Origin: a virus
Taxonomy: Duplodnaviria > Caudoviricetes
Virus record (IMG/VR): IMGVR_UViG_3300009706_000010
Coordinates: 1 to 55,698 of that record
Strand: one strand, 5' to 3'
Length of the DNA stretch: 55,698 nucleotides
This document shows positions 1 to 55,698 of the stretch, piece by piece. A model generated the notes under the pieces. The model searched no databases. It saw nothing but the letters and a program-made list of their open reading frames with translations, and had not been told where the DNA came from. Position numbers and translations under genes: made by a program. Every line of letters starts with the position of its first letter. The first letter of the stretch is position 1.

Positions 1-41
1 ATATACCCTGTGGATTTAGGCGGAGTGAGGCGCCGAAAGAC
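1..41. repeat. Terminal direct repeat, left copy (circularisation overlap)
   Basis: atataccctgtggatttAggcggagtgaggcgccgaaagac matches 55658-55698 at 40/41 positions. Confidence 0.95.
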
Positions 42-122
42 CGCGCCCTCCCTTCGCGTAGATTTTGGTCCAAAATGGTAGTTGTCAGAAAACGCGATTT
101 CACAAAGGTGGAGGAACGGGGC

Positions 123-785
123 ATGGCGGGAAGACCCGGTAGGTCTGGACGGAAGCCGAAGGGCACGGAAGCTCACGTTTTAGCTGGCAGTTACCGGAAG
201 GATCTGCACGGGCCGGTCCCGTTGGGGCTCTCTCTCGATCGCTCGAAATCCTACCGCTGGCGACATGGAGGCAAGTGTGCAAACTGCGGGAATCCAACGT
301 GCTTGAGTAGCCTGCGTTGCCTCCCCTGTCATAGACGTTACACAGCGGCAAAGGTGAGGGTATGCGTCCACTGTGGTTGCGACGTTCTCGGGCGCGGGAA
401 TGGCATCAGAACATGCAGCTACGCGTGTTTCCTCGCTCGAAAACTGAGTTTGGCAGAAAAACACAGGAAGCTGGGGTCAAGGGCGGAACGGGCTCGTCAA
501 CGCAGGCGCCGTGCCAGTTTTCGGCGGAAGGCGCGTGGCGGGAAGCTCGAAGTGGGCAGGTGGCGGCGAATCTGCGAACGGGACTGTTGGGTTTGCTGGG
601 TCTGCGGAGGCGGAATTGACCCGACGTTAGCAGTCCCTCACAGGCTCGCCGGGACGGCGGATCACGTGATCGCGCTGTTGGACGGCGGGAGTGATACCGA
701 TGGCAATATCAAGGCTGCTCACATGACGTGCAATTCTAGGCGCGGGAGATTAGAACGGCTGAGTAGGCCGGAAGGTGTTTCTTGA
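123..785 (+). CDS. HNH endonuclease with TerS-like N-terminus and Zn-ribbons
   Basis: RDCWVCWVCG...TADHVIAL..GG...NIKAAHMTCNSRRG HNH motif; GGAGG SD before ATG123; first 31 aa resemble TerS. Confidence 0.85.
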   Translation: MAGRPGRSGRKPKGTEAHVLAGSYRKDLHGPVPLGLSLDRSKSYRWRHGGKCANCGNPTCLSSLRCLPCHRRYTAAKVRVCVHCGCDVLGRGNGIRTCSYACFLARKLSLAEKHRKLGSRAERARQRRRRASFRRKARGGKLEVGRWRRICERDCWVCWVCGGGIDPTLAVPHRLAGTADHVIALLDGGSDTDGNIKAAHMTCNSRRGRLERLSRPEGVS

Positions 786-940
786 CCATCAACATCAGGC
801 TCGCGGACCTCACCCCGGAGGAGCGCGAGCACTTCGAGGAGAGGGCGGCGATTCGGGAGTTCGAGGGTAACGAAAGTCGGGAGGACGCTGAACGCGCTGC
901 GCTGGCGGAAGTTCTTGACCGCAGGCGGAAGAACCTGTGA
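782..940 (+). CDS. Small hypothetical protein (EERAAIREFEG..SREDAERAA motif)
   Basis: Manually read 52-aa ORF, TTG start overlapping the upstream stop; motif familiar from phage proteins. Confidence 0.5.
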   Translation: MTINIRLADLTPEEREHFEERAAIREFEGNESREDAERAALAEVLDRRRKNL

Positions 941-984
941 TATTCTGCCTTTGGCACAAAATGACATTGGAGAGACGCTAAGGC

Positions 985-1560
985 ATGGCAGGCAGGAAGG
1001 GCAGATCAGGCCGGAAACGGATACCGGCTGAGGTGCATGCCGCTCGTGGGACATACCGGGCTGACCGCCACGGGCCGCTGCCTGACGGGGTGACGCCGGT
1101 CGTCATCAGGGGCGCCTTCTCTGGCGTCTCACGCAGGCCGTCAGAGGCTCCGTCGGTGGCAGATGTCGCGCCACCGATGCCTTATCTCACCGCTGAGGAC
1201 TGCCCGGCCATCCTGACGCCTGAGGGCGCGACGTTTTGGGAGAAGTTGATCACCGCCCGGCCCACCGAAAAAGTCTACGAGCAAGCGGTGGCGACTTACG
1301 TGCAGGCTTGGGAGACATGGCAGCGAGCGGTTCGGCTGATTCAGTCGGTGGGCGATGTCGTGCGGCAGGGCGAGGGGAAGACGGCGCGACCGATTCAGAA
1401 CCCGAACCATGCGATTCGCCGGGACGCAGAGAAGACAATGCTTGACGTTGGCCGGTTCCTTGGCTGGCAGTCGAAGGACGCGGCGAGTGACCGCAGAGGC
1501 GAGGAAGCACCGACGGTGACCCGGCTTGAGGCGTTCTTGGCGTCGAGAAATGGACGCTGA
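985..1560 (+). CDS. terS: Terminase small subunit (P27-like)
   Basis: GR...H..RGTYRADRH N-terminus, central YVQAWETW, NPNH..R...M...LG; upstream of TerL. Confidence 0.85.
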   Translation: MAGRKGRSGRKRIPAEVHAARGTYRADRHGPLPDGVTPVVIRGAFSGVSRRPSEAPSVADVAPPMPYLTAEDCPAILTPEGATFWEKLITARPTEKVYEQAVATYVQAWETWQRAVRLIQSVGDVVRQGEGKTARPIQNPNHAIRRDAEKTMLDVGRFLGWQSKDAASDRRGEEAPTVTRLEAFLASRNGR

Positions 1561-1925
1561 TGGCTTTCACACCTCCACTCACCGAGTCTAAGTGTTTCGC
1601 GGCGGCGGCTTCCGGATTGTCACAGGCGGCGAATGACGCTTCGGAAGCCGTTCGGAAGTTTGGCGAGGCATGTGGTCACGATCCTCAGCGGCGTTTACGT
1701 GGGGGTATCCCTGAGGTAGCGGTAGCTGCTCTGCACGGCACTGAAGTCGTCGTTCCGGCTGCGGCGCTGGAGCCATTTGAGCGAATCCAGATATCACGAG
1801 CCAACCACAGGCGGCACGAGGTCAACAAGGCGGCTGAGCGGCGGAATCAGGAGGCGCCTCCGGTAATGCCGGAGGAGGCTCCGGCGCAAAACACCGGTGA
1901 TCGGCGAATCACCTTCGAGGAGTAG
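1560..1925 (+). CDS. Hypothetical protein
   Basis: Translationally coupled ORF; contains LHGTEVVVP, similar to LHGREAVVP near the tape-measure C-terminus; ends GDRRITFEE. Confidence 0.6.
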   Translation: MAFTPPLTESKCFAAAASGLSQAANDASEAVRKFGEACGHDPQRRLRGGIPEVAVAALHGTEVVVPAAALEPFERIQISRANHRRHEVNKAAERRNQEAPPVMPEEAPAQNTGDRRITFEE

Positions 1926-2548
1926 TGATGGCAAAGCGAGCAGCGAAACCAGTGGCGCAACCGCTGTCGGACTTCCGCCCTTTGGCGGAGGGGAAAAACC
2001 CAAACAAGCACACACAGCAGGGCATGGGCCAGCTTGATTCGGCGATGTCTCGGCACGGGTTTACCACACCGATGACGGCGGCTGCCGACGGGGATATTCT
2101 GGACGGGAACGCCAGATTGGAGAAGGCAGGCGAGCGCTTCCCCGGCGTGGACCCGATCGTGATCGAGCATGACGGGACGCGACCGATTATCGCCGTTCGG
2201 ACGGATATCGCGTCAGCGGATGACCCGTTAGCGCGAGACATCATCGTGTCATCGAACCGGATCTCTGAGGCCAACCTTGATTACGATCTGGCGGTGCTTC
2301 ATGGGCTGGCGGCGGATGGGCTCGACTTGACACCGTATGAATTCCCGGCAGACCTCTTGGCGCCGGTGAGCTCGGGTTCTGGCTTCAGTCCGTCCGTTGA
2401 GCCCACTGTCGGCGGTTCGGGCGCTGTCACGGACGCTCAGGTGGCGGCGACCGGAGAGCGGCTGACAGCGCAGGTAACAACGGAGGCTCCGGCGATTCGT
2501 GAGGTCGTCTGTCCTCACTGTGGCAAGGACTTCGGCATCGAGGGGTGA
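1925..2548 (+). CDS. ParB/Srx-like protein with C-terminal CPHCG Zn-ribbon
   Basis: KNPNKH...SMSRHGF..P...ILDGNARLE-type ParB core and CPHCGKDF tail. Confidence 0.7.
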   Translation: MMAKRAAKPVAQPLSDFRPLAEGKNPNKHTQQGMGQLDSAMSRHGFTTPMTAAADGDILDGNARLEKAGERFPGVDPIVIEHDGTRPIIAVRTDIASADDPLARDIIVSSNRISEANLDYDLAVLHGLAADGLDLTPYEFPADLLAPVSSGSGFSPSVEPTVGGSGAVTDAQVAATGERLTAQVTTEAPAIREVVCPHCGKDFGIEG

Positions 2549-2769
2549 ATATGGCTGGCGATAAGGACAAAACACCGGTGGTCCAGGCGCAGAATACGTG
2601 CAAGCACTGTTGGCATCTTCAGCGGGAGGTCCGGTCCACCTTTTCTGGGGTGGACAGCGAGGTATGCTGCCGGTGTGGGCTCTGGCGGCATCGGAAGTGG
2701 GTGCTGGCGAAAGATCCGAAGCACGGCCCGTTCGCAGCGGCGACCATCAAGAAATACGTGAAGGAATGA
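2545..2769 (+). CDS. Small Cys/His-rich hypothetical protein
   Basis: CKHCWH...CCRCG; overlaps neighbours by 4 nt. Confidence 0.55.
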   Translation: MNMAGDKDKTPVVQAQNTCKHCWHLQREVRSTFSGVDSEVCCRCGLWRHRKWVLAKDPKHGPFAAATIKKYVKE

Positions 2770-3161
2770 CCATCGCCACGAATACTCTTGCGCTCGGACT
2801 GGTGAGCACGTATGGCCGGGCGATTGCCACGGAGATTGCTACGGCGATTCTTGCAGCGACAAACGAGGAGCCGTTCGACCGCTTCGCCCGGCTGGTCGCA
2901 GCGATGCCGTTCCAAGTCGCGGTGACCATGCCGGATAATCCTCACTCCTACACCTTACGCCGGAAGTGGGATGACGATGCGGACTTCGTGTTCTGTGTCA
3001 ATTTCATCCGGTCGGATGGCTACAAGGCGCGGTTCGGGCGCTACGACTTCCCGCAACTGGACTGCGGTGAATTCTTCTATTGGACTATGTATGACGACAT
3101 CAAGGACACAGCTCTGTTCAATCGGAAGCCGCTGAGTCAGAAGGGAGTGCCGCGCCGGTGA
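2766..3161 (+). CDS. Hypothetical protein (TMP..PH.Y...YWTM...NR family)
   Basis: ATG2766 coupled to the upstream stop; conserved-looking motif pattern. Confidence 0.6.
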   Translation: MTIATNTLALGLVSTYGRAIATEIATAILAATNEEPFDRFARLVAAMPFQVAVTMPDNPHSYTLRRKWDDDADFVFCVNFIRSDGYKARFGRYDFPQLDCGEFFYWTMYDDIKDTALFNRKPLSQKGVPRR

Positions 3162-3712
3162 CTCGAATTATTGTGACGACTATGCCGGACTCGCGGTTTA
3201 TTTCGTATCTGCTCGATCGGCTGCCGACACTGGAGGTCGTGGAGGACACGAAGCGGGATGCGTGGGATACCTACATGCGCTCACTAGAAGTGCAGGGCGA
3301 CGATCCAGCGATCCACATGGAGGACGATATTCTCCTGACTCGTGACTTTGCCGCGAAGGCGCAGGCCGTGATCGACAAACGCCCGGATTCGGTCATCCAG
3401 TTCTTCAGTATGCGCGGCAAGGACTTGACGGTAGGTTCGAGGTGGGACCGTCAGTTCGCCATGAATCAATGCACTTACCTGCCTGCCGGATACCCGGCGG
3501 CGTTCATGCCGTTCGCGGAGTCGTGGACCCGTCGTGCAGAGAATCCGTATGGCTACGATACGTGTTTCAACGACTGGCTGCGCTCTCGCCGTGAGCCGTA
3601 TTGGATCTCTGTCCCCTCGCTCGTTGAGCATCGCGTGGCTGTGAGCAGGATCGCGAGGTCGCGAAGCTCAAGGCGGCAGAGTAAGACGTTCACGGATCTT
3701 GACGAGGAGTAG
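3158..3712 (+). CDS. Glycosyltransferase-like protein (GT-A/GT25-like)
   Basis: HMEDDILL acidic motif and C-terminal PSLVEH. Confidence 0.6.
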   Translation: MTRIIVTTMPDSRFISYLLDRLPTLEVVEDTKRDAWDTYMRSLEVQGDDPAIHMEDDILLTRDFAAKAQAVIDKRPDSVIQFFSMRGKDLTVGSRWDRQFAMNQCTYLPAGYPAAFMPFAESWTRRAENPYGYDTCFNDWLRSRREPYWISVPSLVEHRVAVSRIARSRSSRRQSKTFTDLDEE

Positions 3713-3713
3713 A

Positions 3714-4235
3714 ATGGCGACATTCAAGTGGAACACTCCGTTGTCCCATCAGCGGTCACAGCCGGTCCTTCGCTATCGCGACATCTCGTTACCGGACTCG
3801 ATCGGGCTTTACCCGGAGATGTTGGAGCAGATGTTCCCGTCGGCGAATCACTCGTTGAAAACGTGGGGTAGGACTCCCGGCGTCAAGGAAAACGATCCTC
3901 ACTGGATTGGGGTCCGGAAGCAGACACCGTTGCACACGGACAAGGCATACCCTCGCTACACGCACCAGATCATGGTCAACGTCGATCCGGGTTTCTGCTT
4001 GCGCGGTGTGTCGCTGGCTGAGATTCAGTTGAAGCGGGGCCGGTATTTCGTGCTGGACACGCATAGCCCTCACCAGTTATTCGCCGGAGGAAATTGGCCG
4101 GCTCCACAGTGGTATCTGGCACTGTCGCTGGACACCTTCGTGGACGACGCACCGGACGCTGACGTTATCCACGCGCTGCTCGGCTACGCTGCGACCTTCA
4201 AGTTCGATGACGTTCACCCGATGCCGCTCACGTAG
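3714..4235 (+). CDS. Putative 2OG-Fe(II) oxygenase / cupin-fold hydroxylase
   Basis: PLHTD (HxD) plus distal LDTHSPH, the pattern of double-stranded beta-helix oxygenases. Confidence 0.5.
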   Translation: MATFKWNTPLSHQRSQPVLRYRDISLPDSIGLYPEMLEQMFPSANHSLKTWGRTPGVKENDPHWIGVRKQTPLHTDKAYPRYTHQIMVNVDPGFCLRGVSLAEIQLKRGRYFVLDTHSPHQLFAGGNWPAPQWYLALSLDTFVDDAPDADVIHALLGYAATFKFDDVHPMPLT

Positions 4236-4241
4236 GGCGCC

Positions 4242-4793
4242 ATGGGCAGAGTCTCGTATCTTCGCGACATCCGCCGAAAGCTCGGGACGGTTGGCCGCGT
4301 GGCAGAGATCGGTGTGCTGCGCGGTCGCTTCGCTGCCTCCCTCCTCGCTGAGCTTCGGCCACGGGAACTAATCCTCGTGGACCCATGGCGGCAGATGGAT
4401 CACACCTATTCTTCGTCTGCCTCCGCTTGGGACTTCCGGCATGATTACGTTCAGAAGCGGTTCGAAGGCGACAAGCGTGTTCGGATACTTCGGGCTACCT
4501 CCCTTGAAGCGGCGCCGCTCATCATGGACGGCTCACTCGATCTGGTCTACATCGATGCTGACCATCGCGAGGAGTCGGTTTTGGCAGACCTGATCGCGTG
4601 GGCGCCGAAGGTCAGAGACGGTGGGTTCATCGCCGGTCACGACTTCACGCCGGATGATCCTCGAACTCGCGAGGTCGTGTCGGCTGTGCGGCGGTTCTTC
4701 GGCCCGGACTTCGAGCGGATCGTGTCGCCTCTGGAGCGTGAGGGCACCGGAGCCCGTCACATGCCTCGCTCCTACTTCCTGAGGGTGGAATAG
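4242..4793 (+). CDS. Class I SAM-dependent methyltransferase (Methyltransf_24-like)
   Basis: AEIGVLRG, LVDPW, DLVYIDADH, GGFIAGHDF. Confidence 0.85.
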   Translation: MGRVSYLRDIRRKLGTVGRVAEIGVLRGRFAASLLAELRPRELILVDPWRQMDHTYSSSASAWDFRHDYVQKRFEGDKRVRILRATSLEAAPLIMDGSLDLVYIDADHREESVLADLIAWAPKVRDGGFIAGHDFTPDDPRTREVVSAVRRFFGPDFERIVSPLEREGTGARHMPRSYFLRVE

Positions 4794-5929
4794 TGCCTCC
4801 GGCGTCTGCGAAGATCTACCTTCCGGAGAACGTGCTGGAGGCGGCGCTGGACCGGATTCGTTGGGTCTATGACCACTTCGAGTATGTCGATGTGTCCTTC
4901 TCGGGCGGCAAGGACAGCACGGTTGTCCTGAACCTCGCCCTGCAAGTCGCGGAGGAGAAGGGGCGTTTGCCGGTCCCGGTCGTGTTCATCGATCAAGAGG
5001 CGGAATGGGCCACGGTGATTGAATACATCCGCTCGGTGATGTCAGATCCACGCGTCGATTGCCAATGGCTTCAGGTGCCGATCCGGCTTTTCAACGCGAC
5101 CTCGACGGCTCACCCGTGGCTTCATTGCTGGAATCCGGAGGAGGAAGTGGAGTGGATTCGCCCGAAGGAAGCGGACTCGATTCACGAGAACGTCTACGGG
5201 ACTGACCGATTCGTGAAGCTGTTCGAAGCCTACGAGTATCACCACCGGCCCGATGTTCCAGTGGCATCGCTGACCGGCGTGAGGGCGGAGGAGAGCCCGG
5301 CCCGGCGTCTCGGGCTGACGGTCTACGAGACGTTCAAAGGCGTGACGTGGGGCTCGGTGAAGAACAAGGGCGTTGACCACTACTCCTTCCATCCGCTCTA
5401 TGATTGGCGCACCTCGGACATCTGGAAGGCGATTCACGACCATTCGTGGGCCTACACCAAACTGTATGACTGGCAATATCAGTATGGGACTCCGCTTCGT
5501 GAGATGAGGGTGTCGAACGTCCACCACGAGACGGCTGTCAAGACGCTGTTTCATCTTCAGGAGATCGAGCCGGAGACGTGGAATAGAATCACGAAGCGGC
5601 TGCAAGGGACGAACACGGCGGCAATGCTGGCGGAGAACTTCATGTCGCCGTCGAAGCTTCCGCCGATGTTCACGGACTGGCGCGACTACCGAAACCATCT
5701 GCTGAAGAACCTGATTCCGGGTGAGAGCGATCGGGCCTACTACCGGAAGACCTTCGCAGCCTACGATGCCCGTTACGCCGGTGCGAAGCCTACCACGCTG
5801 AAATCGCTGGTGTCCACGCAGATTTCGGTGCTACTGGTGAATGACAGAGAGGGGACGAAGTTGAGCACATTCCGCGCAAACAATGGCGTCGAAGCGAAGG
5901 GGCTTCGGCAGGCTCGGGTGAAGTCGTGA
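4793..5929 (+). CDS. ibrA: PAPS-reductase/PP-loop family protein (IbrA/YbdN-like)
   Basis: SFSGGKDS PP-loop, FIDQEAE, GVRAEES..R, PLYDW...DIW, MRVS. Confidence 0.8.
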   Translation: MPPASAKIYLPENVLEAALDRIRWVYDHFEYVDVSFSGGKDSTVVLNLALQVAEEKGRLPVPVVFIDQEAEWATVIEYIRSVMSDPRVDCQWLQVPIRLFNATSTAHPWLHCWNPEEEVEWIRPKEADSIHENVYGTDRFVKLFEAYEYHHRPDVPVASLTGVRAEESPARRLGLTVYETFKGVTWGSVKNKGVDHYSFHPLYDWRTSDIWKAIHDHSWAYTKLYDWQYQYGTPLREMRVSNVHHETAVKTLFHLQEIEPETWNRITKRLQGTNTAAMLAENFMSPSKLPPMFTDWRDYRNHLLKNLIPGESDRAYYRKTFAAYDARYAGAKPTTLKSLVSTQISVLLVNDREGTKLSTFRANNGVEAKGLRQARVKS

Positions 5930-6600
5930 CCTCGCCCTCTGTTCCGTCAGAGCTATCACATGGGCTCAGGGCATTCATCCATGGTGCGTATGAACGCTTG
6001 GACGCAATGAACGCTATTCGCGAGATATTGCACGACTTGTCGCCGAACGCTTCCTCGCCGGTCGATCTGGTGCGATGGATTCCGATCGAGGGCATCGAGG
6101 CGAACGACTACAATCCGAATGCCGTGGCTCAGGTGGAGATGGGCCTATTGCAGAAAAGCATCGAGCATGACGGCTACACGCAGCCTCTTGTTACCATCTT
6201 CGATGCAGAGCGGGGCAAGTTCATCATCGTGGACGGCTTCCACCGGTATTTCGTCGGGAAGAACAGCGAGACGATTCGCGGCAGCGTGAATGGTCGGCTG
6301 CCCTGCGTCGTCATCGAGAAGGACATCAACGATCGCATGGCAAGCACGGTGCGGCATAACCGCGCCCGGGGCAAGCACTCGATTGGCGGTATGGCGTCGA
6401 TGGTGTTCGCGATGCTGGAAAACGGATGGACTGATGCGGAGATCTGCAACGAGCTTGGCATGGAGCCGGAGGAGGTGCTGCGGCTGAAGCACATAACGGG
6501 CTTCTCGCGGCTGTTCGAGAACGCGGAGTATAGCCGGGCATGGGTCACGAAGACGCAGACCCGTGTGCGTCTCGCAGCGGAGGCAGGCGGCGACAAGTGA
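5926..6600 (+). CDS. ibrB: ParB-like nuclease-domain protein (IbrB/YbdM-like)
   Basis: ANDYNPN, DGYTQP, VDGFHR, RMASTVRHNRARGKH, C-terminal ELGME..EVLRLK HTH; adjacent to IbrA-like gene. Confidence 0.85.
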   Translation: MTSPSVPSELSHGLRAFIHGAYERLDAMNAIREILHDLSPNASSPVDLVRWIPIEGIEANDYNPNAVAQVEMGLLQKSIEHDGYTQPLVTIFDAERGKFIIVDGFHRYFVGKNSETIRGSVNGRLPCVVIEKDINDRMASTVRHNRARGKHSIGGMASMVFAMLENGWTDAEICNELGMEPEEVLRLKHITGFSRLFENAEYSRAWVTKTQTRVRLAAEAGGDK

Positions 6601-8561
6601 CAACGAAGCGCCCGGCGACCAAACGGAAGACTGCGACGAAGCGGAAGCGCCCGGCGGCACCTGGGGCCAAGCGCCCGGCGCTGATCGGCCCGACCTCGAA
6701 AGACCCGGTGACGACGTATGCCCGGGATGTGGGAGCAGGTAAGATTCTGGCCGGGCGCATGGTGCGGCTGGCCTGCGCTCGTCACCTTGACGACCTGAAG
6801 CGGCAGACGACGGACAAGAGTTTTCGGTGGCGCTTCAGCGCGGAACGGGCGGCGCTCTGCACGAAATTCTTCCGGGACTTCCTCACCCTCGATGACGGTT
6901 CGCCGTTCATTCTCATGAACTGGACGAATTTCATCCTTGGCTCGCTCGAAGGTTGGGTGGACGGGGACAATAACCAGCGCTTCACGACCTCCTACACTGA
7001 GACATCGAAGGGCAGCGCGAAATCTCCCACGGCTGCGGGTTACGGGCTCTATGGCTTGGTTGGCAAGGATGAGTTCAGCGCTGAGGTTTATGCACTCGGC
7101 GTCGATGGAAATCAGGCCGGATACCTCTTCAAGTTCGCGAAACGCATGGCCGATCGATCGGATGCCCTGATGAGCGTTCTGGATGTCGGCGAGTATCAGA
7201 TATCGTGGGTTAATCGGGGCTCGTTTTTCAAACCGCTTTCAGCGGAAGGCCGGTCACTGGACAACAAGCGACCTTACCTCGCGATCGTGGACGAGCTTCA
7301 CGAGCACCCAACGTCGGTCATCCCTGAGAAGATGCGGCTCGGCTTCAAGGGCCGGAAGAATGCGCTCCTGTTCGAGATCACGAATGCAGGATTCGACAAG
7401 ACAAGCGTGTGCTGGGAGCACCACGACTACACGGTGAGGGTGCTCGAAAAGACTGTTACCGGCGCAGCGGCGGAGCGCTGGTTCGGCTACATCTGCCACC
7501 TTGACCCGTGCGAGGAACATCGGCTGGACGGACACACATCGCCTGTCGATGGCTGTGTAGACTGCGACGACTGGACGAACCCGAACTGCTGGCTAAAGGT
7601 GCAGCCTGCGCTGGATGTCACCATCTCCACGGAACAGCTTCAGGCAGTCGTGGACGAAGCGCGGGACCGCCCGGCGACACAGTCGCGGACTCGGCGCTTG
7701 TCGTTCTGCACTTGGACGCAGGGCCACACGGTCTGGATTCCCTACGACCGGTGGGACCGCTGTCAAGTTCCGGAAGTGCTGACTGAGAACCGCGATCGGG
7801 CCTGTGCAATCGGCTTCGATATGAGCGAGAAACTCGACCTAACGGCAGGCGTCGTGGCAATCCGGGTGGATGATGACGAGGACGCGGAGCCGGAGACGGT
7901 AGAGTTGACGGAAGTCGTCGGCGAGGAGAAGGTGACGCGGATTCTGGATCTGAATTTCTGCATCGAGCTTGTGCCGTTCTTCTGGATTCCGGAGGACACG
8001 GCAAAGGAGCGGGAGAAGTCGGAGCATGTTCCGTTTTCGCTCTGGCGCGACATCGGTGCGATGCGCTTCACTCCCGGGCCGGTCATCGATCACGATCTGA
8101 TCTATCAGCAGGTCATCAAGGAAATCGTTCCGGCCTACCGTCCGCAGCGCGTCGGCTACGATCCGCACAATGCCACTCAATTCGCGGTGGCGCTGCGGGA
8201 CAAGGGGAAGCAGGAGATCGCAGAGGTCCGGCAGGGCCGGGCGATGTCGGAAACCTTCAAGCTGTTCGAAGCGCTCGTGCATCTGAAGCGCGTCCGGCAT
8301 GCGGGGAATCCGGTGCTCGGCTGGTGTCTGGCAAACGCGGAGCCGAAGACAGACCGTTACGAGAACGTGTGGGTAGAAAAGCCTAGCAAAACACGCCGAA
8401 TTGACGGCATAATCGCTACAGTTATCGCGCTCTCACAGCTTGTCCTCCTGCCTGCGAGGGTGCGGCGGAAGCGGCGTGAAGCGAGGGTCTTCACCCCGGG
8501 AGGCTTCAAGCCTCTTATCGGGCCGAAGGATGAACAGACGACGGCGGAGACACCATCATGA
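6597..8561 (+). CDS. terL: Terminase large subunit
   Basis: Walker A TSKGSAKS, Walker B AIVDELH, ITNAG coupling motif, GFDMS..DLTA nuclease motif, RIDG; GTG6597 overlaps the upstream stop. Confidence 0.95.
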   Translation: MTTKRPATKRKTATKRKRPAAPGAKRPALIGPTSKDPVTTYARDVGAGKILAGRMVRLACARHLDDLKRQTTDKSFRWRFSAERAALCTKFFRDFLTLDDGSPFILMNWTNFILGSLEGWVDGDNNQRFTTSYTETSKGSAKSPTAAGYGLYGLVGKDEFSAEVYALGVDGNQAGYLFKFAKRMADRSDALMSVLDVGEYQISWVNRGSFFKPLSAEGRSLDNKRPYLAIVDELHEHPTSVIPEKMRLGFKGRKNALLFEITNAGFDKTSVCWEHHDYTVRVLEKTVTGAAAERWFGYICHLDPCEEHRLDGHTSPVDGCVDCDDWTNPNCWLKVQPALDVTISTEQLQAVVDEARDRPATQSRTRRLSFCTWTQGHTVWIPYDRWDRCQVPEVLTENRDRACAIGFDMSEKLDLTAGVVAIRVDDDEDAEPETVELTEVVGEEKVTRILDLNFCIELVPFFWIPEDTAKEREKSEHVPFSLWRDIGAMRFTPGPVIDHDLIYQQVIKEIVPAYRPQRVGYDPHNATQFAVALRDKGKQEIAEVRQGRAMSETFKLFEALVHLKRVRHAGNPVLGWCLANAEPKTDRYENVWVEKPSKTRRIDGIIATVIALSQLVLLPARVRRKRREARVFTPGGFKPLIGPKDEQTTAETPS

Positions 8562-8824
8562 CAAAGCAAGAGTGGAGGAACGCCCTTGTTCGGGTGTGGG
8601 CCTACCGCCAGAACATCGGCTTCGAGGATGTCGTGCTGTTCGCAGGGATGGCGCTGATCACGGTCGCGCTCTGGCCGCTGGCGGAGCGCTGGTTCGGCGC
8701 CGGGCAGGTGGCATTCCTTCCCGCTGGTGGTATCCTTGTGTATATGGCTTTGCCTCAGCGGTTGGGGTTTTTCCATCGCGTGACGCTTCAGGGGCCACCG
8801 CAGGCGCCTAAGGGGAGAGGATAA
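8558..8824 (+). CDS. Small membrane protein between TerL and portal
   Basis: Two hydrophobic segments; typical position in HK97-like phages. Confidence 0.65.
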   Translation: MTKQEWRNALVRVWAYRQNIGFEDVVLFAGMALITVALWPLAERWFGAGQVAFLPAGGILVYMALPQRLGFFHRVTLQGPPQAPKGRG

Positions 8825-8826
8825 CC

Positions 8827-10110
8827 GTGAGCATCTTTGGCAGCATGGCTACCACGAGCGTTAAGGCATCGAGCGACATGGACCGTTCGGGCTGGATGTA
8901 TCAGAGCACACCCTATTTCCCCTCCGAGTGGAACACGATGCTGTCGGCGGCAGGATTCACGGTAACGCCTGAGGGAGCGATGGCGCTGTCGTCGTTCTAC
9001 TCCGGCGTGACGATGATCGCGGCTGACCTCGCGGCATGCCCGTGGAACACCTACGAGATGTACCCGGACGGCAAGGGCAAAGATCAGGTGCTCGGCGGAT
9101 TAGGCATGTTCGGCGTGAAGGGGCTGGCGTATCGCCTGCGCTGGCAGCCGAATGACACACAGACCTCCATCGAGTTCTTCATGTCGATGGTGGCGCAATT
9201 TCTGTTGCGCGGAGTCGCCTACGCTGAAATCGTGTCAGGGCCACGGCTCGCTGCGAACGAGCAGTTCATCCCGCGCCATCCCGATCGTGTGACTCCTGAG
9301 CGCTTGCCGTCGGGACGCTTCCGTTACAAGCTACTGGAGTCGGACGGGCAGCCACGATACGTGACGCAGGAGGAAATGCTGGTTGTCCGCGACCTCTCGT
9401 TCGACAACGGTCTGACCTTCGCATCACGGACGCGGTTCGGCGCGGCGGCGCTCGGCTCTGCACTCGCGGCGCAGAAGGCTGCGATGAAGTTCTTCAAGTC
9501 GGGCATGACGGCAGGGACCGTGGCGACCTACGTTGGCGACATGGAGCCGGAGGACGAAGACAAGCTCCACGCGAGCATTTCCCGCTATGCCTCAGGCGTG
9601 GAGAATTCGTTCGGCCTGATGCTGATTCCGGATGATGTCAAGATCACGAATCTGTCGGTGGACCCTGACAAGGCACAGATGATGCAGACGCAGGAGTGGG
9701 GCGTGAAGGATGTCGCCCGGCTGTTGCGAATTCCACCCTCGAAGCTCGGCGTAAAAGATGGGCAGTCCTACTCAACGGCGGTTCAGGAGGCGATCGATTA
9801 CATCAATACGTGCCTCCGCCCGATCGCTGTGTCCTTCGAGCAGGCGTTTCAGAGGGATGTCATCATCCGGAAGTCTGAGTTCGTAGTGGAATGCGAGCTT
9901 GAGGCGCTGATGCGCGGTGACTTCGAGATGCAGGCGAAGTATTACGAGCTGTTCATCAAGAGCCGGATTATGCGACCGAGTGAGGTCCGTGTTCGCCTGA
10001 ACATGAATCCCGATGAGGCTCTTGACGAATTGAGCGCCGGGGACATGCGCCCGGGGACTCCTGCCGGTTCGACTCCTCCAACGGAGACTGACGGCGTTGC
10101 GGATGACTAG
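8827..10110 (+). CDS. Portal protein, HK97 family
   Basis: QPNDTQT..EF, LLRGVAYA, VARLLRIPP.KLG, LMRGD, EVR..LNMNP. Confidence 0.92.
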   Translation: MSIFGSMATTSVKASSDMDRSGWMYQSTPYFPSEWNTMLSAAGFTVTPEGAMALSSFYSGVTMIAADLAACPWNTYEMYPDGKGKDQVLGGLGMFGVKGLAYRLRWQPNDTQTSIEFFMSMVAQFLLRGVAYAEIVSGPRLAANEQFIPRHPDRVTPERLPSGRFRYKLLESDGQPRYVTQEEMLVVRDLSFDNGLTFASRTRFGAAALGSALAAQKAAMKFFKSGMTAGTVATYVGDMEPEDEDKLHASISRYASGVENSFGLMLIPDDVKITNLSVDPDKAQMMQTQEWGVKDVARLLRIPPSKLGVKDGQSYSTAVQEAIDYINTCLRPIAVSFEQAFQRDVIIRKSEFVVECELEALMRGDFEMQAKYYELFIKSRIMRPSEVRVRLNMNPDEALDELSAGDMRPGTPAGSTPPTETDGVADD

Positions 10111-10141
10111 GTGTAGAATAACCAGCGGGAGAACCTGACAC

Positions 10142-11266
10142 ATGATCAACGAATTCAAGTCTTTCCTTGGAAGCGGCCTGTGGTCGGTAGAGTCTCGGGC
10201 GCTTCAGTCGCTCGTCAACCGTGCTGAAAACGTCACCGCACAGGAGCTTGAGGCGGCGTTTTCCGCCTTCAGTGAAGCGACCTCGCGAAAGCCTGCGCTG
10301 AGCATGGTTGGCGATGTCGCGGTGATTGGCATGTCCGGCCCTATCACTTACCGGGAAACATGGATGTCGATGTTCTTCGGCGGTGCCTCCATCGAGAGCA
10401 TGCAGAACCAGTTTCGTATGGCGCTCGCGGATGAGGATGTGAAAGCGATCGTCTTCCGCTGCGATACGCCGGGCGGGACCGTGGAGATGGTTCCGGAATT
10501 CGCTGATGAAATTTTCGCCGCTAGGGGCGTGAAGCCGATCGTTGCGGTGGCCGACACTATGATCTGCTCTGCCGGGATCTGGCTCGCGGCGCAGGCTGAT
10601 CAGATTTGGGTGTCTTCGTCGTCGCTGGTCGGCTCGATTGGCGTGTTCATGGAGCACGAGGACTTGAGCGGCATGTTGGAGCAGGCCGGAGTCAAGATCA
10701 CCACGATCTCCTACGGCGAGCACAAGACAGACGGTTCCCAATGGCTGCCGCTGGCTGATGAGGCTCAGAAGGGGTTTCAGGCCGATGTCAACCAGATGGG
10801 CCGGGAGTTCGATGGAGCCATGGCCCGTGGCCGGGGCGTGAGCACGAAAGTCGTCGCTGACACCTTCGGGCAGGGGAAGGTCTTCCGTGGCCGGGCGGTG
10901 ATTTCCGCTGGCTTGGCCGACAAGTTCGGGACGGCTGCCGTGATGATGAAGCGAGTCACGAAGGTCCGGGCGGCGGGGCCGGGGCTGGCTCTTGAGGCGG
11001 CTGTCACTACTCCTGTCCCTGCGGCGGCTTCGGTTCTCGCTACCATCCCGAAGTGCACAACCTGTGCGACTGGATGCGACTGCCCTGGCGCAGCCTGTAA
11101 TCCGGGCTGCGAGACATGCGGCGCGGAATGCCCGTGCTTTATCACCGAACTACAAGCTGACAACAGTGAGTCAGACGCGGAAGCGGAAGCGCTCGCGACT
11201 GGTGCGCGGCAGGCTGACGTTGACCTGACAGAATCCACGCTTGCGCTGATGAGCTCAATCGTGTAA
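10142..11266 (+). CDS. Prohead protease, S49 (SppA-like) family
   Basis: DTPGG, CSAGIWLAAQA, GSIGV, HKTDG, RGRG, GLADK. Confidence 0.9.
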   Translation: MINEFKSFLGSGLWSVESRALQSLVNRAENVTAQELEAAFSAFSEATSRKPALSMVGDVAVIGMSGPITYRETWMSMFFGGASIESMQNQFRMALADEDVKAIVFRCDTPGGTVEMVPEFADEIFAARGVKPIVAVADTMICSAGIWLAAQADQIWVSSSSLVGSIGVFMEHEDLSGMLEQAGVKITTISYGEHKTDGSQWLPLADEAQKGFQADVNQMGREFDGAMARGRGVSTKVVADTFGQGKVFRGRAVISAGLADKFGTAAVMMKRVTKVRAAGPGLALEAAVTTPVPAAASVLATIPKCTTCATGCDCPGAACNPGCETCGAECPCFITELQADNSESDAEAEALATGARQADVDLTESTLALMSSIV

Positions 11267-11313
11267 TCTCTGTTTATTCGATTTCACTTTCCCACTTGGA
11301 GCGAAGCAGACAA

Positions 11314-12876
11314 ATGAACAAGCCTCTTACTGTTGCGTCATTTATGGTTGACCTGATGACCGGCCTTTCCGCAGCGAGCACGGATGTCGTGCAGGTCTGT
11401 CTTAACAAGATGGGATTCGAACATACGAGCCCGTGGTTGTCGAAGATGGCAATGAGCGCCGCAGTCCTTGTGACGGCTGCCATACTTGAGCAGCCCGAAC
11501 AGGCTGTCCTTTTGATGGGCATCGTCGGTGCCGAACCTGCCGGTATTCGCGCCCTGCGGGAAAAGGCGGCGAGCATTCACGCCTCACTGAAGGCTCTGAA
11601 CGACAAGGCGGTGGCGGCTGCCACGGCTGGCGGTCCCGCGCTGACGGACGAGGATCGGGCCAGTGTCACCGCGCTGAAGGCTGAGTTCGAGACGGTCGAA
11701 GGTCTTCGTGTGGACGCGGTGCGGCTGAACGAAGCGGAGCGGAACGCGCCTGTCGCGCCTGACCCGGATGCGAAGGCGGCTGCCGCAGCTGCGCCGGACG
11801 TGAAGGCCGGAACGCTTCGCTCTGAGCTTGACCCGGGGCGTGGGTTCGCTGACCATCGCGAAATGCTTCAGGACGTGATGAACGCCGGGATGACTGGCCG
11901 CGTGTCCGAGAAGCTTCGGCCACTTCAGGCAACGCAGGGTTCAGATGAGCAGGGTGCTTACAGTGATCCGGCTGGCGGGTTCCTCATCCCTCGCGGAGTT
12001 GCGCCGGGCCTACTGACCACGGCGGCGGAGTCAGATTTCATCGCGCCTTTGGTGACGAACATCTCGCCGATGACCGCACCGACTGTCGCCTTCAACGCTC
12101 GGGTGGACAAGAATCACACTACTAGCGTCTCGGGCGGATTCACTGTTTCCCGGCGCCCGGAGACAGTGGACGGAACTTCGAGCCGTGTGACTTTCGAGCA
12201 GGTCATCCTGACGGCGAACGAGGAGTTCGGCTTGGCGTATGCCACTGAGCGCATTCTGAGCGATTCGCCTCAGTCTTTCGTGGCGATTATCTCGGCAGGC
12301 TTCACGGATGAGTTCGCGAACAACGCCATCAGCGAGCGGCTGAACGGCACCGGTGTCGGTGAGCGTGGGGGCATCCTCCACGCCAACAACGGATCGCTGA
12401 TCACTGTCGCGAAGGAAACCGGACAGGCGGCGGCGACCATCGTGAAGGAGAACATCGATGCCATGGCGGCTCGGTGCTGGCGCTACGGCTCGGCGGTATG
12501 GATCGCGAACCAGTCCACCCGTCCGCAGCTTCGCAGTCTCGTGCAGGTGATTGGCACCGGCGGCAACCCGGTTCCGTATTTCTTGACGAGCGGCGGTCAG
12601 GAAACGTTGGACGGGCGCCCGATTTACTTCACGGAGCATGCGAAGAACCTCGGCACCGTCGGGGATCTGGTGCTGGCGAACTGGTCGCAGTATCTTGAGG
12701 GTGAGTATCAGGGTATGCAGCAGGCGGAGAGCATTCACGTTCGCTTCGTCTCGGCTGAGAGGGCGTTCCGCTTCTACAAGCGGAATGATGGCCGGACGTG
12801 GTGGAGGTCGGCGCTGACTCCGAAGAATAGTGCGCCTACGCTGTCTCCGTTCCTGACGCTGGCGACACGGGCGTAA
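11314..12876 (+). CDS. Major capsid protein, HK97 fold, with N-terminal delta/scaffold domain
   Basis: Coiled-coil N-domain, GGFLIP, NGTG, LDGRPI, LGTVGDLVLANWSQY, RF..R.DG; position after protease. Confidence 0.93.
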   Translation: MNKPLTVASFMVDLMTGLSAASTDVVQVCLNKMGFEHTSPWLSKMAMSAAVLVTAAILEQPEQAVLLMGIVGAEPAGIRALREKAASIHASLKALNDKAVAAATAGGPALTDEDRASVTALKAEFETVEGLRVDAVRLNEAERNAPVAPDPDAKAAAAAAPDVKAGTLRSELDPGRGFADHREMLQDVMNAGMTGRVSEKLRPLQATQGSDEQGAYSDPAGGFLIPRGVAPGLLTTAAESDFIAPLVTNISPMTAPTVAFNARVDKNHTTSVSGGFTVSRRPETVDGTSSRVTFEQVILTANEEFGLAYATERILSDSPQSFVAIISAGFTDEFANNAISERLNGTGVGERGGILHANNGSLITVAKETGQAAATIVKENIDAMAARCWRYGSAVWIANQSTRPQLRSLVQVIGTGGNPVPYFLTSGGQETLDGRPIYFTEHAKNLGTVGDLVLANWSQYLEGEYQGMQQAESIHVRFVSAERAFRFYKRNDGRTWWRSALTPKNSAPTLSPFLTLATRA

Positions 12877-12882
12877 TCTCGG

Positions 12883-12918
12883 GCTGAGTTGCTCGAATCT
12901 TGAGTTCGGTTTCTTTTT
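12883..12918 (+). terminator. Probable intrinsic terminator after capsid gene
   Basis: Imperfect GCTGA..GCTCGA-ATC-TTGAGT-TCGGT stem followed by TTCTTTTT. Confidence 0.5.
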
Positions 12919-12934
12919 CCTGAGGGCATAGCAG

Positions 12935-13354
12935 ATGGCTTACACAGCGAATCGGTTGCTTGCGCGGTTCCTGAGCCGCACCTACATTCACGACATCGCC
13001 GACGCGACGGTCGCCACGGAGATCGCGTGGGTCAAGATGGGTCTTGCCTTCGTGGCGAAGGCCACGCTGGTGAGCGGCACGGGCGTCCTGACCTTCCGCA
13101 TCATGGCGGCGACGGACAGTTCGGGGACGGGCTCCACGGTGGTCGTCGCGCATGCCACGCCGACGACGGCTGACGCGGCGGGTGACCAGCTTGTGCTGGA
13201 AGTCTCGGCTGAACAGGTGCTCGCGGCGCTCGCGTCCGCATCGCATGTGTCAGTGGAGATCGACAACGACCACGCGGATGACATCATGGCGATTGATTAC
13301 CTGATGGAAGGCCTGAACGCCTATGACGGGCTGACGGCGGATGTCATCGCGTAA
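12935..13354 (+). CDS. Putative head decoration/cement protein
   Basis: Beta-rich 139 aa directly after the capsid gene; positional inference. Confidence 0.5.
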   Translation: MAYTANRLLARFLSRTYIHDIADATVATEIAWVKMGLAFVAKATLVSGTGVLTFRIMAATDSSGTGSTVVVAHATPTTADAAGDQLVLEVSAEQVLAALASASHVSVEIDNDHADDIMAIDYLMEGLNAYDGLTADVIA

Positions 13355-13379
13355 GAGGCTCCGGTAACTCGGTATTCGT

Positions 13380-13407
13380 CAGTGGGGCAGCTTCGGCTGC
13401 TCTGCTG
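13380..13407 (+). other. 12-bp RNA hairpin with C(UUCG)G tetraloop
   Basis: CAGTGGGGCAGC-TTCG-GCTGCTCTGCTG (with G-U pairs), intergenic, no U-tract. Confidence 0.75.
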
Positions 13408-13433
13408 CCATGTCACAAAGGACAACCCTGAAC

Positions 13434-14363
13434 ATGCGAACAGCCCTTTTCTCTCGTCAACAGTCGGGCGGCGTCTTCACGATCGCCGATTTTGCACAGC
13501 ATCCCGGCGAAATCTTTTTCGTCCACTCCGGAACCGGCACGGATAGCGCCGGATACGGCAAGAACCCTGACGCGCCGTTCGCGTCACTGTCCTACGCATT
13601 CTCCAGTGACCTCCTGACGGCATCGAAGGGCGATGTGGTCTACCTTATGCCGGGCCATGTGGAGTCTATCGCGAACGCACAGGTGGCGATGGACATCGCT
13701 GGTGTGGCGGTCATCGGTGTGGGCAGCGGCTCGGTCACTCCTCAAGTGCATTTCGACCACGCGAACGCCAGTATCGACATCTCGGCGAGCGGGTGTTCAA
13801 TCGACAATGTGCGGCTGCTCCCGTCGGTGACGATCGTCGCGATCGGTATCGATGTCAACGCGGCGGCGCTCGATACCACGCTGTCGAACATCGAGGTTCT
13901 CCCGGGCGAGGACGGCGCCGGTGTGGACGAATTCGTGTTGGCGATCGACATCAAGGCCGGGTGCTCCCGAACGCGGGTGAGCGGCATCAAGGTGCGGCAG
14001 CATGCGTCGGCGGCTGGCTGCGTGGCAGCGGTGAAGCTGACGGGCGCGAGTGATGATGTGGTCATCGAGGATGGTGACTTCGATATGGCAGGTGCGGCTC
14101 TGGTCGCGCCCATCAACGGGGACACCACGCTTTCGACCGGCGTTCGGATTCGGCGCTGCACCTTCGTCACGGACGCGGGTGAGCCCGGCTTCGAGCTTTT
14201 GACCGGCACGACCGGTGTCGCGGAAGATTGCTTAGTCTTCGGGAACTTCGCCACGCTGGCGGCGGCGCTGGTCGGTGACGGCATCGCTCGGTTCCGCTGC
14301 GAGAACATCGAGGTGGCGGCGGAGTCTGGCGGCGTGATTGGCACGGCGTCGGCTGACGACTAA
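13434..14363 (+). CDS. Right-handed beta-helix (pectin-lyase-like) virion protein
   Basis: FFVHS..G.D...G..PD.PFASL, GDVVYLMPGH, repeated beta-helix rungs; AAGGA SD before ATG13434. Confidence 0.7.
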   Translation: MRTALFSRQQSGGVFTIADFAQHPGEIFFVHSGTGTDSAGYGKNPDAPFASLSYAFSSDLLTASKGDVVYLMPGHVESIANAQVAMDIAGVAVIGVGSGSVTPQVHFDHANASIDISASGCSIDNVRLLPSVTIVAIGIDVNAAALDTTLSNIEVLPGEDGAGVDEFVLAIDIKAGCSRTRVSGIKVRQHASAAGCVAAVKLTGASDDVVIEDGDFDMAGAALVAPINGDTTLSTGVRIRRCTFVTDAGEPGFELLTGTTGVAEDCLVFGNFATLAAALVGDGIARFRCENIEVAAESGGVIGTASADD

Positions 14364-14368
14364 AGCTG

Positions 14369-14620
14369 ATGGTTCTGACTCTGGAGGCGCGTGACGAAAT
14401 CACCGCCTCCAGACTCGGGCCGGTTCGCCAGATAAAGATATTCGCGCCGGGCTACCCTCCGCTCCAGTGGCGCGAGGTGTGGGAGCGCTTCATGGTGGAA
14501 TACCCGGGGCAATGGGCGGTCCAGATGTTTCCGCCTGAGGGCAGCCTAGTGGACGGTAAAGCGGTATATCACCTTTGGGTACTGGAAAACGCGCCTGAAG
14601 GATTGGACATTCGCAAATGA
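14369..14620 (+). CDS. Small hypothetical protein
   Basis: W.EV...F...PGQWAVQMFPP...VD...YHLW, familiar phage small-protein pattern. Confidence 0.6.
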   Translation: MVLTLEARDEITASRLGPVRQIKIFAPGYPPLQWREVWERFMVEYPGQWAVQMFPPEGSLVDGKAVYHLWVLENAPEGLDIRK

Positions 14621-15402
14621 GTTCATTGGGTCCGTGGCAGCTTCCGACGATCGTTAACACCTTCATGGCGGTGCTTGGCACGATTACTCCGAGCTTCTGG
14701 CCGTTTATGGAGAAAACCGGTGTCTTGGTGTCCGGCCTGTCAGTCGGCGACTTGATACCGTCGGAGACGTCAGGCGCAGCGGAAGCGCTTGAAGATGATT
14801 TCGCACCTTACGAGCATGTGGGCTTGGTGCAGTCCTACCACTTCCACCCGACCGGCGATCATCATCTGGCCGGAATCGACCACGCCAACTACAGCTTCGG
14901 GGACGGAACCGACGATTCGGCATTCTCTGTCGGGGTATGGATTTGCCCGAATTCGATAGCCACGAATGTCATCGTGGCGAAGTATGACTCCGCTGGTAAT
15001 CTTGAGGAGTGGCGGTTCTTCATCGACAGCAACGGAAAGCTGTCGCTAGAGCTTCACGATGCGTCGGCGTCAGCCTCGGAGATCGCCATCAGCGACGACG
15101 CGCTGACTATCGGGCAATGGGTGTTTGCCTTGGCGTCATACGACGGCGGTCAGGCGTCTCCTGTTGTCAATCTGTATGTGGACGGAACGCTGGTCAATGA
15201 CGGCTCGACCACGGAGACGGGTTCGTATGTCGCGATGGAAGCGACGGCGGCGCCGCTGACGGTCGGTTGCAGCGGCGTGACGGCCACGCCAGTCGCCGAG
15301 TTCCACGGGCGCATCGCTCTGCCCTTCGTGACAGGGAAAGCGCTTACAGCGGCGGAGGTGAGCCAGCTACACGAGCTTGGTTCAGTCCTTCTTGGGGTCT
15401 AA
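14617..15402 (+). CDS. LamG / concanavalin-like domain virion protein
   Basis: FSVGVWI, QWVF..ASYDG, LYVDG, FHGRI, ALTAAEV..L. Confidence 0.85.
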   Translation: MSSLGPWQLPTIVNTFMAVLGTITPSFWPFMEKTGVLVSGLSVGDLIPSETSGAAEALEDDFAPYEHVGLVQSYHFHPTGDHHLAGIDHANYSFGDGTDDSAFSVGVWICPNSIATNVIVAKYDSAGNLEEWRFFIDSNGKLSLELHDASASASEIAISDDALTIGQWVFALASYDGGQASPVVNLYVDGTLVNDGSTTETGSYVAMEATAAPLTVGCSGVTATPVAEFHGRIALPFVTGKALTAAEVSQLHELGSVLLGV

Positions 15403-15414
15403 GGTTGCAGGCCC

Positions 15415-16356
15415 ATGTTAAGCCTAGTCACCGGCCCGGCCACTGAGCCGGTCACTGTCGCTGAGGCCCGGCGGCAGCTTCTCCTGAATTCAAGCGAAGG
15501 CGAGCCGGTTCCCCCGGCGCCTACGGCTGTGCTCGCGGCGGCTGGCGTTGGCCTAGTCGATGACGGTATCCACAAATACTTGTGGACATTCGTGACTGCT
15601 GACGGGGAAACCTCGGCTGGCGACATCTCGGCGCCGGTGACGGTTGCGGACAAGTCTAGTGATGGCAAGGTCGCGGTGTCCGTCCCGATCGGCGGCTCGG
15701 CATGCACCTCGCGGAAGGGCTATCGGACCTCGGCGGGTGGCGCGGTCTTCGGTCTCTTCGTGACGGTCGCGGACAATACCACCATCACGACGACCGACAA
15801 CATCGCGGACAGTGCGCTCGGCGCCGCGCCTCCGACTACCAACACAACGGCTGACCCGGAGATTACTCGGTGGCTGTCTTCGTGTCGGCTTCGGGCTGAG
15901 CGGGTATCGCGCCGGGCGCTTATCACGCAGGTCTGGAACCTCGTGCTCGATGTCTTCCCGTCCTGCGGGTATATCCACCTGCCGAAGCCTCCGCTGATTT
16001 CGGTGAGCTCGATCACGTATCTCGACACAGACGGGGCTTCGCAGACCTTCGCGGCGTCGAAGTATGTTGTGGAGATACCGGCGGGTCCGTTCGCTCAGCA
16101 TGGGAAGATTTCGCTGGCCTACAATGAGGCGTGGCCGTCTTTGTATGGGCAGGCGAACGATGTGACAGTCCAATTCACGGCAGGCTATGGCGCAGCCGGT
16201 GATGTCCCGGCGATGCTGAAGGACGGCATCCTGCTGGACATCGCCACGCGCAGTTCTATGCGGGAGAACCTGTCGGTCGGCGCGGCTTCCCCACGCCATG
16301 TGCCGGGGACGGCGAATGAGATATACCGGGCGTTCCGGGTATGGGCTCCACGGTGA
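15415..16356 (+). CDS. Head-tail connector (adaptor) with inserted beta-sandwich domain
   Basis: PATEPVTVAEARRQL...RALITQ.W..LP.PPL.SV.SITY.D...FTAGYG..VP; ~120-aa insertion (Y..TFVT..GET...YRT..G). Confidence 0.8.
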   Translation: MLSLVTGPATEPVTVAEARRQLLLNSSEGEPVPPAPTAVLAAAGVGLVDDGIHKYLWTFVTADGETSAGDISAPVTVADKSSDGKVAVSVPIGGSACTSRKGYRTSAGGAVFGLFVTVADNTTITTTDNIADSALGAAPPTTNTTADPEITRWLSSCRLRAERVSRRALITQVWNLVLDVFPSCGYIHLPKPPLISVSSITYLDTDGASQTFAASKYVVEIPAGPFAQHGKISLAYNEAWPSLYGQANDVTVQFTAGYGAAGDVPAMLKDGILLDIATRSSMRENLSVGAASPRHVPGTANEIYRAFRVWAPR

Positions 16357-16937
16357 GGACTGACATTGGCGCGATGCGCGAGCGGTTACTGGTGCAGAGG
16401 AACGATGTTGAGTCGCTGACCCTTTCGAGCCTGACGCGGGTTTCGACGACGGCGACCGGCACGACGGCGAAGCCTCACGGATACCTCGCTGGAGACTATG
16501 TGACGATCGCGGGTGTCACCACGGGAACGACTGGCTGGAATGCGAAGTGGAAGATCGCGACTGTCCCAACGACTCTCACATTTACCTTCACTTGCTCTGA
16601 CGCTCTGGACACTCCCGGAACAGGTTCGATGACGGTCGTTTACGCCAGTAACGCGCAGGGCGGGAAGGTTGTCCCATGGCGCACGTTCGATACCATCCCG
16701 GCGGCAATGATGGCCCTGAGCGCTCGCGAGCGCCACGCCTTCGATGCGGTGCAGTCGTCTACGGCGTATCGCTTCCGGGTTCGGGTAAACGCGACGTTGG
16801 CGCCGGAGATGCGGTTGCTGTGGACTCCATCGGCGCCGTTTGGAGCCCTCACGAAGACGCTCGAAATCACCGGGCTGCCTCCGTTCGAGGATGGCCGGAC
16901 ATGGCAGTTCATTGAAGCGGCGGAGGTCGGCGCGTGA
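16353..16937 (+). CDS. Head-closure / head-tail adaptor with inserted HG...GD.V.I domain
   Basis: IGAMRERLLVQ N-terminus, GG....W, ERH, YRFRVR, MRL. Confidence 0.75.
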   Translation: MRTDIGAMRERLLVQRNDVESLTLSSLTRVSTTATGTTAKPHGYLAGDYVTIAGVTTGTTGWNAKWKIATVPTTLTFTFTCSDALDTPGTGSMTVVYASNAQGGKVVPWRTFDTIPAAMMALSARERHAFDAVQSSTAYRFRVRVNATLAPEMRLLWTPSAPFGALTKTLEITGLPPFEDGRTWQFIEAAEVGA

Positions 16938-17359
16938 GTTCCGGGGATCTCACGGCTGCCTCGCCGGTCCTTCAGGCGGTGTTCGGCGTGTTGCAGGATG
17001 CCACGCTTCAGGCCGCTATCGGCGGTCGTCTGTTCGATGACATTCCGGAGGACACACCGCGCCCGTGCATGCTGATGGAGATCCTAGACGAGCGCGACCT
17101 TCGTGGGTTCGGGATGGGGACTCTACCGGAACTTGACCTCCGGACACATGCGTATTCAGACAGCGGCAGTATGATGCAGGCGCAGGACATCAATCGGCAA
17201 GCCGTGGCGCTGCTGAAGGACGCGGCGCTGACGGTGACGGGCTTTTCACAGGCCGGTCGTGTTACATACCGGCGCTCTGTCACAGTCAAAGATGAAGTGC
17301 TTCACGGAGTCAAGGTTCACGAAATCGTTTCCCTTTTTACCGTTTGGGTGGAACAATGA
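16934..17359 (+). CDS. Tail terminator (DUF3168-like)
   Basis: LQAVFGVL...GGRLFDDIP...P..; size and position. Confidence 0.7.
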   Translation: MSSGDLTAASPVLQAVFGVLQDATLQAAIGGRLFDDIPEDTPRPCMLMEILDERDLRGFGMGTLPELDLRTHAYSDSGSMMQAQDINRQAVALLKDAALTVTGFSQAGRVTYRRSVTVKDEVLHGVKVHEIVSLFTVWVEQ

Positions 17360-17556
17360 CAGAAGCGGGTCGCGCAGGCGCTATCGTGGCGCCGGACGGG
17401 CGCCCGGCCAGAAGAATCACAGAGCAGGGGACATCAAAGCAGCCGTGTCCGAACTGTAACGCGGGGCCGGACAAGCGTCGGGCTTCCGGTGGGTTTGGGC
17501 TTCCGCACATACTCTGCGCTGTTTGCGGCTTCGCTTGGGAGAATGAAACGCCATGA
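17356..17556 (+). CDS. Small Zn-ribbon protein
   Basis: CPNC...CAVCG. Confidence 0.55.
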   Translation: MTEAGRAGAIVAPDGRPARRITEQGTSKQPCPNCNAGPDKRRASGGFGLPHILCAVCGFAWENETP

Positions 17557-17876
17557 CTGACCGATTCCGCGCTAACCGACAGTTCAAGTATCCCGCGAAC
17601 GCTGAGTCTCTGGCGTTGGTCCTCGCGGCGGGTGGGATTGCGAAGCTCACTCCTGAAGACCGTGCGAAGGTTACGTTCAAGCGCGTGGACGTTGGCGGCG
17701 ATTGCTCGGACATGCCTGCGGAGTCGATACCGTTGCGGCTGGCTCGTGGAGAAATTACGCGACTCGGCGCCGTGTCGCCAACTCCAGAATTGGCTCCGGT
17801 GAGGCCAGTGACGCCGCTGAGGGCTGTTTCGGGAATAGCCGGTCGGGTGGACGTGTTCGATAACGGGAGGGGCTAA
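17553..17876 (+). CDS. Hypothetical protein (tail region)
   Basis: Coupled ORF of 107 aa. Confidence 0.55.
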   Translation: MTDRFRANRQFKYPANAESLALVLAAGGIAKLTPEDRAKVTFKRVDVGGDCSDMPAESIPLRLARGEITRLGAVSPTPELAPVRPVTPLRAVSGIAGRVDVFDNGRG

Positions 17877-17878
17877 GC

Positions 17879-18871
17879 ATGGCGACTGGTAAATACGGCG
17901 GGAAAAGCGTTTTCTTTTTCGCTGACGGTTACAATTTGATCACGGCGAAGCTCAAGGGCTTGCGCTTCAAAGTGACCGCCATGACGGAGGATGTCACCGG
18001 GCTCGGGGACTCCGCTGAAGCGCACCTGCCAACCGGGCTGTCGAAAGCGGAGTTGTCACAGGATGGCGGGTTCTTCGATACGGCTGCCCTTCAGACACAC
18101 GCCGCACATTCCGGCAGCGTCCCCACGACGCCTCAGGCGCCCGTGAGGACTGTTTGTGCCGGGTTCGCTGGCGCTACCATCGGCGAGATGTTCATCGGCT
18201 TTATCGGCGCGTTCACGGGCGCCTACGAGGTCTTGGCGCAGCTTGGTTCGTTGACGAAGGCGAACGTGGAATACACGATCTCTGGGCAGCTTGACCGTGG
18301 GCAGATTCTCCAGCCGTTGGCGACGAAAACCGCCGATTGGGATACACAGTCTACGCCGGTTGATTACACGTTGGACCCGCAGCAGCGTGTCATTCCTATC
18401 ACCTCGAATTCGCAGGCGAACCCGTCGGTTGTGACCTGCCCTGTCCCTCATGGGTTGACCTCCGGCGACATCATCTTGATTGCCGGTGTGTCAAGCTCAA
18501 ATGCAGACATCAACGGCCAGCAGACGGCCACGGTAATCGACACGCTGACCTTCTCGGTCGCGGTGGATGCGTCGGTGTCTGCGGGGACCGGAGGGACGTT
18601 CGTTCGGGCGAATACCGCAGACGGCGGCGTTGGGTATCAGCAGAACACGGAGGGCTCGGGCTTCACGAATTTCGTTGGGACAATTCAGGACTCGCCGGAC
18701 GACATCACCTACGCGACATTGGTCGCGTTCACGGACTCGGTATCGGACCCGGTTGCGGAGCGCGTCACCGTTTCGGGGACCGTTGATCGGTATCTGGCCT
18801 ACGATGGCAATGTGACAGGCTCGGGGACGATCGGTGTCTTCGCCGGGTTCTGTCGAACGCTTCCGTCCTGA
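17879..18871 (+). CDS. Tail-tube-like protein with C-terminal accessory domains
   Basis: GKYG N-terminus, EDVTGLGDS.E..PTGL, GFFD, YEV; paralogous to 19192-19617. Confidence 0.7.
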   Translation: MATGKYGGKSVFFFADGYNLITAKLKGLRFKVTAMTEDVTGLGDSAEAHLPTGLSKAELSQDGGFFDTAALQTHAAHSGSVPTTPQAPVRTVCAGFAGATIGEMFIGFIGAFTGAYEVLAQLGSLTKANVEYTISGQLDRGQILQPLATKTADWDTQSTPVDYTLDPQQRVIPITSNSQANPSVVTCPVPHGLTSGDIILIAGVSSSNADINGQQTATVIDTLTFSVAVDASVSAGTGGTFVRANTADGGVGYQQNTEGSGFTNFVGTIQDSPDDITYATLVAFTDSVSDPVAERVTVSGTVDRYLAYDGNVTGSGTIGVFAGFCRTLPS

Positions 18872-19083
18872 TGGATCTCGACAACCCTGCGCTGGCTCGA
18901 TTACTGGCGCAGGTGAAGGAAGTCGAAGGCGCGACACGGGCGGCTATGCGGACGAAGGACGAAGCTGAGCGTGATCAGGCGGTGATTGCAATGCGGCTGT
19001 CCACGGCGCTCAGGCAGAAGATTGAGACATGGATCGGTCTTCGTGCAATTCGTGATTCCCTTCGCGGACCAAACACGGTATAG
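18871..19083 (+). CDS. Small helical hypothetical protein
   Basis: Coupled 70-aa ORF. Confidence 0.45.
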   Translation: MDLDNPALARLLAQVKEVEGATRAAMRTKDEAERDQAVIAMRLSTALRQKIETWIGLRAIRDSLRGPNTV

Positions 19084-19191
19084 TTACTGCGTTCAGACAA
19101 TTTACGTCTCGGCCCACTCTCGCCGCACTAGTCCTGCCGCGTTGGCCGTCTGAGGCTCTAACATTCCCGCGAGCGGGAGAGGAGCCCAACG

Positions 19192-19617
19192 ATGCCCGGA
19201 AAATACGGATCAGCTTCAGTCACGATCACTTACGATGACGGACCCGGCGGAACGGGGCGCGTCATCACCGGGCATGTCCTGACGATGAGCGGGGCGAAGA
19301 TCACCTCAGCCATGCAGGCATCCCACGCCTTCGGGGACGGGTGGGAAGAGTCAACGCCTTCCGGCCTGATGAAAATGGACCCTGTGACCGTCACGGGATT
19401 CTTCGACACGACGGCCACGACCGGGCCACACGTCGTCTTCATCGCGCCTGACGACGGTCCGCAGGATTCCACGCGAACGCTCGTGATGGTCTTCGGCGAC
19501 AGTAAAACCATGACCGTCGAAACCTACCTCGTGTCGTATGAGGTATTGGGTAAGAACGGGGCGCTGACTGAGTTCTCGGCAGTCATCCAGCCCACCGGCA
19601 CCGCTACGTGGTCGTAA
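19192..19617 (+). CDS. Major tail tube protein
   Basis: GAGGAG SD; FGD.WEE..P.GL, VTGFFD, EFSA.IQPTG; directly before the tail chaperone. Confidence 0.75.
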   Translation: MPGKYGSASVTITYDDGPGGTGRVITGHVLTMSGAKITSAMQASHAFGDGWEESTPSGLMKMDPVTVTGFFDTTATTGPHVVFIAPDDGPQDSTRTLVMVFGDSKTMTVETYLVSYEVLGKNGALTEFSAVIQPTGTATWS

Positions 19618-19715
19618 GACGGTAGCGCAAGCGTAGATTCTGTGGCTCCGGACCCATCCCCCACAATCCTGTCGGGGATGGCACCGGAGCCCGTTAATCA
19701 CACGGAGCCACACCA

Positions 19716-20165
19716 ATGAGTATCTTCGCCTCTCTCGTCACGAAAATCCTCGTCGTTCCCGATCTCCCCGATCACACCATCACTATCCGTAAGCTGGCGC
19801 CGAAGCATTTGGAAGCAGCGGCCACCGCGCATCAGAAGGCATCGATCGAAGCGGTGAAGGAGATGGGTGGACCGGCGTTCATCACAGAGCTTCAGGCGCT
19901 TACCGGCGTGAAGACGGCGCCGAAGGATCAGGCCGAAGACGGTCCGGCGGAGACGGTCGCGGGGATCAAGCGTGACCCGACTGACGGTTTCGATCGTGTG
20001 GTTCTTTTTCGCTCGGCGATCACCGGTTGGACATTCGATAAGGACCACACGGACGAGGATGTGCTGACGGACATCGAGGGCGACGTGAGTGACTGGCTCG
20101 CCACGGAGATCCTGACGCTGGCGAAGCCATCGCTGTTTTCGGAGGACGGCCCAAAAAACGACTGA
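19716..20165 (+). CDS. Tail assembly chaperone (lambda gpG-like)
   Basis: Between tube and tape measure; ends at slippery A AAA AAC. Confidence 0.75.
   Translation: MSIFASLVTKILVVPDLPDHTITIRKLAPKHLEAAATAHQKASIEAVKEMGGPAFITELQALTGVKTAPKDQAEDGPAETVAGIKRDPTDGFDRVVLFRSAITGWTFDKDHTDEDVLTDIEGDVSDWLATEILTLAKPSLFSEDGPKND
20153..20159 (+). other. Programmed -1 ribosomal frameshift site A AAA AAC
   Basis: In-frame X XXY YYZ heptamer shortly before the TGA; -1 frame open to 20446. Confidence 0.85.
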
Positions 20166-20446
20166 GGTTCCTTGAGCGCTGTTTGCGCGGTGAGGGACCA
20201 ATGCCCGTCATCTGGTGGGTGAGTCGGCTTTGCGAGGAGTTCCATTGCTTGCCCTCGCAGGCGTGGCGGGAGTATCAGAACTTACCCTCTGGCATCATCG
20301 AGGAGATCTTGGAAGCTCGGCAGTATGTGTCAGTCCGGAACGCCTACGAGCAGGCGACCGACACGGCGAAGTTGCCTCAGTCGGAGATGCTCGATCTCGT
20401 TCGTGAGATTGATTTCTCGCTCGCTCAGGAAGACGGCTTAGTTTAG
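20156..20446 (+). CDS. Tail assembly chaperone frameshift extension (gpGT-like C-part)
   Basis: -1 frame ORF RLRFLERCLRG...LCEEFHCLPSQ; no convincing independent SD. Confidence 0.75.
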   Translation, partial: KRLRFLERCLRGEGPMPVIWWVSRLCEEFHCLPSQAWREYQNLPSGIIEEILEARQYVSVRNAYEQATDTAKLPQSEMLDLVREIDFSLAQEDGLV

Positions 20447-20459
20447 GGAGGGTGGTCAC

Positions 20460-20852
20460 ATGCCGGGAATGTTGAGTGTGCAAGTCGTGGGCGTTCAGTC
20501 CACGCTCGATGCCCTTGACAAGCTCGGCGACCGCGCCTCGAAACTGGTCGATGAAGTGGCTTCGCAGGCGGCTGATAACATCGTGCGTGAAGCCGCGCAG
20601 CGTGTCAGGCGCCGGACTGGCCGGACGGCTCGGGCCATCACAAAAGAGCGAGCGAACGACGGCAACGGCTTCGTTGTCTTCGTCGATACGCCTGAGGATA
20701 CGTGGCCGAACCTTGACATCGGTCTGGAGTTCGGAACCATCCACATGACGGCGGCGCCCTTCCTTCATGTCTCGGCGCTTTTGGAGTCTGAGGCATTCCA
20801 ACGAGCGCTAGAGCAGGCGCTTGAGGATGCGTTGTCTGAGGTGAGCGCGTAA
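20460..20852 (+). CDS. HK97 gp10-like tail/neck component
   Basis: RTGRTARAI, LEFGTIHMTAAPFL. Confidence 0.85.
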   Translation: MPGMLSVQVVGVQSTLDALDKLGDRASKLVDEVASQAADNIVREAAQRVRRRTGRTARAITKERANDGNGFVVFVDTPEDTWPNLDIGLEFGTIHMTAAPFLHVSALLESEAFQRALEQALEDALSEVSA

Positions 20853-23800
20853 TGGCTGGCAACAGCATGGTCGTTCGGATCGCCGGGGATCTTTCCGAGC
20901 TTCGCCGGACGCTCGCGGAAGGCACCTCGGCGATCACGACCACGACGGCGGCGATGAGCAAGCTGGCGGGTTCGCTGAACAGCGGTCCGTTGATCCAGCG
21001 AGCGCATAACGTCGTCGCGGCAATCAATAAAGTGGGCGTGTCTACCCTGACGGCATCCCAATCTGCTACCCAACTCAAAGTCTTGGACGCGGCTATGGCG
21101 AAGCTGGCCCTGACCGGCAAGCCTATCCCGGCAGATATGCAACGGATGGCAGCCGCGTTGCGGTCTATGGCGCCTCCTGTGAAGACGCTTGAGGCTCGCA
21201 TGGCGGCGTTGGCGAACAAGGTCAACACCTTCGGGCAAGCGGCGCGGACCATCGGCGTTGGCTTCACGGCAGCTTTTACGGCTCCTATCGTCGGGTTCGG
21301 CGTGGCGTCTGTCAAGGCGTTCGCGGACTTCGATCAGGCGATGACCAACTCAACCGCCATCATGGGCAACGTGTCCGATCAGATGAAGGGCGAGATGTCG
21401 GACGCTGCCCGTGAGGTTGGCCGGACCACGACATTCTCGGCCACGGAAGCGGCGGAAGCGTATTTCTTCCTCGCGTCGGCTGGCTTGGATGCGGCGTCAT
21501 CGATCGCGGCGATGCCGAAGGTTGCCTCGTTCGCTCAGGCTGGCAACTTCAGCTTGGCGCTTGCCACGGACCTCTTGACGGATGCACAGAGCGCCCTCGG
21601 TCTGACGATTCGCGATGATGTCGTGGAGAACATGGCCAACATGGTGCACGTCAGCGACGTGCTGGTGAAGGCGAACACCCTTGCAAATGCTTCTGTCCAA
21701 CAGTTCTCTGTCGCTCTGACGACGAAGGCCGGTAACGCGATGAAGCAGTTGAACATCGACATCGAATCCGGTGTCGCTGTGCTTGCCGCATGGGCCGATC
21801 AGGGCATCAAGGGGACGCTGGCCGGTGAGCGCTTCAACATGGTCACGCGGGACTTGCAGAAGGCCGTGATGAAGAACGGTGAAGAGTTCAAGCGCTTGAA
21901 CATCGCTGTCTTCGATTCACAGGGCAATTTCCGGAACATGTCGGACATCACGGAAGACCTCGAAAAGAACCTGTTGGGAATGTCGGCGGAGCAGCAGAAT
22001 GCCACGCTGGCGTCTCTCGGCTTCACCTCGAAGACCATTTCGGCTACGCGGTCCTTGGTAGGTTTGTCGGGCTCGATTCGTGATTACGAGTCATCGTTGC
22101 GCGATGCGGCAGGTATCACGGATGAGGTCGCGGCGAAGCAGTTGGAAAGCTTCTCGGCGGCGCTGTCGTTGGCATGGGGTAAGGTCGTTGACCTTGGTAT
22201 CGAGATTGGTGGGACGCTGGCTCCGATGATCCTCAAACTTGTGGATGCGATGGACCCGGCGATAGACCGGCTCCAGTCGCTCGCACGGAGCTTCACAGAA
22301 TCAAGTCGGACGACGAAAATCGTGATCATCGGTGTGCTTGGCCTGATGGCGGCGATTGGCCCGTTGCTGGTCGCTGTGGGCATGCTTGGTATGGCCCTTG
22401 GGCCGATTATCACGGCTTACGGATTGTGGGCAGGCGCGAGCGCAACGGCTGTCGCTGCGGCTGGACCGGCAACGGCAGGGCTGGCAGCTACCGGGACGGC
22501 GGCGGCGGCGTCTACGGGCATGTTGGCCGGGCTGGTGGCGGTCATGACGGGTCCGGTGGGCCTGACGGTTGCGGCGGTAGCGCTCGCGGCGGGAGTGTTA
22601 TACGCAACGGACGGCTTGGGTGACATCAAGGAAGCGGCGGAAGACGCTGGTGGGATTCTCTCCAGCCTCGCAACGATCGTGGCAACGGAGGCCACCATAC
22701 AGTTCAATCAATTCGCGGAATCTGCTGGCTACATCATGGAGCAGTTGGACAAGCTGAAGCTTTCCACTGACGACTACGGTGGCGCGACCTCAGCGGCTGT
22801 TGCGGAGGCGAATCCGTTCTTAGGTGTATTGAACTTGTTCGGTGGCGTCCTGCCGGTAGTGGATAAGTTCTTGTCGGATGTCGCGGCATCGTCTATGCGA
22901 GCGAAGGACGACATGCAGGGGTTCATCAGCGGGACATCGAACGCTGCGAACGGCGTATCGGCGGCGCTGGCGCTGGTGGGCCCGGCCTTCATCCGGTCAT
23001 CCACGGAAACGGCTCGGCTGGCTGCTGAGGCACTTGCGCTCAAGAACGAGATGGAGGAGACGGCGGCGGCAGCCGAAAATATGAGCAAGGCCGTTCAGTC
23101 GTTAGCTGACTCGATGGGCAAGGACGGGTTGGAGGCGGCGCAGGTTTTCGAGAAGGCGGTGGAAGCGGTCGGCGGCGTATCTACGCTGACGCAGGGGAAC
23201 ATCGACAAATACGCGAAAACGCTGGATGAGGTGATAGAGCAGTATCGGCTGTTCGGCCCTGCTGGCGCGGCGATCGTTGCTCACTTCGAGGAGGTGCGCG
23301 ACACGCTACCGCAGACTACGGAGGAGATGAAGCAGGCGGCGGAACAGTTGAAGTTCATGAACAAGGAATGGTCAGCTATGCAGGTGCTTCTGTCTAGCAC
23401 TCAGAAGACCATGGCGAACTTCGCAGACGCGACCTCACCGCGTCTGCGCGGACTCCTCGATCAAGCGATTCAGGTTCCCCCGGTGATGGCGATGGGATCT
23501 GCTGGTCTGGTGAAATTCGTTGAGTCTCTGAACCTGTCGGATCACGACAAGATGATGAATTTTTTCGGGCCGTTGGCGCCGGATAAAATTCCAAGCACTC
23601 TCGGAGCGATCAAGGGTGCGCTGTCGGACATGCCGAACGTCATCATGTCGGCGATCACCGGCGGCGGCGATGTCGCTGGCGCTATCGGTGGTTCCATCTT
23701 CGGTAAGATATTTGACCCTGCTGGTGGACTTGTGACGAAGGCAACATCGAAGCTGACCGGAGCCTTGGGCTCGACAATCGGTGGCGCCCTCGGCTCTGTC

Positions 23801-25000
23801 CTGCCCGGCATCGGGACGTTGCTTGGCTCGCAGGCCGGGAAGTTGCTTACTCCGCTTGTGGGCAAGGTTGGTAGTTTCTTCTCTGGCATGTTCGGGAAGT
23901 CGCAGGGCCGGAAGGATCTCGAAGCGGCGAACGAGGTCATCTACAAATATCAGCGTGAGCTTCTCGCTACTCACGGATCACTGGAGGGCATTCGCGAGGC
24001 AGGCGGAGCAGCCGGGGTTGAGTTAGCGAATGCGTGGGGCTCGCAGAACGTCAAAGGGTTAGAACACTTCAAGAACCTGATGGACGAGTTCGGCAAGTCT
24101 ATCGAGACGGCGGCGAAGGAGACGGAGCGGCTGGCCGAAGAAACGAAGCGGTTGGCTGAGGAGCAGGAGGAGTTAGAGCGGATCGCTCGCGGCACGATGG
24201 ATGCCATGACGACAGACCTTGAACGGCTTCAGGCTCGTTACGACAACGTCGCATCGGTTGAGAAGATGGAAAAGGCGCTGGCTGACATGGCAGCCGGTGG
24301 GGGGCTCGACCTTCGCACCTTGACCCGCAGTATCGAAGACATGAAGAAGTCGCTTGGGGCTTCGAACCCTGTCGTGCAGCGGCTTGAGCAGATCATGGCG
24401 CACTTCGCGGCCACAGGGATCTTGGATGTGGACGCATTGGCGTTGGCGTTCGCCGACCTCAGGGGTGAGATGGAGCTACCGATCGTTCCGAAGATTGTCG
24501 TTCCTGACGTTCCGCCGATAGATATTCCGATAAACGTCATCATGCCGACCGCTGCTTTTTTGCGTGACTTCCTGAATGCGAGCCTGTTCGAGCAGAACGA
24601 GGCTTCAGATTGGAGTGACGAGCAGGTTCGGAACGCTGTTGAGGACTTCCTGAACAATAACCCGGGAGATGAAGGGCGGATACCGTCTGCGCTCGGCATT
24701 CCGGCGTCTCGTTTGAATGATCTCGGTCTGGCAGGATACAAGCAAGGCACTCCGAATCTTGGATTCATGGACTTCGGCGCCGGAACGCCGACTGTGCTTC
24801 ACGGGCGCGAAGCCGTCGTGCCGGTAGACAAGGCGCAAGAGTTCGCGGCGAAGGTCGCAGGCGGGATCGGCCACGGCGAACACGGTGAGGAAGGGAACCA
24901 TACCCTCGCGACACTGACGCGCATTGAGGCGAGCTTACGGCGGCAGCCTCGTGCGCTGGCGCTCGCGATGAAGGAGGCGAAAGCCTTAGGTGGCCGGTGA
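20852..25000 (+). CDS. Tape measure protein (TP901-type core)
   Basis: 1382 aa, Ala-rich; FADFDQAM, TTFSATEAAEA..LA.AG, GIKG..AG. Confidence 0.93.
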   Translation: MAGNSMVVRIAGDLSELRRTLAEGTSAITTTTAAMSKLAGSLNSGPLIQRAHNVVAAINKVGVSTLTASQSATQLKVLDAAMAKLALTGKPIPADMQRMAAALRSMAPPVKTLEARMAALANKVNTFGQAARTIGVGFTAAFTAPIVGFGVASVKAFADFDQAMTNSTAIMGNVSDQMKGEMSDAAREVGRTTTFSATEAAEAYFFLASAGLDAASSIAAMPKVASFAQAGNFSLALATDLLTDAQSALGLTIRDDVVENMANMVHVSDVLVKANTLANASVQQFSVALTTKAGNAMKQLNIDIESGVAVLAAWADQGIKGTLAGERFNMVTRDLQKAVMKNGEEFKRLNIAVFDSQGNFRNMSDITEDLEKNLLGMSAEQQNATLASLGFTSKTISATRSLVGLSGSIRDYESSLRDAAGITDEVAAKQLESFSAALSLAWGKVVDLGIEIGGTLAPMILKLVDAMDPAIDRLQSLARSFTESSRTTKIVIIGVLGLMAAIGPLLVAVGMLGMALGPIITAYGLWAGASATAVAAAGPATAGLAATGTAAAASTGMLAGLVAVMTGPVGLTVAAVALAAGVLYATDGLGDIKEAAEDAGGILSSLATIVATEATIQFNQFAESAGYIMEQLDKLKLSTDDYGGATSAAVAEANPFLGVLNLFGGVLPVVDKFLSDVAASSMRAKDDMQGFISGTSNAANGVSAALALVGPAFIRSSTETARLAAEALALKNEMEETAAAAENMSKAVQSLADSMGKDGLEAAQVFEKAVEAVGGVSTLTQGNIDKYAKTLDEVIEQYRLFGPAGAAIVAHFEEVRDTLPQTTEEMKQAAEQLKFMNKEWSAMQVLLSSTQKTMANFADATSPRLRGLLDQAIQVPPVMAMGSAGLVKFVESLNLSDHDKMMNFFGPLAPDKIPSTLGAIKGALSDMPNVIMSAITGGGDVAGAIGGSIFGKIFDPAGGLVTKATSKLTGALGSTIGGALGSVLPGIGTLLGSQAGKLLTPLVGKVGSFFSGMFGKSQGRKDLEAANEVIYKYQRELLATHGSLEGIREAGGAAGVELANAWGSQNVKGLEHFKNLMDEFGKSIETAAKETERLAEETKRLAEEQEELERIARGTMDAMTTDLERLQARYDNVASVEKMEKALADMAAGGGLDLRTLTRSIEDMKKSLGASNPVVQRLEQIMAHFAATGILDVDALALAFADLRGEMELPIVPKIVVPDVPPIDIPINVIMPTAAFLRDFLNASLFEQNEASDWSDEQVRNAVEDFLNNNPGDEGRIPSALGIPASRLNDLGLAGYKQGTPNLGFMDFGAGTPTVLHGREAVVPVDKAQEFAAKVAGGIGHGEHGEEGNHTLATLTRIEASLRRQPRALALAMKEAKALGGR

Positions 25001-26739
25001 TGGGCGCTACGGGAAGCCTAAAGTTCGAGGTCGAGCTCACGACCGGCGTGTGGACGGACATCACCGCTGACACTGACGCTGCTTCAGGGCTCTCGTTTGG
25101 CTACGGCATCAACGGGAACAAGCCGCTGGACTCTATCGCAGGAGTCGGCACCTTAGAATTCGCGCTCAATAACTGGCAGACGGCTGCCGGTCGCCCTGAA
25201 GGCTACTACTCGCCGAATCACGCCTCCGTCCGTTCCGGATGGACATTCGGTAAAGTCTTCCGCTTGGTGGCCGCCACGGGCAGCACAGCGGCCGTGACGA
25301 GCATTACAGAGTCGGCAGGGACGGCGACTGTGACAACGGCGGCTCCTCATGGTCGCTCGACTGGCGACTACGTGACGATCGCGGACGCGGTGGAGACGGA
25401 TTACAACGGGACGTTCCAGATCACCGTCACGGGCGCATCGACCTTCACGTATGTCGTGGCGAATTCTCCCTCATCTCCGGCGACCGGAACGATCACCGTC
25501 ATTCGGTCGGCGCTGAAGTTCTACGGGAAAATTGACACTATTTTGCCGATAGCCGGGCAGTCCAAAGAAAAGCGTGTGTTGGTTACGGTGAATGACACGA
25601 TCGCGGATGTCCTCGAAGCAGACGTTCGCGAGCTTGACTTGCAGATTAACAAAACAGAGGCGGAGTGCCTCACCGCTATATTGGATTCGCTGCCGTCATC
25701 GGCGCAGCCACCGGCGCGTGATTTCGATACTGGCGTTGATACTTTCCCGTGGGCGTTTGATGATTTGGGCTCCGGGGTGAAAGGGCTGGCTCTAGTCAAG
25801 GATGCCGTGCAGAGTGCGCTGGGGATGTATTTCGCGAAGGGCGACGGGACGCATGCGTATCGTAGTCGGACGTCACGGGCGACCGGTTCTAGCGTCTTCA
25901 CCTTCGCCGATTCTATGCACGGGTTGAACGTCCCTTCAGGGCTCGACGGAGTATTTAATCGTGTCGGTGTGACCGTCAACAAGAAAGTGGTGTCGGCGAA
26001 TCCAGACGAAGAACTATACACCCTCCCGACGGGAGCGTTCATTGAGGTTACGGACGGCGGGACCGTGAAGCTTTTCACAGACTATACGGACCCGAATGAT
26101 AGGCAGACCTCCATCGGCGGCAGCGAGGTTGTCACGACGCTGGTCGCGGGGACTCACTTTCAGGCGTTCGCGAATTCTGATGGAACAGGCTCGGACTTGT
26201 CGGCGTCGATGACTCCAACGCTTGCGGACTTTGGCTCGTCTGCTAAGTGGACGTTCGTCAATGCAGCCGGGCAGACGGCTTATGTCACCTTGCAGAAGGT
26301 GATCGGGAAGGCCGTTCGGAACCCCGGTCCTCAGCGAGCGGAGTCTTATGTGGCAAAGGGTTACGGTGACCGCCCGTTGGAAATCAACCTCCGGTATCAA
26401 GACGATCTGGAGATCGGGCAGAGCGCCGCAACTTACACCCGGTCGCAGAATGACTCACTGAGTCACCAAATGGAATCGCTGATGTTCATCGCGAACGACT
26501 CACAGGCATTCATGGGCGAAGCGGTGTATCGGGAGATCGGCGACCGTATCACAGTCACAGAGCAGGTCACAGGGCTGGCGCTGGTAGATGCCATCATTCA
26601 GCGTGTAGAATGGAAGGTGAGCGCAGGCCCGTGGATTGAGTGCACCTTCGGGCTCGCACCGGCTTCGACGCTGGCGTTCTGGCTGTGGGGGGTTGTCGGT
26701 CAGTCGGAGTGGGGCGAAACGACGTATTACGGATTCTAA
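24997..26739 (+). CDS. Minor tail / baseplate hub protein with inserted HG...GD.V.I domain
   Basis: WTDIT N-terminus, REIGDRITV, W.WG....SEWG C-terminus; follows tape measure. Confidence 0.7.
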   Translation: MMGATGSLKFEVELTTGVWTDITADTDAASGLSFGYGINGNKPLDSIAGVGTLEFALNNWQTAAGRPEGYYSPNHASVRSGWTFGKVFRLVAATGSTAAVTSITESAGTATVTTAAPHGRSTGDYVTIADAVETDYNGTFQITVTGASTFTYVVANSPSSPATGTITVIRSALKFYGKIDTILPIAGQSKEKRVLVTVNDTIADVLEADVRELDLQINKTEAECLTAILDSLPSSAQPPARDFDTGVDTFPWAFDDLGSGVKGLALVKDAVQSALGMYFAKGDGTHAYRSRTSRATGSSVFTFADSMHGLNVPSGLDGVFNRVGVTVNKKVVSANPDEELYTLPTGAFIEVTDGGTVKLFTDYTDPNDRQTSIGGSEVVTTLVAGTHFQAFANSDGTGSDLSASMTPTLADFGSSAKWTFVNAAGQTAYVTLQKVIGKAVRNPGPQRAESYVAKGYGDRPLEINLRYQDDLEIGQSAATYTRSQNDSLSHQMESLMFIANDSQAFMGEAVYREIGDRITVTEQVTGLALVDAIIQRVEWKVSAGPWIECTFGLAPASTLAFWLWGVVGQSEWGETTYYGF

Positions 26740-26740
26740 T

Positions 26741-27205
26741 ATGGCTGAGTTCACGCATATCATCGGGCCGCGACAGGTGCACAACGTCACGACGGCGCAG
26801 GTCTACCTCCTCGCGCAACTGCGGCAGATCCGTGCGACGGTGCAGCGCGGTTTGCAGCCGGAGGGAACCGTTCCTCACGTAGTCACACCGGCGCCGAAAC
26901 CTTACATCGGGCATCGAGGATGGATGCTGATCTGTTCGTGCAATGGCGGTGTCTCTGTCAGCGTTGAGTGGGATCTGGCGTGTTGCTTCGAGTGCGGGGC
27001 GTTGTATGCCGGGCTTGAGTTCCCTGCGAATCGGGAGGAGATTGAAGCGCTTCTCTTGCAGAGGCCGGAAAGGTTCCGTTTGTGGAATCCGCCTGCCGCT
27101 GTTAAGAACAGCCCGGAGCCTGAAACTGTCTCGTCTCTGGTGGTCGAAAACCTGAAATATGGGTGGCCTGTCCCTGCCGCGATCGTTGAAGAGGTTGCTT
27201 CGTAA
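26741..27205 (+). CDS. Hypothetical protein with Cys motifs
   Basis: ATG26741; W...C.C.GG...CCFECG...FP....IE..L..RP. Confidence 0.6.
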   Translation: MAEFTHIIGPRQVHNVTTAQVYLLAQLRQIRATVQRGLQPEGTVPHVVTPAPKPYIGHRGWMLICSCNGGVSVSVEWDLACCFECGALYAGLEFPANREEIEALLLQRPERFRLWNPPAAVKNSPEPETVSSLVVENLKYGWPVPAAIVEEVAS

Positions 27206-27960
27206 TGGCTTATTCTGCGCCTCTCGCTGTCATCACTGGTGACCTCGCGACGGCGGCGCAATACAACACCTACACGAAGGACAGTATTATCGCGATGTAC
27301 GCAGGGGCGATCTCCGTGACCTCGCAGGCGACGAACGATGTGATCGTGGCTACTAGTTCCACGCAGCTTGGTCGAACGCCGAACATCAGCGTGGCGCAAG
27401 GCGGCACGGGTGTCGCAGCACTCACCGCAAATTCACTCCTGCTAGGCGCGGGGACATCGGATGTCACGTTTGCGGCTCCGGGCAGTAATGGCAATGTCCT
27501 CACATCGAATGGCACGGTATGGGCGAGTGCGGCGGCGGCAGTAGGTGGCAAGGTGCTGCAGGTTGTGTCGGCGGTGTACGGAACTGCGGCAAGCTCGTCG
27601 TCGGCTACGGCTGTGGATACGGGATTAACCGCGACGATTACGCCCGCGTCTACGTCCAATAAAGTACTGGTGATCATCTGCCAAGCAGGTGTCGGGAAGG
27701 ACACAGGCAACGCGTATCTTGATCTGCGCGCCTATCGCGGTGCGACCGAGATCAATAAGATGGGCGTCACCGTGGGATACACCGGCTCTTCAATCGCGCT
27801 TCGGATGGCGAGCGTATCCTGCGTCGTGTTGGATTCGCCGTCTAGTACGAGTGCCGTCACATACAAAACGAAGTTCGCCTCGGCTCCAGGGGTCGCACAG
27901 GTGTTCATTCAGAAGTCAGGCGAGGAAAGCACGATCGCGCTGATAGAGATCGCGGGGTAA
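27205..27960 (+). CDS. Tail fibre / receptor-binding protein
   Basis: VAQGGTG, GNVLTSNG..W, GGKVLQVV, TITP.STSNKVLV, LDSPSSTS..TYK, EIAG. Confidence 0.8.
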   Translation: MAYSAPLAVITGDLATAAQYNTYTKDSIIAMYAGAISVTSQATNDVIVATSSTQLGRTPNISVAQGGTGVAALTANSLLLGAGTSDVTFAAPGSNGNVLTSNGTVWASAAAAVGGKVLQVVSAVYGTAASSSSATAVDTGLTATITPASTSNKVLVIICQAGVGKDTGNAYLDLRAYRGATEINKMGVTVGYTGSSIALRMASVSCVVLDSPSSTSAVTYKTKFASAPGVAQVFIQKSGEESTIALIEIAG

Positions 27961-27967
27961 TTGAGTC

Positions 27968-28315
27968 ATGAGTCTGATACACGCTATATGCGAACAGTGG
28001 CCGGGTGCTCAATGCGTCACACGAGGTGATGGTAGCTTCGAAGTGCTCGAACGGTGGGATGGGCCGATGCCGCAGCCGACAGACACCGAGATCACCCAAG
28101 CGGTTTCTGATTATGTATTGATCGAACAGCTTGCGAAGCTACGAGTCGAGCGCAATGGACTACTCGCAGCATCCGATTGGACAGACCTGCCGAATGCCCA
28201 GTTGTCCGCAGAGCAGAAAAACGCATGGCAAACGTATCGACAAGAACTACGTGATCTCCCGGAGAACACTGTTGATCCAGAAAATCCCGTCTGGCCCATC
28301 GCCCCGGCAGACTGA
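27968..28315 (+). CDS. Tail fibre assembly chaperone
   Basis: R.ERN.LL..SDWT.L.......W..YRQ.LRDLP......WP..P. Confidence 0.88.
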   Translation: MSLIHAICEQWPGAQCVTRGDGSFEVLERWDGPMPQPTDTEITQAVSDYVLIEQLAKLRVERNGLLAASDWTDLPNAQLSAEQKNAWQTYRQELRDLPENTVDPENPVWPIAPAD

Positions 28316-28701
28316 TGGCTGTGGCCGTAACGAAGGAAGACCTCACAGCCTTCGGGGTTCAGCTTACGGCGCTGAATGCCTCGCAGCACGAGCAACTCTC
28401 GGCGTCAGTCGCGGAGATCAAGACATCGGTGCTCGCCATCGCGACCGCTGCGGAGGTTCGGACGGTCAGGACGCACGATCGCATCGATGCGCTTGACCTC
28501 AGGATCAACGGGCGTCTGGTGAAGGCGGTAGACGGCGTGAACGACCATGAGGTTCGCGTCACGGTCTTGGAGAAGCGCCCAAAAGCACTCTCGCGCCGGG
28601 AGTTCTGGTCTGGTGTGTCGGTCCTTGGAACAGCAGGAGGAGTCATCCTATGGGTGGTGCTAGTAGCGCAGGCTGCGAAAGAGGCAGGGCTGTCACCGTG
28701 A
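28315..28701 (+). CDS. Coiled-coil membrane protein (holin/XhlA-like)
   Basis: Coiled coil plus one C-terminal TM segment; first gene of lysis block. Confidence 0.5.
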   Translation: MAVAVTKEDLTAFGVQLTALNASQHEQLSASVAEIKTSVLAIATAAEVRTVRTHDRIDALDLRINGRLVKAVDGVNDHEVRVTVLEKRPKALSRREFWSGVSVLGTAGGVILWVVLVAQAAKEAGLSP

Positions 28702-29156
28702 CGATGTTCACGGATGCCCTGCGCTTCGTCGGGCAGGTCATGGAGATCAAGGGGTCTGAACATCAGCCGTTCATCCAATGGTGCTTCTCGCTCTGTGGCT
28801 ACGGCCCTGAGACGCCGGACGAGACGCCATGGTGTTCTGCCTTTGTCAACGAGCTTGCGTGGCGCCTACGGCTTCCTCGCTCGAAATCAGCAGCGGCGCG
28901 GTCGTGGCTCAACGTCGGGCGCCCGATTTCGTTGAGCGAGGCGAGGGCGGAGAACGATGTGGTGGTCTTCAAGCGCGGCGGCGCCGGGCAGCCCGGGCCG
29001 GAAGTCACGAAAGGTGCGCCGGGGCATGTCGCGGTCTTCGCTGGCTTTGAGGCGCCGTGGGAGAACGTGCAGGTCATCGGCGGCAATCAGGCGGATGGTG
29101 TCACGGTCGCATCCTTCCCGGTCGATCGGGTGCTTGGCGTTCGGAGGCTGGACTGA
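28698..29156 (+). CDS. Endolysin, NlpC/P60-CHAP-like (TIGR02594-type)
   Basis: DETPWCSAFV, ARSW, GHVA, GGNQ. Confidence 0.88.
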   Translation: MTMFTDALRFVGQVMEIKGSEHQPFIQWCFSLCGYGPETPDETPWCSAFVNELAWRLRLPRSKSAAARSWLNVGRPISLSEARAENDVVVFKRGGAGQPGPEVTKGAPGHVAVFAGFEAPWENVQVIGGNQADGVTVASFPVDRVLGVRRLD

Positions 29157-29461
29157 TGGGCCTACGAGACGCGGTAAACAAGTTCAAGGCGTGGCGGGAA
29201 TACGGGCGCCTGAAAAAGCTGTGGGAGGGCTACAGGATGAACAAGGGACACGAGCCGGTTATGCTCGCATCGGTCGTTCGGTCGGCTGCGGTGATCGCGG
29301 CGCTCTTGGGCTACGCTGAAATCAGCGAGGAGCAGGTGGAGTCAATCGTTGTCGTGGGCGGCGCGGCGATCGTTGGCTTCGACATACTCAGTTCATGGCT
29401 CACCCGGCGGAAGACTGTCTCGGTGAAGAAACTTGAAGAGGAAGGCAAGGTGGTATCGTGA
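29156..29461 (+). CDS. Putative holin
   Basis: Two TM segments and a basic C-terminus, after the endolysin. Confidence 0.6.
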   Translation: MGLRDAVNKFKAWREYGRLKKLWEGYRMNKGHEPVMLASVVRSAAVIAALLGYAEISEEQVESIVVVGGAAIVGFDILSSWLTRRKTVSVKKLEEEGKVVS

Positions 29462-29718
29462 ATCGCCTCCGGTCGTTCTTCGGGTTCCTCGGTCGTCTGA
29501 TGATGCGCGGGTTCAAGCTCGCGCAGAAGCGCGGCCTGTCTGACTTCGCGTTGGAAACGGCGCTCCAGCTTGCCCGTGCCGCGCAGTCCACATCGCAGGA
29601 TGGCCGAACAAAGCATGATTGGGTGCTGGGTCAGCTTACGCAGCGTGGCCTGTCGGAGAATATCGCCCGGGGCGCGATTTTCCTCGCCGTTGAGATAATC
29701 AAGGGCGACCGAAAATAG
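29458..29718 (+). CDS. Lysis-associated hypothetical protein
   Basis: Amphipathic; G..K..WV...I..AV pattern. Confidence 0.5.
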   Translation: MNRLRSFFGFLGRLMMRGFKLAQKRGLSDFALETALQLARAAQSTSQDGRTKHDWVLGQLTQRGLSENIARGAIFLAVEIIKGDRK

Positions 29719-29757
29719 TTCTTGACATGTCTGTTAATTGATATTATCATTCAGGGC
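29712..29757 (+). promoter_or_regulatory. Repeated promoter/operator element P1 (class I)
   Basis: AAAATAG..TTGACA(29722)-17-TATCAT(29745)-7 nt-ATG29758. Confidence 0.9.
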
Positions 29758-30033
29758 ATGGACAAGATAAAGACGACGTGCGGTAAAGGCGGCTGCTACC
29801 TCAAGCCTGAGATTTGGTCATGCTCCGGCTGTAACACACTGATTTTGCGCGAGGAGGCAAGGCACACGGTTCCGGATGGTAGCTATAGTCGGAGCTATCA
29901 TTGCCGCTGTTTCGATGTCGCTGATGCTGATGCAGGATTGAGCATTGACGAACCGGAAGTCTGCGACGTTTGCGATCGGGCTATCACAGAGCATTCAAAC
30001 GATTGCCCTGAGAGCGACGAAAACCGAAAATAG
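29758..30033 (+). CDS. Cys-rich small protein (leaderless)
   Basis: ATG at predicted +1 of P1; several Cys motifs. Confidence 0.6.
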   Translation: MDKIKTTCGKGGCYLKPEIWSCSGCNTLILREEARHTVPDGSYSRSYHCRCFDVADADAGLSIDEPEVCDVCDRAITEHSNDCPESDENRK

Positions 30034-30067
30034 CCCTTGACATCGGCGCAAGATTTGGTAATATCAA
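30027..30067 (+). promoter_or_regulatory. Repeated promoter element P2 (class II)
   Basis: AAAATAG..TTGACA(30037)-16-TAATAT(30059) with TG extension. Confidence 0.85.
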
Positions 30068-30075
30068 TCTTGCAA

Positions 30076-30119
30076 GCGCGGCTCCGGCTGTCAGATACGG
30101 GCTCTGGCCGGAGTCGCGC
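30076..30119 (+). other. 5' leader stem-loop downstream of P2
   Basis: GCGCGGCTCCGGC / GCCGGAGTCGCGC 13-bp stem plus inner CAGA/TCTG, then AGGAG SD. Confidence 0.7.
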
Positions 30120-30138
30120 AAACTAGGAGATTGAGACG

Positions 30139-30369
30139 ATGACGACACTAAACAAAGTGGCCGAAGCGCTCAAATCGCTGTCTGACGCCACGGACCCTGC
30201 CGAGATTTTCTTCTGTATTCACTACACCACAAAGCGAGTGGCGAAGGAAGCCGGGGTGAGCGAGGCTTCGGCCCGATACCATCTGAGCAAATTGGTTCGC
30301 TGCCGGGGCTTTTACCGGAAGCGCTTTTCTGGCGGTGCCTTCGGCTATCGCTGCGAGGTGGAGCGATGA
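30139..30369 (+). CDS. Winged-HTH DNA-binding protein
   Basis: TTKRVAKEAGVSEASARYHLSKLV HTH followed by a beta-wing. Confidence 0.7.
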   Translation: MTTLNKVAEALKSLSDATDPAEIFFCIHYTTKRVAKEAGVSEASARYHLSKLVRCRGFYRKRFSGGAFGYRCEVER

Positions 30370-30539
30370 GTAACGCAGAGTGCGCTGGCATGGTCATCGA
30401 GTATGTGCACGAAGGTCGGACACCGGCGAATCAGCGTGTCTTAGCGAGGCTGGCGCAGGCATCGCGGCAACTGCGGGACGCTGGCGTGGATGTCCTTGAT
30501 CCGGTGGCGCTGTCACTGATCGCGATGGCCGGGGAATGA
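30366..30539 (+). CDS. Small hypothetical protein
   Basis: Manually read 57-aa ORF with ATGA overlaps on both sides. Confidence 0.45.
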   Translation: MSNAECAGMVIEYVHEGRTPANQRVLARLAQASRQLRDAGVDVLDPVALSLIAMAGE

Positions 30540-30853
30540 CGCTGCTGGATGTAGAGGCGGTGCTAGCTCGGCTCCGGCGCGGAGAAGTCTCGGTGGCCGA
30601 CGCTCGGCGAGCGGTCGCGGGGTGGCTCCGATGAGGAGTAAACCGCAGAGAAGACATCATTCGATGAAGATCGGTGGTCAGCGCAAGTCGAAATACGCTG
30701 ACGACACAACGATCAGGATGGACTGCTTCGGCGGCTACGATGAGCACTCTGTCACCGAAGCGCTGCCTCGATTCGTTCCCTTCTCCGGAATGGACTCCCT
30801 TAACGGTCAGACCGGCCCTCACCTCTCACGATTCCTGCTGTTGCAAATAGTCG

Positions 30854-30898
30854 AAAATAACTCTTGACATCCCACCAGATTGATATTATCATTCGGAC
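30854..30898 (+). promoter_or_regulatory. Repeated promoter element P3 (class I)
   Basis: TTGACA(30864)-17-TATCAT(30887)-6 nt-ATG30899. Confidence 0.9.
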
Positions 30899-31195
30899 AT
30901 GGCAAAGACACAGACGATGACGGCGGCGAGGATGGGCAAGCTGATCGCGGCGACTTCTGACCGGCTGCCGACAATTTCCGAGTGGCTGCGGCGGATGGAA
31001 GCGATCGGCAACGAGTATCTGAACGAAGCTATCGAGGGGATCTGGTGCGGACGATCGGGCGAGGTCCGGCTGAGTCTTCCGGACCCGCTGAAGCCTGCCA
31101 CGATGTCGGCTTTTCTCTGCATGGGTTGGCACGAAGGCAAGGTCGAATTCTGCTACCTCACGTCGTATCGCGTCACCGGGGGTGGAATCCGATGA
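30899..31195 (+). CDS. Hypothetical protein (leaderless)
   Basis: ATG at predicted +1 of P3. Confidence 0.65.
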   Translation: MAKTQTMTAARMGKLIAATSDRLPTISEWLRRMEAIGNEYLNEAIEGIWCGRSGEVRLSLPDPLKPATMSAFLCMGWHEGKVEFCYLTSYRVTGGGIR

Positions 31196-31512
31196 CACTC
31201 GATGAAGCGTGCAAGATCGTCCTGCCGGAGCTTCGGGCGGTCACGATCGACGCTTGGGGGCCGGATGACTTCGAGGACGATCCGGAACTGAAAACGATAG
31301 TTGACGACGTTGGAGCAGGCGTGTTTTCTCCGCCGGTCGTCGCAGAGTTGCTTGACAGGTCAAACGCAGATTGGGTGCGCGGCAGGATGAAGACAGCGGT
31401 ATTCACTGTCCTTGCCGGGCATGGCGCGTTGGAGGAATTTGACGACGAGGCGGTTTGGTCGCGTCGGCCTATCACACGGATGATCAACGGCACACGCTAC
31501 ATCATAGGTTAG
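31192..31512 (+). CDS. Acidic hypothetical protein
   Basis: ATGA-coupled to the upstream gene. Confidence 0.55.
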   Translation: MTLDEACKIVLPELRAVTIDAWGPDDFEDDPELKTIVDDVGAGVFSPPVVAELLDRSNADWVRGRMKTAVFTVLAGHGALEEFDDEAVWSRRPITRMINGTRYIIG

Positions 31513-31523
31513 GAGATTCAACG

Positions 31524-31742
31524 ATGACTGACGCAGCCACACGCGGCATACTGACCGGCAATCTGTGGGCGCTCCCGTCCACGGTCGCATTCCAAACATT
31601 CGAGGAGCTACAGGTGGGCGACTTGTTCAAGGAATACGGCGGCACCGGTGAGGTCTTCAAAAAGGTGAGCGACGGCGAGGCGTGGGGCGACGATGGCACC
31701 AGTATCCACTTCGCACTTGCGGCGACGGTCATCCCGGGATGA
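31524..31742 (+). CDS. Small protein with one copy of the F..L..G..F...K domain
   Basis: AGGAG SD; FEELQVGDLF...FKKV; homologous to a segment of 32000-32389. Confidence 0.65.
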   Translation: MTDAATRGILTGNLWALPSTVAFQTFEELQVGDLFKEYGGTGEVFKKVSDGEAWGDDGTSIHFALAATVIPG

Positions 31743-31945
31743 CGAAATACACGCTGCTGTATCGCCCACCCTGCTTCTCTAGCCTCCCTCGCGCCGGTTG
31801 GACGCTGCTCGAACGTCCGCAGGGGCCGGGCTTCGAGCTTCGCCCGGACCTCCCGGTGAGCGCTCACCGGTTCGGCGTCATGACATTCGACCGTGAGCTA
31901 ACGGCGGAGGAAGTCGAGTCGTTCGAACTCCAGCGGGTGCCTTGA
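31739..31945 (+). CDS. Standalone DarA C-terminal-like domain protein
   Basis: Y.L..RP....LP...FG.MTFDRELT.EE.ESFEL resembles the DarA_C motif (recalled, not searched). Confidence 0.55.
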   Translation: MTKYTLLYRPPCFSSLPRAGWTLLERPQGPGFELRPDLPVSAHRFGVMTFDRELTAEEVESFELQRVP

Positions 31946-31954
31946 AAATAGTTG

Positions 31955-31999
31955 AAATAATCCTTGACTCGCACCGGGATTGATATTATCATTCTAGGC
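31955..31999 (+). promoter_or_regulatory. Repeated promoter element P4 (class I)
   Basis: TTGACT(31964)-17-TATCAT(31987)-7 nt-ATG32000. Confidence 0.9.
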
Positions 32000-32389
32000 A
32001 TGGAGATGACGACGACGCCAACCAAAATCCAAGGAGTATCCGATATGACTGTTCGATTTGATTCGCTCGCCATCGATGCGAAATTCGCCGGGGTCAATGG
32101 CCCACGGACGGTGCGCTACATCAAGACCGGGCCGGGGCATGCCGTCGCGGCGGCTGGCGGCGTTGGTCAGGCGGTATTTCAGCCGCACGAGCTTGTCGAG
32201 CCTGAGCACACATGGTCGATGCCATCCACGGTCACACATCAGCGGTTCGAGGTCTTGCTGGTCGGCGATGTCTTCGCGATGCTGGCGCATCCCACCGTTC
32301 GGCTGACGAAGACCGGCTCACATACGGCGGCTGACTCCGACGAACGTGAGATGTCGATCGGGCCGTTGGGGAAGGTCGTCCCGGCATAG
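32000..32389 (+). CDS. Hypothetical protein with two related ~50-aa domains
   Basis: VRFDSLAI...YIKTG and QRFEVLLVGDVF...LTKTG. Confidence 0.65.
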   Translation: MEMTTTPTKIQGVSDMTVRFDSLAIDAKFAGVNGPRTVRYIKTGPGHAVAAAGGVGQAVFQPHELVEPEHTWSMPSTVTHQRFEVLLVGDVFAMLAHPTVRLTKTGSHTAADSDEREMSIGPLGKVVPA

Positions 32390-32398
32390 CATCCCACT

Positions 32399-32425
32399 CC
32401 CGGCGCGGGGTATTCTCGCGCCGGG
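32399..32425. terminator. GC-rich hairpin between cassettes
   Basis: CCCGGCGCG-N9-CGCGCCGGG followed by AAAAT; no + strand U-tract, so a terminator role is uncertain. Confidence 0.4.
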
Positions 32426-32471
32426 AAAATAATCCTTGACTCTCACCGGGATTGATATTATCATCATGGAG
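32426..32471 (+). promoter_or_regulatory. Repeated promoter element P5 (class I)
   Basis: TTGACT(32436)-17-TATCAT(32459)-7 nt-ATG32472. Confidence 0.9.
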
Positions 32472-32864
32472 ATGGAGACGACGACGACGGCCACAGCGAA
32501 TCAGGGAGACACGCCAATGACCATCCAAGTTCGATTCGACTCGCTCGCTATCCACACCGGCTTCATGGCAATCAACGGCCCACGGGAAGTGCAATACATC
32601 AAGGTCGGCGGTCGGCATGCCACGCCGGTCGGCGGCGTCGGAGTCGCGGCATTCATGGGCGGCGAGATGGTCACACCGGAAGCGCCCGGCGTCGTCGGCT
32701 CGGCCACGAGCCCGGTCAATCTGGCTAAAGCGCTCGTATCGCAGACCGGCACGGAGACTTGCTCGGCCTGCCTTCACACTATCGTCGCCGGGCTCCCGAT
32801 GACGCAGAGCGGCAGCGGCGACTATTACCACATGACGGCTGACGACTGCGGGGCGGCTCGATGA
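32472..32864 (+). CDS. Hypothetical protein, paralogue of the 32000 N-domain plus a Cys/His domain
   Basis: VRFDSLAI...NGPR.V.YIK.G..HA...GGVG; CSAC...YH....C. Confidence 0.65.
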   Translation: METTTTATANQGDTPMTIQVRFDSLAIHTGFMAINGPREVQYIKVGGRHATPVGGVGVAAFMGGEMVTPEAPGVVGSATSPVNLAKALVSQTGTETCSACLHTIVAGLPMTQSGSGDYYHMTADDCGAAR

Positions 32865-33949
32865 CACGGGAATTTCCCTCGAAGTCATCGAGCGCAATCC
32901 ACACGATGACCTTCACGGCGGCAGGCGCGATTGACTGGTGCACTTGCCCGGCATGGCGGAATCAGAAGCCGAACAAGCCTCGCGACTGCCCACACGCCCG
33001 TCTCGTGCGAGCGGAGGGGCAGACGGGCCAGACATCGCCGGAGCCGGTGAAAGCCTCACAGGAGGCGAGCAGCGCAGCCGACGAGCCGGTTCGCGGCCTG
33101 CCTCCGGCGCCAATGCTCGCGTCTGCGATGACGACGCGGGTAGAGGGCGCCGAGTTTGACGCCACGTTCGCTCACGGCTGGACGATGGAGCAGAAGATGG
33201 ACGGCCACCGGATTACGGTCGTCATCGAGGGCGCGGATGTGTGGGCCTACGCTCGTCCACGGGGCGACAAGCCACCGACATCGGTGCAGATGCCCGGCAT
33301 GATGATCGAAGCGCTTCAGGCGCTCGGCACTGGCGTCTACGACGGCGAGTTCGTCACGCCGGGCGGAATTTCGAGCGACGTATCGCGGGTGCTGGCGGCG
33401 ATTCGGAACGGGCAGTCGGACGGCTCGGATCTGATGTTCATCGCTTGGGATGTCGTCTCACTCGATGGCGCCTCCGTCGCCTGCTCCTACAGCACACGGC
33501 GGCGTGAGATGCTGCTGGACCGGCTGCGCCGTCTCCCGGCAGGCCAGCGCAGCGTGTCCACGGTCGAGTCAGTCACGCCGACATGGGCCGCGATCGAGGA
33601 AATCTGGCGGCAGGGCGGTGAGGGCGCGATTCTGAAGCGTTCGGCGGCGACGTATCAGGCCGGGCGCCGGTCACCGGACTGGCTGAAGGTGAAAGAGGAA
33701 GGCGCGGCGGTCGGCAGAATCACCGGATTCAAGCCGGGATCGTTCGGGCCACACTCGGTCACTTGCCTCACGCTGGAGAGCGGTATCGAGACGACGGTGA
33801 AGACGAAGAACAAGGCCACGCTGGCTGACATCGCGAAGGACGAAACGCGCTACATCGGCGCACGGCTGGTGATCTCCCACAAAGGACTGTTGAAGGGCGG
33901 CAAGCCGCGACACCCTGTTTTTGATCATCTAGCAGGAGAGGGGGAGTAA
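32861..33949 (+). CDS. lig: ATP-dependent DNA ligase with N-terminal SWIM-like Zn finger
   Basis: EQKMDGHR (KxDG), YDGEF, WDV, EGAILK, Y..GRRS.DWLKVK, PRHPVF; CTCPAW...CPH. Confidence 0.9.
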   Translation: MTREFPSKSSSAIHTMTFTAAGAIDWCTCPAWRNQKPNKPRDCPHARLVRAEGQTGQTSPEPVKASQEASSAADEPVRGLPPAPMLASAMTTRVEGAEFDATFAHGWTMEQKMDGHRITVVIEGADVWAYARPRGDKPPTSVQMPGMMIEALQALGTGVYDGEFVTPGGISSDVSRVLAAIRNGQSDGSDLMFIAWDVVSLDGASVACSYSTRRREMLLDRLRRLPAGQRSVSTVESVTPTWAAIEEIWRQGGEGAILKRSAATYQAGRRSPDWLKVKEEGAAVGRITGFKPGSFGPHSVTCLTLESGIETTVKTKNKATLADIAKDETRYIGARLVISHKGLLKGGKPRHPVFDHLAGEGE

Positions 33950-34683
33950 TTGAGCGGACACCATCGGATACTGAGGCTGAGCATAGGAGGCGAACGATGA
34001 CTAGGACGGTAGAACAACGGCGGCAGCATGTCGCGGGTGTGATGATGGCGGCGATCATGGCCGGGACCGCTGCCGGAGTCGCGATCGGTGGGCTGATCGT
34101 ATGGGCGCTCGGCCATGGATAACGGCAGGGTGAGGATCGGCGACTGGTGTCCGATCTGCTTCGGCCCGTGCAGAGGCCGTGGAAACGCGCCTGATGGGTG
34201 GGCATGGCTCGGCTTGGCGCTGGTCGTTATTGTGGCTGTCACCGCTGCCCTGGTCTTCCTGCCGGGCCTGCTGTGAAATTGACGCCGGAGCACTTCAAGC
34301 TAAAGGCGCCATGCGTGTCCTGTCCGTTCATGCGGGGCGGTGTGAAGCACGGGCCGGAGTCGGCATTCGGGTATGCCGCTCATCTCACGTTCGGCAACCG
34401 GATTCGCGGTGCTCACGCGGTCGCGAGCTTCGGCTTCGATTTGATCGGGCGCCTTGTCCGGCTCGGCACACGATCGCGGCTCGGCCTTCCCACGCAGGTC
34501 TGGCGAGCAGAGGACGACGGAAAATGAAACCAATCGAAGTCATGTTCGCAGAGCAGGCGGAACGGCTGCGCCGGATGCCGATTCGCGCCACTCAGCCGCA
34601 CCATTGCCACGACCGGAAGTGCGGACTGTGCAAGCGCCGGATCAGGAACGAGGATCAGCGGAAGTATCGGAAGCGGGTGGAGA

Positions 34684-35166
34684 ATGGGTGAGGTCACTCC
34701 GGCGCAATTCGGGCTGTTGGGCTACATGCAGTCGCTCACCGTCATGCACTACGGTCGGAAGGCTGAGCGCCGGGCGCAGGGCTTCGCCTTCAGTTGCATC
34801 GAGGAGTATCTGTTACTGCGTGGCAGGCTGTGGAATCGCGAGGACTGGCGGAAGCCGTTCGGCTTCGCGATGATGACACCGAAACAGTGTTTCGATAACG
34901 CTTACTGGCTGGCATCGAGCCGTGTCGGACTGCGCTACGTGGAAGGCTACGCCACCAGCGTGATACCGATCCTGCATGCGTGGTGCGTAGACGGGAACGA
35001 TCAGGTCATCGACCTGACATGGCGGGAGTTCTCGCACACCAACGAAGTGCCGAGTTACTTCGGCGCCGTCTTCCCACTGGCGACGGTGAAAGCCTGTCGC
35101 TCGGCGAGGAACTGTTCGGTCCTGCAAGATTGGGAAAACGGCTATCCGGTGCTCCGGGCGCAATGA
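34684..35166 (+). CDS. Papain/transglutaminase-like hypothetical protein
   Basis: CFDNA...YVEGYA...HAW...VIDLTW, candidate Cys-His-Asp triad. Confidence 0.55.
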   Translation: MGEVTPAQFGLLGYMQSLTVMHYGRKAERRAQGFAFSCIEEYLLLRGRLWNREDWRKPFGFAMMTPKQCFDNAYWLASSRVGLRYVEGYATSVIPILHAWCVDGNDQVIDLTWREFSHTNEVPSYFGAVFPLATVKACRSARNCSVLQDWENGYPVLRAQ

Positions 35167-35206
35167 TGCCACGGTCTGGTGGCGTCTGAAGGGTTGAAAA
35201 TAATCG

Positions 35207-35252
35207 AAAAGAACCCTTGACTCTCGCTATGGTTGATATTATCATTCTAGGT
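35207..35252 (+). promoter_or_regulatory. Repeated promoter element P6 (class I)
   Basis: TTGACT(35217)-17-TATCAT(35240)-7 nt-ATG35253. Confidence 0.9.
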
Positions 35253-35534
35253 ATGGCGATGACGACGACGGCAACCGAGATTCAGGGAGATACCATGATC
35301 CACGAAATGACGGCCAACACAATCCAGACACCCCGGACCTATTCGACTTTCGGCAATGCGAAGGCGAAGCTGATCAAGGCGATCGAAATCTCGGGTCACA
35401 AGCCTGATGCTGTCCGCTGGATGATCGGGGTGGCTGACGATGGTCGCTTCGCTCCGGTCGTCATCGGCGCCAACGACCGCGCCGGACAGAGCAACATGGA
35501 CTTCATCCACATCGGCGTCACGGTGGTCGGATGA
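35253..35534 (+). CDS. Hypothetical protein
   Basis: RTY.T..NA...DGRFAPV pattern; leaderless ATG plus in-frame SD-led ATG. Confidence 0.65.
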   Translation: MAMTTTATEIQGDTMIHEMTANTIQTPRTYSTFGNAKAKLIKAIEISGHKPDAVRWMIGVADDGRFAPVVIGANDRAGQSNMDFIHIGVTVVG

Positions 35535-35779
35535 CCGGGGGTTTGGGAACGCGGAGCGCTGCGGAGTTTGAGCGCACCTGCCGGGCGCAGGATGCGTTCG
35601 ATCTGGCGCTCGGCGAGGACTATGGAAACTTCATGGAACGTCACATGGTCGTCACGGAGATGGCGTGGGATGGCGATGCGAAGGCGGAGGCCGAACTAGT
35701 GGAGATGGAGGCCCGACTGACCCGGGCAGAGCGCGTTCGCAGCAAGATCGAGGCGACACCGCTCAGGGGTGAGAGATGA
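35531..35779 (+). CDS. Hypothetical protein
   Basis: ATGA-coupled ORF. Confidence 0.5.
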   Translation: MTGGLGTRSAAEFERTCRAQDAFDLALGEDYGNFMERHMVVTEMAWDGDAKAEAELVEMEARLTRAERVRSKIEATPLRGER

Positions 35780-36024
35780 ACCGATACGCAGCGACGGGCC
35801 GTTCGGATCAAGAGGTGCAGCGAACCTTCTCCTCCAAGCGCGAGGCGAACGACTACGCGAGCCGTGTGAGATTTCAAGGTGGCCGGGTGCTGATTCACGA
35901 CTTGCAGACCGGGGTGATTATCCGCGACACCGGGAAGCCGCACGGGCAGGTATGGGCCTTCCCGTCTCGGAAGGGTGAGCCGTCACCTTTACCGAAAATA
36001 GTTCTTGACTCTCACCTGGTTTGA
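35776..36024 (+). CDS. Hypothetical protein
   Basis: ATGA-coupled ORF whose 3' end runs into P7. Confidence 0.45.
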   Translation: MNRYAATGRSDQEVQRTFSSKREANDYASRVRFQGGRVLIHDLQTGVIIRDTGKPHGQVWAFPSRKGEPSPLPKIVLDSHLV

Positions 36025-36040
36025 TATTATCATTCTGGAC
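35996..36040 (+). promoter_or_regulatory. Repeated promoter element P7 (class I)
   Basis: TTGACT(36005)-17-TATCAT(36028)-7 nt-ATG36041. Confidence 0.9.
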
Positions 36041-36253
36041 ATGGCGAATGCGACGACACTGACGGAGCGCACAGAGGTCGCGGGAATCCAAGTCGAAGTG
36101 AGAGAGATGGATTTCCTGCTCGCGATGTTCAAGCGACTCGGCGGGACCGCTGACGGCGCAACGGACAAAAGCATCGACCTGCACTTTCCGACTGAGCGAG
36201 CAGCCAACGAGTTCAAGGCTGCCGCTGTCACACGCGGCGCAATTTTTGATTAG
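36041..36253 (+). CDS. Hypothetical protein (leaderless)
   Basis: ATG at predicted +1 of P7. Confidence 0.6.
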   Translation: MANATTLTERTEVAGIQVEVREMDFLLAMFKRLGGTADGATDKSIDLHFPTERAANEFKAAAVTRGAIFD

Positions 36254-36261
36254 GAGGACCG

Positions 36262-37779
36262 ATGACGACGAAAACGACCACGGTGAGCGGCATGGTGAAG
36301 GCATTCAAGGCGGCACGGCGCTGCTCTTGCCCGATCGTCGCGATCGAGACTCCGGACCCGGCAGCCACGATCGATGAGATTGTGGCCGTCGTCAAGGGCG
36401 CGGCGGTCGCGCAATGGGATCTGGTGCGAGGGCTGCGCGGTGTCAACAAGGCGGCACAGTCGGCGCTTGTAGATGTCAACCCGGATGCGACGGTGAGCCC
36501 GGTGGAGGCGCTGGCGGCGCTGGCTGGCAAGGCGCCGGAGGATAGCGTCACCTTCATGATGAACGCGCACCATCATCTTGCGGACCCGGGGGTGGCGCAG
36601 GCGGTGTGGAACCTCCGCGATGAGTTCAAGGGCAACGGGCGGATGCTGGTCTTGCTTGGTCCGGCCTTCCAACTTCCCTCCGAACTGGCTGGCGATGTCG
36701 TCGTGCTTGACGAGCCGCTGCCGACACGCGATGACCTGAGCGCGATCGTCACGAAGCAATACGAAAACGGCGAGGTCGCGCAACCGGATGACTCCACGCG
36801 GTCGGCGGCGCTCGATGCGCTGGTGGGCCTACCGTATTTCACGGCGGAACAGGTCGTCGCGATGTCGCTGACACCTACCGGGGTGGATGTCGATGCGCTG
36901 TGGGATCGCAAGCGAAAGGCGATCGAGAACACCGAAGGGCTGCGGGTGTGGCGAGCGCAGCCGGGCGACACGACGCTGGACGAGCTTCACGGCATCGATA
37001 ACGTGATTGGCTTCCTGCGGCGCCTGATTGCCGCGAACGCCTTCGGGGCGATTGTCTTCATCGATGAGGGTGACAAGGCGTTCGCCGGGGGGATGTCAGA
37101 CCACACCGGCGACTCGGGGGTGAGCAAAGATCAGGTGGGAACGGTCCTGTCCTACGTCGAGGATACGAAGTCACTCGGGGTGCTGCTGGCAGGCATGACG
37201 GGCGCCGGAAAAACACAGCTTGCGAAGGCGGTGGGGCAGGCGTCAGGCAAGCCACTCATCATGTTCGATATGGCAGGCATGAAGGGCGGGACGGTCGGTG
37301 AGAGCGAACGGGCGATTCGGGCGGCGCTGAAGGTCGTCACGGCTACCGCTGAGGGCCGGGTGCTTTTCATCATGACCGCGAACAAGACCACGCAGTTCTC
37401 GCCGGAGCTTAACCGGCGCTTCCCTGACCAATTCTTTTTCGACACGCTGAGTGAAGAGGGGCGCGAAGCCTGCTGGACCGTCTACGCGGGAAAGTGCAAG
37501 CTGACACCGCTTCAGGCGTCACGGCCCACGGGATTCGATGAGGGCTGGACGGGCGCTGAAATCAAACGGGCCTGCGAACGGGCGGCGCTTTTCAACCAGA
37601 CAATCGAGGAGGCGGCACGATACATCGTCCCGGCGGCTGTCTCGGCGAAGGCCACGATAGACAACCTGCGGCGCGAAGCTGCCGGGCGCTTCCTCTCGGC
37701 GAGTGACCCGGGGCTGTATCAACCGGCGGTCGCGGACTCACCGGCGGAAGCCACGCGGAAGTTCAGGACGGAGGACTGA
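36262..37779 (+). CDS. Ycf46-like AAA+ ATPase with permuted Walker B / Walker A order
   Basis: AGGAGG SD; Ycf46-like N-domain (LPSEL...LP), IVFIDE, GMTGAGKT, VGESE, TAN, ELNRRF, WTGAEI. Confidence 0.85.
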   Translation: MTTKTTTVSGMVKAFKAARRCSCPIVAIETPDPAATIDEIVAVVKGAAVAQWDLVRGLRGVNKAAQSALVDVNPDATVSPVEALAALAGKAPEDSVTFMMNAHHHLADPGVAQAVWNLRDEFKGNGRMLVLLGPAFQLPSELAGDVVVLDEPLPTRDDLSAIVTKQYENGEVAQPDDSTRSAALDALVGLPYFTAEQVVAMSLTPTGVDVDALWDRKRKAIENTEGLRVWRAQPGDTTLDELHGIDNVIGFLRRLIAANAFGAIVFIDEGDKAFAGGMSDHTGDSGVSKDQVGTVLSYVEDTKSLGVLLAGMTGAGKTQLAKAVGQASGKPLIMFDMAGMKGGTVGESERAIRAALKVVTATAEGRVLFIMTANKTTQFSPELNRRFPDQFFFDTLSEEGREACWTVYAGKCKLTPLQASRPTGFDEGWTGAEIKRACERAALFNQTIEEAARYIVPAAVSAKATIDNLRREAAGRFLSASDPGLYQPAVADSPAEATRKFRTED

Positions 37780-37976
37780 TGGAAATCAAGTCACGGAGGG
37801 GGTTCGACGCGGCGGTATATCGGCAGACCGAACTTGAGGATAGCGTGGACGGCGATGTGGATGCGCTGTCGGCTGAAGAACAAGTGGAATTCGAGGCGAT
37901 CGGGGATGCGATTATCGCGTGGGAAGACAAGTGCGAAGAACGCGGCGGCAAACTGAACCGCTACGGGGGCGACTGA
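37779..37976 (+). CDS. Small acidic protein
   Basis: Coupled ORF, strongly D/E-rich. Confidence 0.5.
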   Translation: MEIKSRRGFDAAVYRQTELEDSVDGDVDALSAEEQVEFEAIGDAIIAWEDKCEERGGKLNRYGGD

Positions 37977-38389
37977 TGGCAAGCGCAACGGCGATTCGGC
38001 AGGGATGGGCAGATCACACCGAACTGACACCTTCGGACGGTGGGAAGTCGTGGATGGTGCAGAAGAACGTCAACGGGGCGTTCCGCTGCTCCTGCCCGGC
38101 CTACATCTTCAGCAAGGCACCGAAGGGGTGCAAGCATGTCGCCCGGGTGAAGTATCTGGAGGAGGAGAACAGGACACTTGAGCCCTACGTTGAGGAGGCA
38201 TCGAGCATCCTCACGGAGATGCTTCAGCATGTCGGACTAAACCGTTCAGAGTTCGTCGGCCCGGAGTTGCGAAACCAGATGGGCGCGGTGCTTGCGCTTC
38301 GGCTTCAGGCGCTCAGCACGATCGCGGTCACGGTCGCTTCGCCGACGGCTGCCACACGCGGGGTGCGGAAGATTCGGTTCGATGACTGA
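37976..38389 (+). CDS. SWIM Zn-finger protein
   Basis: FRCSCPAY......CKHV (CxC...CxH). Confidence 0.7.
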   Translation: MASATAIRQGWADHTELTPSDGGKSWMVQKNVNGAFRCSCPAYIFSKAPKGCKHVARVKYLEEENRTLEPYVEEASSILTEMLQHVGLNRSEFVGPELRNQMGAVLALRLQALSTIAVTVASPTAATRGVRKIRFDD

Positions 38390-38816
38390 ATTCACGAGAA
38401 CGGCCTGCTCGTGTCCGGCCTGCGTTGAATGCTGCCAGCGGCAGCCCGGGCCACTGGCGCCGGGCGACATGGAGAAAATCGCGGAGTGGGTAGGGCAGCC
38501 GGTAAACGAGGTCATGCAATACTTTTGGGCATCGCCCGGTGCGCTCGTGCAGGATGTCGAGACGGGACGGCGCCGGATGATTCCAACGATCACGCCGAAG
38601 ATAGAGGCCCATGGCTGCACGTTCCTTGTCGATAACCGCTGCGTGATTCATCCTGTCGCGCCGTTCGGCTGTTCGAAGTTCGACACGCACCAGCGCCCGG
38701 CAGAGTATGTCCCACGGGCAGCCTTCCTGTATCGGAGCATCGAGGACAGCGACGTGTATGCACGGCAGCGGGGCATGCTGCCACCTGCTACGAGTTGGAA
38801 ACCGAGAGGGCGGTAA
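38382..38816 (+). CDS. YkgJ-like Cys-cluster (Zn/Fe-S) protein
   Basis: CSC..C..CC...CTFL..NRC.IH...P..C..F. Confidence 0.75.
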   Translation: MTEFTRTACSCPACVECCQRQPGPLAPGDMEKIAEWVGQPVNEVMQYFWASPGALVQDVETGRRRMIPTITPKIEAHGCTFLVDNRCVIHPVAPFGCSKFDTHQRPAEYVPRAAFLYRSIEDSDVYARQRGMLPPATSWKPRGR

Positions 38817-38824
38817 AATAGTTG

Positions 38825-38870
38825 AAAATAGTTATTGACTTCCACGTAGATTGATATTATCATTCTGGAC
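38825..38870 (+). promoter_or_regulatory. Repeated promoter element P8 (class I)
   Basis: TTGACT(38835)-17-TATCAT(38858)-7 nt-ATG38871. Confidence 0.9.
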
Positions 38871-39146
38871 ATGGACAAGGCAACGACTTTCGAAACGATG
38901 ACGCTCACAGTAACCGCGCTGATGGTCATGGGCCTGGACGATATCGGTCGCGTTCCTGATGTCGCCCGGCGGCGCGATGGTAGTAAGGTCATTTGCACTG
39001 GCGAGCGGAGCGATCTGCTCTATATCGTGCAAGAACTGAACGATCGGGCCACTGAGGGTGACGGCGGATACGGTGAAACGGCAAGGGATAAAGCGGTCTG
39101 CCGACGGGCCGTTAAGGCGGCGGCGCGGCAGGGCTTCCACCTCTAA
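38871..39146 (+). CDS. Hypothetical protein (leaderless)
   Basis: ATG at predicted +1 of P8. Confidence 0.6.
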   Translation: MDKATTFETMTLTVTALMVMGLDDIGRVPDVARRRDGSKVICTGERSDLLYIVQELNDRATEGDGGYGETARDKAVCRRAVKAAARQGFHL

Positions 39147-39160
39147 TTTCAACGCGCTTG

Positions 39161-39205
39161 AAATAGTTCTTGACACCGGCGAAGTTTGATATTATCATTC
39201 TGGAT
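39161..39205 (+). promoter_or_regulatory. Repeated promoter element P9 (class I)
   Basis: TTGACA(39170)-17-TATCAT(39193)-7 nt-ATG39206. Confidence 0.9.
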
Positions 39206-39895
39206 ATGGAGATGACGACGGCAACCGCGAAGCAGGAGGCGACCATGACAACGAAGAAAATCACGAAGGCGACACTGAAATCCTTTGTCAAGCGTAACCG
39301 CGAGAATCTGAGGATTCTGGTGTCGAGTCGATTCGATAGCATGACGGACGGGGTTCGCGCCACTGGCGATTCGACGTTCGAGGATGTCACGCCAACGTCA
39401 TACGATGTCGAGGGAACGACACTCGGGATCGAAGGGCTCTGGCTGGTCGGCGGTTCGCGGAATTACTTCTCGGCCTTCGAGGGCGACACGCACACCGGCA
39501 TCCGGGTTTCTAACTGCTGCGGCTCCGTCACGGTCGCGATTCGGAAGTCGGGCGGCGCGGAACTGGAAATTCAACCGGAGCATGTCGCGCCTGATGTCCC
39601 GGCGGGAGTTCAGCCGGAGCCCGACAGCCAAGTGTGCGCGAGGGTTGGAGGGTTAGAATTCACTCGGCGCGAGCTTTCCGACTTGTTCGACACCGTCGCG
39701 CCACAGACGAACTGGAAGCAGCGCATCGACACGACGGTGACACGGGATCTGTCGGATAGTCGGCTGGTTGGTCTTCGGGAAGCGATCATCTTCTACACGG
39801 GTTCGGTCCCCACTATTTCGCTGAGCTTCAGGGACGACGGGACGACGGCGTATCGGGTGCAAGCTGACGGCTACTATCAGGCGATCGGCGCCTGA
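39206..39895 (+). CDS. Two-domain hypothetical protein
   Basis: KITKATLKSF...FD.M.D...GI.G.WLVG.SR...NCCG domain, linker, then NWK..I...AI.FYTG...A.GYY domain. Confidence 0.7.
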   Translation: MEMTTATAKQEATMTTKKITKATLKSFVKRNRENLRILVSSRFDSMTDGVRATGDSTFEDVTPTSYDVEGTTLGIEGLWLVGGSRNYFSAFEGDTHTGIRVSNCCGSVTVAIRKSGGAELEIQPEHVAPDVPAGVQPEPDSQVCARVGGLEFTRRELSDLFDTVAPQTNWKQRIDTTVTRDLSDSRLVGLREAIIFYTGSVPTISLSFRDDGTTAYRVQADGYYQAIGA

Positions 39896-39938
39896 AAATA
39901 ACCCTTGACATCCACGCAGATTTTGGTAATATCAAATC
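39895..39938 (+). promoter_or_regulatory. Repeated promoter element P10 (class II)
   Basis: TTGACA(39905)-16-TAATAT(39927)-6 nt-ATG39939. Confidence 0.85.
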
Positions 39939-40271
39939 ATGAATAAGACGACGACAGAACAGCACGACGATTTCCGCGATGTCCCGCATGTCGCGAGTGT
40001 CATCCTTCATCAACTCGGCGGTCGGCGCTTCCGGAGGATGACCGGCGCGAAAACCTTCGTCGGGCAACAGAATGACGACGGGACCGGCTGGCTGCGCTTC
40101 CGGCTCCCGAAGCCACGGTGCATCATTCAGGTCACGCTTACGGCCATGGATACCTACATCGTGAGGAGGCTGGCGCTGAACGGACAGGAACGGAAGGTCT
40201 GCGAAGATGTCTACGCGGACAATCTCGAAGCGGTTTTCACCGGCATGACCGGACTTTACACGAGGCTTTAA
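39939..40271 (+). CDS. Conserved-looking phage protein (ILxQLGG..F..MTGAK)
   Basis: ILHQLGGRRF..MTGAK...DTY...DVYAD.L...F...TGLYT.L. Confidence 0.7.
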   Translation: MNKTTTEQHDDFRDVPHVASVILHQLGGRRFRRMTGAKTFVGQQNDDGTGWLRFRLPKPRCIIQVTLTAMDTYIVRRLALNGQERKVCEDVYADNLEAVFTGMTGLYTRL

Positions 40272-40273
40272 CC

Positions 40274-40726
40274 ATGTCACACGTAGCAGCGGTATCACTC
40301 TACGTCACGGACCTCGATGCGCTCGAAGCGGTCGCGGACCGTCTCGGCTTCAAACTGATGCGCGGCCAGAAAACTTGGGCGTGGTATGGCCGGGCGGTCG
40401 GTGAGAGCGAAGCGGCGGCACAGGGCCACTCGGCGAAGGACTTCGGCAAGGGCGTTCACGCGCTTCGACTGAAGGATCACGGTCCCGGCGATTACGAGAT
40501 CGGTCTGGTGGCCCGGCTGGACGGCAAGCCGGGGTTCGAACTGCTCCACGACTCATGGGGTATGCACGGGCGGAAGCTGACGGCTGCCGCTGGTGCCGGG
40601 CTCGGGACGCTCAAACGCGAACTGGCGGCGGAGGTATCCACGCGGATCTTGCAGCGACAGGGCTATCGAGTCTCACGGATTATTCAGCCGGACGGCGGCA
40701 TCAAACTTCGAGGTGCACGAGCATGA
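40274..40726 (+). CDS. DUF1257 (Ycf35)-like protein
   Basis: MSHV......DLDAL......LG...YEIGL...D.W...QGY.V motif pattern. Confidence 0.7.
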   Translation: MSHVAAVSLYVTDLDALEAVADRLGFKLMRGQKTWAWYGRAVGESEAAAQGHSAKDFGKGVHALRLKDHGPGDYEIGLVARLDGKPGFELLHDSWGMHGRKLTAAAGAGLGTLKRELAAEVSTRILQRQGYRVSRIIQPDGGIKLRGARA

Positions 40727-40908
40727 AGGAAATCACCGTCAACATTTCGGAAGCTGGCGATGTGGAGGTATCCACGAAGGGGTTCGCTGGCAAAGCCTGT
40801 CAGGACGCCACGAAGCAGCTAGAGGCGGCGCTAGGCGCCACGACAGCGGACACGCCGACTGCTGAGATGATGAAGCGCAACACGGCTCACCTGAGGGCAG
40901 GACAGTGA
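40723..40908 (+). CDS. DUF2997-like small protein
   Basis: MKEI.V.I...G.V...TKGF.G..C..AT..LE.ALG......T.E. Confidence 0.8.
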   Translation: MKEITVNISEAGDVEVSTKGFAGKACQDATKQLEAALGATTADTPTAEMMKRNTAHLRAGQ

Positions 40909-41165
40909 CCCACGATGTCATCATCTCGCCCACCGGTGAGATCAGCTTCATTTATGCCGATGGGCTGGCGGCGCTGGTGGATGCGGGAGAAGGGACGATC
41001 ACCCGGGCGAGCCACGTCGAACCGGCTTCGGCGTATGGGCTGTCTGGCACCGGATGGGTGGCCGATATGGCGCCAAGCGCGGGGCCGCTGCTAGGGCCGT
41101 TCGAGACACGCGGGGAAGCGCTCACCGCTGAGGTCGCATGGCTTCAAGAGAATCGGGGGCTCTGA
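40905..41165 (+). CDS. Small protein typically following DUF2997
   Basis: I.P.G....IY.D....G.I.RASHVEP...W.AD....GP.LGPF..R..AL.AEV.WL. Confidence 0.7.
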   Translation: MTHDVIISPTGEISFIYADGLAALVDAGEGTITRASHVEPASAYGLSGTGWVADMAPSAGPLLGPFETRGEALTAEVAWLQENRGL

Positions 41166-41557
41166 TGGCAACAGGTCAAAAACTGTCACCTTCCGCGTTG
41201 CGGGAGAGGCGATTGCGCCGGGAACGGTTTGCCACGCTCTCCGCAGACAACCGGAGGCTGGTCACGGAAAGCGATGGTTGGCGGGAGAAACACGCAGTCG
41301 CTGTTCGATCGCTCACGGAGGTCGCGAAGGAAGCGAGTGAGGGCCAGATGGAAATCTTACGGCTCCGGGCCTTGCTTGGCACAGCCGGGGATGCGATACG
41401 GATCGGGTTGCGGAAGGACTTCGCGGCGCTCGTATCGGATGGGCTGGCGGCGCGGACTGCGGAGCAGCACGGCGATTTCCCTTGGTGCGATGACTGCAAG
41501 AGTTACCATCACTCGGATAATCCAACCTGCGTCACTTGGCACCCGCTGAAAAAATAG
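41165..41557 (+). CDS. Coiled-coil hypothetical protein
   Basis: Coupled ORF; its stop codon lies inside the P11 A-tract. Confidence 0.5.
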   Translation: MATGQKLSPSALRERRLRRERFATLSADNRRLVTESDGWREKHAVAVRSLTEVAKEASEGQMEILRLRALLGTAGDAIRIGLRKDFAALVSDGLAARTAEQHGDFPWCDDCKSYHHSDNPTCVTWHPLKK

Positions 41558-41591
41558 TTCTTGACACCGGCTGTCAATTTGATACCATCAA
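41551..41591 (+). promoter_or_regulatory. Repeated promoter element P11 (class II variant)
   Basis: AAAATAGTTC TTGACA(41561)-16-TACCAT(41583); palindrome TTGATACCATCAA. Confidence 0.8.
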
Positions 41592-41624
41592 TAAATCGAT
41601 GCGGCAATCACGCCGCGAGGGCTA

Positions 41625-42545
41625 ATGAAGATGACGACGACAAACGCAGCGGAGCAGGGGAACCTTATCGCGACCAAAACGATTTGCCTGTGTTTGGAGC
41701 GCGGGAAGTTCGGGAACAGCAAAAAGGCGGGGCTGAGCGCGGTCACGGTGCGAGCGGACAAGACTCGGCTTCGGATGTCGAAGCAGTTGATTGATTCGCC
41801 GGAACTGACGAATATTTCGAAACTGGACACGGAGGTATCGATCTACCTCTCGGCGCTGGCGTCACCGTCACTGATGAAGGGCGGTATCTACATGGTGCCG
41901 ATCGCCGGGGTATCGGCGCTAGAGGCGGCGTTGAAGGGCTTCCAGACTCGGCGGCAAGCCTTGGTGGAAATCGCGGTGGAGAAATTCGACCAACGGGTGC
42001 AGGAAACGATCGAGCCACTCGGCGATGTCTACGACGCCAGCGACTACCCCACGGCTGAGGCGTTCAGGGACACCTTCAAGTTCTCTTGGCGCTATGTCAC
42101 CTTTGACACGCCGCAGCGCTTGAAGGCGATTAGCTCGGAACTGTTCGAGTCGGAGCGGGAGAAACACGCCGCGCACTTGTCGTCGGTCGCTGACTCCTGC
42201 CGGGATGCGATGCGAACCGGGCTCGCGGATCTGGTCAAGCATCTGGTGGACAAGCTGACGCCGGGCGCGGACGGCAAAAAGAAGGTGTTCAGCAAGTCGG
42301 CGGTGGAAAGCATGAACGAGTTTCTTGCGTCCTTCGACATGCGGAACGTGACTGAGGACAGCGAACTGTCGGCGCTGGTCGTCAGGGCTCGGGCGGCAAT
42401 CTCCGGGGTGGATGCGCCTATGCTTCGGACGAACGACGAAGTTCGGACGACGGTCTTGGATCAGTTCTCGGGGCTGGCGGATTCGCTCGAAGTCTTGACG
42501 GCGCAACGCGGCGATCGGAAAATCGAATTCGAGACGGAGGACTGA
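41625..42545 (+). CDS. DUF3150-like protein
   Basis: SKQLID, GIYMVP, LGDVYDASDYP....R..F, L..LV.HL..KL, F...NV....L..LV, LR....R. Confidence 0.65.
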   Translation: MKMTTTNAAEQGNLIATKTICLCLERGKFGNSKKAGLSAVTVRADKTRLRMSKQLIDSPELTNISKLDTEVSIYLSALASPSLMKGGIYMVPIAGVSALEAALKGFQTRRQALVEIAVEKFDQRVQETIEPLGDVYDASDYPTAEAFRDTFKFSWRYVTFDTPQRLKAISSELFESEREKHAAHLSSVADSCRDAMRTGLADLVKHLVDKLTPGADGKKKVFSKSAVESMNEFLASFDMRNVTEDSELSALVVRARAAISGVDAPMLRTNDEVRTTVLDQFSGLADSLEVLTAQRGDRKIEFETED

Positions 42546-42550
42546 CACGA

Positions 42551-42886
42551 ATGGTCTGGCACTACGGCCACGGAGGGACCCGGGCCTGCGGAGAGGAGAC
42601 GGGGTTCGAAACGACGAACCCGGTCAACGTCACTTGCGCTGCCTGCAAGCCACTGATGGTGCAGGAAACAGCGCTGGACATCCAGCGGAGGCTCCGGACG
42701 GATTTACTTCACTCGTATGGGACGGTTCGGGCGAGCGATCTGGCGGTGGCCTTGACATATGAGTTGGGGAACATCCTCGCGAAATCGTGCCCGACGCCTG
42801 AGCGAGCTCACGGAGCGGTCGATCGAATCGCTTGCACACTGAAAGAACAAATCGATACATTCGGAGTTGGAGGCTCCCATCCATGA
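42551..42886 (+). CDS. Hypothetical protein with N-terminal Zn finger
   Basis: H......ACG......VTC..C. Confidence 0.55.
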   Translation: MVWHYGHGGTRACGEETGFETTNPVNVTCAACKPLMVQETALDIQRRLRTDLLHSYGTVRASDLAVALTYELGNILAKSCPTPERAHGAVDRIACTLKEQIDTFGVGGSHP

Positions 42887-43131
42887 AGACGAACGCAACG
42901 GCGCCGAAGCGCCCACCGAAACGCACTGGCGGTATGCCGGGCGTCGAAACCATCTTCCCTCGCAAGGTCCGGAAGTCGCTGAGCTTCACGGCCACGCCGA
43001 GAGTGCGGAAGCTGCTGGCAGCCGCGCAGAAGAAAAACAAGCTGAGTCGCAGTGACACGCTCGGGCTACTGGTCACGGCGTTTGCGGCTCAGATTCCGGC
43101 GGCGCTCAAGGCGCACGTCATTGAGGAGTAA
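42883..43131 (+). CDS. Ribbon-helix-helix-like DNA-binding protein
   Basis: GGAGG SD; SLSFT strand then L...A.K.KLSRSD.L..LV. Confidence 0.55.
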   Translation: MKTNATAPKRPPKRTGGMPGVETIFPRKVRKSLSFTATPRVRKLLAAAQKKNKLSRSDTLGLLVTAFAAQIPAALKAHVIEE

Positions 43132-43135
43132 AGCT

Positions 43136-44293
43136 GTGTCAAGTGAACTGGCGCGGGTAGGCGGCAGCGACCCTGTTGGCCTTGTCCGACCACCAGAGGA
43201 AACCTTGTCGTCGGCTGGAGCGGCGGCAACGGCGCTGATGGGCATCATCAGTAAGAAGCCGAAGAAACTCATGTTCAACGGAGAGCAGTATCTTGAGGTG
43301 GACGATTGGGAAACCATCGGCGCCTTCCACGGATGCACGGCTGATGTCGTGTGGTCGAGGGAAATCACGCTTGAGATTGCGGACAAGGACGGGAACGCGA
43401 TTCGAGGGTGGGAAGCACGGGCGGTCTTACTCGACCGGACGGGCCGCGAATTGACCCACGCCGATGCCATGTGCCTGAGCGATGAAGCCAAGTGGAGCGA
43501 GCGCCCAAAGTATGCGTGGGTCTATGTCCTGAAGGACGGCACGACGAGCGAGGAGGACCCGGGCGCTGCGAATATCGAATGGGTGCCGAACCCGAACAAG
43601 CCGGATGGCGTCATGCCGAAAAAAGTGCGGCAGCTTGTCGGCTCGGAGGCTCCACCGGAGTTCCAAATGCGTTCCATGGCGCAGACACGGGCGGTCGCGA
43701 AGGCGCACAGCAACGTCTTCCGATGGGTGGCTCGGCTCGCTGGATGCGCCGGGACACCGGCGGATGAATTGCCGGACATCGAAACCGTGGACCGGGAGAC
43801 GGGAGAGGTCACGACAAAGGCACCGGCGGCTGCTCGGCCTGCCGCTGCTCGGCCTGCGGCGCAACCAGCGAAGCAATGCCCTGAGGTTCGCGATGGTCAA
43901 CAGTGCAGAAGGGTAGAGGGCCACACGAAGACGGAGCATGTTTTCGATAAGGTGGCAGACACAGCGGTGCCTCCACCAGCGGTGCCTCCACCAGCGGCTC
44001 CGGCTCATACGGTGGCGCAGCCTCCGGTCACGGTCAAGGACATCACGAGCCGAAGCGGAACGAAGGCCGGGAAGCCGTGGACAGTCTGGACGGTTGTCTT
44101 TTCAGACAAGGTGCAGACCGTCGGGCCTGATGCTCAGACAACAGACCGGGCCGGGACGTTCTCGGAAACGATCGCCGGGGCAGCCGACAATGCCCGGGCG
44201 GCTGGCGTGAACTGCTATCCGAAGATCACCTCGGAGAAGAACGGACGCGGGTATGTTGACCACAACATAACCGCGCTTCCGACGGATAGCTAA
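43136..44293 (+). CDS. Putative single-strand annealing / recombination protein
   Basis: Y..V..W..IG...EARA.L...G...A.C...E..W...SMAQTRA..KA; upstream of an exonuclease; GAGGAG SD before GTG43136. Confidence 0.55.
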   Translation: MSSELARVGGSDPVGLVRPPEETLSSAGAAATALMGIISKKPKKLMFNGEQYLEVDDWETIGAFHGCTADVVWSREITLEIADKDGNAIRGWEARAVLLDRTGRELTHADAMCLSDEAKWSERPKYAWVYVLKDGTTSEEDPGAANIEWVPNPNKPDGVMPKKVRQLVGSEAPPEFQMRSMAQTRAVAKAHSNVFRWVARLAGCAGTPADELPDIETVDRETGEVTTKAPAAARPAAARPAAQPAKQCPEVRDGQQCRRVEGHTKTEHVFDKVADTAVPPPAVPPPAAPAHTVAQPPVTVKDITSRSGTKAGKPWTVWTVVFSDKVQTVGPDAQTTDRAGTFSETIAGAADNARAAGVNCYPKITSEKNGRGYVDHNITALPTDS

Positions 44294-44877
44294 TGCTCGG
44301 AGTGACCCGCACTCTAGTCGCAGCAGGCCGGATTGAAGGCCGGTTCTTCTCGGAGGAAGCGGCGGAGCGCGGGTCACGACTGCATGCCTACACGGATGAC
44401 ATCGACACGGGGCGCGAACTGCGAGGGATGCCGAACGACTGGTGGGGATACATCGAGGCGTATCAAACCTTCCTCGCTGTTGTCCGGCCCGTCTACGGCG
44501 AGCCGGACTGGTGGGCTACGATTCTGAACGTCACGCCGGGGTATGGGAGAATTGCGACGGACCCGGGCGCCACGAGTTGTATCGAGCGATTCGTTCAGTC
44601 GGAGGCGCTGAACCTGCGAGGGAGGATTGACAGGATTTGCAAGCGGATGTTCACGAGCCCGGCGATTCTGGACTTCAAGTTCGGCGCTGAGCAGGAGTGG
44701 CACGGCGAGCAACTCGCACTCTACAACCGCATCTGTCCGGTCGGCGCTCGATGGGCGGTGTATTTCAGGAAGGACGGAACCTACAGGGTCAAGCAGTATC
44801 GAGGTATGACGGACGATGCACGAGCGATGGCGGATCTGGCGAAGGTGCGGAAACAGGAGATGACGAACAATGGCTGA
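44293..44877 (+). CDS. PD-(D/E)xK exonuclease
   Basis: GVT..L...RG..LH...E...GRIDR...ILDFK.G...QLALY. Confidence 0.8.
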   Translation: MLGVTRTLVAAGRIEGRFFSEEAAERGSRLHAYTDDIDTGRELRGMPNDWWGYIEAYQTFLAVVRPVYGEPDWWATILNVTPGYGRIATDPGATSCIERFVQSEALNLRGRIDRICKRMFTSPAILDFKFGAEQEWHGEQLALYNRICPVGARWAVYFRKDGTYRVKQYRGMTDDARAMADLAKVRKQEMTNNG

Positions 44878-45634
44878 ATCGGTTTCACTTGCAAAATTTG
44901 AATCTGACCCGGAGGACGGGCAGACGATCGAGGCGGCGAACACTCCGATCGTGTCGGCGGAGGACTACGAACGCGGATGGGCGATCGAACATGCGCTGGC
45001 AGCGCTCGAAGATCAGATCACGAAGCACTATCAAGGGACGAAGGACAGCCTGAACGCTCTGGTCGCGGCGTTCAGGGAGATGGCGAACGGGGATCTGGTC
45101 CCGATCAGGGAAGCGCGGAAGCTGCTCCGGGCGAATCTCGGGGCGTGGAAGGACGCAGCGGACGCAGCGGACGCACTGGAGACGGCGCGTGTGGAGGCGG
45201 AAGCGGCGGAGGTGCAGCGGCAGCTTCACGAGAGCACGGTGGCAGCGGTGGAAGCTATCGCTGCGGCTGAGCCGGACCCGATCGTGTCGGAGGCATTCAA
45301 GCAGGAGGCGGTGGCAATCGCAGCAGCACCGGCGGCGCGACGGGCCACGGCTGCTGTCACGAGCGCACCGAAGATCGCAGGCGGCGGGTTCCGGCTCGAA
45401 TGGTCGGCGGAGATCGTCGATGTGAAAAGCCTGATCCGTGCATGGCTCAACGGTAAGTGTTTCCTCGATGAAGGCGGGTTGATTGAAGGGCTGCAACCTC
45501 AGATGAACGCGCAGGCCGACACGCTGAAGAACAATCTCCCGCAGGCATTCCCGGGGACGGCGGTGCATTCCAAGAACGTACCGGTCACGCGGCGCCGGGC
45601 TCGCAAGGCGGCTCCGAAGGCGGCAAAAGCGTGA
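44870..45634 (+). CDS. Coiled-coil protein (recombination-associated)
   Basis: Long Ala/Glu coiled coil, W.AEI.D, FPG; typical neighbour of phage exonucleases. Confidence 0.55.
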   Translation: MAESVSLAKFESDPEDGQTIEAANTPIVSAEDYERGWAIEHALAALEDQITKHYQGTKDSLNALVAAFREMANGDLVPIREARKLLRANLGAWKDAADAADALETARVEAEAAEVQRQLHESTVAAVEAIAAAEPDPIVSEAFKQEAVAIAAAPAARRATAAVTSAPKIAGGGFRLEWSAEIVDVKSLIRAWLNGKCFLDEGGLIEGLQPQMNAQADTLKNNLPQAFPGTAVHSKNVPVTRRRARKAAPKAAKA

Positions 45635-47832
45635 GCCTCGCAGTCACGCGAGTCTGCGAGCGGCTGACGGGTGTCCAAGGCTCAGGCGACAACCTGAAGG
45701 CGAAGTGTCCGGCGCATGAGGACCGGGTGGCGAGTCTGTCGATCGGTGAGGGCAGCGGTGGCCGGGTGCTCCTGCATTGCCACGCTGGCTGCGCTCCGAC
45801 TGACATCGTGGCCGCTGCCGGGCTGACCTTCACGGATCTGTTCCCACCGAATGACGGCGCGACTGCGGTGCCGGACAGGGGCGAGGAAGCCTACTCTTAC
45901 ACTGATGCTGAGGGAGTGCCGGTCTATCAAGTAGTGAGGATGGCCGGGAAGGACTTCCGGCAACGGCGCCCGGATGGTTCCGGCGGGTGGATTTGGAAGA
46001 TGACCGGCGTGAAGCGTGTGCCTTTCCGGCTACCTGAGCTTCAGGGTGTCGAAACGGTCTTCGTCGTAGAGGGGGAGAAGGACTCGAACCGGCTCTGGTC
46101 GCACAGTATCCCTGCCACGACGAATTGCGGCGGCGCCGGGAAGTGGGGCGCGTCGGAGACAAAGGCGCTGAAGGCGGCAGGCTGCACACGAGTCGTCGTG
46201 CTGCCGGACAACGACCGCCCGGGGCTCAGCCATGCCGAGAACGTCGCACAGCGCTGCCGGGGCGCTGGCATGGCTGCAACGGTCATCCTCCTGCCCGGGC
46301 TCGACAGTCACGGAGATGTCTCGGACTGGCTGAGTGCCGGTAACTCGCCCGGGGATCTGCTGACGCTGGTCGGCGCGACACCCTACATCGTGCCTCCGGC
46401 TGGAGCGGTGGCGGCGCTGCCGGAGCTACCGGCACCGGCGGCAACCATCTTCGATGACCCGGCGAATGCCCATCGTGACCCGGCGACGGAAGCCGCGTTC
46501 GGGGAACGCTTCGCGGAGGAACATTCTCACATCTTCCGATTCGACATCCGGCGCAAGGCGTGGCTCAAGTATGAGGAGCCTCAGTGGAAGCTGGACCCGG
46601 GGAAGGTCGTTCGACGGGCGGCGCTCGACTACGTGCGAGCCCGGCAGGTTGAGGCGGTCACGCTGGTAGACATGGACAAGCGGCGGCGCCTGCTGAAGTT
46701 CGGCATCGCGTCCGAAACCAAGGCGGCGCTCGACCACATCGTATCGATCGCTGAGTGGCAGCCCGGGATGATGGACAGCGGCGAGGGATGGAACGCTGAC
46801 CCATGGCTGCTCGGTGTCCCGAACGGTGTCGTCGATCTGAGAACTGGCAACCTCCGGGCCGGGCATGCCGACGACCGTATCACGATGGTGGCCGGGGTGC
46901 CGTATGACGCTGAGGCTCAGTGTCCGCGCTGGTGGCGCTTCCTGATGGAAGTGTTCGAGAATGACACGGAGCTTGTAGACTTCGCGTGGAAACTGGCAGG
47001 CTACATGCTGACGGGGCGCACGACGGAGCAGATCATCACCATCTGCTACGGCCCGGGCGGCAACGGGAAGTCGCGGTTCCTCAGCGTCTTGAAAGCGGCA
47101 CTCGGCGACTACGGCGCCACGCTGCCCTTCTCCAGCTTGACCCATGTGCCGTCAGGAAATGAACCATCCAACGATCTCGCGGCGCTCGAAGGGAAGCGCT
47201 TGATCACGGCAAGCGAAATCAACGAAGGCGCTCGGCTGAACGAGGCTCGTCTGAAAAGCCTGACGGGTGAGGATGCGATCAGTGCTCGCTTCCTTTACGG
47301 GGAACACTTCACCTTCATGCCGGTCGGCAAGTTGATATTCAGCGTGAATCACAAGCCGGTCGTCAAGGATGACAGCCACGGGTTCTGGCGGCGCGTCCGG
47401 CTCTTGCCCTTCATGCACAAGTTTGAGGGCGCTGAACGCGATCTCGGGCTGGCGGAGAAGCTTACGGCTGAGATGCCCGGAATACTGGCGTGGGCGGTCC
47501 AAGGCTGCACGGCATGGCAGGAGGCAGGGGCTTTGCCTATCCCTGAGGCGATACGTGTCGCCACAAGCGAATACGAGGCCGACAGCGACCAATTAGCGGA
47601 GTTCATCCAGACTCGATGCGAGGTCCACGCCGATGAGACGACGCCGGGCGCGGCACTCTACAAGTCGTATCAGGAATGGTGCGATGCGAACAGGCTCGGG
47701 AAGTATGACCGGCTGACATCGAACGCTTTCGGGCGGCTGCTCGGCTCGAAATTCCGGAAAAAGCACACGGCGGGAGGCTCGGTTTACATAGGATTGGCTG
47801 TTAAGACGGGGATTCCGGGGCTCCGGGCATGA
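45631..47832 (+). CDS. Primase-helicase (Zn-binding, TOPRIM, D5/P4-type SF3 helicase)
   Basis: CPAHED..SL...CHAGC, VEGEKD, PDND..G, NGVVDL.TG, GPGGNGKS, ASE, LTGED.I.AR.LY, NHKP, WRR. Confidence 0.93.
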   Translation: MSLAVTRVCERLTGVQGSGDNLKAKCPAHEDRVASLSIGEGSGGRVLLHCHAGCAPTDIVAAAGLTFTDLFPPNDGATAVPDRGEEAYSYTDAEGVPVYQVVRMAGKDFRQRRPDGSGGWIWKMTGVKRVPFRLPELQGVETVFVVEGEKDSNRLWSHSIPATTNCGGAGKWGASETKALKAAGCTRVVVLPDNDRPGLSHAENVAQRCRGAGMAATVILLPGLDSHGDVSDWLSAGNSPGDLLTLVGATPYIVPPAGAVAALPELPAPAATIFDDPANAHRDPATEAAFGERFAEEHSHIFRFDIRRKAWLKYEEPQWKLDPGKVVRRAALDYVRARQVEAVTLVDMDKRRRLLKFGIASETKAALDHIVSIAEWQPGMMDSGEGWNADPWLLGVPNGVVDLRTGNLRAGHADDRITMVAGVPYDAEAQCPRWWRFLMEVFENDTELVDFAWKLAGYMLTGRTTEQIITICYGPGGNGKSRFLSVLKAALGDYGATLPFSSLTHVPSGNEPSNDLAALEGKRLITASEINEGARLNEARLKSLTGEDAISARFLYGEHFTFMPVGKLIFSVNHKPVVKDDSHGFWRRVRLLPFMHKFEGAERDLGLAEKLTAEMPGILAWAVQGCTAWQEAGALPIPEAIRVATSEYEADSDQLAEFIQTRCEVHADETTPGAALYKSYQEWCDANRLGKYDRLTSNAFGRLLGSKFRKKHTAGGSVYIGLAVKTGIPGLRA

Positions 47833-47945
47833 AAATTCTGTCACTTTCGTCTACTTTAGTGCGGGATATTCCCCAAACTGAGGACACTTTAGGGCTTTTC
47901 ATGGCATGTCACGAAGGCCAGAAAAACGAAAGTGACAGAATTTTC
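47831..47945. repeat. Perfect 20-bp inverted repeat in AT-rich tract (candidate replication origin)
   Basis: GAAAATTCTGTCACTTTCGT (47831-50) / ACGAAAGTGACAGAATTTTC (47926-45). Confidence 0.8.
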
Positions 47946-48089
47946 CTAATGAATGACAGATTGAGGGCACTTAGAAAAACTCTGCTTTACAATTATTCTC
48001 TTATACAACTTCTTAAGAGAGAATATTCTGTCATACCGTCATTTATCGGTATGGCGCTTCAACGGTAATCGGATTCGGAGGTTACGACC

Positions 48090-48335
48090 ATGGCGACGAG
48101 CAACAGGATCAGCGGAACGATGAAGGCCGTGAAGCACGAGATGGGCTTCGGCTTCATCACACACGACGCGACCGGGCAGGACTACTTCATGCACCGAACC
48201 GCGTTCATCCTTAACGAGGGGCAGGACGCGGCGACGGAGTGGGAGACGCTAGAGGTTGACGATCGGGTGGAATTCGAGCCCGTCGAAGGCCCGAAGGGGC
48301 TCCGGGCTATCGAAGTCGTTCGGATAGACGGGTGA
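48090..48335 (+). CDS. Cold-shock domain protein
   Basis: GFGFI (RNP1), YFMH (RNP2), VEFE...GPKGLRA..V; GGAGG SD. Confidence 0.9.
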   Translation: MATSNRISGTMKAVKHEMGFGFITHDATGQDYFMHRTAFILNEGQDAATEWETLEVDDRVEFEPVEGPKGLRAIEVVRIDG

Positions 48336-48838
48336 GCGGCGGTCACGAGCCGATTCAACAGCCCGGGAAGTCGAAGCAGTCGTTTTCAACACCTGCGGAC
48401 TTCATGGCTGCTGTGAAGACACGATTCCGTATCGAGCAGTTCGCTCACGACTTCGCGGCTGAGCGGTCGAATACGAAGGCCCGGCACTGGTTCGGGCGCG
48501 GCATCGATGCGCTGAGTTTTGAAGACTGGAGCGCCTACATTCCGGAACGAGAGTGGGGCTGGCTGAATCCGGAGTTCGGGCATATTCGGCCATGGGCTGA
48601 ACGGTGCGTTGAAACCGGCTGGATGGACCGGAACATTATGCTGCTCACTCCGGCGGCTGTCGGATCGAACTGGTATCGGGAGGTGGTAGAGCCGCATGGG
48701 TATTGCCTGTTCCTGAACGGGCGGCTACACTTCGATCCAGCGCATCCCACATGGGGTTATCCGAAGGACTGCATGTTGTCGCTGTTCGGGCCGGGCTTTC
48801 ACGGATATTCGAACGACACATGGGCATGGAGGTCATGA
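48332..48838 (+). CDS. Phage Dam-type N6-adenine DNA methyltransferase
   Basis: STP..F, D.AA...N.K, DAL..W, WLNPEF (motif IV variant), LL.PA, GRL.F. Confidence 0.75.
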   Translation: MSGGHEPIQQPGKSKQSFSTPADFMAAVKTRFRIEQFAHDFAAERSNTKARHWFGRGIDALSFEDWSAYIPEREWGWLNPEFGHIRPWAERCVETGWMDRNIMLLTPAAVGSNWYREVVEPHGYCLFLNGRLHFDPAHPTWGYPKDCMLSLFGPGFHGYSNDTWAWRS

Positions 48839-49158
48839 TGCACCGATTCAGTGCGGAGCGATTGGCGGCGTATACGAAACTGCTGAGGAAGCGCGACCTG
48901 ACGGACCCGTCTCCGGACGGGAAACCGGACATATTCGACAATTTCGCACTCCTGCGGGGTAAGGCGCCACGCTCGCGGCGAGGGCATCGGCAGACATGCG
49001 CCGGGAGCCCGGACCGGATGCGAACGACGTGGCTACGGGCGGCGCAGGGGTGGACACAGCTTCGCCTTGCCACTAGCGATGGTGTCCTGAACGGATGGAA
49101 GTCGGCGCGGACACACCGGAGCCGCAGGGACAGAGTTGTGATGCTTCGGCGTGGGTAG
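48835..49158 (+). CDS. Basic hypothetical protein
   Basis: ATGA-coupled ORF; weak support. Confidence 0.35.
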   Translation: MMHRFSAERLAAYTKLLRKRDLTDPSPDGKPDIFDNFALLRGKAPRSRRGHRQTCAGSPDRMRTTWLRAAQGWTQLRLATSDGVLNGWKSARTHRSRRDRVVMLRRG

Positions 49159-49179
49159 TATGGTAAGGTCGAACGGACG

Positions 49180-49728
49180 ATGACGACGGGCCGATTGACA
49201 CCAGCACCTTTGATTGTCGGCGGGTTCTCGCTTGAGGACCGGCAGGCGGTCCCGATAGGTGAGCCAACCCTCGAAGGATTCCTCGAAGCTGTCTCCGCAT
49301 GCCGGTTCATGGTCGCGAATGCTGAGATGTGGCTTGGCGACCTCCTGAACTACGGTGAGGCAGCCTACGGTGAGAAATACTCGCAGGCAATCGACGCCAC
49401 AGGGCTGTCCTATTCAACGCTGGCGAATGTCGCATCGGTCGCGAAGCGTGTGCCAATTTCCCGCAGGCGGGAAGATCTGACCTTCGGCCATCATGAAGCG
49501 GTGGCGAAACTGGAGCCGCAGCAGCAGGTGGATTGGCTGGAGCATGCGGCGGTTACCGGCACACGGCGCGATGACCTGAGAACACAGATCAAGTCGGCAG
49601 GGACGCAGGCGAGCAATCCGAGAGTCAAGCTGTGGCTCTTGGTCGAATGCAACGACATCGCCGATCAGGTTGCGCTGCGCGATCGGATGGTGTCAGAGGG
49701 GCGAATTGTCAAGCTAACAGCGGAGTAG
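49180..49728 (+). CDS. LmbU-like DNA-binding protein
   Basis: WLGD.L.YGE..YG.KY......GLSY.TL.N...VA......RR..L.F.HH.AVA.L...Q..WL. Confidence 0.75.
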   Translation: MTTGRLTPAPLIVGGFSLEDRQAVPIGEPTLEGFLEAVSACRFMVANAEMWLGDLLNYGEAAYGEKYSQAIDATGLSYSTLANVASVAKRVPISRRREDLTFGHHEAVAKLEPQQQVDWLEHAAVTGTRRDDLRTQIKSAGTQASNPRVKLWLLVECNDIADQVALRDRMVSEGRIVKLTAE

Positions 49729-49835
49729 GAGACGACGAATGACGTTCAAGATAGCGGTGGATGGTATACGCCGTCCCGGCTTCGGGAAAATACAAGTCAC
49801 TGAAGGCGTGAAGCTGTTCAACGAAGGAGGCGCAA

Positions 49836-50696
49836 GTGACGGCCTTCTGGAAACCTGATTATACGAAGGAACGTGCGGCTCGGAAGCTGGCCGTGAAGGC
49901 TGAAGACCGGGCAAGCTCGGCGGTGGTGGGCTCAGGCAAGCGGAGCGGTGGACGCTGCGAGGTGCGCGAGCTTCAGGGCATGACATCGGTTCGATGCGGT
50001 CGCGGCGCGATAGAGGTGCACCACATGATCGGCGGTCGCGGCAAGCGTGGCCGGGGTGCATCGGCGACGGCTGAGTGCAAACAGCATGTGTGCACGGCTT
50101 GTCATCAGGACATCACGGGCGGCATAGGCGGTCGGCGCTTAATCCTCCTCGCTGCGCCGGGCGATGTTCCTAACTACTTAGATGTGTATATGAGGGCGGC
50201 AATGAGGAAGGCGGCACGGCGATACTGGCGCGATGTCACGCCGGAGCAGCTTCACGCTCGCCGCGCTGGCTTGCGCACGACACTATTGTCGAAGCCTCCG
50301 CGACCACGGTCTGGTAACGTCTATAGTCGGACAAAAAGTGGCAAGCGAGCCGACCTTGGTGGGCAGTTTTTTCGGTCAGCATGGGAGGCAAACTACGCTC
50401 GATATTTGAATTGGTTGATTGCGCGGGGGAAGCTTCGCGAGTGGTCCTTTGAGCCGCGCACCTTTGTGTTCCATGGCGTGACTCGGGGCGTCTTGACCTA
50501 CACACCTGATTTCTTAGTCGTGGAGTCTGATGGGTCTAGCTGTTGGCATGAAGTCAAAGGGTGGATGGACGCGAAAAGCAAGGCGAAGTTGAAGCGCTTC
50601 GCGAAGTTTTACCCTGACGAGAGATTGATTGTCATTGGCGCCACGGAATACAAGGCGCTGTCGAAGTGGTCAGGGTTGATACCGGGGTGGGAATGA
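49836..50696 (+). CDS. HNH-like plus PD-(D/E)xK endonuclease fusion
   Basis: RCE...C...EVHH...C.ACH then FRSAWEANYA.YL...FEP..F...YTPDF...HEVKG. Confidence 0.7.
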   Translation: MTAFWKPDYTKERAARKLAVKAEDRASSAVVGSGKRSGGRCEVRELQGMTSVRCGRGAIEVHHMIGGRGKRGRGASATAECKQHVCTACHQDITGGIGGRRLILLAAPGDVPNYLDVYMRAAMRKAARRYWRDVTPEQLHARRAGLRTTLLSKPPRPRSGNVYSRTKSGKRADLGGQFFRSAWEANYARYLNWLIARGKLREWSFEPRTFVFHGVTRGVLTYTPDFLVVESDGSSCWHEVKGWMDAKSKAKLKRFAKFYPDERLIVIGATEYKALSKWSGLIPGWE

Positions 50697-50722
50697 CGGA
50701 AATCACGATCGAGGAGGTCTGA

Positions 50723-50923
50723 GTGGAAGCGATTACGGTATCGTGGTCATGCGCGAAATGTGAGAGGCAGGGCGGTATGAACCTACTCCCAACGTCCACC
50801 GAGTCAGAACCGGAGACGGGAGCGCGGCATCAGCGGTGGACTCGGGCTTACTGTGTCCCTGACTGCCTGTTCCGAATCCCTGCGGCGCCCGGCTGCACCT
50901 TCAAGCTTCACACTATCGACTGA
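50723..50923 (+). CDS. Small Cys-rich protein
   Basis: GAGGAGG SD; CAKC. Confidence 0.45.
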   Translation: MEAITVSWSCAKCERQGGMNLLPTSTESEPETGARHQRWTRAYCVPDCLFRIPAAPGCTFKLHTID

Positions 50924-51156
50924 TGGCGAAGGAATGGCCCATTGAGAGGATGCACCGGGAGCATGGCCGGGACTCGGAGAACGCCTGCGGTGATTGTCGC
51001 TTCTGCGTCCAGCTTCAGAAGCCTCACTTTGCTCGGGGCCATGTCATGAAGTCTTACTGTTTCAAGGCTCCGGCGCGGCTGAATGCCCACGGCGAAACGA
51101 TGCGACCGATTTGGCTGAAGCGCTGGACCGCTTGCGGGTTACATGAAACCGAATAG
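50923..51156 (+). CDS. Small Cys-rich protein
   Basis: MH..HG....CGDC..C...W...ACG. Confidence 0.55.
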   Translation: MAKEWPIERMHREHGRDSENACGDCRFCVQLQKPHFARGHVMKSYCFKAPARLNAHGETMRPIWLKRWTACGLHETE

Positions 51157-51352
51157 GCGGCAGTTCCTCGCGGCGCTCGCGGCTGTCCAGCTGGCGGCGG
51201 CGCTTCCGGCATCCATGCCAAACGTCGTATGGACAACCGTCGTGTCCGCCGATGGTGATGGCGGGTTCTTGGTCACGCAAGAGGTCGCGGAGTGGCTACT
51301 CGCGAACCCGGGTGACTCGGAGCGCGGCGAATTAACGAGGCTTGGGTTCTGA
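51143..51352 (+). CDS. Small protein with twin-arginine (Tat)-like signal
   Basis: NRRQFLAALAAVQLAAALPA. Confidence 0.55.
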   Translation: MKPNRRQFLAALAAVQLAAALPASMPNVVWTTVVSADGDGGFLVTQEVAEWLLANPGDSERGELTRLGF

Positions 51353-51774
51353 TGCCTGAAGCGTTGAAGAAACCATGCGCGGTGCGAGGCGGCGGGTGTC
51401 CTGAACTGGTCGCTGACGGCTGCTGCCCGGCCCACACGCGACAACAGGAAGCCTACCGGGGCTCGGCTGCCTCCCGTGGCTACGATTCGCACTGGTCGAA
51501 GGTCTTTCGGCCTGCGTTCTTCCGGGCGTTGATTCGTCATGGCATCACGCCGGTGTGCGGCGAAGCGCTGCCGTGGGGACCACGAGCAGCTACCCTGAAG
51601 GCGAGCGCCTGTCACAAGGCCGGGTTGCTTCAGGCGCGGACGCTGCACCTTGACCACACGCCTCCGTTGGAAGACCACGAGCGGCAGAGCCGTTCAGCGG
51701 TGGAAGACATGGGGCGTATCGGGCTGCTGTGCCGGTCGTGCCATGCGCGGAAAACACAGGAGGAGAATCGATGA
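51352..51774 (+). CDS. HNH endonuclease (packaging-associated type)
   Basis: MP....PC...GCP.LV..G.C..H...RG.A..RGY..W...DH..P...LC..CH..KT. Confidence 0.85.
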   Translation: MPEALKKPCAVRGGGCPELVADGCCPAHTRQQEAYRGSAASRGYDSHWSKVFRPAFFRALIRHGITPVCGEALPWGPRAATLKASACHKAGLLQARTLHLDHTPPLEDHERQSRSAVEDMGRIGLLCRSCHARKTQEENR

Positions 51775-52118
51775 AGCACCGGGAAGGGTGTCCGAAACTG
51801 ACGGTTATAGCCGACATGGAAGACTGCATCTGTCAGAGGATTGGGGCCGGTGAATTGGCCTTCCGGATCGTTGGCGGCGCGGCGCTGCTCGCCTTGTATT
51901 TCTACACGGCTCAGTTCATCCCATGGAAACAGTGACGCCTCAGCCGTCATGCGCGTTCGCTCCCTGCGCTGAAGTTACAAAGTGCGCCATGGTCGGAGGC
52001 TGCCCGAACAGGAAGGCGGCGAAAACGGAACGAGAACTCGCGGCATACGTGAAACCGGCTGACGGCTCGCCGGGGCCGCGCCTGCTGTCGGCGATGTTCC
52101 AGATTTAACGGAGGGACA

Positions 52119-52343
52119 ATGGATCTCGAAGCGTTCTTTGAGCTTCAGTTGCGGCGGGTGCGGATGGGCTCGGCCACCTACTCCGTTAAGAGCGGTGACG
52201 CGCCGCATTGTGAGCCGCTGCGCCCACGGCAGGGCGCAAGATTCCGCTGTGCTTGCGGAAGGGTCCGGCCCGGCGACCGTGCGCGATGCAGGCATTGTGC
52301 AGGGCTGGGTAGGCAAATCTCACGAAGGGAAAATAGTTCTTGA
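52119..52343 (+). CDS. Small basic Cys-containing protein
   Basis: GGAGG SD; CACG...CRHC; ends within P12. Confidence 0.45.
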   Translation: MDLEAFFELQLRRVRMGSATYSVKSGDAPHCEPLRPRQGARFRCACGRVRPGDRARCRHCAGLGRQISRRENSS

Positions 52344-52376
52344 CATCCACGGCGGGTTGATATTATCATTCTGGAT
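52330..52376 (+). promoter_or_regulatory. Repeated promoter element P12 (class I)
   Basis: TTGACA(52340)-18-TATCAT(52364)-7 nt-ATG52377. Confidence 0.88.
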
Positions 52377-52607
52377 ATGGACATCATGCATAACGGAGCG
52401 GCGGCAAAGGCGGCGATCGAGGATGCGGCTCACGATGAGTCGATGCGGCGAGTCGCGGCTTTCAACGAAGATGGCAGCGACGGATTCCTCGATGAGTGGA
52501 TGGACGACACGCTGCACAATGCGAGCGTGGAAGCCGCTGCGGCTCCGGTCGCTGATGACCACGACGAAATGCTCGGCGAATTGCTCGGCGATGAGATCCT
52601 GTTTTAA
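52377..52607 (+). CDS. Highly acidic small protein (leaderless)
   Basis: ATG at predicted +1; D/E-rich 76 aa. Confidence 0.6.
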   Translation: MDIMHNGAAAKAAIEDAAHDESMRRVAAFNEDGSDGFLDEWMDDTLHNASVEAAAAPVADDHDEMLGELLGDEILF

Positions 52608-52638
52608 CAGCGCAGCGACGACGACGACGGAGGACACC

Positions 52639-53073
52639 ATGCGATTGAGAAACACCACGGACATTCCGAACGAGACGATTCGCGAGGTCGTTCGATTCAC
52701 TTGCCCGTCTGGCGTAAGCGGCTACGATGTAAAGGTTGCTCAGAACCACACTAGCAGGCTGAAGGGGAAGGCATACCCGCAAGGCAGCGGACTACACTCT
52801 ACGGCTTCGCCGTTCATCAACCTATATATCGGCGCGGCTAGCGAGTTCCCCGCACCGCCGGTCGAAGTGCGACACCGGCCCGGATACCTGCCGATGCCGT
52901 ATTTCGCCACGCAGCTTGAAGCGTTGGTCTATCTTGCCGCCCACGAGTTGCGGCACCTCTGGCAAGCGCGAGTAAAGAGAGGTCGGCGAGTATGGGGTGC
53001 GAAAGGACAATTCTCCGAACGAGACGCTGACGCCTACGCGCTAAAAACACTGAGGGCATGGCGCCGAAAATAA
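52639..53073 (+). CDS. Zincin-like metallopeptidase (HExxH)
   Basis: GGAGG SD; LAAHELRH..Q...ERDADAYA. Confidence 0.75.
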   Translation: MRLRNTTDIPNETIREVVRFTCPSGVSGYDVKVAQNHTSRLKGKAYPQGSGLHSTASPFINLYIGAASEFPAPPVEVRHRPGYLPMPYFATQLEALVYLAAHELRHLWQARVKRGRRVWGAKGQFSERDADAYALKTLRAWRRK

Positions 53074-53088
53074 AAGTTCTCGAAACTG

Positions 53089-53132
53089 AAAATAGTTCTT
53101 GACTCTCACGCTCATTTTGTTAATATCAATTC
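53089..53132 (+). promoter_or_regulatory. Repeated promoter element P13 (class II)
   Basis: TTGACT(53099)-16-TAATAT(53121)-6 nt-ATG53133. Confidence 0.85.
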
Positions 53133-53396
53133 ATGAATAAGACGATGACGACGACGGCGGCGAACCCTGCTCCCCTCCTCGCGAAACTGGCTGAGCTTCG
53201 GGCTCGCCGCGAGGCCCACGAGAATTCCAAGTGCGATGTCTGCGGCTTGCATGCCGACATCCACCGACCGGGCTGCCCTGATGCGCCGATGTCACCGGAG
53301 GAGATCGCGTATCAGGAGAAGTCGTTCGTAGACTCCTGCGCTGACAACTCGGAAGACTATCCCGGCCAGCGCATCACCGGGCCTGCTGATGCTTAA
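53133..53396 (+). CDS. Hypothetical protein (leaderless), C..C...H..C Zn motif
   Basis: Starts ATGAATAAGACGA, as does the P10 gene. Confidence 0.6.
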   Translation: MNKTMTTTAANPAPLLAKLAELRARREAHENSKCDVCGLHADIHRPGCPDAPMSPEEIAYQEKSFVDSCADNSEDYPGQRITGPADA

Positions 53397-53934
53397 CCTG
53401 ACCATCGAGACGGGGCGATTCGGCGCGAACGTCTGGTGCCATCTGGAGGAGGGAGATCCGTGCGCTCAGGCGGAAAGCTTCGTGATCGCAACCGGCGCTA
53501 CGCAGGCGGAAGCGGTGAGCGCCGCGATTGAGTCACTGGCTGATGCCGGTGCGCGGCTGAGCATCCACCGACCGCAATTTGTCACGCCGCGCTTCCCTGT
53601 CCCATCGCTCGATGAGGCGCTTGAGCCGCAGCCGAGCCTGTTCGAGACGCACCCGCCCTTCAAAGGGGAGACGTATGACCCGGAGTTGGACGGCGAGCGG
53701 CTGACGGGACAGTTGGCAATCACGAAATCTCACATGCTGCTGTATTTCCCGGTGTGGCAGAGCCTTTCGGAGATTCGGGCAGCAACGGGATACCCGGAGG
53801 CGAGCATCAGCGCCCGGCTTCGCGATCTCACGCATGACCGGTTCGGAGGCTTCATCAAGCAGAAGCGGCGCCGGACACGCGGAACATGGGAATACCGGAT
53901 CGTGCCGGTAGGAGGTGACGCGGATGCAGAGTGA
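53389..53934 (+). CDS. Protein with C-terminal winged HTH
   Basis: W.SL.EI..ATG.PEASISARLRDL...FGG.......WEYR. Confidence 0.7.
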   Translation: MLNLTIETGRFGANVWCHLEEGDPCAQAESFVIATGATQAEAVSAAIESLADAGARLSIHRPQFVTPRFPVPSLDEALEPQPSLFETHPPFKGETYDPELDGERLTGQLAITKSHMLLYFPVWQSLSEIRAATGYPEASISARLRDLTHDRFGGFIKQKRRRTRGTWEYRIVPVGGDADAE

Positions 53935-54211
53935 CAGGCAGGAACAGCGGCAGGCTCGGCAGGTTGAAGACGAGCGCTATCGGATTGCGGCAGCGAAGCT
54001 CACCGGGCATTCGTTCCGGCCTGAATGCGAGGTGCGCCGGACGGCGAGTAACGATGGAGCGTTCATCGGCATCGAGGTATGGGTGCAGAAGGCTCAACTC
54101 GACAAGCTCGCTCCACCGATGACCTTCGCTTGTATGTATTGCGGTGTGCTCGTGCTGGCGCATGGCGAGGAGCAGGCCCGGGCGGCAGGCGTGTGGATGC
54201 GGTTCAGATGA
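53915..54211 (+). CDS. Hypothetical protein
   Basis: ORF with GAF....VWV; GGAGG SD nearby. Confidence 0.45.
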   Translation: MTRMQSDRQEQRQARQVEDERYRIAAAKLTGHSFRPECEVRRTASNDGAFIGIEVWVQKAQLDKLAPPMTFACMYCGVLVLAHGEEQARAAGVWMRFR

Positions 54212-54323
54212 CGGTGCACACCTGCTCAGTGAGAGGCGTGGGCTTCCCGTGCTTGCTCTGTCAGCGAACAGGATCGACACAGGCGTTTACAGCGGCGGTG
54301 GATGAGATCGTCGGCAGGGACGC

Positions 54324-54575
54324 ATGACGCTGTTCCTGCTCGCGGCTTACACCGTCATCTTCCTGCTGTGTTGGAATTTCCGCAGGCGCCTGTTCCTGCT
54401 TCTGCTGACCGGAGTCGGGGTGTATTTCTGGCTCTGGTATGTCGCCGCGATCGAGGTGCATGAGGCGTTCGGGCTCTGGTGGCCGACGGTCTTGGCGTTC
54501 GTCGCCGTCGTGATATTCGCGCTCCAGTCATGCTACCGGGCGGCGGTGGACTGGCAGAAGGGGAAACGACCGTGA
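54324..54575 (+). CDS. Small membrane protein (about 3 TM segments)
   Basis: Three hydrophobic stretches. Confidence 0.55.
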   Translation: MTLFLLAAYTVIFLLCWNFRRRLFLLLLTGVGVYFWLWYVAAIEVHEAFGLWWPTVLAFVAVVIFALQSCYRAAVDWQKGKRP

Positions 54576-54760
54576 CTTGGGCTGAGTTCAAGGCGTCTGT
54601 TGAGAAGGCCGGTGTTCAGGACTCCGATGACATAGCCTACATCGATGTGGGGATGTTCTCTGGAGGCGTTGAGGCACATCGGGACGGGCCTTGCTGGCGG
54701 CGGGTGTGCTGTATGCCGCGACTGTAGACGGGCTCGTGATCTGGAACGAGAGGAGAAACG

Positions 54761-55510
54761 ATGACGACTGAGACAGACGGCCCGGGATGGATAGGCCACT
54801 TCAAATGCTCCTACTGCCCGAAGACATGGAGTTACCGCAGCGCGTGGGGCTATCTGCGCCTGCTTCCTGCTGTCATCTGGCATGAGACGCTGTGTGGAGT
54901 CGGTCGTGATCCTGCCTTCGATGAGGACGTGAGCCACGACAACCCATGCGCTCAGCCTCTACGGCGCGGCGGTAAGGTCGCGCCTCCTGAGCCATGGCCC
55001 GGCCCACCTGAGCGGGTCACAGGAGTTGACCTCGCCTCCGGCTCTGATCGGACGGTGATCCATCGGCCACCCTTCCCACCGAACAGAGGCATCAAGGAAG
55101 GCAGACGGGAGTCTACTCCACCATCCGGGGGTATCCCCCTTCGCCGTGCGCCTGATCGCGTTCAGTCGAAAGGCTGCGGCATTTGCGCTCACTGGCGGCG
55201 CGATGCGGTCAGCGGCACACCCATCGGGGATTGCGGCATCCGGTCATGGTGGAGAACCGCAGCGGAAGACACCTGCCCTGATTGGACACAAGTGGGCCAG
55301 CACCGGGAAGCCGGAGAGGCGGCGGCGCAGCCAGCGGCAGGCCCGGGCCAGTGTCGTGACTGTCGCTCATGGGCCGAGCCTGCCGGACAGGACGTTGAGC
55401 CATGGCGCAGGGAAGGGACGTGTTGCAACCTTGGTAGCCAGCGGCAGACCACGAAGGCGCTGGACTCCTGCCTTGAATGGCAAGCGGCGCGGCATGTCGA
55501 GACACCATGA
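54761..55510 (+). CDS. Cys-rich hypothetical protein with two C..C..W...G.C...C..W repeats
   Basis: GAGGAG SD; CGICAHW..GDC..TCPDW and CRDCRSW..GTC..SCLEW. Confidence 0.5.
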   Translation: MTTETDGPGWIGHFKCSYCPKTWSYRSAWGYLRLLPAVIWHETLCGVGRDPAFDEDVSHDNPCAQPLRRGGKVAPPEPWPGPPERVTGVDLASGSDRTVIHRPPFPPNRGIKEGRRESTPPSGGIPLRRAPDRVQSKGCGICAHWRRDAVSGTPIGDCGIRSWWRTAAEDTCPDWTQVGQHREAGEAAAQPAAGPGQCRDCRSWAEPAGQDVEPWRREGTCCNLGSQRQTTKALDSCLEWQAARHVETP

Positions 55511-55657
55511 AGGGCAGGCCGGTATCGGTATCCCTATGGGTATAGAGGTATCCCTACCTCCGGCGCTTCCCACCGGAAACAGAAAACCGAGGACCGCCCG
55601 GCGCTACCGGAACGTCTGGAGGGAGCAGGACCGGCGACTGGCTACCGGCTGCTGGGT

Positions 55658-55698
55658 ATATACCCTGTGGATTTGGGCGGAGTGAGGCGCCGAAAGAC
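55658..55698. repeat. Terminal direct repeat, right copy
   Basis: atataccctgtggatttGggcggagtgaggcgccgaaagac; single A/G mismatch versus 1-41. Confidence 0.95.

What the first reader, a model, noticed from the sequence alone, without database searches (positions are those of the whole stretch)
36262..37779. AAA+ ATPase with internally permuted core: Walker B precedes Walker A
Seen order: IVFIDEGDKAFAGG..DSGVS...GTVLSYVED (Walker B block, from 37051), then GVLLAGMTGAGKTQLAKA...VGESERAIRAALKVV (Walker A block, 37192-37215), then RVLFIMTAN (sensor I), ELNRRF (Arg finger) and WTGAEI (lid). Established: classical AAA domains, including Ycf46-like ones, run Walker A, GESE helix, Walker B, sensor I. 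Here two adjacent blocks appear swapped within a single intact ORF with all catalytic residues retained, and no second hhhhDE follows Walker A. Inference: a topologically rewired but probably active ATPase. I recall similar sequences in environmental bacteria but cannot verify this or whether they have been described.
Basis: partly seen in the sequence, partly recalled or inferred. Interest (0 to 1): 0.8.

Follow-up and report, generated by a model that had tools for sequence, protein, structure and literature searches.

The report
Phage AAA ATPase with reordered core
A virus of marine bacteria encodes an ATP-driven motor protein whose core building blocks come in a different order along the chain than in its described relatives, and hundreds of related viruses keep this layout with every catalytic residue intact.

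Summary
ORF 36262-37779 (505 aa) has IVFIDE (Walker B, 37051-37068) 42 residues before GMTGAGKT (Walker A, 37192-37215), followed by sensor-1 N374, R385/R386 and a lid.

It is not a misassembly. Contigs from four runs cover the block junction without any difference; two span the whole gene. All 267 homologues tested have the same order, and 332 viral contigs encode relatives.

Full-length relatives with the same N-terminal domain have the canonical order: Corndog gp96-like 120/120 and Aeromonas phage HJ05-like 120/120. So one roughly 45-residue beta3-alpha3 module has moved in front of beta1.

AlphaFold2 (pLDDT 95.2) gives a p97-like two-tier protein with a degenerate D1 and an active D2.

Covariation places the moved block against beta4 and alpha2 of D2, not D1: 21 versus 0 of the top 100 pairs.

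Catalytic residues are invariant or nearly so. Inteins sit in the P-loop and at sensor-1.

The gene belongs to a conserved phage module with DUF1257 (Ycf35-like), DUF2997 and an unassigned roughly 310-aa protein.

Cellular role is unknown. Eight literature searches found no description. I rate it a new variant of a known kind.

The parts
36005..36044 (+). Promoter-like repeat upstream of the gene: TTGACT (36005-36010), a 17-nt spacer, then TATCAT (36028-36033). It is one of 8 copies of a conserved element.
   Evidence: Sequence read. The 24-nt core occurs 8 times, all on the + strand, against 0 expected in 100 shuffles. Promoter function is inferred.
36252..36257 (+). Shine-Dalgarno-like AGGAGG, 4 nt before the ATG at 36262.
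   Evidence: Sequence read.
36262..37779 (+). Gene for a 505-aa two-tier AAA ATPase with a permuted D2 core (P0001).
36262..36936 (+). D1 (residues 1-225): degenerate AAA-like domain plus lid, with no P-loop and no Walker B.
   Evidence: AF2 secondary structure. The whole model aligns to p97/Cdc48 D1-D2 (7lmz_C: Z 18.7, 400 residues aligned, rmsd 4.4 A). phrog_8638 matches residues 7-252. No GxxxxGK[ST] occurs before residue 311.
36937..37032 (+). Inter-domain linker, short strand 227-230 and helix alpha0 (246-257) of D2.
   Evidence: Structural alignments of D2 to Vps4 and spastin begin at residue 224.
37033..37173 (+). Relocated block B (residues 258-304): beta3 with Walker B (IVFIDE at 37051-37068, D268/E269, K272), the GDSGVS loop and helix alpha3.
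   Evidence: It aligns to the post-alpha2 block of canonical relatives. D268 is kept in 256/258, E269 in 258/258 and K272 in 257/258. It covaries with beta4 and alpha2 of D2.
37174..37353 (+). Block A (residues 305-364): beta1, P-loop/Walker A (37192-37215, K317, T318), alpha1, beta2, pore-loop-1 region (MKGGTVGESE) and alpha2.
   Evidence: Pfam AAA matches profile 1-63. PDB profile hits. K317 is kept in 258/258 and S/T318 in 258/258.
37354..37449 (+). Block C start (residues 365-396): beta4 with sensor-1 (T372, N374; 37375-37383), Arg fingers R385/R386 (37414-37419) and beta5.
   Evidence: domain 7 of the alignment. N374 is kept in 258/258, R386 in 257/258 and R385 in 241/258.
37450..37701 (+). 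Helical lid of D2 (residues 397-480) with WTGAEI (429-434). Position 432 is the sensor-2 site.
   Evidence: Arginine swaps between positions 385 and 432.
40118..40726 (+). DUF1257 (Ycf35)-like gene of the conserved module.
   Evidence: The neighbour-cluster HMM hits Tunturi_3 gp102 and HJ05_67 at E about 2e-18. Both of those are Pfam DUF1257. Found in 65 of 81 loci. Pfam itself gave no hit on the window ORF.
40732..40908 (+). DUF2997 gene of the module.
   Evidence: Pfam PF11211, E 1.9e-14. Found in 37 of 81 loci.
40905..41165 (+). 86-aa conserved small protein of the module.
   Evidence: Cluster present in 13 of 81 loci. Its HMM hits Tunturi_3 gp99 (E 2e-23) and HJ05_69 (E 2e-6).
41625..42545 (+). 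306-aa conserved partner gene of unknown fold family.
   Evidence: Present on the same strand in 63 of 81 loci, usually 0-2.7 kb downstream of the ATPase. AF2 pLDDT 92.0. No Pfam or PHROG hit.

Best explanation
The gene encodes a phage Ycf46-like classical-clade AAA ATPase built like a type II AAA protein. It has a nucleotide-motif-less D1 tier (residues about 1-225) and a catalytic D2 tier.

In D2 the beta3(Walker B)-alpha3 unit has been moved from its canonical place after alpha2 to a new place between alpha0 and beta1. The chain therefore runs alpha0, beta3-alpha3, beta1-alpha1-beta2-alpha2, beta4 and onwards.

Each beta-alpha unit starts and ends on the same edge of the sheet. In the ASCE sheet order 5-1-4-3-2 every new crossover runs in the same direction as the one it replaces. 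Only three loops need to change, and every strand and helix can keep its place in space.

The active site would then be the ordinary one:
- K317/T318 of the P-loop bind ATP-Mg.
- D268/E269 of the relocated strand activate water.
- N374 acts as sensor-1.
- R385/R386 act in trans from a neighbouring subunit of a ring.

Shown here: the order is real, conserved and forms a single group in my sample; the block is homologous to canonical beta3-alpha3; residue couplings link it to beta4 and alpha2; the catalytic residues are conserved; the gene is linked to DUF1257, DUF2997 and a roughly 310-aa protein.

Inferred: the preserved three-dimensional position, ATPase activity and ring assembly. Also inferred, at about 40%, is that it acts with its module partners as an ATP-driven remodeller of a protein or nucleoprotein target during the early or middle phage programme.
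For: REAL:
- Two assembled contigs span the whole gene with 0 differences (21,406 bp in run X1, 11,315 bp in X3).
- A 13,613-bp contig in X6 covers 36321-37779. A 934-bp contig in X7 covers 36730-37663. Both bridge the B/A junction.
- No joints or indels were reported in any of the four runs.

CONSERVED:
- 267 of 267 proteins have the order N-B-A-C.
- All 150 listed representatives of 50%-identity clusters score E <= 3e-160, nearly all as a single colinear stretch.
- 332 of 536 pattern-matched viral stretches encode relatives.

HOMOLOGY OF THE MOVED BLOCK:
- MAFFT places the 41-45-residue block of the window and of Tunturi_3 before Walker A, and that of Corndog gp96 and HJ05 after alpha2. The rest, D1 included, aligns colinearly.
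- Block HMMs give A-B-C order for 120/120 Corndog-like and 120/120 HJ05-like proteins.
- PDB profile hits are out of order, as predicted.

FOLD:
- The AF2 model has pLDDT 95.2 and pTM 0.91. D2 contains exactly five main strands: 263-267, 305-311, 332-335, 367-373 and 389-393.
- D2 aligns to Vps4 (6bmf_B) at Z 17.4, rmsd 2.6 A, with 210 of the 258 residues in 224-481. About 48 residues are left unaligned, the size of the moved block.

POSITION IN SPACE:
- Mean-field DCA used 258 family sequences (Neff 245).
- Of the top 100 of 124,750 pairs, 21 link block B to D2 and 0 link it to D1. The counts are 30 versus 3 in the top 200 and 41 versus 8 in the top 300.
- G270-M371 ranks 3, A263-A363 ranks 6, V265-F369 ranks 30 and Y298-T360 ranks 23.
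- G270/M371 shows size compensation: I-A in 135 sequences, G-M in 31, M-G in 28.
- Three of these couplings (V265-V359, Y298-T360, Y298-F369) are also among the top 8 B-linking pairs in the canonical families (Neff 70).

ACTIVITY:
- E269, G314, K317, S/T318 and N374 are kept in 258/258. G311, K272 and R386 are kept in 257/258, and D268 in 256/258.
- All 17 sequences that lack R385 have Arg at sensor-2 position 432. None of the 241 with R385 do.
- Inteins sit in the P-loop (P0186, P0227) and at sensor-1 (P0129, P0245).

MODULE: DUF1257-like in 65/81 loci, DUF2997 in 37/81 and the roughly 310-aa protein in 63/81. The same DUF1257 and DUF2997 genes lie 0.1-0.8 kb downstream of the permuted (Tunturi_3) and the canonical (HJ05) ATPase genes.
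Against: - I had no access to model coordinates. The sheet order and the distance between D268/E269 and the P-loop were not measured directly.
- AF2 and DCA draw on the same family alignment and are not fully independent. DCA on related sequences carries phylogenetic bias.
- There is no biochemical or expression evidence.
- Pore-loop-1 mostly lacks the aromatic residue of threading AAA proteins. Position 344 is L in 136, I in 30, H in 25, T in 23, V in 15 and F in 9 of 258. Corndog-like proteins have K-[FY]-V-G. A classic unfoldase mechanism is therefore doubtful.
- The canonical stretch before beta1 is replaced by the C-terminus of alpha3. From recalled knowledge that stretch lines the adenine pocket, so nucleotide binding may differ in detail.
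- Pfam AAA_lid_3 is below its cut-off (14.5 bits against 27.2).
- The cellular role rests only on gene neighbourhood, and none of the partners has a known function.
Confidence: 0.8

Rival explanations
1. Assembly or annotation artefact: two adjacent segments were swapped by misassembly of a metagenomic contig.
For: The window is a metagenome-derived virus record.
Against: Contigs assembled from four runs cover the junction with 0 differences and no joints. Two of those runs are not flagged as possible sources. 267 of 267 homologues share the order. An isolated phage, Tunturi_3, has it too.
Confidence: 0.01
2. The IDE motif belongs to a separate degenerate N-terminal AAA domain, or to a linker element. 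D2 would then lack a Walker B and be a binding-only or inactive ATPase.
For: A degenerate AAA-like D1 does exist. The whole model aligns to tandem D1-D2 ATPases.
Against: D1 has its own full set of strands plus a lid (residues 25-222). D1 aligns with the D1 of Corndog gp96 and HJ05 without the block. The block is homologous to the D2 beta3-alpha3 of canonical relatives. None of the top 100 covarying pairs link it to D1, against 21 to D2. Without it D2 would have four strands and a gap between beta4 and beta2.
Confidence: 0.05
3. The fold is preserved, but the protein is a catalytically dead scaffold (a pseudo-ATPase) that only binds nucleotide or partners.
For: The pore-loop aromatic is mostly absent. 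The stretch before beta1 is replaced. No activity data exist.
Against: The Walker B glutamate, sensor-1 Asn and one Arg finger are invariant or nearly so across 258 sequences at 37-65% identity. Arginine is conserved at either position 385 or position 432. Inteins are inserted at the P-loop and at sensor-1. From recalled general knowledge, inteins favour essential catalytic sites.
Confidence: 0.12
4. The module is an anti-defence or host-takeover device, rather than a replication or assembly helper. The ATPase would dismantle a host complex.
For: The gene sits among small early-region genes behind repeated promoter-like elements. It shows weak similarity to IetA/IteA defence ATPases.
Against: The IetA/IteA matches are weak, partial and far below the cut-off (30 bits against 510). 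Homologous modules exist in cyanobacterial and plastid genomes as ycf46/ycf35, according to a passage seen in PMC4284462 and recalled knowledge. That argues for a housekeeping-type activity. Nothing here tests either role.
Confidence: 0.25

Closest known systems
Canonical Ycf46-like two-domain AAA ATPases (Mycobacterium phage Corndog gp96, Aeromonas phage HJ05 gp65, cyanobacterial and plastid Ycf46)
   Same: They share a homologous degenerate N-terminal domain, a classical-clade D2 with the GESE helix, sensor-1 Asn, Arg fingers and a lid, and similar length. In HJ05 the gene is followed by DUF1257 and DUF2997, as in Tunturi_3 and the window.
   Different: Their order is Walker A ... alpha2, then Walker B-alpha3 (240 of 240 tested). 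They keep the K-[FY]-V-G pore loop and the stretch before beta1. The window's family forms a separate bipartition (SH-like support 1.0, branch length 0.96).
Type II classical AAA unfoldases (p97/Cdc48, NVL/Rix7, AFG2)
   Same: Two stacked AAA-like tiers. The whole model aligns to p97 D1-D2 (Z 18.7, 400 residues, rmsd 4.4 A). Foldseek E is about 2e-12. Sequence similarity covers Walker A, Walker B and the second region of homology.
   Different: There is no N-terminal substrate or adaptor domain. D1 lacks all nucleotide motifs. The D2 segment order is permuted. Identity is 13-18%.
Vps4 / spastin / FIGNL1 (single-tier classical AAA)
   Same: Best single-domain structural matches of D2: 6bmf_B at Z 17.4 with rmsd 2.6 A over 210 residues, and 6p07_B at Z 16.5.
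   Different: About 48 residues within model range 224-481 stay unaligned. This fits a sequence-order-dependent aligner skipping the moved block. These proteins have no D1 tier.
Circularly permuted GTPases (RsgA/YjeQ, YlqF/RbgA family; recalled, not tested here)
   Same: They are a precedent for a P-loop NTPase family whose nucleotide motifs occur in a non-canonical linear order while the fold and activity are kept.
   Different: They belong to a different P-loop class (TRAFAC GTPases). Theirs is a true circular permutation of the whole G domain. Here two adjacent internal segments of an ASCE/AAA core are exchanged, and the domain termini stay where they are.

Membership tests
Classical AAA (Pfam PF00004) | Score above the Pfam gathering threshold | tested here: met
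   46.3 bits against a cut-off of 21.2, but only profile positions 1-63 of 131 are matched.
Classical AAA (Pfam PF00004) | Walker A GxxxxGK[ST] | tested here: met
   GMTGAGKT at 311-318. K317 and S/T318 are kept in 258/258. G316 is Ala in 77 of 258 members.
Classical AAA (Pfam PF00004) | Walker B hhhhDE | tested here: met
   IVFIDE at 264-269. D268 is kept in 256/258 and E269 in 258/258.
Classical AAA (Pfam PF00004) | Linear order Walker A, then Walker B, then sensor-1 / second region of homology | tested here: not met
   The order is Walker B, Walker A, sensor-1 in 267/267 members. PDB profile hits are out of order.
Classical AAA (Pfam PF00004) | Second region of homology: sensor-1 Asn and Arg finger(s) | tested here: met
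   N374 is kept in 258/258, R386 in 257/258 and R385 in 241/258. The region aligns to the SRH of VCP-like ATPase.
Classical AAA (Pfam PF00004) | ASCE sheet order 5-1-4-3-2, with Walker B next to the sensor-1 strand | tested here: inconclusive
   Covariation gives beta3-beta4 contacts (V265-F369, G270-M371) and alpha3-alpha2 contacts. The AF2 model is confident. No coordinates were available to read the sheet order directly.
Ycf46-like two-domain AAA | Homologous N-terminal (D1) domain | tested here: met
   The block-N HMM of the permuted family hits 239 of 240 canonical relatives. Full-length alignment to Corndog gp96 gives E 1e-18. Atlas structural neighbours are named ycf46, with TM 0.73-0.79.
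Ycf46-like two-domain AAA | Gene neighbourhood with DUF1257 (Ycf35) and DUF2997 | tested here: met
   65/81 and 37/81 loci. The window has both, at 40118-40908.
Type II AAA (p97/Cdc48-like) | Two tandem AAA domains, each with nucleotide-binding motifs | tested here: not met
   The fold is two-tiered, but D1 has no GxxxxGK[ST] and no Walker B in the beta3 position.
Anti-phage ATPase IteA/IetA | Full-length match above the family cut-off | tested here: not met
   NCBIfam NF042959 scores 30.1 bits against a cut-off of 510, over residues 344-442 only. PADLOC IetA gives E 1e-7, partial.

The most novel reading that the evidence does not exclude
This would be the first natural AAA+ family with a non-circular, internal segment-swap permutation of its catalytic alpha/beta core: beta3-alpha3 moved ahead of beta1. 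It appears as a single group in my sample and is spread across at least 150 clusters at 50% identity of mostly viral proteins. It remains a working ATPase. That would show that the order of beta-alpha units in the ASCE fold is not fixed by folding or catalysis. It also marks out a widespread, uncharacterised phage and cyanobacterial Ycf46/Ycf35/DUF2997 machine, for which an isolated phage-host pair (Tunturi_3 on Tunturiibacter psychrotolerans) offers a test system.
Probability: 0.6. Interest if true: 0.72.

Novelty: new variant of a known kind. Interest (0 to 1): 0.62.

Why it matters
- AAA+ classification, motif-based annotation and profile HMMs all assume the order Walker A, Walker B, sensor-1. 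Here Pfam sees only half a domain, so the family is under-described even though it has thousands of members.
- A conserved natural segment swap inside a Rossmann-like catalytic core is a rare test case. It bears on how far chain connectivity can change while the fold, the active site and presumably the ring mechanics are kept. That is relevant to protein evolution and design.
- It is also a caution for order-dependent structure and sequence aligners.
- The work ties phage Ycf46-like ATPases to DUF1257 (Ycf35) and DUF2997. This gives a handle on a gene set of long-unknown function in cyanobacteria and plastids.

Tried and rejected
- Complex prediction on two pieces of the same protein (block 240-304 against 305-505), meant to test whether the moved block docks on the D2 core. 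Result: no answer. The score was 0.30 against a mark of 0.32 and the controls were not run. It is neither support nor evidence against.
- Model coordinates are not exposed in /data. No topology-independent superposition or distance measurement could be made.
- No RNA holder was listed for the gene, so nothing can be said about expression.
- The fold of the 306-aa partner was searched in two ways. Foldseek against the PDB gave a best E of 0.23. VIA wide gave a best Z of 9.5 on generic helical bundles covering only residues about 171-301, below the level that means anything for helical proteins. No assignment.
- Pfam and PHROGs gave nothing for the partner, the 86-aa protein, or the window's DUF1257-like ORF itself.
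- PADLOC gave only weak partial IetA and TRIP13 hits for the ATPase and none for the partners.
- Eight literature searches were run, and passages were read in PMC7824862, PMC10853773 and PMC11924767. None describes an AAA with Walker B before Walker A. The 'permuted' hits concern methyltransferases, GTPases or engineered constructs. Supplements were closed. The Tunturi paper's annotation table (Table S3) could not be seen.
- No intermediate form with a block-B copy on both sides of block A was found among the 507 proteins classified. That sample is the top of three searches, not the whole family.
- DCA on the canonical families has Neff of only 70. It is used only as a consistency check.
Full report
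OBSERVATION.

The ORF 36262-37779 (+) is intact and encodes 505 residues.
- IVFIDE at residues 264-269 (37051-37068).
- GMTGAGKT at 311-318 (37192-37215).
- GESE from residue 346.
- VLFIMTAN with T372 and N374.
- ELNRRF with R385 and R386.
- WTGAEI at 429-434.

A regex scan finds no hhhDE after the Walker A. The only other one (VVVLDE, 146-151) is in the N-terminal domain.

Pfam AAA matches residues 307-370 only, which is profile positions 1-63 of 131. It breaks off exactly where a Walker B strand should follow.

On the D2 of a VCP-like ATPase (5vc7_A):
- Profile 308-364 aligns to chain 320-376.
- Profile 264-316 aligns to chain 378-429.
- Profile 371-447 aligns to chain 424-503.

NOT AN ARTEFACT.

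Contigs assembled from four public runs were laid on the gene.
- A 21,406-bp contig (X1) and an 11,315-bp contig (X3) span it completely with no differences.
- A 13,613-bp contig (X6) covers 36321-37779.
- A 934-bp contig (X7) covers 36730-37663.
- There are no joints or indels. X6 and X7 are not flagged as possible sources of the record.

A word-indexed search found 853 proteins at E <= 1e-3 among the 8,000 candidates scored.

An exhaustive profile search of 1.84 billion cluster representatives found 3,383 proteins at E <= 1e-30. All 150 listed score E <= 3e-160, nearly all as one colinear stretch.

I built HMMs for four blocks: N (D1), B (258-304), A (305-364) and C (365-447). All 267 proteins in hand have the order N-B-A-C; in 4 of them N is split in two.

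In IMG/VR, 332 of 536 pattern-matched stretches encode relatives.

WHAT WAS MOVED.

Among 50,697 deposited phage genomes, 18 records match. I examined three of them.
- Tunturiibacter phage Tunturi_3 gp103 (37% identity) has the permuted order.
- Mycobacterium phage Corndog gp96 and the Aeromonas phage HJ05 protein align over their whole length, including the N-terminal domain. They carry the block (VIVYIDEVEKAL...GGVS...WMQD in Corndog) after alpha2, in the canonical place.

Searches seeded with those two proteins returned 120 proteins each. All 240 have A-B-C order.

The difference is therefore the relocation of one unit of about 45 residues, beta3 (Walker B) plus alpha3, from behind alpha2 to between alpha0 and beta1.

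Family consensus strings were compared.
- The stretch before beta1 in canonical proteins (..LPAPKG) is absent from the permuted family.
- A 'GR + hydrophobic strand' motif still follows alpha2 in both families.
- From this I infer, weakly, that the breakpoints lie at the starts of strands beta1, beta3 and beta4.

A FastTree was built from 160 sequences: 70 permuted, 40 Corndog-like and 50 HJ05-like, with 411 columns of block-wise alignment. The permuted family forms one bipartition with support 1.0. This fits a single origin. The sample comes from three similarity searches, so it cannot exclude canonical forms nested among unsampled members.

No protein with a B copy on both sides of A was seen among the 507 proteins classified.

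STRUCTURE.

AlphaFold2 with a 115-sequence alignment gives pLDDT 95.2 and pTM 0.91.

Residues 1-225 form an AAA-like alpha/beta domain with a helical lid but without nucleotide motifs (D1).

D2 runs in this order:
- strand 227-230
- alpha0, 246-257
- strand 263-267 (IDE)
- helices 270-278 and 286-301
- strand 305-311, then the P-loop
- alpha1
- strand 332-335
- alpha2, 347-363
- strand 367-373 (sensor-1)
- helix 381-386 (Arg fingers)
- strand 389-393
- lid

Foldseek ranks Rix7, p97, NVL and Cdc48 first, at E about 2e-12.

VIA-align gives p97 D1-D2 (7lmz_C) at Z 18.7, with 400 residues aligned at rmsd 4.4 A. For D2 alone it gives Vps4 (6bmf_B) at Z 17.4 and rmsd 2.6 A, with 210 residues aligned within model range 224-481. 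About 48 residues are left out, which is the size of the moved block.

The ESM Atlas places canonical Ycf46 clusters at TM 0.73-0.79, against 0.91 for the protein's own family.

D1 is complete by itself, and D2 has five main strands only if the IDE strand is counted.

From the established ASCE sheet order 5-1-4-3-2, the new connections are beta3 to alpha3 to beta1, and beta2 to alpha2 to beta4. They run in the same direction across the sheet as the canonical connections, beta3 to alpha3 to beta4 and beta2 to alpha2 to beta3. All helices can therefore stay on their usual faces. This is an inference. I could not read the coordinates.

INDEPENDENT CHECK BY COVARIATION.

Mean-field DCA was run on 258 family sequences (Neff 245) over the full length.
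- Among the top 100 of 124,750 pairs at least 6 residues apart, 21 link block B to D2 and none link it to D1.
- In the top 200 the counts are 30 and 3. In the top 300 they are 41 and 8.
- The numbers of possible pairs are similar.

The strongest links are those expected for a canonical position:
- beta3 with beta4: G270-M371 at rank 3, V265-F369 at rank 30.
- beta3 with the end of alpha2: A263-A363 at rank 6, V265-V359 at rank 39.
- alpha3 with alpha2, the pore-loop region and alpha4: Y298-T360, D290-A338, V292-S380.

G270/M371 is a size-compensating pair: I-A in 135 sequences, G-M in 31 and M-G in 28.

In the canonical families (234 sequences, Neff 70), V265-V359, Y298-T360 and Y298-F369 are again among the top 8 pairs that link block B to the rest.

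LIKELY ACTIVE.

Across the 258 sequences:
- E269, G314, K317, S/T318 and N374 are invariant.
- G311, K272 and R386 are kept in 257.
- D268 is kept in 256.

R385 is kept in 241. In all 17 exceptions Arg appears at lid position 432, the sensor-2 site, and it never appears there otherwise. An arginine aimed at the gamma-phosphate is thus always kept.

Four homologues carry inteins: two in the P-loop (P0186, P0227) and two at sensor-1 (P0129, P0245).

Against a classic threading mechanism, the aromatic residue of pore-loop 1 is mostly replaced by Leu, Ile, His, Thr or Val.

CONTEXT.

The window is a complete 55.7-kb virus record.
- It has siphovirus-type structural genes.
- It has an early and replication region with ligase, nucleases, primase-helicase, methyltransferases and a resolvase.
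- Its sequence is held by marine and seawater metagenome runs.

The ATPase gene follows one of eight copies of a promoter-like element and an AGGAGG site.

In 81 loci (80 viral contigs plus the window):
- A roughly 310-aa protein gene (window 41625-42545) occurs in 63, usually 0-2.7 kb downstream on the same strand.
- A DUF1257-like gene (window 40118-40726) occurs in 65.
- DUF2997 (window 40732-40908) occurs in 37.
- Eleven loci are cut short.

Tunturi_3 (permuted) and HJ05 (canonical) both have DUF1257 and DUF2997 genes 0.1-0.8 kb downstream of the ATPase gene. The module therefore predates the permutation.

DUF1257 is Ycf35, and DUF2997 lies beside ycf35 in cyanobacteria (passage seen in PMC4284462). 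No function is known for either. The 306-aa partner models well (pLDDT 92.0) but matches nothing informative.

COMPARISON AND NOVELTY.

The protein works like a classical-clade AAA and is evolutionarily a Ycf46-like protein. It fails one defining feature of the AAA family as described, the linear order of the motifs.

The nearest precedent I can recall is the circularly permuted GTPases. They belong to a different P-loop class and show a different kind of permutation.

Eight full-text searches and passages read in three candidate papers turned up no description. Subscription journals and supplements were not searched.

I rate it a new variant of a known kind. It is of real interest for protein topology and evolution and for annotation. 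Its biological role is still open.

Noticed in passing
window 29738, 31980, 32452, 35233, 36021, 38851, 39186, 52357 (all + strand): Eight copies of a 24-nt core (TTGATATTATCATTCTGGACATGG, 0-3 mismatches), against 0 expected. At 36005-36033 it reads as TTGACT, 17 nt, TATCAT. This is probably a set of phage early or middle promoters. The repeated 'MTL..FDIIILDM' pseudo-ORF starts come from this element.
   Followed up: partly
homologues P0129, P0245, P0186, P0227; canonical relatives P0284, P0286, P0287, P0392: Versions of 810-900 aa carry insertions of about 300-400 aa. The four permuted-family sequences that I read have intein hallmarks (a C... start and an ...HN end followed by C or S). Two insertions are in the P-loop and two at sensor-1. 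Canonical relatives have insertions at the P-loop too, some with precomputed Pfam PF14890 or PF13392.
   Followed up: partly
P0001 residues 385 and 432 (window 37414-37416 and 37555-37557): A perfect arginine swap. All 17 of 258 family members that lack Arg at finger position 385 have Arg at lid (sensor-2) position 432. None of the 241 with R385 do.
   Followed up: yes
window 40118-42545; L001 5667-8649; L003 5478-6481: A conserved module sits downstream of the ATPase: a DUF1257 (Ycf35)-like gene, DUF2997, an 86-aa protein and a roughly 310-aa protein. The first three are shared by permuted (Tunturi_3, window) and canonical (HJ05) phages; the 310-aa protein was found only in the window and Tunturi_3. 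All are of unknown function.
   Followed up: partly
L001 7690-8649 (Tunturi_3 gp96): This gene is annotated 'HNH endonuclease' in the record. It is a clear homologue (E 2e-95) of the window's 306-aa partner and has no Pfam hit at E <= 0.01. The annotation looks doubtful.
   Followed up: partly
window 37919-38389 and 38292-38816: Two overlapping-frame ORFs lie just downstream of the ATPase. The first has a CxC...CxH pattern (SWIM-like by eye), but Pfam gave no hit. The second matches PF03692 (CxxCxxCC, a putative zinc- or iron-chelating domain; E 5e-5).
   Followed up: no
window 1925-6600 and 48332-48838: A DNA-modification gene set: a PAPS-reductase-like protein (phrog_2302, E 3.5e-83), ParB-like proteins and several methyltransferase-like ORFs, next to the terminase genes.
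   Followed up: no
P0001 positions 312-316: Many family members have GPPGxAKS instead of GxxGxGK[ST]: position 316 is Ala in 77 of 258. This covaries with position 245 of alpha0 (rank 5), which hints that alpha0 packs on the P-loop.
   Followed up: partly
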